64,000 nucleotides of DNA, taken from Gemmatimonadales bacterium. Its GTDB lineage: Bacteria; Gemmatimonadota; Gemmatimonadetes; Gemmatimonadales; GWC2-71-9. How positions within the stretch are numbered: position 1 is the first letter of the stretch; every line of letters starts with the position of its first letter. The DNA lies in NCBI GenBank assembly GCA_037189525.1, contig JBBCJC010000002.1, positions 1,120,001 to 1,184,000 of the forward strand, read 5' to 3'. The position numbers were made by a program, and so were the translations under genes. The notes under the pieces were generated by a model. It saw only the letters and a program-made list of their open reading frames with translations, was not told the DNA's origin and did no database searches. Shown here piece by piece: positions 1 to 64,000 of this stretch.

Positions 1-2
1 TT

Positions 3-185
3 CTCCGCGGGCATCAGGTTGAGGCAGCGGCTTCGCCAGACGTCGTGACTGCCAACCAGGCCCGCCACCCGGTCGGCCAGGCCGCGAGGGGAGAGCTGGC
101 GAATCTCGGCTTCGATGCGGCGAATGAAGTCGAGACTCTCCGCCGGCATGACACGGTCATCGATTGAATGCGAAGCGAGACTCAT
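3..185 (-). CDS. N-terminal part of a serine hydroxymethyltransferase-like PLP enzyme (runs off window edge)
   Basis: ATG at 185 overlaps the permease stop (ATGA). Translation MSLASHSIDDRV...HDVWRSRCLNLMPAE resembles the SHMT-fold N-terminal LNLIxSEN motif. Not in the ORF track. Confidence 0.6.
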   Translation of the reverse strand, partial: MSLASHSIDDRVMPAESLDFIRRIEAEIRQLSPRGLADRVAGLVGSHDVWRSRCLNLMPAE

Positions 186-1564
186 GACGGCGCGTCCTTC
201 CGTCGGGCGGCGGCACGACGGGTCCAATAGAGGTAGAACGGCACACCCGACAGCGTCAGCACGATGCCGACGGTGGATTCGAGCGGACGCTGAATCAGCG
301 TATTGGTCAGATACCAGATACTGAACGCTGCAAAGATGAGCGGCGTGACGGGATATCCCCACAATCGATACGGCCGGAGGAGATCGGGCTCGCGCCGCCG
401 CAGCATCACGACGGACCACACGGCCAGTGCGCAGAAGAGGAAATCGACGAAGGCGTAGTACGTCAGGATCGTCTCGAAGCTGCCCGACAGCGCAAACAGC
501 GAGGCCAGGACTCCCTGGACCAGGATGGCGTTGGCCGGCGTCCGATGGCGCGGATGGATTCTTTCGAGGGCCGCAAAGAAAAGCCCGTCCTTGGACATGG
601 CGTAGTAGGTTCGCGTGCACGACAGCAGGACGGCATTGGCAGTCCCGAAGGTCGAGATCATCACCGCCAGTGCAGTCAGCCCCCCGCCGACCGGACCCAG
701 CAGCCGCTCCATGGCCAGGGCAGCCGGCCGCGTCGTCGTTTGCAGATCCTCGAACGGCAGCACCCGGAGCAGCGCCAGGTTGAGCGCGAGGTAGACGACG
801 AGCACGATGGCAATGCCGGCAAGGATCGAGAGCGGCAGGTTGCGCTCGGGACGTTTCACCTCGCCAGCCACGTAGGCGGAGTAGGTCCATCCGTTATAGG
901 CAAAGAGCGCCGGGATGAGCGCGGTGCCGAACGCGGCCAGCAGGCCCGCCCCGGCAGGCGGAGCCGAGATCGCCGCCGCGGTCGGGGGCGTACCCGGCGC
1001 GTCGAGCAGCAGGCAAACGGCAATCACCCCGGCCAGCGCAATGAGCTTGAGACCGGTCGCCACGTTCTGCACCGCGCCGGCCAGCCGAACACTGAGATAG
1101 TTGATCAGGGTCAGGAAGAGGATCAGGCCGATGGCCACCGCGCGTTTCTCGCCCGGTCCGTACGGAATGACCCGCTCGAAGTAGTAGCCCGCGTACTCCG
1201 CAAAGGCGGTTGCCACGGCCGCGATGGCGCCCGTGAAGGACGCGAAGAACATGGCCCAGCCGAACAGGAACGCCAGCAGCGGCGAGCGATATCCCCGCCG
1301 GAGGAAGACGTACTGGCCACCCGTTTCCGGCACCGCCGACGAAAGCTCGGCAAAGCAGAGTGCGCCGCAGGCCGCAATCAGTCCGGCAATGACCCATACC
1401 GCTAGCGCACCTGCCGGGGTGCCGATTTCGCGCGCGACGATGGCCGGGGAAATGAAGATCCCCGAGCCGATGATACCGCCGATGACGATGCTGGTGGCGC
1501 CGAGCGGACCCAAGGCGCGGGCCAGCCCGTTCCCGTCGCGCGGCGTATCGGTGGTCTCGGCCAC
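182..1564 (-). CDS. APC-family (LAT-like) amino acid permease
   Basis: IIGSGIF, AELSSAVPETGG, YNGW, GEVKRPERNLP, RPYRLWGYP motifs; about 12 hydrophobic segments; GTG start chosen immediately after the upstream stop. Confidence 0.92.
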   Translation of the reverse strand: MAETTDTPRDGNGLARALGPLGATSIVIGGIIGSGIFISPAIVAREIGTPAGALAVWVIAGLIAACGALCFAELSSAVPETGGQYVFLRRGYRSPLLAFLFGWAMFFASFTGAIAAVATAFAEYAGYYFERVIPYGPGEKRAVAIGLILFLTLINYLSVRLAGAVQNVATGLKLIALAGVIAVCLLLDAPGTPPTAAAISAPPAGAGLLAAFGTALIPALFAYNGWTYSAYVAGEVKRPERNLPLSILAGIAIVLVVYLALNLALLRVLPFEDLQTTTRPAALAMERLLGPVGGGLTALAVMISTFGTANAVLLSCTRTYYAMSKDGLFFAALERIHPRHRTPANAILVQGVLASLFALSGSFETILTYYAFVDFLFCALAVWSVVMLRRREPDLLRPYRLWGYPVTPLIFAAFSIWYLTNTLIQRPLESTVGIVLTLSGVPFYLYWTRRAAARRKDAPS

Positions 1565-1565
1565 G

Positions 1566-3260
1566 TCAGCGGCCCCGCGCCGCGGCAATGGCGAGCACGG
1601 CGTCCAGGGCCGGATCGCGACCGGCAAAATAGTCAGCCGCCCGCACCGACACCGGAAGCTCCGGAACGATGGCCTGGCGGCTGTCGGGCCAGAAGGAGAA
1701 CTGGTGGTACCAGTTGGAGATCGTTACCTGAATTCCGCTGTACGGCAGCGCGAAGAAGTTGGGGCCTTCTCCGACGAAGTTGGGACTGGAACCGGTCGGC
1801 TCGCCCACGAAGATGGCGTCTGTGAGGCGATCGACGTTGGTCGAAAAATTCTGCGCCGCCGAGAAGGTGTGCCGGCTGGTGAGGTAGAAGATCCGGCGCT
1901 CGGGGTCGGCGTCCTGGAACGCCGCGATCAGGCGGAGCAACGGCGGAAACAGGAAGCTGTTGCCCCCGGTATTGTGGCGGACATCGACGATCAGATGCCG
2001 TACCGCCGGGTCCGCTATGGCCGCCCGAAGCCTGGGCACGAAGCGGCTGAGCGGATCGTCTGCTACCTCCGCGACCTGATTGAACTGGAAGTAGACCGCC
2101 TGGGCTTCGGGCAACGGCGTGAGCCAATAGGGCGTCCTGACGTTGCGCAGATACAGAGGCGTTACCGCACTCGCCCCGGGTGGCGGACTCAGTTTGGCCG
2201 GCGCCTGAGTGCGGAGCGGACCACCGGCCAGCCGGACCTCGCGGGTTCGTCCGGTTGCATCCCGTACCGTCAACGTCACGGAATCGGGCGAATCCGACGC
2301 GCCGAGAGCGTGAAGGTAGTCGACGATGGTCAACGTCCACGCCCCGACCCACTTGAGGCCCATATCGTTGTCGCGATTGACCAGCGCCGGCAGGTCGGCA
2401 ACGACCGCATCGGCGGAACGAGCCCCGAATCGGAGCACTTGGCTTCCGATCAGGCCGGTTGCCGCGTCGGTTGCGCCGACCACGTAGACACCGTCGTCGA
2501 AGAGATAGAGATCGAGAGGAAGCTGTCGCGTCGTTGCGGGCGGCGCAACGCGGGTGTGACCATCTTCCAGGGCGACAACCAGTCGCTGCAACTCGACCGC
2601 GAACTGCCGTTCCGTCAGCAAAGGAATGCGCGTCTCGAGCGCCGAAGCCAGGGAGTCGAAGCGAGGGGAAAACGCCTGCCGTTTGAAACTCGCGTGGAGT
2701 CGCTGGGCCTCGCGGACGAGGAAGCGGACATCGTACCGATACCCCTCGTCGCGCGTAAAGGGCCGATCGGGCAGCATGCCGGCCAACTCGCGGAACTCGG
2801 GGTCACTGCGGTAGCTGCGGAAGATGGTGTCCGTCGCCAGATTGGTGCGGGGCGTATACCGCCAGGCGAGAGCCCGCCGGATCCACTCGAAGGCCCCCGC
2901 CCGGTCGCCCCGGAGCGCGGCAGCCTTGGCCAGTTCGTGCGCAAATCGTTCCCGGAAGAAGAAGGTGCCGTGCTCGATGGCCCGCTCCGCGCCGGCGGTA
3001 AAGTCCTGGCGGCCGCTCGCGTAGAACGAGGCGAAGGTGTACTTGTACCACATCTCCCCGTCGCTCGGGTAGTCGGCCGCCAGGCGGTGGTAGAGCCGGG
3101 CCGCCGTGGCATGATCCGCTAGCCGGCTCGCGGCATTGGCGCTGTCCAGCAGAATGAACCGGTCGACCGGCGGAAGCTGCTGAGCGCCGAGCAGGGCCGG
3201 AATCAGCGATGCGAGGATGAAACCACCGATGCGCCATCGGGGGAAGGACGGTCTCGGCAT
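1566..3260 (-). CDS. Secreted S41-family peptidase-like protein with N-terminal TPR-like region
   Basis: Signal peptide ending LLGA-QQ; LEDGHT, IVDVRHNTGGN, FSAAQNF, GEPTG motifs typical of S41. Confidence 0.8.
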   Translation of the reverse strand: MPRPSFPRWRIGGFILASLIPALLGAQQLPPVDRFILLDSANAASRLADHATAARLYHRLAADYPSDGEMWYKYTFASFYASGRQDFTAGAERAIEHGTFFFRERFAHELAKAAALRGDRAGAFEWIRRALAWRYTPRTNLATDTIFRSYRSDPEFRELAGMLPDRPFTRDEGYRYDVRFLVREAQRLHASFKRQAFSPRFDSLASALETRIPLLTERQFAVELQRLVVALEDGHTRVAPPATTRQLPLDLYLFDDGVYVVGATDAATGLIGSQVLRFGARSADAVVADLPALVNRDNDMGLKWVGAWTLTIVDYLHALGASDSPDSVTLTVRDATGRTREVRLAGGPLRTQAPAKLSPPPGASAVTPLYLRNVRTPYWLTPLPEAQAVYFQFNQVAEVADDPLSRFVPRLRAAIADPAVRHLIVDVRHNTGGNSFLFPPLLRLIAAFQDADPERRIFYLTSRHTFSAAQNFSTNVDRLTDAIFVGEPTGSSPNFVGEGPNFFALPYSGIQVTISNWYHQFSFWPDSRQAIVPELPVSVRAADYFAGRDPALDAVLAIAAARGR

Positions 3261-3363
3261 GAGCCCTCGAACTGTTGCGGGAACGATCGGCGGCGCTAAC
3301 GCTACATCCCGGCGCGACCGGTGTCTTGTATCCCGTAGAGGCGGGTTGGAACGAACGGCGTCC

Positions 3364-4179
3364 TCAGCCGGAGCGCGGCGTCCACGGCGTGCGGCGGTAC
3401 CGCGCCGGCGTAATGCCGGTGTGCCGCTTGAAGATTCGGGTAAAGTGGCTCTGGTCGGCAAACCCCGCGGTCACGGCCACCTCTGCGAGCGAACGGTCGG
3501 ACCCCGCCATCAGCTGGCGAGCATAGTTGATTCGCAAGCTGCGGATATATTCGCCCACCGAACATCCGAACTGTTGCCGAAACACGGTGGTCAGGTGGGC
3601 GGGATGGATGCCGACTTCACCGGCCAGACGGCGCAAGCCCAGCGGCATGGTAAAGGAGTCGTGCAGGATGTCCCGCGCCGTTTCGACCCAGGCCGGTCGA
3701 CCTGATAGCTGGGCAAGTCGGTTGGCCCGCGAGGCATGGACCATCAGTTCCAGCGCGATACCTTCGAGCACCAGGCCCGTCAGGTCATCCGGTTGCTCGA
3801 GCTCCCGGCAAATCCGAAGGCCCAGGTCGAGCAGGGTGCTGTTGACGAAGTGCATCGGCGCCGAGAGCGCGCGCTCGATCGCCCGGTCGCCCTCCAGACG
3901 CAGCGCCGGCACGCCCACCGCCAGATACCGGGCTCCCGTGCCTCCGACCCGGCACTCGTGCGACTCGCCCGCCGGTTTGAAGGTGACGTCGAATCGGCGA
4001 CAGGTCAGATGTTGCCGGCCCACCGTTTCCGTCAGCGACCCGTCCAGCATGAAACAGAACTCGGCCATGTCATGGACGTGCCAGGGCCGCTCGGCGTGCG
4101 GCGCGTAGCCCGCCTCGGTGAGCACGAAGCCGGAGGCCTGTACTTCGTGATAGCCGGTTTTTCCTGGGATGGCGTCCAT
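3364..4179 (-). CDS. AraC-family transcriptional regulator
   Basis: N-terminal cupin (HVH), C-terminal double HTH with GFADQSHFTRIFKRHTGITPARYR. Confidence 0.95.
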   Translation of the reverse strand: MDAIPGKTGYHEVQASGFVLTEAGYAPHAERPWHVHDMAEFCFMLDGSLTETVGRQHLTCRRFDVTFKPAGESHECRVGGTGARYLAVGVPALRLEGDRAIERALSAPMHFVNSTLLDLGLRICRELEQPDDLTGLVLEGIALELMVHASRANRLAQLSGRPAWVETARDILHDSFTMPLGLRRLAGEVGIHPAHLTTVFRQQFGCSVGEYIRSLRINYARQLMAGSDRSLAEVAVTAGFADQSHFTRIFKRHTGITPARYRRTPWTPRSG

Positions 4180-4206
4180 GAGTGCTCGAGCGTCGAACGG
4201 GTAGCG

Positions 4207-5604
4207 TCAAGGATACGAAGCCGTCAGGGAATCTACCATCTGACGCAGTTCGTTCCGGGCAAGCCAGCGCCCGCGGATGGCGACACCCGCGATGCGTCCG
4301 ACATTGCCGATGTCCTCCAGCGGGCTGGCATCGAGCAGCACCAGATCTGCCCGGCTACCCACGCTGATCGTGCCCCGGTGCGCGGCGTCGCCGATGAACT
4401 CAGCCGGGTTGCGAGTGGCCGTGACCAAAGCCTCGTAGGGCGACAAACCAGCCGCAACGAAGTGCCGGAGCTCCCGGTGCAACGAAGGGCCCGCGACCAC
4501 GGCCGGTACGCCGACGTCCGTCCCCGCCAGGAGCCGCACGCCTGCGTCCTGGAATCCCTTCACCAGCGCTTTGGCAAAGTCGCCGGCTTCCCAGAATGCC
4601 GCCGCATCCGTCGGGCGGAAGGCGCGATGGTACGGATTGCTGGCCGCGTCCCACGACGCGCGCATGGCCGGCGGTACCAGCTGCATCTCGTCGCCTGCCA
4701 TCAACGCGGGGAGGCTGTCCAACTGGCGCGGAATGTTGAGGAAGACTTCGAGCGTCGGTGTCACCCAGATCCCCGAGCGGGCCACCCGGCGGGCCAGGGC
4801 GGGAATCTCGGGAAGCAACGCGCTCGTGTTGTGACGATTCTTGGTGGCGTGATGGTTGAAGTGGCCGTACATCACTTCTTCCATATGCACGATGTTCGCC
4901 TGTCCCGAGGTCAGCGTCGTCTCGAGACAGGTGGAACAGTAACAGACGATCCTGGTAGGTTCGCAGCGATCGAGGCCGTCGGGGCCGAGACCGCGGACGA
5001 CATGGCCGACCACCGGGATCCCGATCCGTCGGGCCGCGGAGATGATGCCCCAGTAAGCGGCTCGATTGAGCTGGTTGTACACCTTGATGTATTGATAGCC
5101 CGCAGCCGCATCGTCGGTTGCGATCCGCTCGCCGTCGGCAAAGGTCAGCGTCGAGTCGTTCCAGATCGGGCCGGTGGTGACCATTGTCGGGCCGGTCACG
5201 GCTCCCGTGGCGAACTGTTCACGGAGGCGGAGATGTTCCGGAGAACCGCGCATGTTGAAGACGGTGGTGACACCGTGAGCGACATAGAGCAGGCCCAGCG
5301 CCCGGTTGACGGAGTCACTTCGCCCGAAGTGGACATGCATGTCCGCCAGCCCCGGAATCAGGAACTTGCCGCGGCCGTCGATTTGTCGCGCGTCCCGCGG
5401 AATCGCAACATCGGATGCGGGGCCGGCCGCCACGATCATCCCGTTGGCCAGGACCACTGTCTGATTGGGACGGGGAGTGCTGTCGTGCATCGTGATCGTG
5501 GTGACGTTGACGATGGCGACAGGAGCTGGAACGGAATGCGGGGAAGGGTTCTGGGCGCCGAATACGATTGCCGTCAGCAGACAGTAGCAGCCCAGATCAC
5601 CCAT
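4207..5604 (-). CDS. Secreted amidohydrolase-family protein
   Basis: DGRGKFLIPGLADMHVH, GVTTV, AGTD, ATRNPA, GSRADLVLLD motifs; start position approximate. Confidence 0.88.
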   Translation of the reverse strand: MGDLGCYCLLTAIVFGAQNPSPHSVPAPVAIVNVTTITMHDSTPRPNQTVVLANGMIVAAGPASDVAIPRDARQIDGRGKFLIPGLADMHVHFGRSDSVNRALGLLYVAHGVTTVFNMRGSPEHLRLREQFATGAVTGPTMVTTGPIWNDSTLTFADGERIATDDAAAGYQYIKVYNQLNRAAYWGIISAARRIGIPVVGHVVRGLGPDGLDRCEPTRIVCYCSTCLETTLTSGQANIVHMEEVMYGHFNHHATKNRHNTSALLPEIPALARRVARSGIWVTPTLEVFLNIPRQLDSLPALMAGDEMQLVPPAMRASWDAASNPYHRAFRPTDAAAFWEAGDFAKALVKGFQDAGVRLLAGTDVGVPAVVAGPSLHRELRHFVAAGLSPYEALVTATRNPAEFIGDAAHRGTISVGSRADLVLLDASPLEDIGNVGRIAGVAIRGRWLARNELRQMVDSLTASYP

Positions 5605-5713
5605 GACGCCATCCCGAAAAAGCACGCGAGCCCCGCGGATACGGGGCCCTATGATCGAGCATGGAAGATCGGGGGGTGATCGCCGGATGTCTTGAACGAT
5701 CGGCGGGTCGGGC

Positions 5714-6139
5714 CTATCGGCGGAGGGTGAAGCGACCGCTCGCGGCTTTGGGGCCGCCGACCCAGCGCCATTCACCTTCGATGGCGCCGGCTTTCCAACT
5801 GCCGGTCAACTCCGCCTGGCCGGTTTCGCCGTTCGGATTGAGGACGATGCGCACCGCGTCGCCGCGGGTGGCCTGGAGCGTGGCCGGAGCGGCATCAGGC
5901 CCCAGCCCGACCGTCGAGAACGGGATCCGGTAGCTGCCCCGAACCGGCTGGCCCGGACGAGCCGCCACGGCTACGATCGTTCCCGTCACCGTCTTGGTCC
6001 CGCCGGAACCGTCGTCGACGGTAAAGGACGCGGTCCACCGACCGGCCAGTCCGGAGTCCTGGGCAACCGCGCCGATGGCCAGGCCGGTCGAAATGACCAG
6101 CGTTGCCAGCGCAGCAATCAACCAGCGCCGTCGATTCAT
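5714..6139 (-). CDS. Secreted hypothetical beta-rich protein
   Basis: Signal peptide MNRRRWLIAAL...AVA-Q; ATGA overlap with the dacB stop. Confidence 0.7.
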   Translation of the reverse strand: MNRRRWLIAALATLVISTGLAIGAVAQDSGLAGRWTASFTVDDGSGGTKTVTGTIVAVAARPGQPVRGSYRIPFSTVGLGPDAAPATLQATRGDAVRIVLNPNGETGQAELTGSWKAGAIEGEWRWVGGPKAASGRFTLRR

Positions 6140-7650
6140 CGATCGCCCCTCGGCTCCCCGCCAAATACGTCCGCCGCCGCCGAGTCGGAGGGGATCACGA
6201 CACCCTCGGCGCCCAGCTGGCGGAATAGAGTCCACTGCGCTTGCCGGGCAGCGGATACGCTGGCCCCGTTGTACATCAGCGAAATCACCAGCACGCCGTC
6301 CGGCCGGCCCAGATACCCGACCAGCGACGCCACGTTCCCTAGCGTGCCGGTCTTGGCGCGAACCACGCCACTCTGGGGCAGGTCGTTACCCAGCCGGCGG
6401 AGCGTGCCCGATCCGTTGGCCGGCAGCAGCATCGGAAAATTCCGCCCCGCCGGAGACTGGGGGAACCGGGCCAGGTACGAAACGAACGTCATCGGCGAGA
6501 CCCGATTGAGATCGGACAGACCGCTGCCGTCCACGATTCGGACACCGGTGTAGTCGCCCGTGATCTGCTGTACATGTGCGGTAAGACGATCGGCCGGCGC
6601 CGGATCACCACGCGCCGCCCAATGGAGGAGCAATTCCGCCCCGAGGTTGAGACTGCGCCGATTGACTTCGCTCGCCACCGAATCGAAGACGGGTGACTGA
6701 ACCTCGGCCATGACCGTGGTGCCCGGGAGTGCAGAGCCGATTGCATCGCTCGGCGTCCATTCGATGCCGGCCTGTTCGAGCGCATGGGTCCACATCGCCT
6801 CGAGCAGCACGCGGGTGTCGGTTGCTGCGCGGGCCAGGCTCCGGGCGCTGGCTCGGGCGCCCAGCGTACCCGCGATCTGATAGCGTCCACCGGGCAGAGT
6901 TTCGATCCGAAGCTGCGACCGCCGCCCTGCCACCGTTTTGGCCGTGACGGTAAACAGCCGGGCGGCACCCGCCGGCGCCGTCGATGCCACCTTCACCGGC
7001 TGCCCCACGCGTCCGGGGGTCACCGTCGCAATGACCAGATTGTCGTGAACGGTCAGGTTCCCCACCGGCGGGGCGAAAACACGTCCCTGGTGCCGCGCCG
7101 ACCAGGTTGCCGGAAAAATCGCTTCGGCCTCACCGCTGGCGCTGACGACTTTGAGTTGGCCCAGCAGCCGGCGGATCCCGCGATCGGCCAGCTGAACGGC
7201 CAGGTCGGTCAGGCTGGTGACCGCCGCGCCCTGGTGCTCGAGGCTCGGGTCGCCGTTCAGTTCCAGCGCCCAGGTGCCCTGCCAGATGCCGGTACCCGGA
7301 TCGACCCGTCCGTCACCGACCACGCGGGTTGAATTTCGGGCGTCGCTGCCGAGGATGCTTCGGGCAAAACCGGTGGTGAGAACTTTGACGGTCGAAGCGG
7401 GAATCATCGGCCGGGTCGGCTGGATACCCCAGACGAGACGGCCCTGCTGGTCGCCGACGGCCACGCCCCAAGTGCCGGGCGCGCGTCGATTGGCTTCAGT
7501 GAACCAAGATTCGAGCTGGGAGCTGAGCGTGACGGGTGATGCTGCCGGATCGGCAGCCGAGGCACGAGCGACCCGAGTCTGAGCGGCAAGGCTGCCGCTC
7601 ACGGCCAGGAGGCCACTGACTCCGATCCATCCCCATCTCGTTCCCGCCAT
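6136..7650 (-). CDS. dacB: D-Ala-D-Ala carboxypeptidase/endopeptidase (PBP4, S13)
   Basis: PASTVK (SxxK), SLN, DGSGLS, AKTGTL motifs; signal peptide. Confidence 0.9.
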   Translation of the reverse strand: MAGTRWGWIGVSGLLAVSGSLAAQTRVARASAADPAASPVTLSSQLESWFTEANRRAPGTWGVAVGDQQGRLVWGIQPTRPMIPASTVKVLTTGFARSILGSDARNSTRVVGDGRVDPGTGIWQGTWALELNGDPSLEHQGAAVTSLTDLAVQLADRGIRRLLGQLKVVSASGEAEAIFPATWSARHQGRVFAPPVGNLTVHDNLVIATVTPGRVGQPVKVASTAPAGAARLFTVTAKTVAGRRSQLRIETLPGGRYQIAGTLGARASARSLARAATDTRVLLEAMWTHALEQAGIEWTPSDAIGSALPGTTVMAEVQSPVFDSVASEVNRRSLNLGAELLLHWAARGDPAPADRLTAHVQQITGDYTGVRIVDGSGLSDLNRVSPMTFVSYLARFPQSPAGRNFPMLLPANGSGTLRRLGNDLPQSGVVRAKTGTLGNVASLVGYLGRPDGVLVISLMYNGASVSAARQAQWTLFRQLGAEGVVIPSDSAAADVFGGEPRGDR

Positions 7651-7699
7651 TACCCCGCCCTTCCCGCGGGGTGATATGGCCGCGGACCAGGAACCGTCA

Positions 7700-8863
7700 C
7701 TATCGCAACATCGCCTTGGCGATGGTCTGCAACTGCATATTGCTCGTCCCCTCATAAATCGTGCCAATTTTGGCATCGCGGTAGAACTTTTCCGCCGGGT
7801 ATTCTTTGGAGTAGCCATATCCTCCAAAGAGTTCGAGCGCTTGTCCGGCGATGCGATTCGCGACCTGGGACGAGAACAACTTGGCCATGGCGGCCTCTTC
7901 AGTAAACGGCAGCGACTGATCTTTGAGACGCGCCGCATTATAGACCAGCAGCCGCGCAGCCTCCAGTTCGACTTTCATCTGGGCAATCTGGAACTGGACG
8001 CCCTGAAAATCCGCGATCGCCTTGCCGAACTGTTTCCGCTCTTGAATGTATTGCACACAGGCGTCGAGCGCTCCCTGCGCAATACCGATCATCTGCGCCC
8101 CGATTCCGATTCGGCCCTCGTTGAGCGTTTCGATTGCCACCTTGTACCCGACGCCGACCGGGCCGAGCACGTTGGCCGAGGGGACTTTGCAGCCTTCGAG
8201 GATCAGTTCCGTCGTGCTGGACGCCCGAATCCCCAGCTTGTTCTCCTTCTTGCCGACCGAGAAGCCGGGGAAATCACGCTCGACGAGGAAGGCGGTGATG
8301 CCCTTGTAGCCCTTCGAAAAATCGGTGTTGGCAAAGACGATGAAAATGCCGGCCTCGGCGCCGTTGGTGATCCAGAACTTCCGGCCGGTCAGTTCCCAGT
8401 CGTCGCCGACTTTGTCCGCTTTACACTGTAGGGCAAACGCATCGCTGCCGCTGGCCGGCTCGGACAGGGCGTACGCGCCGAGCAGGTCCGTCAGTGTCCG
8501 AGGGAAAAGGCGGGCTTTCTGCTCGTCGGTGGCCCAGCGAAGGATCGCGTTGTTGAAGAGCGTGTTGTGGACGTCGACGTAGATGGCGGCCGATGCGTCG
8601 ACCCGGGCCAGCTCTTCGATTGCCAGCGTCGCCATGAAGATCGAGCCGCCGGCCCCGCCGTACTCTTCCGGCACCTCGACGCCCATCAGGCCCAGTTCGA
8701 AGAACTTGGCGAGCAGGTCGGGGCGGAATTTGCCCGCCTCATCCATTTCCATGACGTGGGGCTTGATCTCCGTCTCGGCAAAATCGCGGATCGTATCCCG
8801 GAACAACTGCTCTTCTTCCGAGAGGACGGACAGCGCGGGGGTGGGGGCGGCAATGCTGGACAT
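7700..8863 (-). CDS. Acyl-CoA dehydrogenase (short/branched-chain type)
   Basis: ALSEPASGSD, KFWITNG, KLGIRAS, RKQFGK, FGGYGY, IYEGTSNMQ. Confidence 0.95.
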   Translation of the reverse strand: MSSIAAPTPALSVLSEEEQLFRDTIRDFAETEIKPHVMEMDEAGKFRPDLLAKFFELGLMGVEVPEEYGGAGGSIFMATLAIEELARVDASAAIYVDVHNTLFNNAILRWATDEQKARLFPRTLTDLLGAYALSEPASGSDAFALQCKADKVGDDWELTGRKFWITNGAEAGIFIVFANTDFSKGYKGITAFLVERDFPGFSVGKKENKLGIRASSTTELILEGCKVPSANVLGPVGVGYKVAIETLNEGRIGIGAQMIGIAQGALDACVQYIQERKQFGKAIADFQGVQFQIAQMKVELEAARLLVYNAARLKDQSLPFTEEAAMAKLFSSQVANRIAGQALELFGGYGYSKEYPAEKFYRDAKIGTIYEGTSNMQLQTIAKAMLR

Positions 8864-9017
8864 AGAGGGACTCCACAAGTGATCGTCGGGTAACCTCCTA
8901 ACATAGTGCGACCGGCGGCTCGTGGTGAAGCCGTCCCGGCCCCTGCTTTCGCCGTCCGCGAACTGTGCAACTCCGAGCCACGCGGGCATCTCCCGGACCC
9001 CACATTATGGAGACCCC

Positions 9018-10880
9018 ATGCGAGGCCCCACGTCGTTGGCGCTGTTGGCAGGACTGTTCCTGAGTGCGACCCCTGAGATCAGGGAACAACCGGTTGGTAC
9101 CATCGAGGGCATTGTCCGGGACCCCAATGCCGCTCCGATTGCGGGGGCCGTCGTGGTGGTCGAGGGCACCGGGGCCCGGGCCACCTCCGATCGGGCGGGG
9201 CGCTACCTCCTGTCCGGCGTGCCCGCGGGACCGGTCGATTTGACCGTCCGGGCCGTCGGATATGTCCTCGAACGGAGACGGGTTGACCTCGGGAGTGGAC
9301 AGCGCCGAACCGTCGATTTCGTCCTGGCACCGGTTCCGGTCCAGCTCAACGAGACCGTGGTGACCCAGGCGCATCCCGCGTCGCCGCGCGCCGAGAAAAT
9401 GATGGCCCGGTCGGCGGCGGGGGTTTTCTACGCCCCGCGCGACTTCAATATCGAGGAGTACCGGCATTTTCGCGACAACGACTGGACCTCGCCCAGCCGG
9501 CAGCCGCTGTCCACCTTCGCGGTGGACGTCGATGCCGGCAGCTACGGAAATGTCCGCCGCTTCCTCAAGGAAGGACGCCTTCCGCCCAAGGATGCGGTCC
9601 GCGTCGAAGAAATGATCAACTACTTCCGCTATGACTATGCGGCCCCGCGGAGCGGTCAGCCGATTGCCGTAACGACCGAACTGGCCCGGTCGCCCTGGAA
9701 TCCGAGCCATCGTCTGGCGCTGATCGGGTTGCAGACGGAACCGCTGGCCCTCGAAAATCTGCCACCGAGCAATCTCGTTTTCCTAATTGACGTGAGCGGG
9801 TCGATGTCGAGCCCGGACAAGCTGCCGCTGGTCAAGGCCGCGTTCCGGCTCCTCGTAAACGAACTCCGGGACGACGATCGCGTGGCCATCGTGGTCTACG
9901 CTGGCGCCGCCGGTGTAGTGCTGCCCTCGACCAGCGGACGGGAAAAGACCCGGATCCTCGATGCCCTGGAGCAACTCCAGGCCGGCGGGTCGACGGCCGG
10001 CGGAGCGGGGATCAAGCTCGCCTACCAGGTGGCGCGTGAACACTTTGCCCGCGAGGGGAACAACCGCGTCATCCTCGCGAGCGACGGCGATTTCAACGTG
10101 GGCGCGTCGAGCGAGGGTGAACTGGTCCGGTTGATCGAGGCCGAACGTCGCGGAGGCGTCTTCCTCACCGTGCTCGGCTTTGGCACCGGCAATCTGAAGG
10201 ACGCCAAGATGGAGCAGCTGGCCAACAAGGGGAACGGCCACTATGCCTACGTCGACGATCTGCTCGAGGCCAAGAAAGTCTTCGTGCAGGAACTCGGCGC
10301 CACGCTCCACACCGTGGCCAAGGACGTGAAAATCCAGGTCGAATTCAATCCGGCGCGGGTCAAGTCGTATCGGTTGGTGGGCTACGAAAATCGCCTGCTC
10401 GCCGACCGGGACTTCAACGACGACACCAAGGATGCCGGCGAGATGGGGGCGGGACATGCGGTGACCGCTCTCTACGAAATCGTGCCCGCCGACGGCGACG
10501 ATCGGAGCGGTTCCGTCGATCCGCTCAGGTATCAGCGGCCTCGCGCAGGTAGCGGTTCCGATGACTGGTTTACCGTCAAGGTTCGCTACCAGCGGCCGGA
10601 GGGATCTCCCAGCCGCTTGATCGAACATGCCGTCCGGCAGGAAAGCGCTCGTCCGTCGGCCGACTTCCGCTTTGCCGGCGCCGTCGCCGGGTTCGGGATG
10701 TTGCTGCGGGATTCGGAGCACAAGGGCAACGCCTCGTACGATGCCGTGATTGCCGCGGCGCGTGGAGCCAAAGGCGCGGACACCGAAGGCTATCGGGCCG
10801 AGTTCATCCGGCTGGTCGAAATGGCGGCACGAGTGGGCGGCCCGGGACGGGAACTCTCGGAAGGGCGCCGGGAGCGTTAG
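9018..10880 (+). CDS. Secreted vWA-domain protein (YfbK-like) with N-terminal carboxypeptidase-regulatory-like domain
   Basis: PLSTFAVDVD, MIDAS DVSGS, SDGDFNVG, IAKDVK-like VAKDVKIQVEFNP, YRLVGYENR; GGAG Shine-Dalgarno before ATG 9018. Confidence 0.9.
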   Translation: MRGPTSLALLAGLFLSATPEIREQPVGTIEGIVRDPNAAPIAGAVVVVEGTGARATSDRAGRYLLSGVPAGPVDLTVRAVGYVLERRRVDLGSGQRRTVDFVLAPVPVQLNETVVTQAHPASPRAEKMMARSAAGVFYAPRDFNIEEYRHFRDNDWTSPSRQPLSTFAVDVDAGSYGNVRRFLKEGRLPPKDAVRVEEMINYFRYDYAAPRSGQPIAVTTELARSPWNPSHRLALIGLQTEPLALENLPPSNLVFLIDVSGSMSSPDKLPLVKAAFRLLVNELRDDDRVAIVVYAGAAGVVLPSTSGREKTRILDALEQLQAGGSTAGGAGIKLAYQVAREHFAREGNNRVILASDGDFNVGASSEGELVRLIEAERRGGVFLTVLGFGTGNLKDAKMEQLANKGNGHYAYVDDLLEAKKVFVQELGATLHTVAKDVKIQVEFNPARVKSYRLVGYENRLLADRDFNDDTKDAGEMGAGHAVTALYEIVPADGDDRSGSVDPLRYQRPRAGSGSDDWFTVKVRYQRPEGSPSRLIEHAVRQESARPSADFRFAGAVAGFGMLLRDSEHKGNASYDAVIAAARGAKGADTEGYRAEFIRLVEMAARVGGPGRELSEGRRER

Positions 10881-10895
10881 TTGTGCCATTGCGAC

Positions 10896-10944
10896 AGGGG
10901 CGGGCCGTCTGTCTATTGGTGAAGGGGCAGGCGGCCCCGCTCCT
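10896..10944 (+). terminator. Long imperfect hairpin between the vWA and MliC genes
   Basis: About 19 bp stem (10896-10914 with 10925-10944) needing several G-U pairs on the + strand; only a weak U tract follows. Confidence 0.4.
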
Positions 10945-10962
10945 CTTGCTGGAAGGTGCTCG

Positions 10963-11385
10963 ATGCGTACTCTGATTCCTGTGCTGGTGCTGGTGGCGTC
11001 TGCTTGCTCGGCAGGGGCGCCGCCGGAGTCGACGCCCACCCCGCGGCCGGACGCGCCTGTGACCCCGCCGCCTCCGACCGACACCAATCGGGCCGCTCCG
11101 CCCCCGCCGGAGACGTCGCCCGATGCGGCCAAGCCCTGGCGCGGTACCGTCACCTATCGCTGTTCCGGTGATCGGCTGATCGAAACCAACTACGCCGACG
11201 ACGGCACCGTCGAGGTGCGCTGGAACGGCCGATGGTACACTCTTCGTCCGCAGCAGGCGGCATCCGGCGCGCTCTATGCCAACAGCTCGCTCCGGTGGCA
11301 CACCAAGGGTGAGTCGGCCAACCTGGAAGAGCGAGGCCGGATGGTGGCGTCGGATTGCTCGGTGCGTTCGCGCGGTTCGGACTGA
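10963..11385 (+). CDS. mliC: MliC/PliC-family lysozyme inhibitor lipoprotein
   Basis: Lipobox VASAC, Pro-rich linker, YRC, ASGALY, WHTKGESA, terminal Cys. Confidence 0.85.
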   Translation: MRTLIPVLVLVASACSAGAPPESTPTPRPDAPVTPPPPTDTNRAAPPPPETSPDAAKPWRGTVTYRCSGDRLIETNYADDGTVEVRWNGRWYTLRPQQAASGALYANSSLRWHTKGESANLEERGRMVASDCSVRSRGSD

Positions 11386-11565
11386 CCGGCGCGCCGTAAT
11401 CGTTTCGGCGCTAATCTGCTATCTCCTTCCCGAGTAATCGGTTACCGGCCCGCGTCAGGGCCCGGATCCGCCGTAAGTGTCCCGTAAGCTCTCAGGTCGA
11501 GATTGGATGCGTCGCCGGGCCGAATGGCCCGGCGCGAATCTCGAATGCGGAAGGCTGGGCTTCAT

Positions 11566-12597
11566 ATGGCAGGGCAGGGATGGCGGATCGGGATATTGGT
11601 GCGCGCCGCGGTGCTGGCGGCCGTCGTGTCGGGATGCGGCGGCGATCCGGTAGAGCCGGAGGAGATGGTGGTCGTCGCAGTCTTTTCCGCAGGGGCGGGG
11701 AGCGGGACGGTGACGATCACGCCGTCCACGACCACGTGCACCATCGTCGATGGTGCCGCGGGGGACACCTGCGGAGCGGCGGTCGCGGTCGGCGCCAATG
11801 TCGTCCTCAAGGCGGTGCCGGCAGCCGGGCACAGCTTTGCCGGGTGGGGTGACGATTGCGTCGCGGCGACGACCGATACCTGCTCGCTCCGTGCCGACCT
11901 GCCCCTCTCGGTTAGCGTCACCTTCACGCCAGTTGCGCAGCTGCCGGTGGAGGAGGTCAGGCTGGATCGGACCTCGCTTCGGTTGGGCCTCGGTCAGTCC
12001 GCGAGCCTGGCGGCCCGGGTCTTCGGGCCTGGGGGCGTCGAGCTGGTGGGCCGGCCCGTCACCTGGTCGACCGATGCGCCGAATGTCGTCAACATCCTCG
12101 ACGGCAACATCGCACCCGGCCTGCCGGGGACGGCCATCGTTACCGCAGCGAGCGGCGGCAAGACTGCGACCATGACGGTCGAGGTTCCGGCGCGGGTGAT
12201 GCACGATCTCGCCGAGGTCAACGGAATGGCGCTGCCGGGGGTGATCGAGCTGGAGCAGGTGCTTGGTGAGAACGGCGATCTCTTCGACGTCCGCGTGACC
12301 GCGATTCGCGGGCAGCTCGACGTCGACACGACCACTAACTGGTACCGGCAGCAGATCCGGGTGCAAATCGACGTGCGGCTCGTCACGACCCCCGAGCGCG
12401 AGTTCGAGTTCGACAGCTGGTCGAACTGGTTCGATCACGGCCGAATCGTGTCACAGGGCGCCGACCGCGGGCGTTTTATCTCGGAGTATCTGGAAGGCCG
12501 CGTGGCCGACTACGAACGGACGGCCACCGGGTTCGTGGTCGAGCAGACCGTCGAGCCGAGTGCTATCCCTGCACACTTCCGGTTCGCCCGTCGCTGA
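11566..12597 (+). CDS. Lipoprotein with InlB B-repeat-like and Ig-like (Big_2-like) domains
   Basis: Lipobox VSGC; VLKAVPAAGHSFAGWGDDC; VTWST...GTAIVTAASGGKTA; start approximate. Confidence 0.7.
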   Translation: MAGQGWRIGILVRAAVLAAVVSGCGGDPVEPEEMVVVAVFSAGAGSGTVTITPSTTTCTIVDGAAGDTCGAAVAVGANVVLKAVPAAGHSFAGWGDDCVAATTDTCSLRADLPLSVSVTFTPVAQLPVEEVRLDRTSLRLGLGQSASLAARVFGPGGVELVGRPVTWSTDAPNVVNILDGNIAPGLPGTAIVTAASGGKTATMTVEVPARVMHDLAEVNGMALPGVIELEQVLGENGDLFDVRVTAIRGQLDVDTTTNWYRQQIRVQIDVRLVTTPEREFEFDSWSNWFDHGRIVSQGADRGRFISEYLEGRVADYERTATGFVVEQTVEPSAIPAHFRFARR

Positions 12598-12770
12598 ACA
12601 GGTCGAGCACGCCGCCGGAAGCCGGGGAATCAGGCACCTATCCAGAGGGGTGCGATCGGCAACTTGTTCCTAACCCGTGTTGACACTCCATGGCCTTTGT
12701 CGCAGCTTATCAGAAGCCCCGTGAGGTCGGGAGAACGGTCTCGATGGTCAGTGGTCTGTTGCAGCCCGGC

Positions 12771-13328
12771 ATGACGGTTTCGCGTTCAATCCTGACTCGT
12801 ATCGTCACTGGTGCCGCCATCGCTGTCGTCTGCTGTGCCACCGCTGCCGAGGCGCAACGAGAGCGTGGTGTCGAAGCGGTCGGTGGCCTGAGCCTCGGTG
12901 GAGCACATCAGCGGACGGGTTTTGTGGGGACGCTTCGATACCACCGTCACTCCCCTAATGGCTTGACGGTGGTTCCGCAGATCACGGTAATTCACATGGC
13001 CAGCCGAGTGCCCGACCGATCCACATTCGGTATCGCGGAAGTGTTCGGCGCCCAGGAGGTCACACAGAAACGGCTTCGGCCCGTCATCGGAGGAGGGGCC
13101 GGGATTGTGGTCTGCTGTGGCGGATTAGTCCGGCCAACCCTCCACGCCATGGAAGGGTTCGAGTTCGACCTCGATCGGCGATGGATGCTGCAGTTCGAAA
13201 TCCGGCAGCGTACCCTCCCGCAGCAAACGCCTTCCTTCGAGATGGCCGTTGGAGCGACGGCGCGCCTGTCGTCGCCCCGCGGTCCGGCCGCGTCCGATAG
13301 GCCCACGAGCCGCGCCCGCCTACCGTGA
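12771..13328 (+). CDS. Hypothetical secreted protein, possible small outer-membrane beta-barrel
   Basis: Signal peptide ending AEA-Q; alternating amphipathic strands; overlaps the 3' end of the convergent gene by 9 nt. Confidence 0.5.
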   Translation: MTVSRSILTRIVTGAAIAVVCCATAAEAQRERGVEAVGGLSLGGAHQRTGFVGTLRYHRHSPNGLTVVPQITVIHMASRVPDRSTFGIAEVFGAQEVTQKRLRPVIGGGAGIVVCCGGLVRPTLHAMEGFEFDLDRRWMLQFEIRQRTLPQQTPSFEMAVGATARLSSPRGPAASDRPTSRARLP

Positions 13329-15161
13329 TGCGGAGCCGCTGAGCACGTCGAGCACCACCGGGACTCGGCCAAGCGGGGCCGACACCTGGGCGCCCTGGAC
13401 GCGGTCCCGCACCGCGGCAAGCATTTCACGACCGATTGCCACCCCTTCCGCCAGGGCCGCCTCCTTGCCACGTTCACTGGCGGTGCGCATCCGATCCAGA
13501 ATATGCGCAGGCACCGTCACCCCGGGAACTTCGTTGGCCAGAAACTCGGCGTTGCGCAGCGAGACCAGTGGCCAGATCCCGGCAATGATCGGCAGTCGGA
13601 ACGATTCGACCTGCTTGAGGAAGCGGTCGAGCTGATCCAGGTCGAAGACCGGCTGTGTAATGGCAAACTCGGCGCCGGCTTCGACCTTCCATGCCAGCCG
13701 CCGGAGTTCACGATCGGGATCGACGGCCGCCGGATTGACACCCACCCCGATCACGAAGCGGGTCGGCTGGCCGAGCGGATTTTTGCCGGGGTCGAGACCG
13801 CGGTTCAGCTGGCTCACCAGGTTGGCCAGGCCGATGCTGTCGATGTCGAACACCGCCGTCGCGTCCGGATACGGCCCCATCTTGGGCGGGTCGCCGGTGA
13901 CCAGCAGCAGGTTGCGGAGACCCGCGGCCGCGGCGCCCAGCAGGTCGCTCAGCATGCCCAGCAGGTTGCGGTCGCGACAGGCGTAGTGGACCACCGATTC
14001 GATGCCCACCTGCTGCTCGATCATCAGCCCGGACAAGAGGGCGCCCATCCGGCTCTGCGCCCGGGGGCCGTCGGGCACGTTGACCGCGTCGACCCCTGCC
14101 TGCTTGAGCGCCCGGCACTGATCCAGCATCGGGGTCGGGTCGGTCCCCCTCGGCGGGACGATTTCGACCGTCGTGATGAACTCGCCCCGCGCCAGCTTGG
14201 CACCATAGCGCGACCGCTCGGCCAACGGGGTCGGTTCCACTCCCCCGGCCACCGGCTCTGCCGGTCCGGTAACGACGACCTGATGCGGCGCCACCGACTT
14301 GACGAAGTTCTTGATGGTCTTGATGTGATCCGGCGTCGTTCCGCAGCAACCGCCGACGAACCGGGCCCCCGCTTCCACCATCCGACGGGCGTACTCGGCC
14401 ATGTACTCCGGGCTCGCCATGTAGATCTTGCGGTCGCCCACCTCGCGGGGAAGTCCGGCATTCGGCTGGGCCGAAATCGGGACTCGTACCACCGGGGCCA
14501 GCCGCTCGACCACTTCGAGGATGGTCTGCGGACCGACCGAACAGTTGACGCCGATCACGTCGGCGCCCGCCGCTTCGAGGGCAGGGCCGAACGCCTCGGG
14601 TTCGCTGCCGTAGGCGGTGCGGCCGTCCTGCCCGACGGTCATCTGGACCACGATCGGCAGGTCGCTCACCCGGCGGATTCCGGCCAGGGCGGCGCGGGCC
14701 TCTTCCAGGTCGCTGAAGGTTTCGAGGATGAAGCCGTCGACAACACCGGCGACGAGGCCGGCCGCTTGCCTTGCAAATGCCGCTTCTGCTTCCGCGGCCG
14801 ATGTCTCACCCAGCGGCTCGAGCCGGACGCCGAGTGGTCCGATGGCCCCGACGACCGCGGCGCGGCCGTCGGCGGCCTCGCGCGCCACCACGGCGGCGGC
14901 CGTGTTCAGCTTTTCGGTGTCATCGGCCAGGCCGTAATGCGCCAGCTTGAACGGGTTGGCCCCGAACGTATTGGTCTCGATCAGCTCGGCGCCGTTCCGG
15001 ATGTACTCGCGATGGATATCGCGGACCAGGTCCGGCTGGCGAACCGCCAGTTCGTCGAAGCAGACGTTGAGGAAGACGCCGCGGCCGTACAGCATCGTCC
15101 CCATTGCCCCATCGAAGACATGGACGGCGCCATCGGCAATCAGGTCTTTGAGTGTCGGCAT
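13320..15161 (-). CDS. yitJ: Bifunctional homocysteine S-methyltransferase / 5,10-methylenetetrahydrofolate reductase
   Basis: [25 protein letters not shown] in the N-domain; EIVPP, DGPRA, TGDP, TQPVFD in the MTHFR domain. Confidence 0.93.
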   Translation of the reverse strand: MPTLKDLIADGAVHVFDGAMGTMLYGRGVFLNVCFDELAVRQPDLVRDIHREYIRNGAELIETNTFGANPFKLAHYGLADDTEKLNTAAAVVAREAADGRAAVVGAIGPLGVRLEPLGETSAAEAEAAFARQAAGLVAGVVDGFILETFSDLEEARAALAGIRRVSDLPIVVQMTVGQDGRTAYGSEPEAFGPALEAAGADVIGVNCSVGPQTILEVVERLAPVVRVPISAQPNAGLPREVGDRKIYMASPEYMAEYARRMVEAGARFVGGCCGTTPDHIKTIKNFVKSVAPHQVVVTGPAEPVAGGVEPTPLAERSRYGAKLARGEFITTVEIVPPRGTDPTPMLDQCRALKQAGVDAVNVPDGPRAQSRMGALLSGLMIEQQVGIESVVHYACRDRNLLGMLSDLLGAAAAGLRNLLLVTGDPPKMGPYPDATAVFDIDSIGLANLVSQLNRGLDPGKNPLGQPTRFVIGVGVNPAAVDPDRELRRLAWKVEAGAEFAITQPVFDLDQLDRFLKQVESFRLPIIAGIWPLVSLRNAEFLANEVPGVTVPAHILDRMRTASERGKEAALAEGVAIGREMLAAVRDRVQGAQVSAPLGRVPVVLDVLSGSASR

Positions 15162-15173
15162 CGGTCCCTCCGA

Positions 15174-15257
15174 AAACGCGAAACCCGAGGCTAAAACGGC
15201 CCCGGGCGGCGTTTTAGCGTTTGTTTAACGTGGCCGCAATCAGCGCAAATCACCACG
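15174..15257 (-). ncRNA. SAM-II (SAM-alpha) type riboswitch with terminator/antiterminator, upstream of yitJ
   Basis: Minus strand CGUGGU GAUUUG CGCUGA UUGC GGCCACG UUAAACAAAC GCUAAA (15257-15213) matches the SAM-II hallmarks GAUUU, UGC, GCCAC, GCUAAA; lies directly 5' of a methionine gene. Confidence 0.85.
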
Positions 15258-15332
15258 AGTCTCCCCGGCAAGCTAATGCGGTCGTGAAAACCACGCTATC
15301 GGGCGCGGGGCAGCGGGGATGTCGGTTGGATC

Positions 15333-15381
15333 TTGACGGCCCGCATTCTCGTTCGTATTGTGTAACTGAATGGTTACGCAA
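15333..15381 (+). promoter_or_regulatory. Sigma70 promoter plus palindromic operator for the ArsR gene
   Basis: TTGACG (15333-38), 17-nt spacer, TATTGT (15356-61); inverted repeat TTGTGTAAC-N6-GTTACGCAA (15358-15381) overlapping the ATG. Confidence 0.7.
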
Positions 15382-15717
15382 CGATCGACCCGTGTCTTCG
15401 ATGCGATCGCGGATCCCACCCGTCGCGCGATCCTCGATGCCCTGCGACGTGGTCCGTTGGCTGCCGGAGAGATTGCCGATCTCTTTCCCGTGAGCCGGCC
15501 TGCCGTCTCGCGCCACATTCGAATACTCCGGCAGGCAGGGCTCCTGACCGAACGGCGGGCGGCGCAATCGCGGATCTACTCTCTCGACCCAGAGCCGCTC
15601 CGGAGCGTCGAGCAATGGCTGGCCCACTATCGGGTCTTCTGGGCGGCCCGGTTGATGGATCTCAAGCGGCACGTCGAAGCCGAATCCGCCCGTACTTCTA
15701 AGAAGGATGGCCGCTGA
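15370..15717 (+). CDS. ArsR/SmtB-family transcriptional regulator
   Basis: FDAIADPTRRAILD, SRPAVSRHIRILRQAGL winged HTH. Confidence 0.93.
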   Translation: MVTQRSTRVFDAIADPTRRAILDALRRGPLAAGEIADLFPVSRPAVSRHIRILRQAGLLTERRAAQSRIYSLDPEPLRSVEQWLAHYRVFWAARLMDLKRHVEAESARTSKKDGR

Positions 15718-16613
15718 TGACCTGGGTCCACGAATTTTCGACGCGCCTGGTGACGTCGCCCGAGCGCACCTTCCGAGCGCTCGTCGACGAAGCCGAACTC
15801 CGGGCCTGGTTCGCCGAGTATGCTGACATCGAGCCAAGGGTGGGGGGCAGCTATCGGTTCTGGGGGCGATACACCCTGGGCCTGCCCGGTGCGGAGGACG
15901 CGGACCAGCGTATCGTACGATTCGAGCCCGATCGCGCGCTGGCTTTCAGTTGGAACCTCCTGGGCGTGCCCACCGAGGTTTCGGTGGCCTTGGCGGTAGC
16001 GCCGACCGACGCGAGCGCAGCCGGCGCTCCCGGGCCCATGACATCGGTTACGCTCCACCACCAAGGTGCGCGTGCACTCGCCCAACCTCGCGAGAAGGAG
16101 TTGATCGACGACTTCTGGAGGCTGTCGTTCGGAAATCTCGGCGCCTATCTGATGGGTGCGGAGCTGCTGCGGCCTGACTTTGGCGACCCCTCGCCCGAGA
16201 TTCGCTCCAGCATCCTGATCGATGCGCCTCCGTCCGCCGTGTTTCGTGCCCTGATCGAGCCTGAAGCCCTGAACCGGTGGATTGCAGCGGCAGCCGTGGT
16301 GGAGCCTCGGGTCGGTGGGCGCTTCGAGTTCGGGTGGAAGTACCAGGTTGGCGGCCGCGATGTCACGGGCGGGCCGACCCGGATTCTGGAGTTGATTCCG
16401 GATCGTCGTCTGGTGGTAGACTGGCCGGATTGGCGGGGCGACGAAACGGTCCGGACGCAGCGAGTCAGCTTTGACCTGGAACCGGTAGGTACGCAAACGC
16501 GGGTGGCCCTGGTGCATTCGGGTTTCGAGCGGGCGGCCGATATCAGCGACTACCCATTCGGATGGGGAGACTTTCTCAATCGGCTCGTTCCGGTGGCCGT
16601 GGGTTTGCGGTGA
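15717..16613 (+). CDS. Tandem SRPBCC (AHSA1/START-like) domain protein
   Basis: Two repeats of FRAL...L.xW...EPRVGG; TGATG overlap with arsR. Confidence 0.88.
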   Translation: MTWVHEFSTRLVTSPERTFRALVDEAELRAWFAEYADIEPRVGGSYRFWGRYTLGLPGAEDADQRIVRFEPDRALAFSWNLLGVPTEVSVALAVAPTDASAAGAPGPMTSVTLHHQGARALAQPREKELIDDFWRLSFGNLGAYLMGAELLRPDFGDPSPEIRSSILIDAPPSAVFRALIEPEALNRWIAAAAVVEPRVGGRFEFGWKYQVGGRDVTGGPTRILELIPDRRLVVDWPDWRGDETVRTQRVSFDLEPVGTQTRVALVHSGFERAADISDYPFGWGDFLNRLVPVAVGLR

Positions 16614-16651
16614 CGGCGCAGCCGCGTGAATCGGAAAGGAGCCTTCGAACT

Positions 16652-17527
16652 GTGAAGAAGTCGTCGCTAGCTACGCACCTTGCCGGATCGTTCGGGATTA
16701 CTGCGCTCCTCGTGCTGGGCATGATCTACCCGTTTCTTCCCGGTCGCTACGATGGGCTGGCCGTCGTGCTCTCGACCATGATTCAGGGATTCGGGGTCTT
16801 CGGGCTCCTGCTGGTGCCGGGTGGCGCCATCTGGCTGGTGCACGAGCTGCGAGAGAGAAGGCGGAGCTCACCTTCCGCCGGAACGGCGTACCGATACGGG
16901 ATAGCCTCCGTCATCGTCGGCTCGGTCGTTGCCGTGCTCGTCTCGCTGGTCGCTTTCATGAGCAGCGGCGTCGTCCTGGGGCTGTGTTCGCTGGTCCTAT
17001 GGCTGTATGCCCTGGCCAGGCTGCTTCCTCGGCTCAACGGGTTGAAAACGGTGCTGCCAAGCGTCGTCAACCCGGTGCCGATCTATCTCGCCGTGATCCC
17101 CGTGATGCTCGTGTCCCTCCAGGTGCTGCTGGCGTCTCCCGTCACGACGCTCAGCAGGAACCGCACGATCGCGGGGAGCGCGGAGATACTCGAGGCGATC
17201 GAGCGGCATCGGACCGAGCGGAAGCGCTATCCGAGCTCGTTGCTGGCTGCGTGGAAGGACTATGATCCGCCGGTGGTCGGGGTCGAACGCTTCCACTACC
17301 TGCCGCAGGGCGATGCGTACACCCTGTTCTTCGAGCAGCCCCGTTTCCTTTTCGACAATATCGGCACCAGGGAGTTCGTCGCGTACAACCGGCTCGATGA
17401 GCACCTCATGCCCAGCCACGCCTCGTGGATCTTGTCGTGGCCACCGGAGCAGCTGGCAGAGAACCAGGGATGGTATGCGGTCCATGACACGCCGAGCGCG
17501 CACTGGAAATACTTCTGGTTCGACTGA
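16652..17527 (+). CDS. Hypothetical membrane protein
   Basis: AAGGAG SD before GTG 16652; about 5 TM segments then a soluble C-terminal domain ending WKYFWFD. Confidence 0.7.
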   Translation: MKKSSLATHLAGSFGITALLVLGMIYPFLPGRYDGLAVVLSTMIQGFGVFGLLLVPGGAIWLVHELRERRRSSPSAGTAYRYGIASVIVGSVVAVLVSLVAFMSSGVVLGLCSLVLWLYALARLLPRLNGLKTVLPSVVNPVPIYLAVIPVMLVSLQVLLASPVTTLSRNRTIAGSAEILEAIERHRTERKRYPSSLLAAWKDYDPPVVGVERFHYLPQGDAYTLFFEQPRFLFDNIGTREFVAYNRLDEHLMPSHASWILSWPPEQLAENQGWYAVHDTPSAHWKYFWFD

Positions 17528-17575
17528 CGAGACGAAGGACATCCCAGGGTTTCGTCGGCGCGGGTCTCGGCCTCG

Positions 17576-21298
<3,723 letters not shown>

Positions 21299-21309
21299 GC
21301 AGTCCCCCT

Positions 21310-21393
21310 AACGAGATGCCCGGGGCTGAAAACGCCCCGGGCAAGCGTTTTAGCGTTTGTTTAACGTGGCCGCAATCAGCGCAAATCGCCACG
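21310..21393 (-). ncRNA. SAM-II (SAM-alpha) type riboswitch with terminator/antiterminator, upstream of metH
   Basis: 21345-21393 matches 15209-15257 at 48 of 49 nt; same SAM-II hallmarks. Confidence 0.85.
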
Positions 21394-21511
21394 GAAAGCA
21401 TCGGTTGTCTGCCTGAATAATCTAAGCAAGCGCCATGCCCGATGCCAATCCGTGAGGGCGCGGCCGGGCTTCCCGTGTATTTTCCGCCACCCAATGCATG
21501 AGCAATGATCG

Positions 21512-23590
21512 ATGTCCCGCGCCCCCATCCGCCGTCCCCCGCCCACGCCAACCGTCGATCAGGTCGACACCCTGCACGGTGTCGAGGTGCCCGATCCCTA
21601 TCGATGGCTCGAGGACGCCGATTCGCCGGAAACCGCCGCGTGGGTTGCCGCCCAGAATCAGGTGACCTTCGAGTATCTCCGGGCGCTTCCCCTGCGAGAA
21701 CACCTCGAAAAGCGGCTGACGGCGCTGTACGACTATGAGCGCTATTCCATCCCGTATCATCGGGGCGGTCGATACTTCTATACCCGAAACACCGGCCTCC
21801 AGAATCAGGCGGTGTTGTACGTGCAGGATTCCCTTGCTGCGGATGGACGGGAGCTGCTCGATCCCAACCGCCTCTCGGCCGATGGCACGGTGGCGTTGTC
21901 ACTGGTCGAGCCAAGCCCGGATGGCCGATTGCTCCTGTACGGCACGTCGGCCAGCGGCTCCGATTGGCAGGAGTTTCGAATTCGTCAGGTCGATGACGGC
22001 ATTGACCGTATCGATCACTTACGATGGATCAAGTTTTCGCGAGGTAGTTGGACACGGGATGGGCAAGGGTTCTTCTACTCGCGATACCCCGAGCCTGATC
22101 CCAACGACGCGTCGAGCGCGCAGAATCGGGATATGAAGGTGTATTACCACCGGCTCGGCTCCGAGCAGCGGGAGGATCAGCTGGTCTACGAACGGCCGGA
22201 TCAGCCCGACTGGGGTTTTGCTGCGGAGGTAACGCACGACGGTCGCTACCTGGTACTCACCGTCTGGCTCGGTACGGATTCGCGGACCCGAGTCTATTAC
22301 CAGGATCTGAGCGATCCGCTGGCCCCGACCATCACGGGTCCCATGGTCAAGTTGCTCGATCAATTCGATGCGGCATACGGTTTTATCGGGAACGTCGGGC
22401 CGATCTTCTATTTCCGAACGGATCGCGGTGCCGCGCGCGGTCGAGTCATTGCCGTCGACACTCGAGCGCCCGCTCCCGAGGCCTGGCGTGAGGTCGTTCC
22501 GGAGGCGGAGCAGCCGCTCGACGGCGTCTCTCTCGTTGGCGGCCGATTGGTGACGTCGTACCTGGTGGATGCCAAGTCGCGGCTCGCCGTCGTCGACCTG
22601 GAGGGTAGCGCGGTGTCCGAGATCCACTTGCCGGGCATCGGGACGGCCGGCGGGATTTCAGGCGAGCCGGACCGGCACGAGATGTTCTTTGCCTTTACGT
22701 CGTTTCTGGTGCCGACGTCGGTGTACCGCTACGATCTGCAGTCAGGAGCGCTTGCTCCCTTCCGGTCTCCGCGGCTCACCTTCGATCCGGCCGCATTCGT
22801 GACGGAACAGGTCTTTGTCAACAGCCGCGACGGTACGCAGGTACCGGTCTTCGTGACCCATCGTAAAGGACTGATCCGGGACGGGTCGCATCCGACGCTG
22901 CTGTATGCTTACGGTGGGTTCAACGCGAATCTCACTCCGTTTTTCGACCCCGCGACGATTGCCTGGCTCGAGCAAGGCGGGATCTACGCCCAGGCCAATC
23001 TGCGCGGCGGCGGTGAATACGGCGAAGATTGGCATCGCGCGGGGATGTTCGAGAAAAAGCAGAACGTCTTCGACGACTTCATTGCCGCCGCCGAGTATCT
23101 GATTCGAGAGGGTTACACGAGCGCGCGGCATCTGGCGATCGAAGGCGCTTCGAATGGCGGATTGCTGGTCGGCGCGGTGCTGGTGCAGCGCCCCGACCTC
23201 TTTGCGGTGGCGCTGCCCGACGTCGGCGTGATGGACATGCTGCGCTACCATCACTTTACCATCGGCTGGGCATGGGCCACCGAGTACGGCTCGGCCGATG
23301 ATGCAGCGCACTTTCCAGTGCTGCGCGCCTATTCGCCGTTGCACAACCTGAAGCCGGGCACCGACTATCCCGCCACGCTGGTCACCACCGCCGACCACGA
23401 CGACCGCGTGGTGCCGGGGCACTCCTTCAAGTTTGCCGCTGCGCTGCAAGCGGCGACGACGTGGGATCGGCCGGCCTATATCCGGGTCGAAACCAAAGCT
23501 GGCCATGGGGCGGGGAAGCCGGTCGCCAAGCAGGTCGAGGCGAGGGCGGACGTGCTGGCCTTTGCGTTGGCCAATACCAGCGGAAGCTGA
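21512..23590 (+). CDS. Prolyl oligopeptidase (S9A)
   Basis: DPYRWLED, beta-propeller region, GASNGG nucleophile, DHDDRV, AGHGAGKP. Confidence 0.96.
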   Translation: MSRAPIRRPPPTPTVDQVDTLHGVEVPDPYRWLEDADSPETAAWVAAQNQVTFEYLRALPLREHLEKRLTALYDYERYSIPYHRGGRYFYTRNTGLQNQAVLYVQDSLAADGRELLDPNRLSADGTVALSLVEPSPDGRLLLYGTSASGSDWQEFRIRQVDDGIDRIDHLRWIKFSRGSWTRDGQGFFYSRYPEPDPNDASSAQNRDMKVYYHRLGSEQREDQLVYERPDQPDWGFAAEVTHDGRYLVLTVWLGTDSRTRVYYQDLSDPLAPTITGPMVKLLDQFDAAYGFIGNVGPIFYFRTDRGAARGRVIAVDTRAPAPEAWREVVPEAEQPLDGVSLVGGRLVTSYLVDAKSRLAVVDLEGSAVSEIHLPGIGTAGGISGEPDRHEMFFAFTSFLVPTSVYRYDLQSGALAPFRSPRLTFDPAAFVTEQVFVNSRDGTQVPVFVTHRKGLIRDGSHPTLLYAYGGFNANLTPFFDPATIAWLEQGGIYAQANLRGGGEYGEDWHRAGMFEKKQNVFDDFIAAAEYLIREGYTSARHLAIEGASNGGLLVGAVLVQRPDLFAVALPDVGVMDMLRYHHFTIGWAWATEYGSADDAAHFPVLRAYSPLHNLKPGTDYPATLVTTADHDDRVVPGHSFKFAAALQAATTWDRPAYIRVETKAGHGAGKPVAKQVEARADVLAFALANTSGS

Positions 23591-23593
23591 CGC

Positions 23594-23884
23594 TCAGTCG
23601 TTCAGGTTGAGGGCGCGTCGCGTGGCCTCCACGGTAACGCCCTCGATGGTCACGGCTTTGCGTCGCCCCGAGGCGCCGGCTGTGATGGTCACGGCGCGGC
23701 GCGGGACGGCCAGCTGGGCCGCGAGGAACGCGACGATTTCCTCGTTGGCGGCGCCATCGACCGGTGGTGAAGCGATCCTGAGCTTGAGCGCATCGCCGTG
23801 GAGGCCGGCCACCTCGGTACGCGAAGCCCGCGGCTGCACGTGCAGGTCGATCCGGACGCCCCGCGGGGTCGGGTGGACCGGCAC
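23594..23884 (-). CDS. yggU: DUF167/YggU family protein
   Basis: VQPRASR, PPVDGAAN, GASGRRK; GTG overlaps the yggT stop. Confidence 0.88.
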   Translation of the reverse strand: MPVHPTPRGVRIDLHVQPRASRTEVAGLHGDALKLRIASPPVDGAANEEIVAFLAAQLAVPRRAVTITAGASGRRKAVTIEGVTVEATRRALNLND

Positions 23885-24477
23885 TACCCGCCCAGCAACT
23901 GGAAGAGGAGCGCGCGCAACAGTAACAGCGCCAGGTAGGCAACGATCGGGCTGGCGTCGATGATGCCGATCGGCGGCAGGCGCCGGCGAATCGGCCCGAG
24001 GATCCATTCGGTCAGCCGGTAAAACGGCCGCATCCACCGATGGGTCGAGCCGAGTCCGAACCAGGCGCCGATGAACCGGACGAACAGCGCGGCGATGACC
24101 AGCGTGATGGCCCAGTCGACCCCGACCCGGATGAGCATCAGCGGCGAGGCATCCCGGAGGGCCAGCAGCGAGTAGACCAGCTGGATCACGCCCCGAACCA
24201 CCCAGATCAGCGCCAGGCCGAGTATCACGGCAATGCCGACCAACCAGAGCGAGGCGTCCTGCGGATTGCCGCCGCGCCGGACCAGTTGCCGCTCGAGCGG
24301 GCGCAGCGCCGGATCGGAGAGGCTCCGCACCGTTTTGGACCACGCGCCGAGCGGGGCAATCCGGCGGGAACGAACGGCCCAATGCGTCGCCGCGACAACG
24401 GCGGCCAGGCCCACCGCGCTCAGCGCGACGGCTCGAACGGCGAGGTCGATCAGCCCGGCAACCGACGCAAGCGCCAT
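23884..24477 (-). CDS. yggT: YggT-family membrane protein
   Basis: Two YggT repeats (LSDPALRPL; LTEWILGPIRRRLPPIGIIDASPIVA). Confidence 0.88.
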   Translation of the reverse strand: MALASVAGLIDLAVRAVALSAVGLAAVVAATHWAVRSRRIAPLGAWSKTVRSLSDPALRPLERQLVRRGGNPQDASLWLVGIAVILGLALIWVVRGVIQLVYSLLALRDASPLMLIRVGVDWAITLVIAALFVRFIGAWFGLGSTHRWMRPFYRLTEWILGPIRRRLPPIGIIDASPIVAYLALLLLRALLFQLLGG

Positions 24478-24481
24478 CGGG

Positions 24482-24751
24482 TCACCCTCCGCAGCTGACC
24501 GAGCGGGGCACGACTCGGCCGCAGGCGATGATGTCATCCATTCCGCGCGCCATCGGTCCGCATGCGGCCGTCTGCGCCGTTTCGGCGGCGGCTTCCTTGG
24601 TCGGCCCCGACGCCTTGGCGCAACGGCTCCCGCCCCGGAAGTCGACGCAGACTTCGCAGGTGATCTGCTGGGGCTTGAAGCTCGTATACGCGAGGATGCC
24701 GATGAAGACCGCGACGATGATGGCAAAGACGGCCGAACGACTGAGGCGCAT
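24482..24751 (-). CDS. Small membrane-anchored protein with six Cys
   Basis: GGAG SD; one N-terminal TM helix; CEVC plus four further Cys; ends 4 nt before yggT. Confidence 0.75.
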   Translation of the reverse strand: MRLSRSAVFAIIVAVFIGILAYTSFKPQQITCEVCVDFRGGSRCAKASGPTKEAAAETAQTAACGPMARGMDDIIACGRVVPRSVSCGG

Positions 24752-24816
24752 GGAACCCAACTCCGCTCCGGGTGATGTTGCTTGGCAGTAGCCGGCGAAA
24801 TTAAGCTTGTCGGACG

Positions 24817-25182
24817 ATGCAGGGACTCGTCAGCCGACTGATTTTCGTAATGGCCCTCCTGGGGATGCTGTCGTCAACCGCCCCCCGGCCGGAGCCGCAC
24901 TGCGCCCCCCAGCCAGCGGCCGGGACCTCGCAGCACGATCATCACGGCCACTCGGCCAAAGATACCGACGGCGCCCGGGAATGTCCTCATTGCCCGCCGG
25001 TCGAATGCGGGCGGCATCTGCAGTGCAGCGTGTCCGCGGATCCTGCTTCGGGCGAGTTGGCGCCGCTCCCCGTGCCGGACGGAAACCTCGAAGCGCAGCG
25101 TCTGGCCGCCCAGGTGGCCCGCTCCCTTTCTCTGAAACCACCCACACCTCCACCCAACGCCTCCCGTCACACGAACGTCTAG
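24817..25182 (+). CDS. Putative metal-sensing leader ORF (DUF2946/CutF-like architecture)
   Basis: Signal-like N-terminus, HDHHGH, CPHC plus further Cys, C-terminal KPPTPPP; 32 nt upstream of an outer-membrane gene. Confidence 0.65.
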   Translation: MQGLVSRLIFVMALLGMLSSTAPRPEPHCAPQPAAGTSQHDHHGHSAKDTDGARECPHCPPVECGRHLQCSVSADPASGELAPLPVPDGNLEAQRLAAQVARSLSLKPPTPPPNASRHTNV

Positions 25183-25214
25183 TCGTTTCATCGTTCCATT
25201 GACGAGGAGTAGTC

Positions 25215-26009
25215 ATGATTGGGCAGGAATGGACTCGGCCGCTGGCCGTGGTCTTGGCGTTGGCAATCGGGGTCGCACCCCTTGCTGCGCAAATCGATTA
25301 TCGTAACCTGGACGTCGGTCGCCCGGTTCGGGTCACCGATGCCTATCCCGTCGAGCGTTTTGCGTTCGAGCTCTCGCTTCCCTATGCCGCCGGCCGTGGT
25401 GATGGTGCGGTGCGGCACACCGTGTCGCCCCATCTCGAGTATGGCATCCATCGGAACCTGATGGTCGGGGTCGGTGTCGAGGTCGACCTCCATCGCACCG
25501 GAGGCAGCGCGGGCCTGGCAGCCGCGGAGATCGGCGCCTTGTGGAACGTTCGGAGGGAAACTCCGTCGTTGCCGGCCATTGCCTTCAGTCTCGAGGCTGC
25601 GCAGCCCTTGCGAGACGGGCGATTTGGTCGCGATGTCGAAGTCACTCTGACCGGGCTGGCGACCCGGTCGATCGGCCGGTCACGCCTCCACCTGAACGGG
25701 GTGGTGGGCCTGCTCGTTCCGGAGGCTTCGCACCTGGGCACACCGTGGTGGGCCGGGGTGGCCTGGGATCGGACCCTGTTTCGCAGCAGCACGCTGGTCG
25801 TCGCGGAGGTCGTGGTCAATCGTGATGCCGGCGCGCTTCCGGTTACCTGGAGCGCCGGGGCCGGGGTTCGCCGCCAGTTGACCCCGACGGTTGTGGGCGC
25901 CATCGGTGTGGCCCAGGCGCTCGACGATTTTGATGCGGGAACCTCGCTCACGGTCTCCCTGAGTCATGCCTTTGGCGTTCGCAGCCTGATGCGACGAGGT
26001 GTCCGATGA
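25215..26009 (+). CDS. Putative outer-membrane beta-barrel channel (COG4313/MetA-like)
   Basis: Signal peptide LAA-Q; RPVRVTDAYPV N-terminal segment; amphipathic beta-strands; GAGGAG SD. Confidence 0.65.
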   Translation: MIGQEWTRPLAVVLALAIGVAPLAAQIDYRNLDVGRPVRVTDAYPVERFAFELSLPYAAGRGDGAVRHTVSPHLEYGIHRNLMVGVGVEVDLHRTGGSAGLAAAEIGALWNVRRETPSLPAIAFSLEAAQPLRDGRFGRDVEVTLTGLATRSIGRSRLHLNGVVGLLVPEASHLGTPWWAGVAWDRTLFRSSTLVVAEVVVNRDAGALPVTWSAGAGVRRQLTPTVVGAIGVAQALDDFDAGTSLTVSLSHAFGVRSLMRRGVR

Positions 26010-27016
26010 AAACCATCATGACGATGCTGCTCATGGCCTTGGCGCCGGGTCTACTGACGGCACAGGGCGGGCGTAACGAAGAGTTCTACTATCCGGGCGC
26101 CTTCAACTGGCAGTTCCTGCGCAACTATCCCGAGGCGGCCCGCCTCTTCAACGCGTTCGACTACGGGCACGCGATTCTGTATGAGCGGTTGCTGGCCGAC
26201 CCGGCGGGGTCCGTCGAGCAACTCGAAGACCGGGAGTTCCGCTATCTGGTCGGCGATCTGTTGCGGCGTCCGCCCCGCTTCTCGGTTGCGGAGGAAGCGA
26301 TCATGCCCCGCTACAGCCGGATGGCATGGCGTGCCAAGCTGATGTTCGAACGGGCCCACGTCCTGCACCGGCAGATCTACGATGTCTACGCCGACGAGCG
26401 CTTGCCGAGCGATCAGCAGACGACTCTGGTCGAAACACTGATCAATCGCTACCTCGCCGACCGGGACTATGCGTTTACCGATCGACCCAAGGCCATGGCG
26501 CTGATGGACGAGCAGTATTTCAGCAAGGTGTTCCGGGTCGGGTATCCCAAGTTCAACGGCTTGATCTGGGCCTATCACTGGCTCCAGGTCGGTCTCTACG
26601 AACCGTTGATCGCCGAGCAGGACGCGGCGGCCAAGCAGGCCGGAGTGAAGGAAACCGTGGCGCGGTTCTGGGCGATGGTGGATGGAGCGCCCGGTACCTT
26701 GCCCAGCGTCATGCCGATGGGATCAGCGGTTGCTCCGCACTTCAGCGAGCGCCACCCGCGAGCCGCGATCATCTTCGACAATCTGCACATGATGCACGAC
26801 ATCATTTCGGATGTCCTCGCGTCGCCCAAGGTTGCTGCTGCGGACAAGGCGAGGGTCATCGAGGAAGCGCTGGATGAATTCCAGAATCCGACCAGCAATG
26901 TGATCGACCTGGAGCACTGGCGGATGATGGCAGATCACATGGGTGGGGTCGACAAGATGGGAGGGGTTGCTGGGCGACCGGCTGCTGCCCCGCGACCCAG
27001 CCACCAGCATCACTGA
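26006..27016 (+). CDS. Secreted helical His/Met-rich hypothetical protein with four internal repeats
   Basis: ATGA overlap with the upstream gene; signal peptide LTA-Q; FDYGH, HVLH, YHWLQ, LHMMHD; C-terminal HQHH. Confidence 0.85.
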   Translation: MKTIMTMLLMALAPGLLTAQGGRNEEFYYPGAFNWQFLRNYPEAARLFNAFDYGHAILYERLLADPAGSVEQLEDREFRYLVGDLLRRPPRFSVAEEAIMPRYSRMAWRAKLMFERAHVLHRQIYDVYADERLPSDQQTTLVETLINRYLADRDYAFTDRPKAMALMDEQYFSKVFRVGYPKFNGLIWAYHWLQVGLYEPLIAEQDAAAKQAGVKETVARFWAMVDGAPGTLPSVMPMGSAVAPHFSERHPRAAIIFDNLHMMHDIISDVLASPKVAAADKARVIEEALDEFQNPTSNVIDLEHWRMMADHMGGVDKMGGVAGRPAAAPRPSHQHH

Positions 27017-27025
27017 TCCAGGCGC

Positions 27026-27070
27026 AAAAAACCGGCGGCTCCGGATCGTTCGGAGCCGCCGGTGTCTTTT
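27026..27070. terminator. Bidirectional intrinsic terminator
   Basis: Perfect 13-bp stem accggcggctccg/cggagccgccggt flanked by an A run and a T run, between convergent genes. Confidence 0.88.
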
Positions 27071-27081
27071 ACTGGAAGAGG

Positions 27082-27456
27082 TCAGTTGCCGGCGATGCCG
27101 GGGGTCGCCTCGGGCGCAATGCCATCGGTGATCGGAACGATGCCCGCCCGCCAGCCGCTGGCGAAGACGACCGTCAGGCGGTAACCCAGCGTGTCGACTT
27201 CGACGCTGCGGACCCCGGGCAGGGTGCGCGCATATTCGGCGGCTTTCGTCGTCTGGACCGCCCGCGCCTCGTGCGACTGACCCCCATCCCACTGGGCCAG
27301 CGCCCGGCCGATTGCCACGGCCCGCGCCTGTTCGGTGCCGTACCTGGCAAACTGCTCGGCCGGGATCAGGCCGGCCTGATCCGAGACTTTGGAGTCGAGA
27401 TCGTAGAGGCGGCAGCCTCCGGTCAGGGCCAGGATGGCCAGCAGGGTTCCACGCAT
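27082..27456 (-). CDS. Hypothetical lipoprotein
   Basis: MRGTLLAILALTGG-C lipobox-like N-terminus. Confidence 0.7.
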   Translation of the reverse strand: MRGTLLAILALTGGCRLYDLDSKVSDQAGLIPAEQFARYGTEQARAVAIGRALAQWDGGQSHEARAVQTTKAAEYARTLPGVRSVEVDTLGYRLTVVFASGWRAGIVPITDGIAPEATPGIAGN

Positions 27457-27581
27457 TGCTTCAGAGCCTTGCAAAGGGATCGAATTGACGTCGGGGATAT
27501 ATAGTGGAGGATGGGAGAAGAGGCTAGATTCCGGCGTACTCCGAGTGGGTCCATTTCGCCTCCAATTCCGAGCCATCGGCC

Positions 27582-29204
27582 ATGTCCAATACTATCCCGA
27601 CCCCGATCAACGAACCCGTGCTGTCCTATGCGCCGGGTACGCCGGAACGCGCTGCCATCAAGGCTGCCCTCAAGGAAATTGGCGGCCAGGTCGCCGACAT
27701 CCCGCTGATCATCGGCGGCAAGGAGATTCGCACCGGGACCACGGTGCCGATCGTGTCGCCGCACCGGCACGCGCACGTCCTTGGTAACGTCCACCAGGCC
27801 GGCCCCAAGGAAATTGCCCAGGCGGTGCAGGCCTCCGAGCGAGCCTATCGCGATTGGTCGACCTGGTCGCTCGAAGATCGCGCTGCCGTCTTCATCCGCG
27901 CTGCCGACCTGCTGGCCGGTCCCTGGCGCCAGGTGCTCAACGCCTCGACCATGCTCGGCCAGAGCAAGACGATTTTTCAGGCCGAGATCGATGCGGCTTG
28001 CGAACTGATCGATTTCTGGCGCTTCAATGTCGCCTTTGCGGCGGACATCAATGCCCAGCAGCCGCTCTCGGTGCCCGGGATGTGGAACCGGATGGAATAT
28101 CGGCCGCTCGAGGGATTCATCTACGCCATTTCGCCCTTCAACTTCACCGCGATCGGCGGCAATCTCGCCGGAGCCCCCGCATTGCTCGGCAATACAGTGG
28201 TCTGGAAGCCGGCGGCGACCGCCGCGTTGAGCGGGTACTACATCATGAAGTTGCTGGAGGCAGCCGGCCTGCCGCCCGGCGTGATCAACTTCGTGCCCGG
28301 TAACGCTGCCACGGTATCCGATCGCGTCCTGTCGGATCGCCGGTTGGCGGGTATCCACTTCACCGGCTCCACCGCCGTGTTCCAGTCGCTCTGGCGCACC
28401 GTGGGCGAGCGGATCGGTGAGTACGCCACCTATCCGCGCCTGGTGGGCGAAACCGGCGGGAAGGACTTCGTGCTGGCTCATCCGAGCGCCGACCCCGCCG
28501 CGCTCGCCGTGGGACTGGTGCGCGGCGCCTTCGAGTACCAGGGACAGAAGTGCAGCGCCGCCTCGCGTGCCTACATTCCGCAGAGTCTGTGGCCGGAAGT
28601 CCGCGACCGCGCCGTCGCGATGATCGCGGAACTCAAGATGGGCGACGTTGCCGACTTCCGGAATTTTCTGGGAGCGGTGATCGATGCCCGCTCCTTCGGT
28701 AAGCTCAAGGGCTACCTCGAACAGGCCAAGAAAGATCGCGGTGTCACCGTGCTGGCCGGTGGCGGCGCCGACGACAAGAAGGGCTACTTCGTCGAGCCGA
28801 CCCTGCTTCAGGTCAAGGACGCCCGCTATCGTACCATGTGCGAAGAGCTGTTCGGACCGGTTCTGACCGCCTACGTCTACAAAGACGAGGAGTGGAAGGA
28901 CACCTTGAAGCTGGTGGATTCGACCAGTCCCTACGCGTTGACCGGTGCCGTCTTTGCGAGAGACCGTTCGGCCATTGCCGATGCGCACAAGGCGTTGCGC
29001 CATGCCGCCGGCAATTTCTATATCAACGACAAGCCCACCGGCGCGGTGGTCGGGCAGCAGCCCTTCGGCGGCGCCCGGGCCAGCGGCACCAACGACAAGG
29101 CTGGTTCGTTCCTGAATCTGATCCGGTGGCTTTCGCCGCGGACCATCAAGGAAACGATGGTGCCGCCGACCGACTATCGCTATCCGTTCATGGCGGGCCA
29201 GTAA
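27582..29204 (+). CDS. pruA: L-glutamate gamma-semialdehyde (P5C) dehydrogenase
   Basis: NEPVLSY, PFNFTAI, FTGS, ETGGKDF, GQKCSA, EELFGP, NDKPTGAVVGQQPFGG. Confidence 0.96.
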   Translation: MSNTIPTPINEPVLSYAPGTPERAAIKAALKEIGGQVADIPLIIGGKEIRTGTTVPIVSPHRHAHVLGNVHQAGPKEIAQAVQASERAYRDWSTWSLEDRAAVFIRAADLLAGPWRQVLNASTMLGQSKTIFQAEIDAACELIDFWRFNVAFAADINAQQPLSVPGMWNRMEYRPLEGFIYAISPFNFTAIGGNLAGAPALLGNTVVWKPAATAALSGYYIMKLLEAAGLPPGVINFVPGNAATVSDRVLSDRRLAGIHFTGSTAVFQSLWRTVGERIGEYATYPRLVGETGGKDFVLAHPSADPAALAVGLVRGAFEYQGQKCSAASRAYIPQSLWPEVRDRAVAMIAELKMGDVADFRNFLGAVIDARSFGKLKGYLEQAKKDRGVTVLAGGGADDKKGYFVEPTLLQVKDARYRTMCEELFGPVLTAYVYKDEEWKDTLKLVDSTSPYALTGAVFARDRSAIADAHKALRHAAGNFYINDKPTGAVVGQQPFGGARASGTNDKAGSFLNLIRWLSPRTIKETMVPPTDYRYPFMAGQ

Positions 29205-29221
29205 CGCGCCTGCCGTCGACG

Positions 29222-30022
29222 ATGTTTCGCGCCCCGTTCCTGCTCTCCGTCGTGGTCGCCACGGCGGCGGCTGCGCTCTCTGCGCAGGAACGGGGCGCGA
29301 TGCATTATCAGGCCGAGCCGCTGAGCTGCGCGGCGTTCAAGGAGAGCGTCCGGACCGTGTTGCGCGGCGAATCCGGTACCGCGTCCGTGCGCAACGGGGC
29401 CGGGCGCGAGGGCGTCCTGCTCGTTACGGCTCGCGATTCGATCGGTGCGCTGGCCCTCGACGCCTGGTATGACTCGCTGATTGTCTGGCGGGAAACCGAA
29501 GCGGGGCGAGAGACGCCTGATCTGGACGGCTTCCTGGGCGGTCGGTACCGCGGTCTGCTGGCATCCGATGGCCGCTATGAAACCATCCGGATGCCGTTCG
29601 TGCCGAACGAGGTCGCCGACATTGCGGACCTGGCGCCCGTGCTCGAAGACTTCTTTCCCCGGTTGCCCGACCGGGAACTCGCCGTCGGAGCCCAATGGAC
29701 CGACTCGGGGTTCACCATTCGCCGCGATCGCGACCATCGGGCCGGCGGCGAAGCCCGGCATCGGTACGCCTGGACCACCACCAGCCGGTATGGCGATCGC
29801 TATCCCGCCGCGGACTCGCTCGAGGTGACCATCGATCAGGTGGTGCGCGAGGAAGGGCAGTTGCTCTGGTCGCCACGGTTCGGACCGCTGACCTGGTCGC
29901 GAACCATTGCCATCACCGCGCGGATTCCCGCAACGGGAGGCGTCAAACGCTCGCTGCGCTCGACGATCGAGCAGCGCATCGAAGTGGTCCGGCTGTTCGA
30001 TCCGCCCCCGTCCTGTCGCTGA
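29222..30022 (+). CDS. Secreted hypothetical protein
   Basis: Signal peptide ending LSA-Q; fills the gap between pruA and the nitrilase. Confidence 0.7.
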   Translation: MFRAPFLLSVVVATAAAALSAQERGAMHYQAEPLSCAAFKESVRTVLRGESGTASVRNGAGREGVLLVTARDSIGALALDAWYDSLIVWRETEAGRETPDLDGFLGGRYRGLLASDGRYETIRMPFVPNEVADIADLAPVLEDFFPRLPDRELAVGAQWTDSGFTIRRDRDHRAGGEARHRYAWTTTSRYGDRYPAADSLEVTIDQVVREEGQLLWSPRFGPLTWSRTIAITARIPATGGVKRSLRSTIEQRIEVVRLFDPPPSCR

Positions 30023-30042
30023 TCTCGAACCAAGGTTTCATC

Positions 30043-30978
30043 ATGTCCATCGTGCGTGCCGCTGTCGTGCAGGAAGCGCCTCAGGCGTTCGAACTGGGAG
30101 CCACACTCGACCGGTTCCAGGCGCGCGTGGCCGAAGCAGCCCGTCAGGGAGCGCAACTGGTCGTCTTTCCCGAGGCGTTCATCGGAGGGTACCCCAAGGG
30201 CGTCGATTTCGGTGCGCGGGTCGGGATGCGCTCGGACGAGGGCCGCGAACTGTTCAGCCGCTATTGGGACGCCGCCATCGACGTGCCCGGACCCGTCACC
30301 GAGATCCTGGCGAGTGCGGCAGGTGAGCATGGGTTGGTGCTGGTCGTTGGCGTGATCGAGCGCGACGGAGGCACCCTCTATTGCACCGCCCTCTACTTCT
30401 CGGCGGAAGGCGTCATGCTCGGCCGGCATCGGAAGCTGATGCCGACGGCCATGGAGCGGATCATCTGGGGCTTCGGCGACGGCTCCACCCTCGAAGTCTT
30501 CGATACCACCCTCGGTAAGCTGGGCGCCGTGATCTGCTGGGAGAACTACATGCCCCAACTGCGGACCGCCATGTATGCCCAGGGTATCCAGTTGTACTGC
30601 GCACCAACCGTTGACGATCGCGAGATCTGGGCCGCCAGCATGCGTCACATTGCGCGCGAAGGACGCTGCTTCGTGCTCTCGGCCTGCCAGCACGCCCGCC
30701 GGAGCGACTATCCGGCCGACTACGCCCCGATCCAGGGCGACGATCCCGACGCGCGGTTGATTCGCGGGGGGAGTCTGATCGTCGATCCGATGGGGACGGT
30801 GCTGGCCGGTCCGGTCTACGACGAATCGACCGTACTGGTGGCAGACCTCGACCTGAGCCAGATCGCTAAGGGGAAGTACGACTTCGATCCGGTCGGTCAT
30901 TATGCCCGCCCCGATATCTTTTCGCTGACGGTCGAGACGCGTCCGCAGACTCCGGTTCGATTTTCGTCGGGCGGCTGA
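30043..30978 (+). CDS. Nitrilase (carbon-nitrogen hydrolase)
   Basis: FPEAFIGGYP, HRKLMPT, ICWENYMP catalytic E-K-C; GHYARPD. Confidence 0.94.
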   Translation: MSIVRAAVVQEAPQAFELGATLDRFQARVAEAARQGAQLVVFPEAFIGGYPKGVDFGARVGMRSDEGRELFSRYWDAAIDVPGPVTEILASAAGEHGLVLVVGVIERDGGTLYCTALYFSAEGVMLGRHRKLMPTAMERIIWGFGDGSTLEVFDTTLGKLGAVICWENYMPQLRTAMYAQGIQLYCAPTVDDREIWAASMRHIAREGRCFVLSACQHARRSDYPADYAPIQGDDPDARLIRGGSLIVDPMGTVLAGPVYDESTVLVADLDLSQIAKGKYDFDPVGHYARPDIFSLTVETRPQTPVRFSSGG

Positions 30979-30991
30979 CCTGTCGAAAGCC

Positions 30992-31031
30992 CGGGCGGCC
31001 TTGTGTCCTTTGGAAGGCCGCCCGTATGTTT
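30992..31031 (+). terminator. Probable intrinsic terminator
   Basis: 11-bp stem cgggcggcctt/aaggccgcccg followed by tatgttt. Confidence 0.6.
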
Positions 31032-31059
31032 CCGTAACCTCAGCCGGGGAGTCCACCAG

Positions 31060-32181
31060 ATGTCGGATGGGTTCCGAAGCTCTGACGAGTACGACGAACA
31101 AGCCCACCAGCTGTACAATCAAGGCCGCTACGACGAAGCGCTTGCGATCCTGAAGGACGGGCTCGCCGTGTATCCGTCTGCCGTCGAACTGTATGTCGGC
31201 GCCGGATATGCCTATCTGGCCCGGGAGGAGTACGCCTGGTCGCGCGGCGCCTTTGCCCAGGCATTGACGCTGGAACCCGACCACGAGGACGCGCTGGCCG
31301 GCTTCGGCGAGGTGCAGCTTCGCATCGGCGATGGCGTCGCTGCCCGTCAGGCATTCGACCGGGTCCTGGAACTGGGCTTTGCCGAAGACCACGATCTGAT
31401 GCTGCAGATCGGCCGCGCCCTCTTCCGCGACGGCGAACTGGTGCAGGCCCATCGGTTCTTCGAGCTCGCGGCCAGCGCCGATACCGACTGCGAAGAGGCG
31501 GCGGCCTGCATGGGCTACGTCTCACACCGGCTGGGCCGGGAAGGCGCCGCGATTTTCTGGCTGCGCCGAGCCCTGGCCATCGATCCGACCTTTGCCGAGC
31601 CCAGAATTTACCTCGCCAACCTGCTCTACGATCGGGGCGAAACGGCGGCTGCGCTGATCCATTTCGAGCGCACCGACCCGGAGGAGCATTTCGACGAGCT
31701 CGGCCTGTTCCGGGTCATCGAATTGAAGCGGACCTTTTTCCGGCTGGCTGAGGACGATACCAGCCTGGAGCCATGGTTTCAGCGCGTCTCCGATCTCCTC
31801 GGAGAGCCCGACCCCGTCGACGAACTGCTCGCGGAAATCGAAGCGATCCAGAGCGACGGCACCTTGCGTGATCCCACCCAGCTCGAGCTCTTCGGGACCA
31901 TGCTGGTCGAGTTGCAGCAGATGCAGCGCCGCCCGGGCCAGCGCAGCGATCATCACCAGATCATCACCCTCGCCGGACACGCCCTCCGCGGGACGTGGGA
32001 CGAAATCGTGCTCCAGCTCAAGGCCTCGGATCGGCACGCGGCCGCGCAGTCCATGGCCGAGTTCATGGCGGGTCAGGCCCAGCGCGGCAAGCAGGAAACC
32101 GGGGTCGTGATTCCGGTCACCAGTGCCGAGGCATTCGTGCGCGGCGCGGCCGAAGCGGGTGTGCTCCGGATCGTCCACTGA
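31060..32181 (+). CDS. TPR-repeat protein with uncharacterised C-terminal domain
   Basis: Repeated TPR patterns (LYNQGRYDEALAIL; AFAQALTLEPDHEDALAG; LRRALAIDP); GGGGAG SD. Confidence 0.85.
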   Translation: MSDGFRSSDEYDEQAHQLYNQGRYDEALAILKDGLAVYPSAVELYVGAGYAYLAREEYAWSRGAFAQALTLEPDHEDALAGFGEVQLRIGDGVAARQAFDRVLELGFAEDHDLMLQIGRALFRDGELVQAHRFFELAASADTDCEEAAACMGYVSHRLGREGAAIFWLRRALAIDPTFAEPRIYLANLLYDRGETAAALIHFERTDPEEHFDELGLFRVIELKRTFFRLAEDDTSLEPWFQRVSDLLGEPDPVDELLAEIEAIQSDGTLRDPTQLELFGTMLVELQQMQRRPGQRSDHHQIITLAGHALRGTWDEIVLQLKASDRHAAAQSMAEFMAGQAQRGKQETGVVIPVTSAEAFVRGAAEAGVLRIVH

Positions 32182-32214
32182 GCGGCCCCAGGGGGCCGGC
32201 CTGGTGGTGCCCCC

Positions 32215-32934
32215 TCAGCGGCCCCAGATCAACACCACACCACAATCGGCATCGGCGCTGAACCCGTACTGAATCGGGATCCAGGCGACGGACGTGAACA
32301 CCTCCACCGCCTCGATACTGACCACCGGATACATGTTCAGATTGGTGACCGACTGCGGCATGCCGTTGTAGAACACACCCATCGGGCACTCCTGACTGCG
32401 CCGCCGCGAATACGCGGCGTATCCCTCCCACCCCCGCCGGATCTCGACGCCCCGCTCCTCGAGCAGTGAGGCCAGAGTGCGATGATGCGATTTGCGCAGC
32501 AACTGTGGCGTGAGGAGCTTGGAATTGAGGGTGACGTGCCGCCGGTAGATCTCATCGAGGCGCGACTCGCCGCGGATCTTGCCGACTGCCAGAAGTGGCT
32601 CGAGTTGGAGCACGGCGGCCTGCAGCGAGAGGTCCACCAGGACGCTGTCGATCGCGTCGATGGTGAGGCGAACGCCGCCGGGCTGGAAGCCGATGCGGCG
32701 GACCCGGAGCGTGTACGCACCGAGCGGGAGCCGGTCGAGGCGAAATGCTCCGTCCGCATCGGTAACGGTCTTGCGGTCGAGTTCGGGGATCAGAACCTCG
32801 GCGCCCTGGAGGGGCGCCCGTGTGGAATCGGCCAGGACGCGCCCCTTCACGACGGCTTGTCCGACGGCGGTGCTCAGGAGCCCGGCGGTCAGGGCGGCTG
32901 AGCAGAGGAGGGTCTGGGAAACGCCCGTCCGCAT
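32215..32934 (-). CDS. Secreted carboxypeptidase-regulatory-like domain protein with plug-like C-terminus
   Basis: GRVLADSTRAPLQGAEV, TDADGAFRL, RRIGF; IEAVEVF...CGVVLIW. Confidence 0.8.
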   Translation of the reverse strand: MRTGVSQTLLCSAALTAGLLSTAVGQAVVKGRVLADSTRAPLQGAEVLIPELDRKTVTDADGAFRLDRLPLGAYTLRVRRIGFQPGGVRLTIDAIDSVLVDLSLQAAVLQLEPLLAVGKIRGESRLDEIYRRHVTLNSKLLTPQLLRKSHHRTLASLLEERGVEIRRGWEGYAAYSRRRSQECPMGVFYNGMPQSVTNLNMYPVVSIEAVEVFTSVAWIPIQYGFSADADCGVVLIWGR

Positions 32935-33008
32935 GGAGGTAAGATCCGTTCGCCCCAGACTCGGCGCAAGGTTAATCCTCCCGGACCGAATCTCGTTATG
33001 TTCCCGGG

Positions 33009-35654
33009 GTGACGCTGACCGCTTTTTCTCCCGTGCTGCCCAGCGAGGGCCGCTGGACTGCCGGGGTTGTTCGCCGCCGCCTCGACAACGGCCTCACGGT
33101 CCTGGCCCAGCACGATCCCGATGCCGCCGCCGTGGCTGTCGTGATTCAGGTCAAGGCCGGCTTCTTCGACGAGCCCGATCACTGGCAAGGCATCAGCCAT
33201 GTGCTCGAGCACATGTTCTTCAAGGGTACCCCCACCCGCGGGGTCGGGCAGATTGCGGCCGAGACCAAGGGGCTGGGCGGTTATCTCAATGCCTATACCA
33301 GCTACGAGGCGACCACCTACTACGTGGTGCTGCCGGCCGACGGGTTTCGCGAGGCGCTCGCCATTCAGGCGGATGCGCTGCAGCGGGCCTCGATCGACGC
33401 CGGCGAACTCGGTCGCGAACTCCAGGTCATCATCGAAGAGGCCAAGCGGAAGCTCGACTCCCCCTCGGCGCTGACGAACGAGACGCTCAACGCGGTGCTG
33501 TTCGATCAGCACCGGATCCGGCGCTGGCGGATCGGGACCGAGGCGCAGCTGGCGGGATATGTCCGGGATGATGTCTACGGCTACTACCATGCCCGGTACG
33601 TCCCGGCCCGGACCGTCGTCTCGGTGGTGGGTGGCGTGCTGGTCGACCAGGCCATCGCGGCAGTAGCCGAGGCCTTTGGCGGGTGGGAGGCCCGACCCGG
33701 CGAGACCGAGCGGTCGCCGGGTGAAACCGAACGCGACGGGGTTCGTGTCCGCACCTTGCGCGGCGACGTCAAGCAGGCCGAGCTGGCGTTGGGCTGGCGC
33801 GGAGCGCCGGAACTGAGCGACGATGCACCGGCCCTCGACCTTGCCGCCATGGTGCTCACCTCCGGACGCGGGAGCTGGCTCTATCGGCGGCTCCGGCAAC
33901 CGGGCCTGGTAACGGCGGTGGGCGCATCGCATTACAGCGCCTCGGATATCGGCGTCTTCTCCATCGATGCCGAGCTGCCGGTCGACCGGATCGCCGAGGT
34001 GGTCGACCAGGTGGCGGCGCTGGTGCGCCGGCTCGCCGAAGCCGGTCCGACCGATGCGGACCTGGCGCGCGCCAAGACGCTGCTCGCCTCGCGGATGGCG
34101 CGCCGGCACGAGTCGGTCGATGGCCGCGCTACCGCCTTTGCCACGGCAGAATCGTTTGGCGGGCTCGAACAGCTGGACCGCGACTACGAGCGGCTGATGG
34201 CGGTCACGGCGGACCAGGTGCGGGACGTCGCGTCCCGCTACCTGCGCCCGTCCCGGGTCGCCGCGGTGGCGTACCTGCCGCACGGCGAGGGCGCCGACCT
34301 GGTTGCTGCGGACATCGAGGCGGCCTTTGCCGGCGTGTCCGCGGGCGACCCCGTTCTGGTCCCTCAACCGGCCGATCGCCCGCTGCCGGCGCCGCGACCG
34401 GTTCGGGGCCGGGAACGGCACGGCGTGCTGCATGTCGCGTTGCCCGGCGCCGATCTGTTGCTCCGTCGCAAGGCAACCGTGCCGCTGGTCACGGCAGGCA
34501 TCTATCGGCATCGGGTCGGCGAGGAAACGGCCGCTGATGCGGGTATGGCGGCGCTGGTACTCCGCTCGGCGGTGCGCGGGGCGGCCGGCTTCGACGCGGC
34601 GGACCTGGCCGCCATGTTCGAAGCCTGGGGCGGAACGTTGGGCCAGACGATCGGCGCCGATTGGCTCGGCGTCGGCGTCTCGGTCCTGCCCGATGCAACG
34701 GACCAGGCGGCCCGGTTGCTGCGCGATGTGTTCTGGCATCCGACCTTTGCCGCGGACGATGTGGAACGTGAACGCGACGCGCTGATCCGCGAGGCGGTCC
34801 AGGCTGGCGACGACATGTTCCGCCGGCCGATCGACCTGGCACTGGCCGCGGCGTTCGGCGATCGCGGCTATGGCCTGCCGCTCAAGGGGTCGGTCGAGTC
34901 GCTCGGCGCCATGGACGCGGCCTCCCTGCGCGGCTGGCACGACCGGGAATTTGCCGCGGGGCGCCCGCTGGTACTCGCTGTCGGCAGCCTCGACCCGGAG
35001 GCCGTGGCCGACCGTCTGGCGGGCGTCTTTCACGATCTCCCCGCGCGAGATACCGAGAGGGGGCGGCCGGCCGTCGCCCTGTCCGGAGCGAGCGGTCTTC
35101 GCCATCGGGTCGAGACGCGCAACAAAGCGCAGACCGCGCTGGCCATGGTCTTTCCCGGACCGAGTGCCACGGACCACGATCGCTACGCCGCCGAGGTCCT
35201 GGCGGCCGTGGCGAGCGGGCTCGGCGGCCGGCTCTTTCATCGGCTCCGGGAGGAGCGTTCGCTCGCCTACACGGTGATGATGTCCAGCTGGCAGCGCGCC
35301 CGGGCCGGCGCGCTGGTCACCTACATCGCCACCTCACCGTCGCGGGAAGAGGAAGCGCGCGACGCGATGCTGGCCGAGCTGGCGCGCTTCCGCGAGGAGC
35401 TGATCAGCGAGGCCGAGCACGCGCGGGCCGTCAACTATCTCGCGGGGCAGGCCCTGGTGCAGCGCCAGACGGCGGGTGCGCTGGCCGGGGAGATCGTCCA
35501 TGCCTGGCTGGTGGAGCGGAACCTCGATGCGCTCGACGATCCTGCCGCGCCCTACCGCGCCGTGACGCCCGAAGCGGTCCGGGCGCTGGCGGCTCGCTGC
35601 CTGGTCGTCGATGAGCGCGCCGAAGGGGTGGTGCGCGGAGGGCAGGGGGGATGA
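33009..35654 (+). CDS. M16 (pitrilysin-family) zinc peptidase, fused two-module
   Basis: LDNGL, HVLEHMFFKGT (HxxEH), NAYTS, RLFHRLREERSLAY. Confidence 0.93.
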   Translation: MTLTAFSPVLPSEGRWTAGVVRRRLDNGLTVLAQHDPDAAAVAVVIQVKAGFFDEPDHWQGISHVLEHMFFKGTPTRGVGQIAAETKGLGGYLNAYTSYEATTYYVVLPADGFREALAIQADALQRASIDAGELGRELQVIIEEAKRKLDSPSALTNETLNAVLFDQHRIRRWRIGTEAQLAGYVRDDVYGYYHARYVPARTVVSVVGGVLVDQAIAAVAEAFGGWEARPGETERSPGETERDGVRVRTLRGDVKQAELALGWRGAPELSDDAPALDLAAMVLTSGRGSWLYRRLRQPGLVTAVGASHYSASDIGVFSIDAELPVDRIAEVVDQVAALVRRLAEAGPTDADLARAKTLLASRMARRHESVDGRATAFATAESFGGLEQLDRDYERLMAVTADQVRDVASRYLRPSRVAAVAYLPHGEGADLVAADIEAAFAGVSAGDPVLVPQPADRPLPAPRPVRGRERHGVLHVALPGADLLLRRKATVPLVTAGIYRHRVGEETAADAGMAALVLRSAVRGAAGFDAADLAAMFEAWGGTLGQTIGADWLGVGVSVLPDATDQAARLLRDVFWHPTFAADDVERERDALIREAVQAGDDMFRRPIDLALAAAFGDRGYGLPLKGSVESLGAMDAASLRGWHDREFAAGRPLVLAVGSLDPEAVADRLAGVFHDLPARDTERGRPAVALSGASGLRHRVETRNKAQTALAMVFPGPSATDHDRYAAEVLAAVASGLGGRLFHRLREERSLAYTVMMSSWQRARAGALVTYIATSPSREEEARDAMLAELARFREELISEAEHARAVNYLAGQALVQRQTAGALAGEIVHAWLVERNLDALDDPAAPYRAVTPEAVRALAARCLVVDERAEGVVRGGQGG

Positions 35655-36187
35655 GCGCCCCCAGCGAGGGGCCGGGGCTGTCCACCCGGTGGACCGTCGC
35701 GGATCTGCTCACCTTTTCGCGATTCCCCCTGGCGATCATGTTCCTGCTCGTGCCATCGGCGGGGTGGCGGATCGCCATTCTCTGCGTGGCTGGCATGACG
35801 GACCTGATCGACGGCTGGGCCGCCCGCCGCTGGGGCAGTTCCCGGCTCGGCGTGTTCCTCGATCCCGTGGCCGACAAGGTCTTCGCGGGGGTGGCGTTCG
35901 GGGTGGTGCTGTTTGCCGGCGCGCTCCGCCCCTGGGAAATCGCGGCGGTGCTGTTGCGTGACATCGTCGCGACGGTGGGGTTCCTGATCACCGTGGTGCG
36001 TCGCAAGCCGGTGTCCATTCCGGCCCGGATATCGGGCAAGATCGTCACGGGGTGTCAACTGGCCACGCTACTGGCCTTCCTGCTCGAGTCGTCGTGGCTC
36101 AGGCCGCTGGCGTGGCTCACCGGGCTCGCGGCGCTGTACGCGATTGCCGATTATACCTACGGGCGTCACGAAGCACGGGCGCTGTAG
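35651..36187 (+). CDS. CDP-alcohol phosphatidyltransferase
   Basis: DLIDGWAARRWGSSRLGVFLDPVADK signature. Confidence 0.9.
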   Translation: MSAPSEGPGLSTRWTVADLLTFSRFPLAIMFLLVPSAGWRIAILCVAGMTDLIDGWAARRWGSSRLGVFLDPVADKVFAGVAFGVVLFAGALRPWEIAAVLLRDIVATVGFLITVVRRKPVSIPARISGKIVTGCQLATLLAFLLESSWLRPLAWLTGLAALYAIADYTYGRHEARAL

Positions 36188-36222
36188 CGGTCCTCACTTC
36201 ATTCACACATTCGAGTTTTTCC

Positions 36223-36633
36223 ATGAGCAACAATATCCGGACGGTGACGGTCGATTGGGTCGGGGGCATGCGGTTTCAAGGCGGTCCGCCGGACGGCCCG
36301 CAAGCCATGGTCGATGCGGATACCGCCGTTGCGCCGGGCCCGATGCACCTGCTGCTCATCGCGGCGGTGGGCTGTGCCGGGGCCGACATCGTCTCGATCC
36401 TCGAAAAGATGCAGGTCAAGCTCACCAAGCTGCGAACGGAAGCGATTGGGACGCGGGCCGAGGATCATCCGCGGAAATACGTCGGCATCACGTTGCGCTT
36501 CACGATGGCGGGCGAAGGACTCGATCGGAACAAGGCGGAGCGGGCCGTCGCGCTTTCGGTGACCAAGTACTGCTCCGTGCTCCTGTCGCTCGATCCGGCC
36601 ACGCCCGTCACTACTGAGATCGTCATCGAGTGA
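36223..36633 (+). CDS. OsmC/YhfA-family protein
   Basis: PMHLLLIAAVGCAGAD and LSVTKYCSV conserved Cys pair. Confidence 0.88.
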   Translation: MSNNIRTVTVDWVGGMRFQGGPPDGPQAMVDADTAVAPGPMHLLLIAAVGCAGADIVSILEKMQVKLTKLRTEAIGTRAEDHPRKYVGITLRFTMAGEGLDRNKAERAVALSVTKYCSVLLSLDPATPVTTEIVIE

Positions 36634-37136
36634 TCCGGGTCGGGCCGCTAGTCGTGCTCCTGCTCGGGCTTGGGGTGATGGAGGCTCGGGCACAGGGTCG
36701 CTGGGTTGTCGGGGTCGATCTGGTCGGATTGGCCTCTGATCCGGTTTTCGGGGGTGCGGGAGCGGTGCTGGGGCGCGAGATCAGCCGGGACCTGACCCTG
36801 GTGGGGCGGGGGATGGCCGGCCGGCAGGATGGCGAAACCGTGGGCCGGGGGGAGCTGACCCTCGAGTTCCGGTTTCCCGAACCCAATCGCCGGCGGCCGG
36901 TTCCCTATCTGGGGGTCGGTGTGGCGGGGACTACCGGGCCGCGTTCGGGGCCGTACCTCGTCGCCACGGCGGGACTCGACATTCCGGGGTCCGGTCGAGG
37001 GCGCTGGGCTCTGGAGGCCGGGGTGGCGGGCGGAGTACGGGCCGCTGTGGGGTATCGGTATTTCCTCGGGGGCCGGAAACGACGAACGGCCGCTCGACGC
37101 GGCCGTTCGTTCCGATCGGGCGACCCGAACGGCTGA
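36630..37136 (+). CDS. Hypothetical secreted/outer-membrane beta-barrel protein
   Basis: GTGA overlap; signal peptide ARA-Q; PYLGVGV and VGYRYF strand motifs. Confidence 0.6.
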   Translation: MIRVGPLVVLLLGLGVMEARAQGRWVVGVDLVGLASDPVFGGAGAVLGREISRDLTLVGRGMAGRQDGETVGRGELTLEFRFPEPNRRRPVPYLGVGVAGTTGPRSGPYLVATAGLDIPGSGRGRWALEAGVAGGVRAAVGYRYFLGGRKRRTAARRGRSFRSGDPNG

Positions 37137-37143
37137 TCGCGGA

Positions 37144-37422
37144 TTACTCCGCGCTCGAGCCGGCGACCTCGGGCTTGCGCGTCACCGGGCGGCAGAACCG
37201 CTCGCCGAGTGTCCGCACCTGCCCCAACTGGTCTTCCTCGAGGTCGGGATACCGCTCCGCGAGATACTGCATCGTGTCGTCCAGCCACTCTTTCTGCTGC
37301 TCAAACTCGGCCTCGATCACGCCGCATCGGAGGATGTGGCTGAAGAGCTCGTCACGTGCCTGGTCGAGAGTAGTGGGGACCGCAGCGGTTCTCGTGAAGG
37401 GTTTCTTTTGTTGTCTGGCCAT
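37144..37422 (-). CDS. Small helical hypothetical protein
   Basis: GGAAGG SD; natural, non-shadow composition. Confidence 0.75.
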   Translation of the reverse strand: MARQQKKPFTRTAAVPTTLDQARDELFSHILRCGVIEAEFEQQKEWLDDTMQYLAERYPDLEEDQLGQVRTLGERFCRPVTRKPEVAGSSAE

Positions 37423-37654
37423 TGACCTTCCCTTGAAGAGCTAGGGATCCTCGGTGTCCGGGAACCGGACACGGGCTCCGTATCCCGAGAAATATAGCGC
37501 GGGGAGGGGTGTTGAGCCAAGGGACCGCCCTGTAACCGCCATCCCGACCTGTTAGCTTTGGGCGGCGCGAAATCGCCGGCTCGCAGGGCGCCGTTGGGCG
37601 GCGCCGGGCGGCGGGCCAGACCTCTCCGACTTTCCGAACGAGGACGACAGAGCC

Positions 37655-38365
37655 ATGGCAGCAGATTCCCGAACGGGTAAGAAGAAAGCCGCAGCGCCGG
37701 CGCCGACGCGATCCTACGCCTTGATCGGTGTACTCGCCCTGGCGGGCATTGCCGTGCTTGCGTACCTGGTGACGCGGCCGAAAAATGTCAGCATTCCGGC
37801 CAACGTCGAAGTGCTGGCTGCGGATACGGCCGGCTTCCGGGGCTATCTGCTCGGTTCGGAAACGGCGCCGGTCGAAATCAGCGAGTACGCCGACTTCCAG
37901 TGCCCGGCCTGCCAGACGTTCGAGTTGATCCAGTTCCATGCCGTCAAGCGGCAGCTGATCGACCAGGGCCTGGTGCGCTGGCGCTATCGCGACTTCCCGC
38001 TGGCGCAGCACCGGCATGCCCGGCTGGCGGCGCATGCGGCGGCCTGCGCCAACGACCAGGGCAAGTATTGGGAACTGCACAACACGATCTACCACAACCA
38101 GGCCAGCTGGGCCATGGTGGCCTCGGCAACCGGCATCTTCCGCGATTATGCGCGCCAGGCGGGAGTGGATGTCGCGGCGTACGACGAATGCATGGAGTCC
38201 GCCCGGTATGCCGGCCGGATCCAGGCCAGTCTCGATGAGGGCCTCGCGCTGGGCGTCGGCTCGACGCCGACCTTCCTGATCAACGGTCGCCTCTATCCCG
38301 GCGTGCTCTCGTCCGACAGCATCGCCTCGATCGTTCGCGGACTCGTCCCGGCGCCGACGCCATGA
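37655..38365 (+). CDS. dsbA: DsbA-family thiol-disulfide oxidoreductase, membrane anchored
   Basis: EYADFQCPAC, RDFPL, GVGSTPTFLING. Confidence 0.92.
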   Translation: MAADSRTGKKKAAAPAPTRSYALIGVLALAGIAVLAYLVTRPKNVSIPANVEVLAADTAGFRGYLLGSETAPVEISEYADFQCPACQTFELIQFHAVKRQLIDQGLVRWRYRDFPLAQHRHARLAAHAAACANDQGKYWELHNTIYHNQASWAMVASATGIFRDYARQAGVDVAAYDECMESARYAGRIQASLDEGLALGVGSTPTFLINGRLYPGVLSSDSIASIVRGLVPAPTP

Positions 38366-38802
38366 ATCGCCGGCTGGCCATCGCCCTCTTGGCGCTGGCC
38401 GGGGTCTTCATCGCGAGCTATCTCCATCTCTTCAAGCTGGGGATGATCGGGACGATTGCGTGCGGCACCGGCGGGTGTGATACGGTGCAGCTGTCGCCGC
38501 AGAGCTATTTTCTCGGGGTCGATGTGGCCCTGATCGGGGTACTGGGGTATGTCGCATTGCTGGGCCTCGCGCTGCTGGCGCTCTTGCCCAGGTTTGCCGG
38601 GGCGAGCTGGCCGGTGACGGCACTCGTGCTGCTGTCCACCGGAGCCGTCGGCTTCACGGCCTACCTCAAGTACCTCGAGTTTTTCGTGATCGGCGCGGTC
38701 TGCCGCTGGTGCGTCGGATCCGCCGTCATCATTGCGTTGCTGTTCATTCTCGCCGTGCTCGAATGGAGAGAGGGGCGACTGCAGCAGCATGAGCCAGTCT
38801 GA
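38362..38802 (+). CDS. Vitamin K epoxide reductase (VKOR) family protein
   Basis: CGTGGC loop cysteines, CRWC active site, four TM segments. Confidence 0.92.
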   Translation: MNRRLAIALLALAGVFIASYLHLFKLGMIGTIACGTGGCDTVQLSPQSYFLGVDVALIGVLGYVALLGLALLALLPRFAGASWPVTALVLLSTGAVGFTAYLKYLEFFVIGAVCRWCVGSAVIIALLFILAVLEWREGRLQQHEPV

Positions 38803-40729
38803 GGGTAGCGTACCTCACATAGGTCACCACCACGAACCGCCCCGCGGAAAAGCGCTGTTTGTCCTGTCGTTTTCCGCGCTGGGCGTCGTGTTCGGCGACA
38901 TCGGCACCAGCCCGCTCTACGCACTCAAAGAATGCTTTCGCGGCCCCTACGGGGTGCCGCTCTCCCCGGAAAATGTGCTGGGTGTGCTCTCGCTCATTTT
39001 CTGGAGCCTGAACATCCTCATCTCGTTCAAGTATCTCGCGCACATGCTCCGCGCCGACAACCGCGGCGAGGGCGGCGTCATCGCGCTCCTCGCGCTGGTC
39101 AAGCCGGAGGGGAAGGAACGGTTCGGACGCTGGCTGCTGGTGGCGTTCGGCCTCTTCGGCGCCACCATGCTCTATGGCGACGGCGCCATTACGCCGGCCA
39201 TCTCGGTGCTGAGCGCCGTCGATGGCCTTGCCGTGGCGTCGGACAAGCTCGAGCCGTTCGTGCTCTGGATTTCCCTCGCGATCATCGTCGGTCTGTTCTC
39301 GGTCCAGCGGCGCGGGACCAGCTTCGTCGGATCGTTCTTCGGCGCGATCACCATCGTCTGGTTCTTCAGCATTGCCCTGCTGGGTATTCGCGGCATTCTG
39401 CTCGAGCCCGGCGTGCTGGTGGCCATGAGTCCGCATCACGCCGTCGCGTTTTTCCTCCGGGATCCCGGGGTGGCGTTCATGGTGCTCGCCGCCGTCGTGC
39501 TGGTCGTGACGGGCGGCGAAGCGCTCTACGCCGACATGGGGCACTTCGGCCGGCGCCCGATTCGGGTGGCGTGGCTCTGCGTCGTGCTGCCCGCGCTGGT
39601 GCTCAATTACTTCGGCCAGGGCGCGCTCCTGCTCAGCAACCCGAGCGCGATCATCAATCCGTTCTATGAGCTGGTGCCGGCGTGGGCGCTCTATCCCATG
39701 ACCGGTATCGCGACCGCTGCCGCCGTCAGCGCGTCGCAGGCGCTCATCTCGGGGTCGTTCTCCCTGACCCAGCAGGCCATGCAACTCGGCTATGTGCCGC
39801 GGCTCCAGATCCTCCACACGTCCCGGTCGCAGATCGGACAGATCTATATCCCGGCCGTCAACTGGACCCTGATGGTGGTCTGTGTTCTGTTGGTGCTGGG
39901 CTTCCGCGACGCCGACAGTCTGGCCGGCACTTATGGCGTGGCCGTGACCATGACCATGATGACGAGCACGCTGCTCTTCTGTGCCATTGCGGGCCATCGC
40001 TTCGGCTGGAATCGCCTGCAGGTTGCCGCGTTCGGCATAGGGCTCTTGCTGATCGAAGGGACCTTCCTGGCGGCCAACCTGACCAAGGTGCCGCACGGCG
40101 GTTGGGTTCCGCTCGGGATCGGTATCGGGGTTTTCACGATGATGACGACGTGGCGCCGCGGCCGAGCGTTGCTCAATGCCAAGCTGCGCGAAGGGGCGAT
40201 GCCGCTCGATCTGTTGATCTCGGATGTGGGTGACAAGCTGCCGCGCGTGAGCGGCACGGCCGTCTTCATGACTTCGGACCCGACCGGCGCGCCGCCGGTG
40301 CTGCTGCATCACCTCAAGCACAACAAGGTGCTCCACGAACGGGTCATCCTGATGTCGATCGTGAACCATCTGGTGCCGCAGATGGAGCCGGACGAGCGGG
40401 TCGAGATAACCAAGCTCGATCACGGATTCTTCGTGGTCCGGGTCCACTACGGGTTCATGGAAACACCCGACATGCCCGCCATCGTCGAGATGCTGGCTGC
40501 GCACGACATGAAACTGAAGATTCGTGATACCAGCTTCTACCTGGGCCGGGAAACCATCATTCCCGCCAAGCATCAGCCCGGCAGCAAGCCCGGCTGGTTC
40601 GACGGGCGGATGACGACCTGGCGGAAGCGTCTGTTCGTCGTGATGGCCAACAACGCGCGTCCCGCGACGGCCTTCTTCAATCTGCCGCCCAACCGGGTGG
40701 TGGAGATGGGCGCCCAGATTCAGATCTGA
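38789..40729 (+). CDS. kup: Potassium transporter Kup
   Basis: GVVFGDIGTSPLY, ADNRGEGG, GEALYADMGHFG, YGFME, RVVEMG. Confidence 0.97.
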   Translation: MSQSEGSVPHIGHHHEPPRGKALFVLSFSALGVVFGDIGTSPLYALKECFRGPYGVPLSPENVLGVLSLIFWSLNILISFKYLAHMLRADNRGEGGVIALLALVKPEGKERFGRWLLVAFGLFGATMLYGDGAITPAISVLSAVDGLAVASDKLEPFVLWISLAIIVGLFSVQRRGTSFVGSFFGAITIVWFFSIALLGIRGILLEPGVLVAMSPHHAVAFFLRDPGVAFMVLAAVVLVVTGGEALYADMGHFGRRPIRVAWLCVVLPALVLNYFGQGALLLSNPSAIINPFYELVPAWALYPMTGIATAAAVSASQALISGSFSLTQQAMQLGYVPRLQILHTSRSQIGQIYIPAVNWTLMVVCVLLVLGFRDADSLAGTYGVAVTMTMMTSTLLFCAIAGHRFGWNRLQVAAFGIGLLLIEGTFLAANLTKVPHGGWVPLGIGIGVFTMMTTWRRGRALLNAKLREGAMPLDLLISDVGDKLPRVSGTAVFMTSDPTGAPPVLLHHLKHNKVLHERVILMSIVNHLVPQMEPDERVEITKLDHGFFVVRVHYGFMETPDMPAIVEMLAAHDMKLKIRDTSFYLGRETIIPAKHQPGSKPGWFDGRMTTWRKRLFVVMANNARPATAFFNLPPNRVVEMGAQIQI

Positions 40730-40782
40730 GACGGCGGCCTGGAGACGTGTTAGCTTCGGAGTGACTTGCACTCGAGGTTGCC

Positions 40783-41565
40783 ATGCGCCGTCCGATTGCT
40801 TCGCTTCGCTGGCTGGCCGTATTCGCTCCACTCGCCACTGCCATGGCGCAAACCCCGCCGGGCTCAGCGCACCAACCGGCCGCGCATGCCGCCAATTGGG
40901 ACCAGGTCGAAGGGGTCTATTTTCGGTCTGCCTCGAGCTACGGTGTCGGGGGCATGGTCACCATCGATTACCGGCCGCTGGTCTTCTTTCGCGACGGCAG
41001 CTACTACGAGGTCGAAGGCGAGGCGCTGGAGGACGTGGACCTGGGCGAGAGCAAGCGCAAGAGTCCGAAGCGCTGGGGCCGCTGGTCCAAGGTGGCCGAG
41101 GGATTCACGCTCACCAACGCCGAAGGCCGCTCGTCGGAGATGAAGCTGCAGCGCGGCAACTTTTTCGTGGCGTTTCCGGGAAACGCCAACGAGGGCCGGC
41201 TGGACGGGAGGTTCCGACGCATCGCCGGCGTCGGCAACACCGCCACGGGGGGCGGCGTAATGATCTCCGCGCGCACCAATCTCGACTTCACGCCCGATGG
41301 GGGGTATTCCCGGGAGGCCAGCGCGGGGGCATCCAGTTCCGGCTCCGACGTGGGCGGCGACCGGAGCGGGGTCAGTACGACGGTGCGCAGCAAGAGCCAG
41401 AGCGGCCCCGGTCGCTACACCATCGATCACCACACCATCACGCTGATCGATGCCGAGGGCCGCACAGAGCGGCGGTTCTTTGCTTTCGGCTCGAAGCAGT
41501 CGCCGCCGCAGTTGGAGACCGGTCTGATTTTCGTCGGCAATCTGGTCTTCAGCCGTCGACGCTGA
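40783..41565 (+). CDS. Secreted hypothetical beta-rich protein
   Basis: Signal peptide AMA-Q; two related halves (FFRDGSY / FTPDGGY). Confidence 0.7.
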   Translation: MRRPIASLRWLAVFAPLATAMAQTPPGSAHQPAAHAANWDQVEGVYFRSASSYGVGGMVTIDYRPLVFFRDGSYYEVEGEALEDVDLGESKRKSPKRWGRWSKVAEGFTLTNAEGRSSEMKLQRGNFFVAFPGNANEGRLDGRFRRIAGVGNTATGGGVMISARTNLDFTPDGGYSREASAGASSSGSDVGGDRSGVSTTVRSKSQSGPGRYTIDHHTITLIDAEGRTERRFFAFGSKQSPPQLETGLIFVGNLVFSRRR

Positions 41566-41655
41566 GCGCGAAGAAGCCGTCCCGGGGCACCGGAATGGTG
41601 TCGCTACTTAGGCACAGCTATCGACGGATTCGGGGCCGCCGCGTGCTACCGCGCC

Positions 41656-42210
41656 TCAGCGCGTGGTACCCGTGACGTCCGGTTTGAGGCGATGGGCGTA
41701 CTGCGAGCGCAGCTTGGCGACCTTGGGCTCGATCGAAAAGACGCAGTAGGGCTGTTCCTGATGCCGGCGGTAGTAGTTCTGGTGGTATTCCTCGGCGGGA
41801 TAAAACGTCCCGGCCGGTTCGATGGTGGTCACGATCGGATCGCCAAAGATGCCGCGCGCCGTCAGGTCCGCAATGACGGATTCGGCGACCGCCCGCTGCT
41901 CCGCTGAGGTCGGGAAGATGGCCGAGCGGTACTGGGTGCCGCGGTCGGCTCCCTGGCGATTCAGCGTGGTCGGGTCGTGGAAGGCAAAGAAGAGTTCGAG
42001 CAGCTCGCGGTAGCTGAGCATGGCCGGGTCGAAGGTGACCTCGACCGCTTCCGCATGCCCCGTGGTGCCGACGGAGACGCGATCGTAACTCGGATTGCGG
42101 ACTTTGCCGCCGATATACCCCGAGACGACCCGCTCGACACCATCCAATTCCTGGAACACCGCTTCCAGGCACCAGAAACATCCACCTGCCAGTATCGCAA
42201 CTTCGGGCAT
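41656..42210 (-). CDS. msrA: Peptide-methionine (S)-S-oxide reductase
   Basis: [30 protein letters not shown]. Confidence 0.96.
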
Positions 42211-42333
42211 GACGATCCCTCGCTGACGCTCGAGGGAACCTAGTCGACTCGGGAGTGCACTTCCACCCGACACATCGAGTGCCGGGTGGGCGCATCGTTT
42301 TCGAGTCAAAGAGCGGCTGAGCCGCCCCGCCGG

Positions 42334-44289
<1,956 letters not shown>

Positions 44290-44674
44290 CGGAGGTCGTG
44301 GAAGAAGTGGGCGAAACGGCAGGGGTGCCGGTTCCTCCCAACATAACCCGAGGCCGGGCCGTTGCCAGGCTTTGCAGGTCGGGCGCGGAGCACCGAGAGG
44401 GCGAGGTGCATGTTTTTGCTCGCCGAGTGCAGTGATGTGCGGCTGCCCGCCGAGCCAAGCTGTGATCTGGTACAGAGTTGCGACGCCGCGCCCACGTTGC
44501 AATCCAAGAGAGTCCGAGCGGACTGCGGTGTGGCATCGATGCGATCGAGCCGATGGCGCGCGAGATAACTCATTGATTCGGGTTGGGTTACTACGCGCGC
44601 CGGTGTGGCATCGGACTGGCGATGACACTCGTTCGGGACCAGGCGGGATATCGGTCATAACATCGAAGGACTGC

Positions 44675-44983
44675 ATGCCGACGACGGAAACCAACACGCG
44701 TGTCATCAAAGCCCCGGAAATCTTTGGACTCGAAGTCCGAGGGAGTTTCCGTGATGCGGCGATTGCGTTGCTTGGCGAAATGACGACCAATGGCGGCGCG
44801 CTGGTGATCGATTTCGACGAGACGCGGCGGATCGACTCGGCGGGATTGGGTGCGCTCATGCTGGTGCAGCGGAAGGCTGCCGAGCGGGAACAGCGCGTGG
44901 TGCTGCGTAATCTCCGCGACGAATTCCGCTTCCTGCTCGTTCTCACCAAGCTCGACGATCTGTTCGAAATCGAAGCCAAATAG
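44675..44983 (+). CDS. STAS-domain anti-sigma-factor antagonist
   Basis: [35 protein letters not shown]. Confidence 0.88.
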
Positions 44984-45048
44984 CGGGATTCAGCCTATAT
45001 TTTCGGGGTGCGCGGCTCCGCTCGTTCGCTCCGATTCCGGGACTGATC

Positions 45049-45756
45049 CTGACTGCATCGCCCTCCCTTCTGACCATCGACGACGTCACCCGCCGCTATG
45101 GTACGCGGGTAGTCGTCAACCGGGTCACGCTTGCGGTGAGCGCTGGCGAGATCCACCTGCTGGTCGGTCCCAACGGTTCCGGTAAGTCCACCCTGGCGCG
45201 GCTGGCCGTCGGCCTGCTCAGACCCCACGCCGGCACTGTCGCCATCGGAGGGTCCGATCCGAGAACGGTCGCATCCGTCCGGGCCGGAGTCGGGTTTGCC
45301 GGCCACGAGGCCCAGCTCTACGACGATCTCTCGGCCGAGGACAACCTGCGCTTTGCGGCGCGGCTGACCGGAAGCCGCGATCCGGCCGGCCTGGCGCGCG
45401 AGGCGCTCGAGCGTTTCGGCGCGAGCGGCGAGCGGCGCACTCCGGTTCGACGGCTGAGCCGCGGGTTCATGCAGCGGGTGGCGTTGGCCCGTTCTCTGGT
45501 CCATCGTCCGGGCCTGGTGGTCTGGGACGAGCCGATGACCGGACTCGATACCCCCAGCATTCGCCGGGTAGTCGACGTGCTGGCCGAGGAACAGCGCCGT
45601 GGCACCGCCGTGCTGCTGGTGTCCCACGATCTGCCGGATCTCTGGCCGCTTGCCACGCATGTGCATGTCGTGGTTGGCGGCGAAATCCGGCTCTCGACCG
45701 ACCGGGAGATGCCGCTCGACGCCTTCCGCACCGTGTACGCGGAGCTGGTGGCGTGA
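45049..45756 (+). CDS. ccmA: Heme/cytochrome c maturation ABC ATPase CcmA
   Basis: GPNGSGKST, LSRGFMQR, DEP, VSH; start uncertain (CTG 45049 proposed, first canonical start GTG 45136). Confidence 0.85.
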   Translation: MTASPSLLTIDDVTRRYGTRVVVNRVTLAVSAGEIHLLVGPNGSGKSTLARLAVGLLRPHAGTVAIGGSDPRTVASVRAGVGFAGHEAQLYDDLSAEDNLRFAARLTGSRDPAGLAREALERFGASGERRTPVRRLSRGFMQRVALARSLVHRPGLVVWDEPMTGLDTPSIRRVVDVLAEEQRRGTAVLLVSHDLPDLWPLATHVHVVVGGEIRLSTDREMPLDAFRTVYAELVA

Positions 45757-46430
45757 CCTTCTGGCGCGCGGTGCTGGTGATTGCCGGCAAGGATGTACAG
45801 GTCGAGCTGGCGGGGAAAACCGCGCTGGCCACGGCGGTGACCTTTGCGGCGCTGGTGCTGGTCATCTTCAACTTCGCGCGCGACCCGGCCGAAGTGACGC
45901 TGGCCACGCTGGCGCCGAGTGTGTTGTGGGTGACCTCGGCCTTTGCGGGCGTGGTCGCGCTCAACCGATCGTTTGCGATGGAACGCCATCGGGGCGCCAT
46001 CGACGGCCTGCTGCTGGCGCCGGTCAGCCGGAGCGCCATCTTCGGCGGGAAGTACCTGGCCAATCTGGCGTTCGTGCTGGTGGTCAACGCCGTCATTCTG
46101 CCGCTCTTCATCCTGTTCTTCAACGTCGACCTGACGCCCGCGCTCGGCTGGGTCGCCCTGGCGTTGGGGCTGGCCGCCGCGGGCTACGTGGCGATCGGGA
46201 CGGTGCTGGCGGCGATGACGGTCCGGACCCGTTTTGCCGAGCTGATGCTGCCCGTGCTGTTGCTCGGGTTCCTGGTACCCCCGGTGCTGGTCGGCGTCCA
46301 GGCGACCACGCGGTTGCTCGCGGGGCGTCCTCCGGGCGAAATTGTGGGCTGGTTCCGATTCCTGGCGCTCTACGATGTGGTGTTCATCACCCTCGGCTTT
46401 CTGCTCTTCCCGGCAACGATGGACGAATGA
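45753..46430 (+). CDS. ccmB: Heme exporter protein CcmB
   Basis: KDVQVE, VLWV, RSFAME...DGLLLAP; six TM segments; GTGA overlap. Confidence 0.9.
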   Translation: MTFWRAVLVIAGKDVQVELAGKTALATAVTFAALVLVIFNFARDPAEVTLATLAPSVLWVTSAFAGVVALNRSFAMERHRGAIDGLLLAPVSRSAIFGGKYLANLAFVLVVNAVILPLFILFFNVDLTPALGWVALALGLAAAGYVAIGTVLAAMTVRTRFAELMLPVLLLGFLVPPVLVGVQATTRLLAGRPPGEIVGWFRFLALYDVVFITLGFLLFPATMDE

Positions 46431-47110
46431 CGACTCCGGCTGCGCATGATTCCCTGATCCGTCGGGGTACCGTCCTCACCGTCATCGGGTTGCTGCTGCT
46501 GGCGCTCGTCTACGTGCAGGCCATCTGGTTTACCCCGCTCGAGCGCTGGCAGGGCCAGGCCCACAAGATCCTCTACATCCATGCGCCGGTGGCCTACATG
46601 ACGCTCTCCGCGTTCATGCTGGCAGGCCTGGCGAGCGCGGCCTATCTCTTCTTGCGCGACCGGCGGCTCGACACCTTTGCCGAGGCGTCGTCGGAACTGG
46701 GGCTGGTGTTCGGAGCGGCGATGCTGACGACCGGGCCGCTCTGGGCCAAGCCGATCTGGGGCGCGTGGTGGCAGTGGGAACCGCGGCTGACGCTGACCCT
46801 GCTCCTGGTCCTGCTCTTCGTCGGCTATCGCGCACTGCGCAACGCCATCGATGACCCGGACGAGCGAGCCCGCTACAGCGCCGTCGTCGGGATCATGGCG
46901 CTGGCCATGGTGCCGTTCGTCCACCTGAGCGTCTATCTGTTCCGAACCATCCATCCGCAGCCGGTGCTGCTCAAGCCGAGCCGGCCGGAGATGCCGATCG
47001 AGATGTTGCGCACCCTCCTGTTCTCGATTGCCGTCTTCACCTTCCTCTACATCGGACTGGTGACCCTGCGGTACGCGATTGGCCGGCGTCGGATCGCGGC
47101 GTCGTCATGA
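46427..47110 (+). CDS. ccmC: Heme chaperone CcmC
   Basis: YIHAP, WAKPIWGAWWQWEPRLT (WWD domain), RTIHP. Confidence 0.92.
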   Translation: MTTPAAHDSLIRRGTVLTVIGLLLLALVYVQAIWFTPLERWQGQAHKILYIHAPVAYMTLSAFMLAGLASAAYLFLRDRRLDTFAEASSELGLVFGAAMLTTGPLWAKPIWGAWWQWEPRLTLTLLLVLLFVGYRALRNAIDDPDERARYSAVVGIMALAMVPFVHLSVYLFRTIHPQPVLLKPSRPEMPIEMLRTLLFSIAVFTFLYIGLVTLRYAIGRRRIAASS

Positions 47111-47229
47111 ACGGCCCTCCCGAGAACGCGCCGTACATGATTGCGGCGTACATCGTCGCGGCGGTGATCGTGGTGGGATATGCGCTCGCACTGATCCGTC
47201 GCGGGCGGCGCGGCGATACCGACGGCTGA
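47107..47229 (+). CDS. ccmD: CcmD-like small membrane protein
   Basis: ATGA overlap with ccmC; MNGPPENAPYMIAAYIVAAVIVVGYALALIRRGRRGDTDG has one TM helix and a basic tail. Confidence 0.7.
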   Translation: MNGPPENAPYMIAAYIVAAVIVVGYALALIRRGRRGDTDG

Positions 47230-47260
47230 CCTGCCTTCCCGGGAAGGGTGACTTCCCGGC

Positions 47261-47743
47261 CTATCCTTCCAGCGCCCGATAGCCCCCTCGAAAGTAGAGC
47301 AGGGGGCGGCCATCCCGAGCCGTCCCGCCGACCACCCGGCCGATCACGATGGTGTGGTCGCCGACTGCGTAGCGGTCGAAGACCTCGCATTCGATCGTGG
47401 CAATGGTTCCATCGAGCGCAATGCGGCCTGCTTCCGTGGTCTGATAGCCGACGCCTTCGAGCCGGTCCGGTGCCGGCGTACCGGCAAACCGCCGGGAGAG
47501 CGCCTCCTGCTCGTGACTCAGTACATTGACCGTGAACCGATCGGTTGCGGCAATGGTGGCGTGGAATTCGGCGCGATGCTCCACATTGAGGCTGATCAGC
47601 GGCGGGTCGAGCGAAACCGAAGCGAAGCTGTTGGCGGTCATTCCGATCGGCCGGCCGGCCGGGTCGATGGCCGTGACGACGACTACGCCGGTGGCAAAGC
47701 GGCCGCAGAGCGCGCGAAAGTGGGCAGAATCGACATCGGACAT
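47261..47743 (-). CDS. Flavin reductase-like protein
   Basis: FATGVVVV, GMTANSFASVSLDPPL, GDHTIVIG, PLLYFRGGY; GGAGG SD. Confidence 0.93.
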   Translation of the reverse strand: MSDVDSAHFRALCGRFATGVVVVTAIDPAGRPIGMTANSFASVSLDPPLISLNVEHRAEFHATIAATDRFTVNVLSHEQEALSRRFAGTPAPDRLEGVGYQTTEAGRIALDGTIATIECEVFDRYAVGDHTIVIGRVVGGTARDGRPLLYFRGGYRALEG

Positions 47744-47805
47744 GGTTGGGTACCTCCAGTCGCAAACGGTCCCGGCCGTCCGGCGCGGGAATCTGGCTCT
47801 GGACG

Positions 47806-47821
47806 AGCAGGGCGCGTGCCA
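47806..47821 (-). promoter_or_regulatory. Putative sigma54 (-24/-12) promoter for the flavin reductase gene
   Basis: Minus strand TGGCACGCGCCCTGCT, with correct GG-N10-GC spacing. Confidence 0.5.
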
Positions 47822-47840
47822 GGCAGCTCGAGGCTCGTCG

Positions 47841-48620
47841 TCAGCCGCCGATGATGAACCAAAGCAGCGCTCCGCCCGCCACGGCAAAAGCGGTGGACGT
47901 GGCGTTCACACCATCGTTGTCGAGCCAGCGCCGGCCGCGCACGGGAGCCGGCACGGTACCGCAGCGATGCGGGGTCGATTCGGTCATTTCGTCGCAGGTC
48001 GCGCAATGATATCGCTTCTGGAAGCGCGACCCCAGCGCCGAATCCAATAGCATCGACACGGTGCCGAGTCCGGTGGCGGCCAGCATCAGGCTGCCTCGTC
48101 CCGTCACACTGGTACCCAGGAGCCCGATCAGGCCCGCGCCCAGGATTCCGGCGGAGATTCCGAGACCGGTCACGCCACCGCTGGTGCCTCGAGGTACCGG
48201 ACGGCGGGTCAGTAGATCTCGCGGAGTGCGGGGGCTCAGGCTCCCCAGCGCGGTGGCCCAGGTGTCTGCGCACGCGGCGGCCAATCCGATGGTCAGGAGC
48301 CAGAGGCCCAGCCCGGGTACCAGCGGTTCGGCCAGAGCGCCCAGCGCCGCGAAGCCGCCGTTGGCCAGCACCTGGCGGTGATTGCGGATCTCCGCCTTCG
48401 CTTCCTCCGCATCGCGCCGGGCCTGGACCGAGAGCCGCGAGGCGACCGATGCGGCGACGAAGTAGGCGCCGAGCACTGCCGCGCCGAGCCAGCCGGTGGC
48501 CCAGAGAATCAGGGAGCCGATGGCCGTGGCAGCGACGGCGCCGCTGGCGCTCAGAGACCGGAGCAGGAAGGCCAGCAGGGCCGCGCCGGCGGACGCCCCG
48601 ATCGCATAGAGGACGGGCAT
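47841..48620 (-). CDS. DUF92/TMEM19-family membrane protein
   Basis: RNHRQVLANG, ADTWAT, GTSGGVT, DSALGS, CATC...HRC, DNDGVN. Confidence 0.88.
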   Translation of the reverse strand: MPVLYAIGASAGAALLAFLLRSLSASGAVAATAIGSLILWATGWLGAAVLGAYFVAASVASRLSVQARRDAEEAKAEIRNHRQVLANGGFAALGALAEPLVPGLGLWLLTIGLAAACADTWATALGSLSPRTPRDLLTRRPVPRGTSGGVTGLGISAGILGAGLIGLLGTSVTGRGSLMLAATGLGTVSMLLDSALGSRFQKRYHCATCDEMTESTPHRCGTVPAPVRGRRWLDNDGVNATSTAFAVAGGALLWFIIGG

Positions 48621-48674
48621 TGGGGAAAGTAAACGATTATTTTCTTCGGCCAGCATGCTCCGCGCTCCAATCCG

Positions 48675-49307
48675 GTGAGTGTTCCCACGACCGTCCACGC
48701 GATCGTTCCGCTGTCGCTGCTCGAAGCGATCCGGAACCTCGACACGCCGCCCAACGACGGCCTGCCGGCGGAATTGTCCGAAGAAGCCTTCACCAAGCGG
48801 TTGGGCCTGAGCCCGACGGTGGCGGCTCAGATCGAGCGCTATCGGGAAGCGCTCGAGCACGGGACGCTGATCTCGGACGCGGAAGGGGTCCAGGTGTTTC
48901 GGCTGGCGGGCCGGCGGACCGATGCGGACCTGGTCTATGCCGATGCCGGACGCCGCGCGGCTCGGCATGCGGTGCGGCTTCGCGTCGCTCGCCCCGCCGT
49001 GTTGACCTCGGTGCTGCCCTCGGCCGCGAAGCGACGGGCCGGTCAGCGGCGCGCCGCCCGGGCGCTCCAGCAGGTCTTCGGGGTGCGGCTCGACCTCGAT
49101 GGCGGTACGCTGGTGATGCGGGTCGATCGCAGCCTGGCGGTGCGCGCGGGCTTTGCCGGCTCGGGCTGTGAGTTCTATCGGTCCCTCGCGATGGAGTTGC
49201 TGCGGCTCACCAGCGGCTTCGAAGGGGCCCTGTTTCATCCCGAATGTGAACAGAGCGGCGCGCTCGAGTGCCGCTGGACCGTCGCCGATGCCGACGGATC
49301 CTGGTGA
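48675..49307 (+). CDS. V4R-domain-like protein
   Basis: C-terminal GCEFY...HPECEQSGALECRW Cys pattern. Confidence 0.65.
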   Translation: MSVPTTVHAIVPLSLLEAIRNLDTPPNDGLPAELSEEAFTKRLGLSPTVAAQIERYREALEHGTLISDAEGVQVFRLAGRRTDADLVYADAGRRAARHAVRLRVARPAVLTSVLPSAAKRRAGQRRAARALQQVFGVRLDLDGGTLVMRVDRSLAVRAGFAGSGCEFYRSLAMELLRLTSGFEGALFHPECEQSGALECRWTVADADGSW

Positions 49308-49321
49308 ACGGATCCTGGTGA
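49294..49321 (+). repeat. Perfect 14-bp tandem duplication
   Basis: acggatcctggtga occurs twice (49294-49307, 49308-49321). Confidence 0.9.
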
Positions 49322-49335
49322 AAGGACGAAATGCG

Positions 49336-50520
49336 ATGCACCATCTGACGGAACTCGACACGGACGCGCTTCGGGCCGGACTCGAAACGGCAGGTGCGGA
49401 CGGATGGTTGCTCTTCGATTTCAAAGGTCTCAATCCGATTGCGCTTCGAATGCTGCGCATCAAGCCGGGCACCCGGCGGATCTTCGTCTATCTGCCTCGT
49501 CAGGGTGCGCCCATTGCCATTGCGCACAAAATCGAGCTGCACGCCGTCGAGGGCTTTCCCGGTGAGATCATTGCGTACGCTCGCTGGGAAGAACTCGGCG
49601 CAGCTATCGAGCGGGTAGTCCGCGGCCGAACCGTCGCAATGGAAGTGTCGATTCGCGATGCGGTGCCCTATCTCGATCGGGTCCCGCTGGGCGTAGTGCA
49701 GCTGATCGAAGCAGCGGGTGGGCAGGTGGTGTCGAGCGCGCCGCTGGTGACCCAGTTCACCGCGCGATGGAGCGCGGCGGAAACCGAGGATCACCGCTAT
49801 GCGGCGGAAATCCTGGCCCGCGTGGCCAAACGGGTCATGGCCGACACCATCGCGGCCGCCGGGACGGGGATCACCGAATCGGCGGTGCAGGCGCAGGTCG
49901 TGGCTCTGCTCGAAGCGGATGGTCTGCGGGTCGATCCCGGTCACCTGCCAATCATCGGCTTCGGACCCAATTCCGCCAATCCGCACTATGAGCCGATTGC
50001 GGGTCGCGATCGGGCGCTCGAACGGAACGAGGTCGTGCTGATCGACCTCTTTGCCGGCCGGACGCTCGAGACCGTCTTTGCCGACCAGACCTGGATGGGG
50101 TTCAGCGGTCCGGCGGCGCCCGACGACGTGCTCGCAGTCTGGAACGTCGTGCGGGATGCTCGCGATGCCGCGATTGCGACCGTGTGGCAGGCTACCCGGG
50201 AGAAACGTCCCCTCAAAGGATTCGAGATCGATCGGGCGGCGCGTGGGGTCATCGAGGCAGCCGGGTACGGTGCGTATTTCGTGCACCGGACCGGCCATTC
50301 GATCGACCGCGACCTCCACGGTTCAGGCCCGCATTGCGACGACTATGAAACGCATGACGACCGGGCATTGGTGCCGGGGGTCGGTTTCTCGGTCGAGCCC
50401 GGCGTGTATCTGACGGGCCGCTTCGGCGTCCGAAGCGAAGTGAACATGTACTGGGGCGCCGACGGGGCGGTGGTGACCCCCGAGGACATTCAGCACACGC
50501 TGATTCTGTCATCCGCGTAG
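49336..50520 (+). CDS. M24-family (Xaa-Pro) aminopeptidase
   Basis: NSANPHY, DQT, HRTGHSI, SVEPGVY, GVRSE. Confidence 0.92.
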   Translation: MHHLTELDTDALRAGLETAGADGWLLFDFKGLNPIALRMLRIKPGTRRIFVYLPRQGAPIAIAHKIELHAVEGFPGEIIAYARWEELGAAIERVVRGRTVAMEVSIRDAVPYLDRVPLGVVQLIEAAGGQVVSSAPLVTQFTARWSAAETEDHRYAAEILARVAKRVMADTIAAAGTGITESAVQAQVVALLEADGLRVDPGHLPIIGFGPNSANPHYEPIAGRDRALERNEVVLIDLFAGRTLETVFADQTWMGFSGPAAPDDVLAVWNVVRDARDAAIATVWQATREKRPLKGFEIDRAARGVIEAAGYGAYFVHRTGHSIDRDLHGSGPHCDDYETHDDRALVPGVGFSVEPGVYLTGRFGVRSEVNMYWGADGAVVTPEDIQHTLILSSA

Positions 50521-50527
50521 GAGATTC

Positions 50528-51910
50528 ATGAGTAGCTGGTTGGGCCTCCTTGCCGTACTGGCCGCCTGGGCGCCGCAACCGGATACGAGCCTGGTTGTCC
50601 GGCCGGTCCGGTTCTATCGGGCCGATCCAGGGCAGTCGCCGGGCATTACCCAGGTCACGACGCTGCTCCGCATTCCTGCGCAGCTGCCGCAGCCCGGCCC
50701 CGATGGCCAGGTCAGTCTGACATTCTCGATTCTGATTCGCGACTCGACCGGCACCGTCCTCCATCAGCAGAGCTGGCGTCGCCGGACGGCCGTCCCCTTT
50801 CCGCGCGGCGATGCAGAGCGACTCGACCTGATCCGGTTTTCACTCGGCGCGGGCACCTTTGTGCTCGAAGGCACGGTCACCGACTCCGTTTCGGGTGTCC
50901 GGGCGTCTGCTTCGATTCCGATTCAGGGATATCCTGCGCAGCCGTCAGCGTCGGACCTGCTGGTCAGTCCCTGGGTGCGTCCCGTGGCTTCGGTCGATAC
51001 CGTTCCGCAGCCGGGCGAGTTCCGGCGCGGTAATCTGATCGTGGCGATTGCTCCGGAAGTCGTGGTTGGAGGAGCGGACGCGTCGATTGCGTACCTGCTG
51101 GAAACCTATGAGGGAACCAGCCGGGACGGGACGCTGACGGTGGTCGTCACGGATCAGGACGGGGTCGATCGCCGCCGCATCGGTCCGACCCCGATCCGCG
51201 TGGCCGCCGGGATCGGTCAGATTACCGGACAGGTGGAGTTGGGCGACTTGCCCGAAGGGCGCTATCGGCTCCGCACCGACATCGATGTCGGGGGACGTGT
51301 CACCGCGCGCGAGGCCCCATTCGTCTTCGATGCGGCGGTGGCAAACGAGCCCTCGGCGCTGTCCGACGAAGCCTACTTCGGCGCGCTGTCCGGGCCCCTC
51401 CTGGATCAAGCCTTTGCTCCGCTTGCTGCGCTGGCGGCTCCGCGGGAATTGGCGGCCTGGCCGGCACGGGGCTCCGACGCCGACAAGCGCGAGTTCCTCA
51501 CCGCATTCTGGCGTCCGCGCGACCCCACCCCGCGCACAGTGGGCAACGAACGGCGCGCACAGTTCTACGACGGCGTGACCTATGCCAATGCTTTCTACGG
51601 CGATCCGCGTCGCCGTCTGCCCGGCTGGCAGTCGGATCGCGGCCGGGTCTTCCTCCGGGAAGGGCTGCCGACCCAGGTGCTCCGCCGGCAGCAGCGCGGT
51701 TCGGTACCTGCGTATGAAGTGTGGCGCTACTTCGAGCCGGTCGGTCGTTACTACCTGTTCGTCGATCGCGGCGCCGCGGGCGGGTTCCTCCTGACCCGAT
51801 CCAACGACGATCGGGAAGCGCAAGTCGGTCGCTGGCGCGAATGGTTGACTCCCACCGGCGTCCAGGAAGTGGTCGACTTCCTGGGCCGGATGGTGCTCTC
51901 GCCCGACTGA
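50528..51910 (+). CDS. GWxTD-domain secreted protein
   Basis: FWRPRDPTP, YANAFY, GWQSDRGRVF, EVWRY; signal peptide. Confidence 0.88.
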   Translation: MSSWLGLLAVLAAWAPQPDTSLVVRPVRFYRADPGQSPGITQVTTLLRIPAQLPQPGPDGQVSLTFSILIRDSTGTVLHQQSWRRRTAVPFPRGDAERLDLIRFSLGAGTFVLEGTVTDSVSGVRASASIPIQGYPAQPSASDLLVSPWVRPVASVDTVPQPGEFRRGNLIVAIAPEVVVGGADASIAYLLETYEGTSRDGTLTVVVTDQDGVDRRRIGPTPIRVAAGIGQITGQVELGDLPEGRYRLRTDIDVGGRVTAREAPFVFDAAVANEPSALSDEAYFGALSGPLLDQAFAPLAALAAPRELAAWPARGSDADKREFLTAFWRPRDPTPRTVGNERRAQFYDGVTYANAFYGDPRRRLPGWQSDRGRVFLREGLPTQVLRRQQRGSVPAYEVWRYFEPVGRYYLFVDRGAAGGFLLTRSNDDREAQVGRWREWLTPTGVQEVVDFLGRMVLSPD

Positions 51911-51920
51911 TTCGCACCGA

Positions 51921-54053
51921 TTAGTGACGGTCGGTGCGTCGTTCCAATTGCCCTTCGATCAGTCGTTCGAGCAATTGCGCAACCAGCCGACCCGTTCGTC
52001 CCCGCAAACGATCCCGCCATTCTTCGACGCCACGGTTCCAGTCGGGCAGTGGGATCGGTGCATCGACGCACTCGCTGGCCGGAGCGGTCCCTTCCAGAAA
52101 CACTTCTTCGCCGGTGCAGTTCCAACTCCAGTCGCCGGCGATCCGCGCCACCTCGATCCCATCCGGTACCTGGAATCGGCCGGGAGCCGTGTTGGCGCGC
52201 TCCAGGAAGCGTGACACGATCGGCAGCGCGGCATCGGCGCCGGTGAGACGGAGACTCCGGCCGTCGTCATATCCCATCCAGGCTCCCACGACGAGCGTCG
52301 GCGAATAGGCGACGAACCAGGCATCCCGCCAATTGTTCGAGGTGCCCGTTTTGCCCGCCATACGTCCGTACCGATCGCTGGCGCCGAGGGCTCGCGCCGT
52401 GCCCCGTTCGACCGCGCCGGTCAAGGCAGAGGTGATCAGATACGCCTCGGCCGGGGCGACCACGCTCGCGATCTCCGGCGGGCCGCCATCGGGATGCTCC
52501 GCGCCGAGCCGGGCCGCACCCAGCAGCGTCCGGCTGGAAGCAAGCTGGCCGCCGGTGGCAAAGACGCCGTAGGCGCGGACCAGTTCGAGCAGGCTGATCT
52601 CCGAGGAACCGAGGGCCAGGCTCGGCACCGGCGCCAGCGGGCTGGTAATGCCCAGCTGGCGCGCGGTCGCCGCGATCCGCTCGGGACCGACCGCCAGTCC
52701 GATCCGGACGAAGGGGATGTTGAGCGATTGCTCGAGCGCCTGCCGCATCGTGACCGCGCCGCGAAAAGTGCCGTCGTAGTTGGCCGGCTCCCAGGGGCCC
52801 GATCCGGTGGTGACGCGGATCGGCTCGTCGTCGATGCGCGATGCCAGGGTAAAGGCGGGTTGTTCCGCGCCGGAGCGCCTGAGCGCAGCGAGCGCCACGA
52901 TCGGTTTGAAAGTGCTGCCCGGCTGCCGCCGCGCATCGACCGCGCGGTTGAATTGCGAGGTGCCGTAGTCGCGCCCGCCCACCATGGCGAGGATGTCGCC
53001 GCTTCGGGGGTCGATGGCAATCAACGCGGCCTGGACGTCCGGCGCGCGGAAACGGGTCAGGCCGTCGCGCACGGCGCCGAGCGCGGCGCGTTGGAGATCG
53101 GGGTCGAGAGTGGTATAAACCGCCACGCCACGGGGCGCGACCTTGCCCGGCAAGCTGCGAACGGTGTGGTCCCGGAAGTGGCGGGCATCGATGCGGGTGG
53201 CCGGATAGGCCCGCGTAGCCACCCGGCTCCGCCGCGCCGTCGCGGCGCGCTCGCTGCTGATCCGATCCTGTTCGACCATCAGACCGAGAACCAGATTGCG
53301 CCGGCGCCGCGCCAGCTCCGCATTCCGGGTCGGCGCCAGCCGATTCGGCGCATGGATCATGGCCGCGAGCAAAGCGCTCTCGGCCAGCGAGAGTTTCCGG
53401 ACGTCCTTGCCGAAGTAGTAGCGCGCCGCGGCGCCGACCCCGTGCATGGCGCGGCCGCGGTCCTGGCCGAGATAGATCTCGTTCAGGTAGGCGCCGAGGA
53501 TGGTGGCTTTGTCGTAGCGCAGCTCGAGCGCGATGGCCATCGCGGCTTCGCGCGCTTTGCGGAGCGGGGTCCGTTCCGCCGACAGGAACAGGTTCTTGGC
53601 CAGCTGCTGGGTGATGGTGCTGCCGCCCTGCGCGATCTGTCCGGCCTTGACGTTGGCGACCAGCGCGCCGCCGATCCGGCGGAAGTCGAGCCCGTGATGG
53701 CCGTGGAATCGCTGGTCTTCGATGGCGAGCACCGCGTCGACCAGATGGCGGGGCAGTTGGTCGAGTGCGACCGGCTGCCGAATCTCGTCGGGGGCGTTGC
53801 CGACGGGGGCTATCAGCGTTGGGTTCGGCCGGCCCTCGGAACCGCGCCACGCATGTGGGCGGCTGTAGAGCCCCGAAGGGAGCCGGGCCGACGGAGGCTC
53901 CAGCCGGGCCCGGATGGCGGCCTCGACGGCAATCAGTGTGGTGGCTACGACCGTGGTCGCTATCGCGACCCGTACCAACAACTTGCGGCTGATGCGGGCG
54001 CGGACCCAGGTGAGTCCCGCGCGCAGCCGAGTCCGGATTTCCTGCCAGGACAT
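51921..54053 (-). CDS. Class A penicillin-binding protein (transglycosylase/transpeptidase)
   Basis: EDQRF, GGSTITQQLAKN, RKAREA, STFK, SLN, KTGT. Confidence 0.95.
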   Translation of the reverse strand: MSWQEIRTRLRAGLTWVRARISRKLLVRVAIATTVVATTLIAVEAAIRARLEPPSARLPSGLYSRPHAWRGSEGRPNPTLIAPVGNAPDEIRQPVALDQLPRHLVDAVLAIEDQRFHGHHGLDFRRIGGALVANVKAGQIAQGGSTITQQLAKNLFLSAERTPLRKAREAAMAIALELRYDKATILGAYLNEIYLGQDRGRAMHGVGAAARYYFGKDVRKLSLAESALLAAMIHAPNRLAPTRNAELARRRRNLVLGLMVEQDRISSERAATARRSRVATRAYPATRIDARHFRDHTVRSLPGKVAPRGVAVYTTLDPDLQRAALGAVRDGLTRFRAPDVQAALIAIDPRSGDILAMVGGRDYGTSQFNRAVDARRQPGSTFKPIVALAALRRSGAEQPAFTLASRIDDEPIRVTTGSGPWEPANYDGTFRGAVTMRQALEQSLNIPFVRIGLAVGPERIAATARQLGITSPLAPVPSLALGSSEISLLELVRAYGVFATGGQLASSRTLLGAARLGAEHPDGGPPEIASVVAPAEAYLITSALTGAVERGTARALGASDRYGRMAGKTGTSNNWRDAWFVAYSPTLVVGAWMGYDDGRSLRLTGADAALPIVSRFLERANTAPGRFQVPDGIEVARIAGDWSWNCTGEEVFLEGTAPASECVDAPIPLPDWNRGVEEWRDRLRGRTGRLVAQLLERLIEGQLERRTDRH

Positions 54054-54158
54054 GGGCGGCCCTCCAATGGTCGTAGATCCATTGGACGCACGAAACGCTC
54101 AAATGGTTTCATGCTGGAACGATTTGCCGGTGCAGGGGGCTTGTCGTGGCCCGGCTGA

Positions 54159-55109
54159 TCAGTGGTTCTGGTGGTCCTGGTGTGCGCCGGGGGCCTCGGC
54201 TCGGCTCAGCTCGAGTTCCGTGGCCGGTCCTTCGGCATGGCCGAAGGGGAGCAGGTGATCCACCCCCATGGCGACGAAGAGCAGGGCTAGGTACAGCAGC
54301 GAATAGCGGTACATCTTCCAGGCGGTCGGGGTGACCCCCTGTTCACGCAGCAGCTGGACGCAGTACCAGACCAGTCGGCCGCCCAGCGCCAGCGCAATCA
54401 CGCCGTAGACGGCGCCCTGGGTGCCGGCCAGGGTCGGCAGGATGGTCAGCGGGAGCAGCAGCAGGGTGTAGCCCAGCATCTGCCGCTTGGTATGCCGCTC
54501 TCCCCGGACCACGGGCAGCATCGGAACCCCGACGGTCGCGTAGTCCTTGCTCTTAACCAGGGCCAGCGCCCAGAAGTGGGGCGGGGTCCAGTAGAACACG
54601 ATCGCAAAGAGGATGATGGCGCCGAGATCGATCGAGCCGGTCATGGCGGCCCACCCGACCAGGGGCGGAAAGGCGCCGGCCGCGCCGCCGATCACGATGT
54701 TCTGCGGGGTATTCCGCTTGAGCCAGACGGTGTAGATGAAGACGTAGAACAGGAAACCGGCCAGCGCCAGCCAGGCCGACATCGGGTTCACCAGATTCCA
54801 GAACAGCACAAAAGCCACGACGCCCAGCGCGATCCCGAAGAAGAGGGCCGCCCCGGCCGGGATCCGCCCCGAGGGGATCGGTCGCGCCTTGGTGCGGGTC
54901 ATTTTGACGTCGATGTCCCGGTCGAACCACATGTTCACCGCGTTGGCCCCGCCAGCCATCAGATAACCGGCCAGGCTGACCCAGAGGACCAGTTCCAATG
55001 ACGGTAAGCCATTGGGGGTGATGAACATCGGAGCGATAGTGGTGACCAGGAGCAACGAAATGATGCGCGGCTTGGTCAGCGCCACCAGGTCCCGGAGGAG
55101 GCTCGTCAA
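54159..55109 (-). CDS. ctaB: Heme O synthase (protoheme IX farnesyltransferase)
   Basis: LTKPRII, DRDIDVKMTRTKARPIPSG, YTVWLKR, WTPPHFWAL; TTG start chosen. Confidence 0.95.
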   Translation of the reverse strand: MTSLLRDLVALTKPRIISLLLVTTIAPMFITPNGLPSLELVLWVSLAGYLMAGGANAVNMWFDRDIDVKMTRTKARPIPSGRIPAGAALFFGIALGVVAFVLFWNLVNPMSAWLALAGFLFYVFIYTVWLKRNTPQNIVIGGAAGAFPPLVGWAAMTGSIDLGAIILFAIVFYWTPPHFWALALVKSKDYATVGVPMLPVVRGERHTKRQMLGYTLLLLPLTILPTLAGTQGAVYGVIALALGGRLVWYCVQLLREQGVTPTAWKMYRYSLLYLALLFVAMGVDHLLPFGHAEGPATELELSRAEAPGAHQDHQNH

Positions 55110-55228
55110 GGCGTGGGTCGTTCCAGATTGAAAGCAAAGACTGTCATCTATTCCAACCTCGAAATATACTCTATCCGGCCCTCCGAGACATCGTCTCGTC
55201 TGATTCCCCCAAAACATGACGATCCCCT

Positions 55229-56557
55229 ATGGCTACCGTGGTTTCCGAACGCCTGCCTCGTACCATCGGTTTGTTCTCGGCCGTTGCCATCATCGTTGGC
55301 ACGACCATCGGTTCCGGGATCTTTCGGGTTCCGGCGTCCGTCGCGGCGCAGTTGGGTGAACCGGGGCCGGTGCTGCTGGCCTGGGTCCTGGGCGGGGTGC
55401 TGGCGCTGTTCGGCGCGCTGACCCTGGCAGAGCTGGCGGCCATGTTCCCCCGATCGGGCGGCGTCTTTGCCTATATCGAAGAGGGACTCGGCCGGATGCC
55501 GGCGTTTCTGTTCGGATGGTCGCAGCTGGCGGTGATCCGCGCGTCTGCACTCGGGGGAATCTCCACCATCTTTGCCGAGTATCTCGGGTACTTCCTCAAG
55601 TTCACGCCGAGCCAGGTTCGCTACGTCGCGGCGGGGACCATCCTGTTCGTGGCGCTGGTCAACTATCTGAGCACCACGGCTGCGGCCAAGGTCGTCAGCA
55701 ATTTCATGGTGGCCAAGTACGTGGCGATGGTGGCGTTGATCATACTGGCGTTCACGGCGGGCGACGGCAGCTTCAGTCACTTCAGCGGAACCGGATCGAC
55801 CGCGTTCAGCATGTCGATGGTGGCTTCTGCGCTGGTCTCGATCATGTGGGCCTATGACGGATGGGCCGACCTGTCGTACATCGGCGGCGAGATCAAAAAT
55901 CCCGGACGCAACATTCCGCTCGCGCTCGTCATCGGCACGGTGATGATCATCGTGATGTACCTGTTGATGAACGCGGCGTACATCTATCTCGTGCCGGTGC
56001 CGGAGATGGCTGGTGAGCGGCTGATTGCCTCGACGGCGGCATCGCGTATCCCGCTCCTTGGCGGCGCAGGGGCCGGCATCATCGCCGCAGTCGTGATGAT
56101 TTCCTGCTTCGGCAGTCTCAACGGTTCGATGCTCACCAACCCGCGCGTTTTCTTCGCGATGGCCGATCGCGGGCTCTTCTTCAAAGGCGTGGCGCGGGTG
56201 TCGCCCACGCGACAGACGCCCTCGGTGGCGATCTGGCTGGCTGCGATCCTCGGATGCATCTACGTCCTGCTCAACGACTTTCAGCAGCTGGCGGATCGCT
56301 TCGTGCTGGGGATCTGGCCGTTCTATATCATGGCGATCCTCTCCGTCTTCATCCTCAGGAAGCGGTCGCCGGACGCCGAGCGGCCGTACAAGACGTTCGG
56401 CTATCCGGTGGTGCCGATCATCTTTTTGCTGGCGGCAACGGGCATGGTCATTAACGCGTTCGTGACCGATCCGTTCAACACCGGGGTGACCTTTGCCATC
56501 ATCGGTGCGGGGTTGCCGGTGTACTACTTCGGTTTCCGGAACCGCTCCGCTTCCTGA
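55229..56557 (+). CDS. APC-family amino acid permease
   Basis: TIGSGIF, AELAAMFPRSGG, YDGW, GEIKNPGRNIP, RPYKTFGYP. Confidence 0.93.
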   Translation: MATVVSERLPRTIGLFSAVAIIVGTTIGSGIFRVPASVAAQLGEPGPVLLAWVLGGVLALFGALTLAELAAMFPRSGGVFAYIEEGLGRMPAFLFGWSQLAVIRASALGGISTIFAEYLGYFLKFTPSQVRYVAAGTILFVALVNYLSTTAAAKVVSNFMVAKYVAMVALIILAFTAGDGSFSHFSGTGSTAFSMSMVASALVSIMWAYDGWADLSYIGGEIKNPGRNIPLALVIGTVMIIVMYLLMNAAYIYLVPVPEMAGERLIASTAASRIPLLGGAGAGIIAAVVMISCFGSLNGSMLTNPRVFFAMADRGLFFKGVARVSPTRQTPSVAIWLAAILGCIYVLLNDFQQLADRFVLGIWPFYIMAILSVFILRKRSPDAERPYKTFGYPVVPIIFLLAATGMVINAFVTDPFNTGVTFAIIGAGLPVYYFGFRNRSAS

Positions 56558-56598
56558 GCAGGATCGGTCGGGAGAAATCCCGTCGTCCGTTCGATCCG

Positions 56599-56637
56599 TA
56601 CGCCGGGCGTCGCTGATGCGATGCCCGGCGTATTGTT
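56599..56637 (+). terminator. Probable terminator hairpin
   Basis: 15-bp stem tacgccgggcgtcgc/gcgatgcccggcgta (one G-U) followed by ttgtt. Confidence 0.6.
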
Positions 56638-56750
56638 GCCGAACCGATACTGGCCTCGCTTGACCGCATCCGGGCTGATCGCGATGTTTGTCCGCGCCTG
56701 GGCACCGTCCTGGTCCCTAGTCCATCGATACCTTGTATGCGGAGTAACTG

Positions 56751-59700
56751 ATGCGGTCGTTGCGGAGGCTTAGCAGCTATCTCGTTGTAACCATTCTAGT
56801 TAGCATATTTCCAACGGGCGCTGCCTGGGCGCAGGGTCCGACCAGCGCCGCGCTCACCGGGGTGATCACCCGGGAGGGAGGGCAGCCGGTCGAGGCCGCC
56901 AATGTCTCTCTCACCAACACCAGCACCGGGGCCCGGTTGGCGACGACCACGCGCGCCAACGGGCGGTACAACTTCGAGAACGTGCCGCCGGGCGGACCGT
57001 ATACCATTGACGTCCGTGGTATCGGGTTCCAGCCGGCCACCAAGACCGGGATCCGGCTGACTCTCGGTCAGCGCCAGGTCGAAGACTTCGAACTGCAGCA
57101 GCAGGTCGTAGTCCTCGAGGAACTGGCCGTGACGGCGGCGACGAACCCGCTCATCAATACCGGACGTACCGGCGCCGCGCAGACGGTTTCGGGCGAAACG
57201 ATCCGGCGGATGCCGAGTTTGGGTCGGAACTTCACCGATCTGATCCGGACCAGCCCGCAAGTGCTGCTCGGTTCGTCGGTTGGTGGGCAGAATGGCCGCT
57301 TCAATGCGATCCAGATCGACGGCGGCGTCAACAACGACATCTTTGGTCTGGCGTCGAGCGGCACCCCGGGTGGTTCGGCGGGCGCCAAGCCGATCTCGCT
57401 CGAGGCGATTCAGGAGTACCAGGTGCTGGTGGCGCCGTTCGACGTGCGCCAGGGCAGCTTCTCCGGCGGTCTGGTCAACGGCATTACCCGCTCGGGCACC
57501 AACGAGTTCCACGGTTCGGTCTTCGGCTACCTTCAGCGCCCCGACCTAGTCGGTAAGGACACCGCCGGCGTCAAGATTTCCGAGTTCGATATCAAACAGT
57601 ACGGTGCCACGTTCGGCGGACCGATCATTCGCGACCGGCTCCACTTCTTCCTGAGTGCCGATCTCCAGACCTCGACCACGCCGTTCGTCGGCCTGGAGGC
57701 CGATGATCCGGAGACGGGTATCACCTCCACGGTGGCCAACCGAGTCCGCCAGATTCTCCAGGATCGCTACGGCTTCGACCCGGGTGGGATCGAAGCGCCG
57801 CAGAACCTGAACCAGCCGGACAAGAATTTCTTCGGCAAGCTGAACGCGCAGCTCGGCGGCGGCTCGCAGCTCGAACTGTCGTACAACTACACCCAGGCCA
57901 GCCGCGACAACTTCATCCGCGGCACCCGTAACCTGGCGGATCGGGACGGCTGGCAGTTGTCCAACAGCGGCTACCAGATCGCCAACAAGACCCACTCGGT
58001 TCGATCCAAGTTCTCGACGGTCATCGGTCGCGCCAGCCTCGAGCTGCTTGCCGGGTACCAGCGGGTCCGGGATGCGCGCGAAATCGCGAACCAGACGCCG
58101 CTCATCATGGTGCAGGATGCCGTCGGGTCCTATCTGGCCGCGGGCGGCGAGCGGTTCTCGCACGGTAACGAACTCGATCAGGACATTTTCGAACTTACGG
58201 GCAACCTGACCTTCGATGTCGGGAGCAATCACCAGATCACGATCGGTACGCATAACGAGTTCTTCAGCTTCCGGAACCTGTTTGCGAACAACCGCTTCGG
58301 TACCTGGACCTTCGGTAGCGTCGACTCGCTCGACCAGGGCCTGGCCCGGCGGTACGAGATTGCGCTCGAAACCCGGCCCGGCGGCTTTACCGCCGACTTC
58401 GGCGTCCGTCAGCTGGGCGGCTATGTGCAGGACACCTGGCGCCCGACCCGTGACCTGACGCTCACCACCGGCATTCGCTTCGATGTGCCGTTCAGCGACA
58501 AGCCGTTCCAGAACGACAACCCGGCCCTGCTGGCGCTCGGCGTCAACACCGGCCAGTTCCCGTCGGGCAACGTGCTGCTGTCCCCGCGTTTCGGTTTCAA
58601 CTGGGATATCGGCGGCGAAGCGAACACGGTGGTTCGCGGCGGCGTCGGCCTCTTCTCGGGTCGTCCGCCGTACGTCTGGATGGCCAACGCGTTCACCAAT
58701 ACCGGTCTGGAGCAGGGCACGCTGCGGTGCGACCTGACGCCGACGAGCGGCAACGGCCTGACGCCGCCGACGTTTACCGTCGACGTCAACAACATGCCGT
58801 CGGCGTGCGCGACGGGTGGCAGCGCGGCGGCGTCGACGCCGACGATCAATTACTTCGAAGAGAATTTCAAGTTCCAGCAGGCGCTCAAGTTCGCCGTGGG
58901 TGTCGACAAGCAGCTGGGTAACGGGTTCGTCGCCACCGTCGACCTCATCCACACCCGGGCCCGGAACCAGATGTACCAGACGGACGACAACGTCACGCTT
59001 GGTGAGGTGAACGGTGAAGGCCGTCAGCTCTATGCCGCGCCGAACCCGGCGGGCACGGCGCTGGTCCGGCTCCGGCCGACCACCGCGCTGGCGCAGGTGG
59101 TCCGGCACACCAACCGGAATGCCGACAAGTCGACCATGGCCACCGTCCAGCTCCAGAAGTCGTTTGCCAACGGGATCGGCTTCTCGGCGGCGTATACCCG
59201 CGCCAAGACGGAAGACCTGATGAGCCTGGGCTCGAGCGTCGCCACCTCGAACCTGCGGAACACCGCGCTCGACGGTACGCTCGAAAACCGGAACCTGCGG
59301 CTCGCGGCCTATGACGTGCCGCACAAGATTACGTTGAGCGGCACGGCCATTCTTCCGCTCGAAATCGAGCTGTCGGCGATTTACACCGCGCGTGCCGGCA
59401 CGCCGTACGCCTATGTCTACAGCAACGACGCCAACGGTGACGGCAACTCGTCCAACGACCTGTTCTACGTCCCGCGCGACGCCAACGATATCTCGCTCAG
59501 CAACCCGACGGCGTGGACTCGGCTCGACGACTTCATCAGCAGTGAAAAGTGTCTGGATGAGCAGCGGGGCCAGATCATGGAGCGGAACTCCTGCCGTAAT
59601 CCGTGGGTCAAGTTCCTCGACATTCGCCTGGCCAAGCCGTTCCGGACGCTGAGCGGCCAGTCCCTCGTCCTCGGAGTCGACTTCTTCAATTTCCTCAACC

Positions 59701-59915
59701 TGGTCAATAAGAACTGGGGCATCAATCGCGAAACCTCCCAGTTCGAACAGATCAGCAGCTTCCTGACGATGTCGGGCTACGACACCCGCGGCACGGCCTC
59801 GCAGAGCGATGACCGGGGCGTGTACACGGTGCCGAACGCGATGCCGTCGCTCGAGCGCGCGCAGATCAACAGCTCGCGCTGGCGGATTCAGGTGGGAGCG
59901 AAGTACCTCTTCTAG
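56751..59915 (+). CDS. TonB-dependent receptor, Oar-like, with N-terminal carboxypeptidase-regulatory-like domain
   Basis: Signal peptide AWA-Q; GRNFTDL, IDGG, TRSGTNEFHGS, YVQDTW, SPRFGFNWD, C-terminal QVGAKYLF. Confidence 0.93.
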   Translation: MRSLRRLSSYLVVTILVSIFPTGAAWAQGPTSAALTGVITREGGQPVEAANVSLTNTSTGARLATTTRANGRYNFENVPPGGPYTIDVRGIGFQPATKTGIRLTLGQRQVEDFELQQQVVVLEELAVTAATNPLINTGRTGAAQTVSGETIRRMPSLGRNFTDLIRTSPQVLLGSSVGGQNGRFNAIQIDGGVNNDIFGLASSGTPGGSAGAKPISLEAIQEYQVLVAPFDVRQGSFSGGLVNGITRSGTNEFHGSVFGYLQRPDLVGKDTAGVKISEFDIKQYGATFGGPIIRDRLHFFLSADLQTSTTPFVGLEADDPETGITSTVANRVRQILQDRYGFDPGGIEAPQNLNQPDKNFFGKLNAQLGGGSQLELSYNYTQASRDNFIRGTRNLADRDGWQLSNSGYQIANKTHSVRSKFSTVIGRASLELLAGYQRVRDAREIANQTPLIMVQDAVGSYLAAGGERFSHGNELDQDIFELTGNLTFDVGSNHQITIGTHNEFFSFRNLFANNRFGTWTFGSVDSLDQGLARRYEIALETRPGGFTADFGVRQLGGYVQDTWRPTRDLTLTTGIRFDVPFSDKPFQNDNPALLALGVNTGQFPSGNVLLSPRFGFNWDIGGEANTVVRGGVGLFSGRPPYVWMANAFTNTGLEQGTLRCDLTPTSGNGLTPPTFTVDVNNMPSACATGGSAAASTPTINYFEENFKFQQALKFAVGVDKQLGNGFVATVDLIHTRARNQMYQTDDNVTLGEVNGEGRQLYAAPNPAGTALVRLRPTTALAQVVRHTNRNADKSTMATVQLQKSFANGIGFSAAYTRAKTEDLMSLGSSVATSNLRNTALDGTLENRNLRLAAYDVPHKITLSGTAILPLEIELSAIYTARAGTPYAYVYSNDANGDGNSSNDLFYVPRDANDISLSNPTAWTRLDDFISSEKCLDEQRGQIMERNSCRNPWVKFLDIRLAKPFRTLSGQSLVLGVDFFNFLNLVNKNWGINRETSQFEQISSFLTMSGYDTRGTASQSDDRGVYTVPNAMPSLERAQINSSRWRIQVGAKYLF

Positions 59916-59935
59916 TCTGAAGCCAGGCTGGGCTC

Positions 59936-59981
59936 AACGAAGACGGGGGTGGGACATCATGTCCCACCCCCGTCTTCGTTT
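59936..59981. terminator. Long perfect inverted repeat / terminator after the TBDR
   Basis: 21-bp perfect stem aacgaagacgggggtgggaca / tgtcccacccccgtcttcgtt with a 3-nt loop, between convergent genes. Confidence 0.8.
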
Positions 59982-60088
59982 GCTGCAGGGACCGAGGCCA
60001 TCGAGAGGCGATCGACCGTCAAGGCGGCACTCTTCTGTCGCTGCTCTCTGCGCAGGACGCCCCTCTCTCGCCTCGGAGTTCCTCCTGG

Positions 60089-61174
60089 TCAGGTCCGCAC
60101 ACGAGAAAAGAGCCAGAGGCCGAGCACCAGGAAGAACGCGTTAGGCAGCCAGGCCGACAGGGTGGGAGAGATCACCCCGGTGGCGCCGACCGCCTTGGCG
60201 AGGTTGATCAGCAGGAGATAGACGACCGTGGTGCCCAGGCTCGCCGCGATGCCCCACGCCGCGCCGGCGCGCGGGTTACTCATGGCGAGCGGCGCGCCGA
60301 ACAACGCGATCACCAGGCACGCCGCCGGAAGGGCCAGCTTCACGGCGAGGTCGACCTCGAGCTTCTTGGTGTCGTTGCCGGAGCGGGCCAGTGTGGTGAT
60401 GAAGCCGGCCAGCTCCCGGTACGTCATCTCTTCCGGCCGCTTGGGCTCACTCAGGAGCGAGGTCGGATGCTCGTTGAGCGTGGACATTTCCAGCGTGGCA
60501 AACTGCGCGGTCAGCCGGGCGCTGGAGTCGCCCAGGATGTGGAGCATGCCATTTTCGAGGCGCCACCGGCTGGTCGAATCGGACCATTTTGCGCTGTCGG
60601 CCGTGATGGACATGTTGGGATAATCTTCTGCGCGGCCGGCGTGCTCGAGCAGCAGCGTCTGCATCCCATTGTTCTGGGTGTCCAGATAGCGGATCGAGTA
60701 GGTCCAGCCGTTGTCGGCCAGGTAGACGAAGTCGTAGCGCGTGGTCTGGTTGCGGTTGGTGCGCTCCCGTTCCAGCTCGAGCTGCCGCGCCGTCGTTTGC
60801 GGCGCAATCTCCGTGACCCAGAAACAGAAAAGCCCCGCGAGCGCCGAGGCCACCAGGATCGGGAAGACCAGACGATAGAAGCTGATGCCGCCGGCTTTGG
60901 CGGCGGTAATCTCCGAATTGCGCGCCAGCGGTCCGACCGTGAAGACGGTGGCGAACAGAGTCGCGGCCGGAATCATGTTGGCGGTGTTGCCCGGAATCGC
61001 AAACAGGCCGATCTGCGCAATCACGGCGGCGCTCAGGTCGCGATCGAGCAGCCGGTTGAGCCGCTCGGTCAGGTAGACCAGGACCGAAACCACCGGGAGG
61101 CCAAGCCCCGCCAGAAAAAAGATCTTGAGCCACTGGCCCAAGACATACCGGCTCAGACGTCGGATGATGACCAC
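60089..61174 (-). CDS. lptG: LPS export permease LptG
   Basis: RLSRYV, NSEITAAKAGGISFYRL, PEEMT..EL, AWLPN; downstream member of the pair. Confidence 0.85.
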   Translation of the reverse strand: MVIIRRLSRYVLGQWLKIFFLAGLGLPVVSVLVYLTERLNRLLDRDLSAAVIAQIGLFAIPGNTANMIPAATLFATVFTVGPLARNSEITAAKAGGISFYRLVFPILVASALAGLFCFWVTEIAPQTTARQLELERERTNRNQTTRYDFVYLADNGWTYSIRYLDTQNNGMQTLLLEHAGRAEDYPNMSITADSAKWSDSTSRWRLENGMLHILGDSSARLTAQFATLEMSTLNEHPTSLLSEPKRPEEMTYRELAGFITTLARSGNDTKKLEVDLAVKLALPAACLVIALFGAPLAMSNPRAGAAWGIAASLGTTVVYLLLINLAKAVGATGVISPTLSAWLPNAFFLVLGLWLFSRVRT

Positions 61175-61176
61175 GG

Positions 61177-62718
61177 TCAGGCCGCCTTCGGCTTGCGGCG
61201 GAACGGCCGCGTCAGCGTATCGATCAGATCGGCGAAGTCGCCGCCGCGGGTCGATCCGAACTCGCGGTTGACCCGGAAGAGGCCGATCACGCCGATCAGC
61301 AGGACGACGGCATTCGGGGCCCACATGACGAGCGCGGGTTTGACGAAGCCGCGATCGGCCAGCGCCTCGCCGCCGACCAGGCCGACATAGAAGATGGCAA
61401 AGATGGACAGGCCGCCGCCGATGACCAGGCCCATGCCGCCGCGCGGGAAGCGCAGGGCCAGCGCCACGCCGATCAGCACGAAGGTGAGACAGGCTACGCT
61501 GATCGCGTATTTCTTGTGGATCTCGACCTGGAACTTGGCGGAGGAGGTGCGCGCCTGGCGACCATCGTAGATCGCCGACGTCACCTCACCAAGGGTACTG
61601 ACGGCCGGCGGCGCCATCTGATCGGGCACCGGCGGCGCCACCACGCCGGGGCCGGTCGAATCGAATGCCACCGCCGACGTATCCTGGCCCGCCGGAGCGG
61701 TCGAGGGCAGGGGAGGCGGTTGCTGTGCAGTGGCCGTCTGCGGCAGGATGATCCGTCCGATCGCGCGTTCGATCACCCGCCACTGCCCGCAGTGCCGCAC
61801 GGCATCCGGTACCGGTGTCGGGGGCACCAGGGGAAGCTTGAGGCGCATCAGATTGCGAAGGTCCTGGACCCCCAGCATGTACCGCTGATCGTCGGCTACC
61901 AGGGCGCGCCGGTTCGAGAAGCTGACCTGGTCCATCATCTCACAGGTCGTCATCTCGCGGTCGCCGCGATGGAAATTGGAGGTGTCGCGGTCGAACATGT
62001 TCTGGACGTTCTTGACCCGGATCAGATTCCGATCGAAGTAGGTGATCCGGATCTTGGACGGCTCTGCGGTGATGTACTCGTGGACCTTCCCGGTAAAGAG
62101 CGTCAGTGCGAGGTCGACGCCGCGTTCGTCGAAGGCCATCACGCCGCTGTCGGCATAGACCACGCGCCGACCCGCCGTCAGGCTCAAATCGAAGATCTCG
62201 ACGTCGGTGAGCCGTCCGGAGCCGGGATAGACTCGGCTGGCGCGCACGAAGTACGGGGGCAACTGATTGATGGCCTGCTCCCGCATCTGGAAGGCGGGCT
62301 TCTTCTGGCCGATGTCGGTCTGCAGGTTACCGAGTCGCGCGTTGGTCCGGGGCAGGATCTGGTCGACGAAAATGAAACTGATCAGCATCAGCAGCACGCC
62401 GGCAATCAGCGCCGGCCGAAGCATCTGCATCACGCTGAGTCCGCTCGCCCGCATGGCGGTGATTTCGTTGTCGGCGCCGAGTTGGCTGTAGCCGTAGAGC
62501 ACGGCCACCAGGACCGCCATCGGCAGCGTCAGGGCGACGATGAACGGAATGCTCAGGCTCAGTACTTCGACGATGACCTGCCAGGGCAGATCCTTCCCGA
62601 CCAGGTTCCCGAACTGCTTGGCAAGCTGGTTGACCAGGAGGAGGCCGGTGCAGGCCCCGAGCGAAAAAACGAACGGGCCGGCGATCGAACGGAGGATGTG
62701 ACCGCGGAGCAGGCGCAT
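61177..62718 (-). CDS. lptF: LPS export permease LptF
   Basis: TLPMAVL, DNEITAMRASGLS, EIHKKYA, MWAPN; upstream member of the pair. Confidence 0.85.
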   Translation of the reverse strand: MRLLRGHILRSIAGPFVFSLGACTGLLLVNQLAKQFGNLVGKDLPWQVIVEVLSLSIPFIVALTLPMAVLVAVLYGYSQLGADNEITAMRASGLSVMQMLRPALIAGVLLMLISFIFVDQILPRTNARLGNLQTDIGQKKPAFQMREQAINQLPPYFVRASRVYPGSGRLTDVEIFDLSLTAGRRVVYADSGVMAFDERGVDLALTLFTGKVHEYITAEPSKIRITYFDRNLIRVKNVQNMFDRDTSNFHRGDREMTTCEMMDQVSFSNRRALVADDQRYMLGVQDLRNLMRLKLPLVPPTPVPDAVRHCGQWRVIERAIGRIILPQTATAQQPPPLPSTAPAGQDTSAVAFDSTGPGVVAPPVPDQMAPPAVSTLGEVTSAIYDGRQARTSSAKFQVEIHKKYAISVACLTFVLIGVALALRFPRGGMGLVIGGGLSIFAIFYVGLVGGEALADRGFVKPALVMWAPNAVVLLIGVIGLFRVNREFGSTRGGDFADLIDTLTRPFRRKPKAA

Positions 62719-62841
62719 AACCCTGAAAACTAATCGGACCGGACGGTTTGCCGCCCTCTTTCGTGGCTGAAATCCAACCACGGCCCCTTCCGAATGGGGG
62801 ACACCGCCCGTATCGTCCTGCCCTCACACCGCACGCGAGAA

Positions 62842-63768
62842 ATGATGGGACGTTCAGCACTGCTGGTGCTCGCTCTGGGAATGGTCGGCTGCAAGGCGTC
62901 GTCTCCGGCGCCGGTGCCCGAAATCGACGGCCAGGCGGCGCTCGCCTATGCCACGGCGCAGGTCGACATGGGGCCGCGCATTCCCGGATCCGAGGGCCAT
63001 CGTCGCGCCGCAGCGTGGCTCGACAGTCTCCTCCGGGTCCGCGCCGACACCGTGGTGACGCAGGCATGGACTCACGTGACGCTTCGCGGTGACTCCCTCC
63101 CGATGCGTAATCTGGTGGCTCGCTTCCGGCCGGATGCCGCGCATCGGCTGCTCTTCCTGGCGCACTGGGACACCAGGCCGATGGCCGACGCCGATACCGG
63201 GAGCCGTGCCAAGCAACCGGTGCCGGGCGCCAACGACGGCGCGTCCGGCGTGGCCGTCCTGCTGGCTATGGCCGATGCGCTGGCGGCGCGACCGCCCGAG
63301 GTCGGTGTCGATCTGCTGCTGGTCGACGGTGAGGACTACGGCGACTTCAGCGAGGACGCCGATGTGCTGATCGGCTCCCGGTACTACGCCCGCAATCAGA
63401 TCGGTCCCAAGCCGGAGTATGCCATCCTGCTCGATATGGTCGGCGGGGCCAACTCGCACTTTCGGAAAGAAGGGTATTCCGTGATTGCGGCCCCGGCCTT
63501 GGTCGATGCGGTCTGGGCCATGGCGAAGCGGATGGGATACGATGCCCTGTTCGTCGACCGGACGGGGCCTGCCATCACCGATGATCACATTCCGCTCCAG
63601 CAGGTGGGCATCCGCGCCATCGACGTGATTGCCGACTTCGGCTCGGGGACCGGCTTTCCCTACTGGCATACCGTCGACGACACAATCGACAAGCTGAGCG
63701 CCGCCACCCTCGAGGCGGTCGGCAACGTGATGATGGCGATGATTCGGGACGCGCAGCCTCAACGGTAG
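62842..63768 (+). CDS. M28-family glutaminyl cyclase-like lipoprotein
   Basis: Lipobox MVGC; GPRIPGS, AHWDTRP, GANDGASG, DGEDYG, DDHIP, YWHT. Confidence 0.82.
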   Translation: MMGRSALLVLALGMVGCKASSPAPVPEIDGQAALAYATAQVDMGPRIPGSEGHRRAAAWLDSLLRVRADTVVTQAWTHVTLRGDSLPMRNLVARFRPDAAHRLLFLAHWDTRPMADADTGSRAKQPVPGANDGASGVAVLLAMADALAARPPEVGVDLLLVDGEDYGDFSEDADVLIGSRYYARNQIGPKPEYAILLDMVGGANSHFRKEGYSVIAAPALVDAVWAMAKRMGYDALFVDRTGPAITDDHIPLQQVGIRAIDVIADFGSGTGFPYWHTVDDTIDKLSAATLEAVGNVMMAMIRDAQPQR

Positions 63769-63778
63769 GTGGGCAGCT

Positions 63779-63812
63779 GGGGTGGGAGGCGCTCGCGAAT
63801 GCCTCCCACCCC
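63779..63812. terminator. Hairpin between convergent genes
   Basis: ggggtgggaggcg / tgcctcccacccc 13-bp stem. Confidence 0.65.
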
Positions 63813-63819
63813 CGCTTGG

Positions 63820-63999
63820 TCAGAAGGTGCCGAGTTCGGTTGCTTGAATGATGAATGCCCCTTCCTGGCACACCGATGATCCTGTCAGGTTGTTGCCGTT
63901 GACCATCACGGCCCAGGTGCCGGTGGCATCCGTCGGCGGGACCCACGCCGGGTTCCAGCCGGCGAGCGCGCTCAGGTCCGGCATGGTCAGCGTAAAGGT
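63820..63999 (-). CDS. C-terminal end of a hypothetical protein (enters from window edge)
   Basis: Open frame TFTLTMPDLSALAGWNPAW...CQEGAFIIQATELGTF-stop, ending just before the hairpin. Confidence 0.65.
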   Translation of the reverse strand, partial: TFTLTMPDLSALAGWNPAWVPPTDATGTWAVMVNGNNLTGSSVCQEGAFIIQATELGTF

Positions 64000-64000
64000 G

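Follow-up and report, generated by a model that had tools for sequence, protein, structure and literature searches.

The 64,000-nucleotide window (the whole stretch of DNA that was analysed) holds a unit of three genes, ORF1, gene 2 and gene 3, defined from the sequence and its open reading frame calls. This unit is best read as a copper-induced module for periplasmic capture or detoxification of the metal, with about an even chance of being so. By analogy with known leaders, ORF1 is very probably a cis-acting stalling leader, with copper quite probably as its ligand and signal. Switches of this type are already known, and the new part is the cargo, a large and unannotated pair formed by a predicted outer-membrane barrel and by a protein, the product of gene 3, that has no solved relative.

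Organisation of the unit and its leader

The initial annotation had described a self-contained + strand unit with a divergent gene on the left and a perfect terminator on the right. Coordinates and strands bear out the layout (Table 1): the three genes run in the same direction, 32 nt separate ORF1 from gene 2, the gene 2 TGA and the gene 3 ATG overlap as ATGA in the sequence, and the divergent gene starts at 24751 on the - strand. The inverted repeat of the terminator is indeed perfect, but the hairpin is taken to be bidirectional, since T-runs flank it on both strands, and its + strand T-run is interrupted. The unit transcript is likely near-leaderless because the predicted promoter ends so close to the ORF1 ATG. 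Of 40 leader loci, 35 carry a TAnnnT motif 4-10 nt ahead of the leader's first codon, against an expectation of 2.5, and a sigma-70 consensus scan of the region at a stricter threshold listed no site. Two further candidates were discarded: the divergent gene, which is Cys-rich, has yggT and not the gene 2/gene 3 pair as its fixed companion, and the opposite-strand and shifted ORFs across the unit are mere shadows of the real genes, otherwise unsupported.

Table 1. Coordinates of the genes and elements of the unit within the window
Feature	Positions	Strand	Description
Predicted promoter	24778..24807	+	TTGCTT, 18 nt, TAAGCT; ends 9 nt upstream of ORF1 ATG; read from sequence
ORF1, CutF-like leader	24817..25182	+	121 aa with 8 His and 5 Cys; N terminus resembling a signal peptide, then His patch, cluster of four Cys and PPTPPP tail
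His patch HDHHGH	24934..24951	+	ORF1 residues 40-45; His patches also in homologues
Cys cluster CPHC-x4-C-x5-C, predicted metal sensor	24982..25026	+	ORF1 residues 56-70
PPTPPP codons, predicted ribosome pause site	25138..25155	+	ORF1 residues 108-113 of 121; mechanism by analogy with CutF
Predicted mRNA hairpin	25161..25209	+	anti-SD CUCCCGUCA (25161-25169) pairs with UGACG and GGAG (25200-25209)
Gene 2, predicted outer-membrane barrel	25215..26009	+	264 aa
Gene 3, predicted exported all-helical protein	26006..27016	+	336 aa
Terminator-like hairpin, intrinsic, bidirectional	27031..27063	.	perfect 13-bp inverted repeat, 7-nt loop; common to convergent downstream gene

ORF1 has the small size and the His, Cys and polyproline content first ascribed to it. 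Its signal peptide (Arg7, hydrophobic residues 8-18), like those of the other proteins of the unit, was judged by eye alone, and the predicted cleavage site, between PEP and HC, is less canonical than that of its relatives (between AxA and HC). The PPTPPP tail ends 8 residues upstream of the stop, and 43 residues separate the last Cys from the last Pro, compared with 45 in both CutF and CruR. Among 40 homologous leader loci, 38 show the four-Cys pattern, always with 57-60 residues from the first Cys to the last Pro (38/38), and the tails are of the PPP type throughout. ORF1 is not a chance reading frame, because homologous leaders with the same motif spacing, of the conserved Cys/Pro kind that had been anticipated, occur in 39 of the 67 related loci that could be judged, the remaining 28 being leaderless.

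The proposed DUF2946-type identity holds for the class and not for the domain. By the rule for CutF-like proteins (fewer than 150 aa, PP within 15 residues of the C terminus, a Sec signal by SignalP and a same-strand neighbour less than 1,000 nt away; PMC9973294), ORF1 is CutF-like in its length, PP position and same-strand neighbour. No Pfam or NCBIfam model matches it at E up to 1, the DUF2946 model (PF11162) included, and a genome-wide PF11162 search was silent at the locus. As for the CruR subtype, RAPP is absent from the 40 leader tails, and the gaps between leader and gene 2 (31-87 nt) do not include a long Rho-target region. A role of ORF1 as a free chaperone was rejected; its fixed spacing and the pairing with the ribosome-binding site (RBS) described below point to a role in cis.

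The gene 2 Shine-Dalgarno (SD) sequence, GAGGAG (25204-25209), is hidden by a predicted hairpin, the anti-SD strand of which, CUCCCGUCA, sits 6-14 nt past the last Pro codon, within the final codons of ORF1. With the footprint of a stalled ribosome in place, the predicted cost of opening the gene 2 RBS falls from 14.2 to 6.0 kcal/mol. Relief of at least 3 kcal/mol is predicted at 21 of 40 leader loci and at 4 of 28 leaderless controls; it is below 3 kcal/mol in 19/40 leaders, and pairing is poor in 3/40. When the 27 nt from the last Pro codon were paired with cognate or swapped downstream RBSs of 22 de-replicated loci, the median energy was -18.6 kcal/mol for the leader's own RBS versus -12.5 kcal/mol for swapped pairs. 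The own RBS was the best partner in 8 of the 22 loci, and none of 100,000 permutations was as good. The 121-nt region as a whole is no more stable than its shuffles (z -1.06). These predictions suggest that a stem-loop within reach of a stalled ribosome masks the gene 2 SD; across loci, the end of the leader co-varies with the RBS. It is important to note that the hairpin alone does not set the polarity of the switch, since stalling turns expression on in CutF and CruR alike. Hints of polarity come from the PPP tail without Arg and from the 32-nt gap, which are CutF-like and unlike CruR. By this analogy we infer stalling, copper as the ligand, and induction instead of repression.

The barrel and its histidine-rich partner

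The outer-membrane barrel first proposed for gene 2 is supported by an AlphaFold2 model (pLDDT 90) with 12 strands, the top structural match of which is FapF (Z 23.0, rmsd 2.7, 216 aligned), followed by the COG4313 channel (Z 21.3, rmsd 2.8, 213 aligned) and, further away, by PcoB (Z 12.3, rmsd 4.2, 180 aligned). The predicted fold is therefore that of the COG4313/PF13557 barrels. Gene 2 shares with FapF (PDB 5o65) and Pput2725 (PDB 4rl8) the 12 strands and a conserved N-terminal segment, which likely plugs the barrel, and differs from these best fold matches in its low identity (11-14%) and in its constant pairing with gene 3. No Pfam or NCBIfam model matches gene 2 at E up to 1; PF13557 matches 19 of the 119 members of its alignment (E up to 0.01), the window's own copy being unmatched. 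PF05275 (PcoB/CopB) gives no match either, and the sequence lacks a His/Met-rich N-terminal domain. The family conserves one invariant His and no Met or Cys, unlike a typical Cu(I) path. Its closest folds include polypeptide carriers, and others among them carry hydrophobic compounds. No copper link was found in print in the literature on COG4313/PF13557 barrels; if true, the partnership with gene 3 would be the first metal-linked role for the COG4313 channel family.

The pairing of genes 2 and 3 is obligate, and fusion has occurred repeatedly. The co-occurrence expected from the initial annotation is found in 78 of 80 genome loci and in 70 of 80 distant metagenome loci; in these 148 the two genes are neighbours or fused, and the 12 exceptions among the 160 loci lie at contig ends. 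Both gene orders occur, and 6 of the first 80 loci carry fusions. Complex prediction weakly suggests that the two proteins may touch, with a score of 0.52 (runs 0.00, 0.52 and 0.91; run agreement at least 0%; partner pLDDT at least 86) against 0.00 for the best of 3 controls, scores of 0.60 or less being those of 18/157 solved complexes and of both of the 2 passing mismatches (of 215). Among solved structures, no similar complex and no gene 3 fold was found.

Gene 3 is predicted from its sequence to encode a periplasmic or exported protein. As first claimed, it is rich in His and Met (3.9% and 5.4%, versus 2.1% and 2.0% in the surrounding genes); it has no Cys and carries a Met/His tail. The model (pLDDT 95.6) is all-helical, and the sequence falls into two repeats (99.2%, E 2e-19, against 0.4% for its reversed control), with ligand pairs at i/i+3 (D52/H55, H118/H121, H191/Q194 and H261/H264). 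The resulting DHHHHQHH pattern, with six invariant His, is present in 80/80 genome loci. Among 83 distant sequences, 55 show an all-His pattern of eight. Three or fewer of the six His remain in 34 of 89 full-length representatives. The four pairs would likely converge on a two-metal site in a four-helix core, a geometry that is among the least supported parts of the reading. Coupling analysis was shallow (Meff 248), and His-His couplings were rejected as proof of contact, since joint loss can give the same signal.

Type-3 dicopper proteins (tyrosinase, hemocyanin) carry six conserved His that are distributed over four helices of two related halves. Gene 3 resembles them in its six conserved His and two related halves, but spaces its ligands as HxxH and adds a fourth pair, which is formed by DxxH and HxxQ or by His throughout; the tyrosinase/hemocyanin fold is absent among the 50 fold matches listed. 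As had been supposed, gene 3 matches no characterised family by Pfam, NCBIfam, PDB or fold searches. Neither Pfam nor NCBIfam gives a match at E up to 1; when 16 distant relatives were run against NCBIfam, the only matches were a fused cupredoxin and a weak, unrelated one. The cupredoxin domains of multicopper oxidases such as PcoA and CutO (PF07732/PF07731) are not matched. PDB sequence searches with single proteins and profiles reach a best E of 0.022. Foldseek and VIA-align find no match within E 0.001; the best alignment has Z 5.0 over 132 residues (rmsd 5.2), by which a new fold is not proven. The ESM Atlas holds unnamed clusters alone, and the RNA runs gave no RNA holder among the matches listed. 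With a confident model, no fold match and six to eight invariant His, gene 3 is an immediate candidate for a copper site of a new kind. It has 3,567 relatives at 90% clustering and is found in 79 of 301 sampled genomes of the phylum.

Neighbourhoods and known systems

Copper genes (CopB/CopA-type ATPases, CusA/B, CopC/D, multicopper oxidase, NosZ or azurin) lie within the flank of 34 of 78 loci, compared with 7.0% of random 13-kb windows of this genome, a background counted under a looser rule. The nearby cop/cus genes foreseen initially are thus present in the family, and none lies within the fetched flank of the window and its 19 syntenic relatives. The CPH motif is found in 14 of the 19 flank ATPases with a readable motif. 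Distant copies adjoin copA-copB, DUF305, DUF326 and cupredoxin genes and are also flanked by PF02583 (CsoR-family) repressors, which are one of the two kinds of regulator that often replace a missing leader. The other is a divergent response regulator/kinase, found immediately upstream of 16 of the 28 leaderless loci and of 0 of the 39 leader loci; its best models are the heavy-metal TIGR01387 and TIGR01386 (CusRS-like), with representatives under the curated cut-offs (231.5 vs 279.2; 259.3 vs 292.55). The families of these substitute regulators respond to metal excess. Leader and two-component states swap at least six times on the gene 3 tree, a natural test, before the same genes, of whether PPP-type leaders are copper-ON switches.

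CutF of Rhodobacter capsulatus cutFOG has a PPP tail and is copper-induced (PMC9973294; bioRxiv 10.1101/2025.02.05.636593). ORF1 resembles it as a small exported Cys protein with a PPP tail about 45 residues past the Cys motif, an SD-hiding stem-loop and a short gap; it differs in having no DUF2946 HMM match, in its CxxC-x4-C-x5-C motif instead of CxxxC, in its anti-SD within the last codons of the leader, and in a cargo of barrel and uncharacterised protein instead of a multicopper oxidase. The Bordetella pertussis CruR (Bp2923; PMC9426467) is, like ORF1, a leader ORF with CxxC at a fixed spacing to a Pro motif, upstream of an outer-membrane transporter. In CruR this motif is RAPP, the gap measures 162 nt and copper brings about a Rho-dependent shut-off, whereas ORF1 has PPTPPP, 32 nt and an SD-masking hairpin. 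In copLAB, copB follows copLA. CopL of Xanthomonas copLAB is CutF-like (PMC9973294), and copLAB/PcoAB systems share with the present unit a layout of leader, periplasmic copper protein and 12-stranded barrel (for PcoB, see PMC9210255 and PMC12509749). In the present unit, however, a protein other than a multicopper oxidase takes the periplasmic place, and the barrel resembles COG4313 channels instead of those of PF05275. The module is not a simple replacement of copLAB/PcoAB, since both co-exist in loci L116 and L117.

The idea that the same logic drives a different cargo stands as regards the cargo. The leader itself is not the novelty, because 5,334 CutF-like proteins have already been placed upstream of many neighbour classes, so that new cargo was to be expected (PMC9973294). 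Literature searches on copper in Gemmatimonadota, Gemmatirosa or Methylobacterium listed no account of the pair. Gemmatimonadota are not mentioned in the main text of PMC9973294 or in the supplements covered, but its File S1 neighbour list or its figures may contain the pair.

Proposed mechanism and competing readings

According to the preferred reading, periplasmic copper would bind the cysteines of the leader during export, the copper-bound leader would make the ribosome stall on the PPTPPP tail, and the stall would unmask the gene 2 RBS; gene 3 would then be made via translational coupling at the ATGA overlap. Its product may sit on the periplasmic face of the barrel and capture copper, possibly oxidising Cu(I), and copper or a copper complex would be exchanged through the channel, the contact with the barrel and the direction of flux being among the least supported steps. 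Induction by copper excess is, by analogy, fairly likely, and capture or detoxification as the job of the cargo is evenly balanced. His-rich sites also bind Zn, Ni and Fe, which counts against the copper reading. Another metal (Zn, Ni, Co, Ag or Fe) for both switch and cargo seems nevertheless improbable, as the leader has four Cys, the Ni/Co-linked clusters of PMC9973294 are His-only, and copper genes dominate the neighbourhoods in several phyla. Copper import under scarcity is hardly more probable. In such a case the leader would stall by default until released by copper, as in CruR, and gene 3 would take the metal arriving via the barrel. The hairpin would serve this logic equally, two loci adjoin nosZ, and PcoB, a 12-stranded copper-defence barrel, is reported to permit import (PMC9210255); against this reading stand the lack of RAPP, the short gap and the lack of TonB receptor, Sco or PCuAC in the recurrent neighbour clusters. 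Uptake, one of the roles envisaged in the initial annotation, is thus the less likely direction, given the PPP-type tail and substitute regulators whose families respond to metal excess.

The main competitor, somewhat unlikely, regards gene 3 as a new two-copper enzyme (oxidase, oxygenase or reductase), with a barrel that admits a small organic substrate and a leader that is on only when copper can load it. In favour are a pseudo-symmetric helical architecture that bears 3+3 or 4+4 invariant His, an identity above 55% across all 80 genome loci, which is high for a mere sink, and fusions to cytochrome c (P0389), cupredoxin (P0335) and DUF2231. The twin-arginine-like signals of Methylobacterium copies suggest folded export, the barrel is of the phenol-degradation PF13557 type, and CutF-like leaders also precede the cuproenzyme NosZ (PMC9973294). 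However, the recurrent neighbours are exporters and chaperones instead of catabolic or biosynthetic genes, and none of the matches listed is to tyrosinase, hemocyanin or another solved enzyme. The barrel might also be a FapF-like exporter or anchor placing the gene 3 product on the cell surface. This is very improbable: FapF is the top structural match and barrel-first fusions share their order with inverse autotransporters, but the COG4313 channel is nearly tied, the fusion linkers are of about 20 residues (P0056), and twin-arginine-like copies, exported folded, could presumably not thread a 12-stranded pore.

Under the preferred reading, the module bears on the role of small barrels such as PcoB in copper defence. 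A broader proposal, which we advance tentatively, is that gene 3 founds a new class of redox-active two-copper proteins, with its own duplicated helical-bundle fold and four HxxH-type pairs, docked below a COG4313 channel dedicated to it. The class would extend across Gemmatimonadota, Alphaproteobacteria, Bdellovibrionota and probably Cyanobacteriota, and would have come under the control of three unrelated kinds of copper sensor. The cultured Gemmatirosa kalamazoonensis has the leader as well as the barrel and gene 3.

A barrel gene paired with a histidine-bundle gene

The cargo of the unit is an undescribed and widely kept pair, formed by a predicted outer-membrane barrel (gene 2) and a histidine-bundle protein (gene 3), behind a small Cys/His leader (ORF1). 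The layout proposed in the initial annotation, a three-gene + strand unit with ATGA coupling, a divergent gene on the left and a terminator on the right, is confirmed in the sequence, the ATGA overlap joining the end of gene 2 to the start of gene 3. Pfam and NCBIfam searches gave no match for any of the three, and a literature search lying mostly outside subscription journals did not find the barrel-gene 3 pair described. The neighbours are housekeeping genes: metH, prolyl oligopeptidase, yggU and yggT on the left, and aldehyde dehydrogenase on the right. The divergent gene encodes a small membrane-anchored product with six Cys (CxxC first) and no credible Pfam match, and adjoins yggT in 12 loci, the window counted; it starts 65 nt from the leader start, so their two promoters must overlap. 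A lipoprotein-like ORF, negative in a Pfam search and retained in about 20 related loci, converges on the terminator.

Features of the locus (window numbering; the window spans C2:1120001-1184000) and further leader-like ORFs of the source genome (contigs C2 and C5)
Feature	Position	Strand	Remark
ORF1 (leader)	24817-25182	+	sequence
gene 2	25215-26009	+	sequence
gene 3	26006-27016	+	sequence
bidirectional hairpin terminator	27031-27063	both	sequence
small Cys-rich divergent gene	24482-24751	-	start at 24751
lipoprotein-like ORF	27082-27456	-	
leader-like ORF	C5:97170-97724	-	source genome
leader-like ORF	C5:364754-365185	-	source genome
leader-like ORF	C5:598562-599029	+	source genome
leader-like ORF	C2:1098025-1098435	+	source genome
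leader-like ORF	C2:1208484-1208813	+	source genome

In the best 80 of 473 genome loci, fetched via gene 3, gene 2 lies immediately upstream of gene 3 in 78, and the two are fused in six. They also co-occur, in keeping with the proposed system, in 70 of 80 metagenome loci selected by likeness to one distant gene 3 relative (gene 3 first in 54, barrel first in 16, contig ends in 10). Reversed pairs with twin-arginine-like signals are found on Methylobacterium plasmids, further distant copies occur in Bdellovibrionales and Oligoflexia (by database names), and an Atlas match provides a lead to Cyanobacteriota. Both termini of outer-membrane barrels are normally periplasmic which, together with the short fusion linkers, places the gene 3 protein likely beneath the barrel. 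Complex prediction scored 0.52 (runs of 0.00, 0.52 and 0.91) against 0.00 for the best control, and hints at a complex of the two proteins.

Gene 2 is modelled as a 12-stranded barrel (pLDDT 90) closest to FapF (Z 23.0), then to the COG4313 channel (Z 21.3); PcoB is a much more distant match (Z 12.3). PF13557 is matched by 19 of 119 alignment members. Invariant residues of gene 2 are chiefly Arg, Asp, Glu, Gly and Pro, with a single His and no Met or Cys, a make-up that by itself suggests no copper path. The gene 3 family comprises 3,567 relatives at E <=0.001 (7,997 candidates scored) and 565 representatives at 50% clustering, and is found in 79/301 sampled Gemmatimonadota genomes, the phylum of the relatives, a count that includes the 4.65-Mb source genome and the unpublished G156 (78/300 without the latter). 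The initial annotation did not recognise the protein, and Pfam, NCBIfam and comparison of its all-helical model (pLDDT 95.6) with solved structures gave no match. An alignment of its two halves with each other (probability 99.2%, E 2e-19, against 0.4% for the reversed control) puts D52xxH55 in register with H191xxQ194, and H118xxH121 with H261xxH264. These four ligand pairs sit one per long helix in the model, where they may converge on two metals in a putative site. The pattern DHHHHQHH occupies the eight ligand positions in all of the best 80 of 473 genome copies, and His stands at all eight in 55 of 83 aligned sequences of a distant set (query counted). Among 89 full-length representatives, 64 partial rows being excluded, six His are retained in 50 and three or fewer in 34; His-less paralogues thus exist, possibly non-metal ones. 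This branch includes P0283, P0286, P0288, P0294, P0302, P0303, P0313 and others, many with Met-rich tails.

Domains fused to gene 3 relatives are DUF2231, SnoaL-like, cytochrome c, cupredoxin and propeller. The DUF2231 membrane domain, a candidate inner-membrane partner, is repeatedly fused to gene 3 or downstream (L051, L066, P0244, P0383), and a separate gene in 11 loci. In L031, L059, L074 and L076, gene 3 is followed by a cytochrome b-like gene and by the gene for a conserved but uncharacterised exported protein.

The leader and its predicted switch

A Cys/Pro-rich leader, proposed as part of the system, precedes 39 of the best 80 of 473 loci; 28 are leaderless (no leader by the analyst's rule in an upstream stretch of 500 nt or more), 11 too short, and two end before gene 2. 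In L058, counted leaderless, the leader (1664-2189) is apparently split by a frameshift, its tail out of frame with the motif intact. Among the 80 metagenome loci, about 19 likewise have a leader-like ORF upstream, with either gene order (loose rule, by eye). With the window's own leader added (n=40), 38 share CxxC-x(4-6)-C-x(4-5)-C, and in all 38 four-Cys leaders 57-60 residues separate the first Cys from the final Pro of the PPP-type tail. The Cys motif-to-Pro motif distance is 45 residues in CutF and CruR (PMC9973294; PMC9426467), against 43 from the last Cys in ORF1. The suggested DUF2946-type identity stands by the length, PP-motif and neighbour filters for CutF-like leaders (PMC9973294), but not by the DUF2946 HMM, which found no match in a Pfam search of the protein or a genome-wide profile search; ORF1 thus belongs by rule to an already known class, outside its Pfam model. 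A TAnnnT box lies 4-10 nt upstream of 35/40 leader starts (2.5 expected), so near that the leader mRNA is likely near-leaderless.

The gene 2 Shine-Dalgarno sequence is predicted to pair with the codons immediately after PPTPPP. Although the stability of this region is ordinary against shuffles (z -1.06), the pairing is specific to its own partner: across 22 de-replicated loci, the median duplex energy is -18.6 kcal/mol with the own partner and -12.5 after swapping, a result matched by 0/100,000 permutations, though common descent and base composition may exaggerate the effect. When a ribosome footprint is imposed on the last Pro, the median opening cost of the ribosome-binding site falls from 12.2 to 7.1 kcal/mol in the 40 leader loci (14.2 to 6.0 in the window), with relief of at least 3 kcal/mol in 21/40 of them versus 4/28 leaderless controls. 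A predicted hairpin masking the Shine-Dalgarno sequence behind a PPP tail is also the arrangement of CutF (PMC9973294; bioRxiv 10.1101/2025.02.05.636593).

Copper neighbourhoods and the role of the module

The anticipated cop/cus neighbours are present: copper genes (P1B ATPase, CusA/B, CopC/D, multicopper oxidase, NosZ, azurin, HMA) lie within the fetched flank of 34/78 loci from the best 80 of 473, compared with 7.0% of random 13-kb windows of the source genome, with labels taken from cluster representatives and 188 singleton genes outside the scan. They accompany 12/39 leader, 19/28 leaderless and 3/11 short loci; the window and the 19 relatives that share its yggT synteny have none in their fetched flanks. 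A representative neighbouring ATPase passes TIGR01511, and 14 of the 19 with a readable motif carry CPH, which we take to be CopB type. In a scan of 131 neighbours, distant copies adjoin copA-copB, DUF305, DUF326, P1B ATPases, CusCBA and PF02583 repressors, and many others have no metal gene nearby. In seven syntenic loci (L013, L033, L048, L050, L069, L071, L075), a convergent cutA1, of doubtful copper link and excluded from the count, lies just past gene 3.

A divergent regulator/kinase, whose best matches are heavy-metal models with scores below cut-off, stands upstream of 16/28 leaderless and 0 leader copies, and on a gene 3 tree (FastTree, no support values) leader and two-component states interchange at least six times. 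In L072, a PIN-like toxin-antitoxin pair (3682-4361, by eye) occupies the place expected for a regulator, immediately upstream of the barrel gene. The hairpin alone fits copper either starting or ending the predicted stall; the tail type (PPP), the shortness of the gap and the kinds of regulator that replace the leader favour a copper-ON switch.

The paired cargo, the Cys/Pro leader and the copper-gene neighbourhoods support the initial reading as a metal, probably copper, system, and copper-induced periplasmic capture or detoxification is favoured over its rivals, with about an even chance of being right. That the pair is a copper-gated enzyme is possible, though clearly less probable. A role of the pair in uptake seems unlikely, service of another metal rather improbable, and surface export through the barrel very improbable. 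The copLAB/PcoAB systems (PcoB: PMC9210255; PMC12509749) have a similar layout, but neither cargo protein is homologous.

Five further ORFs of the source genome resemble such leaders, having Cys/His patches and tails of the HAPP, RPPR, RAPP or RSPP kind. One is flanked on both sides by multicopper oxidase genes, and another lies about 1.4 kb upstream of a cusB-cusA-P1B cluster.
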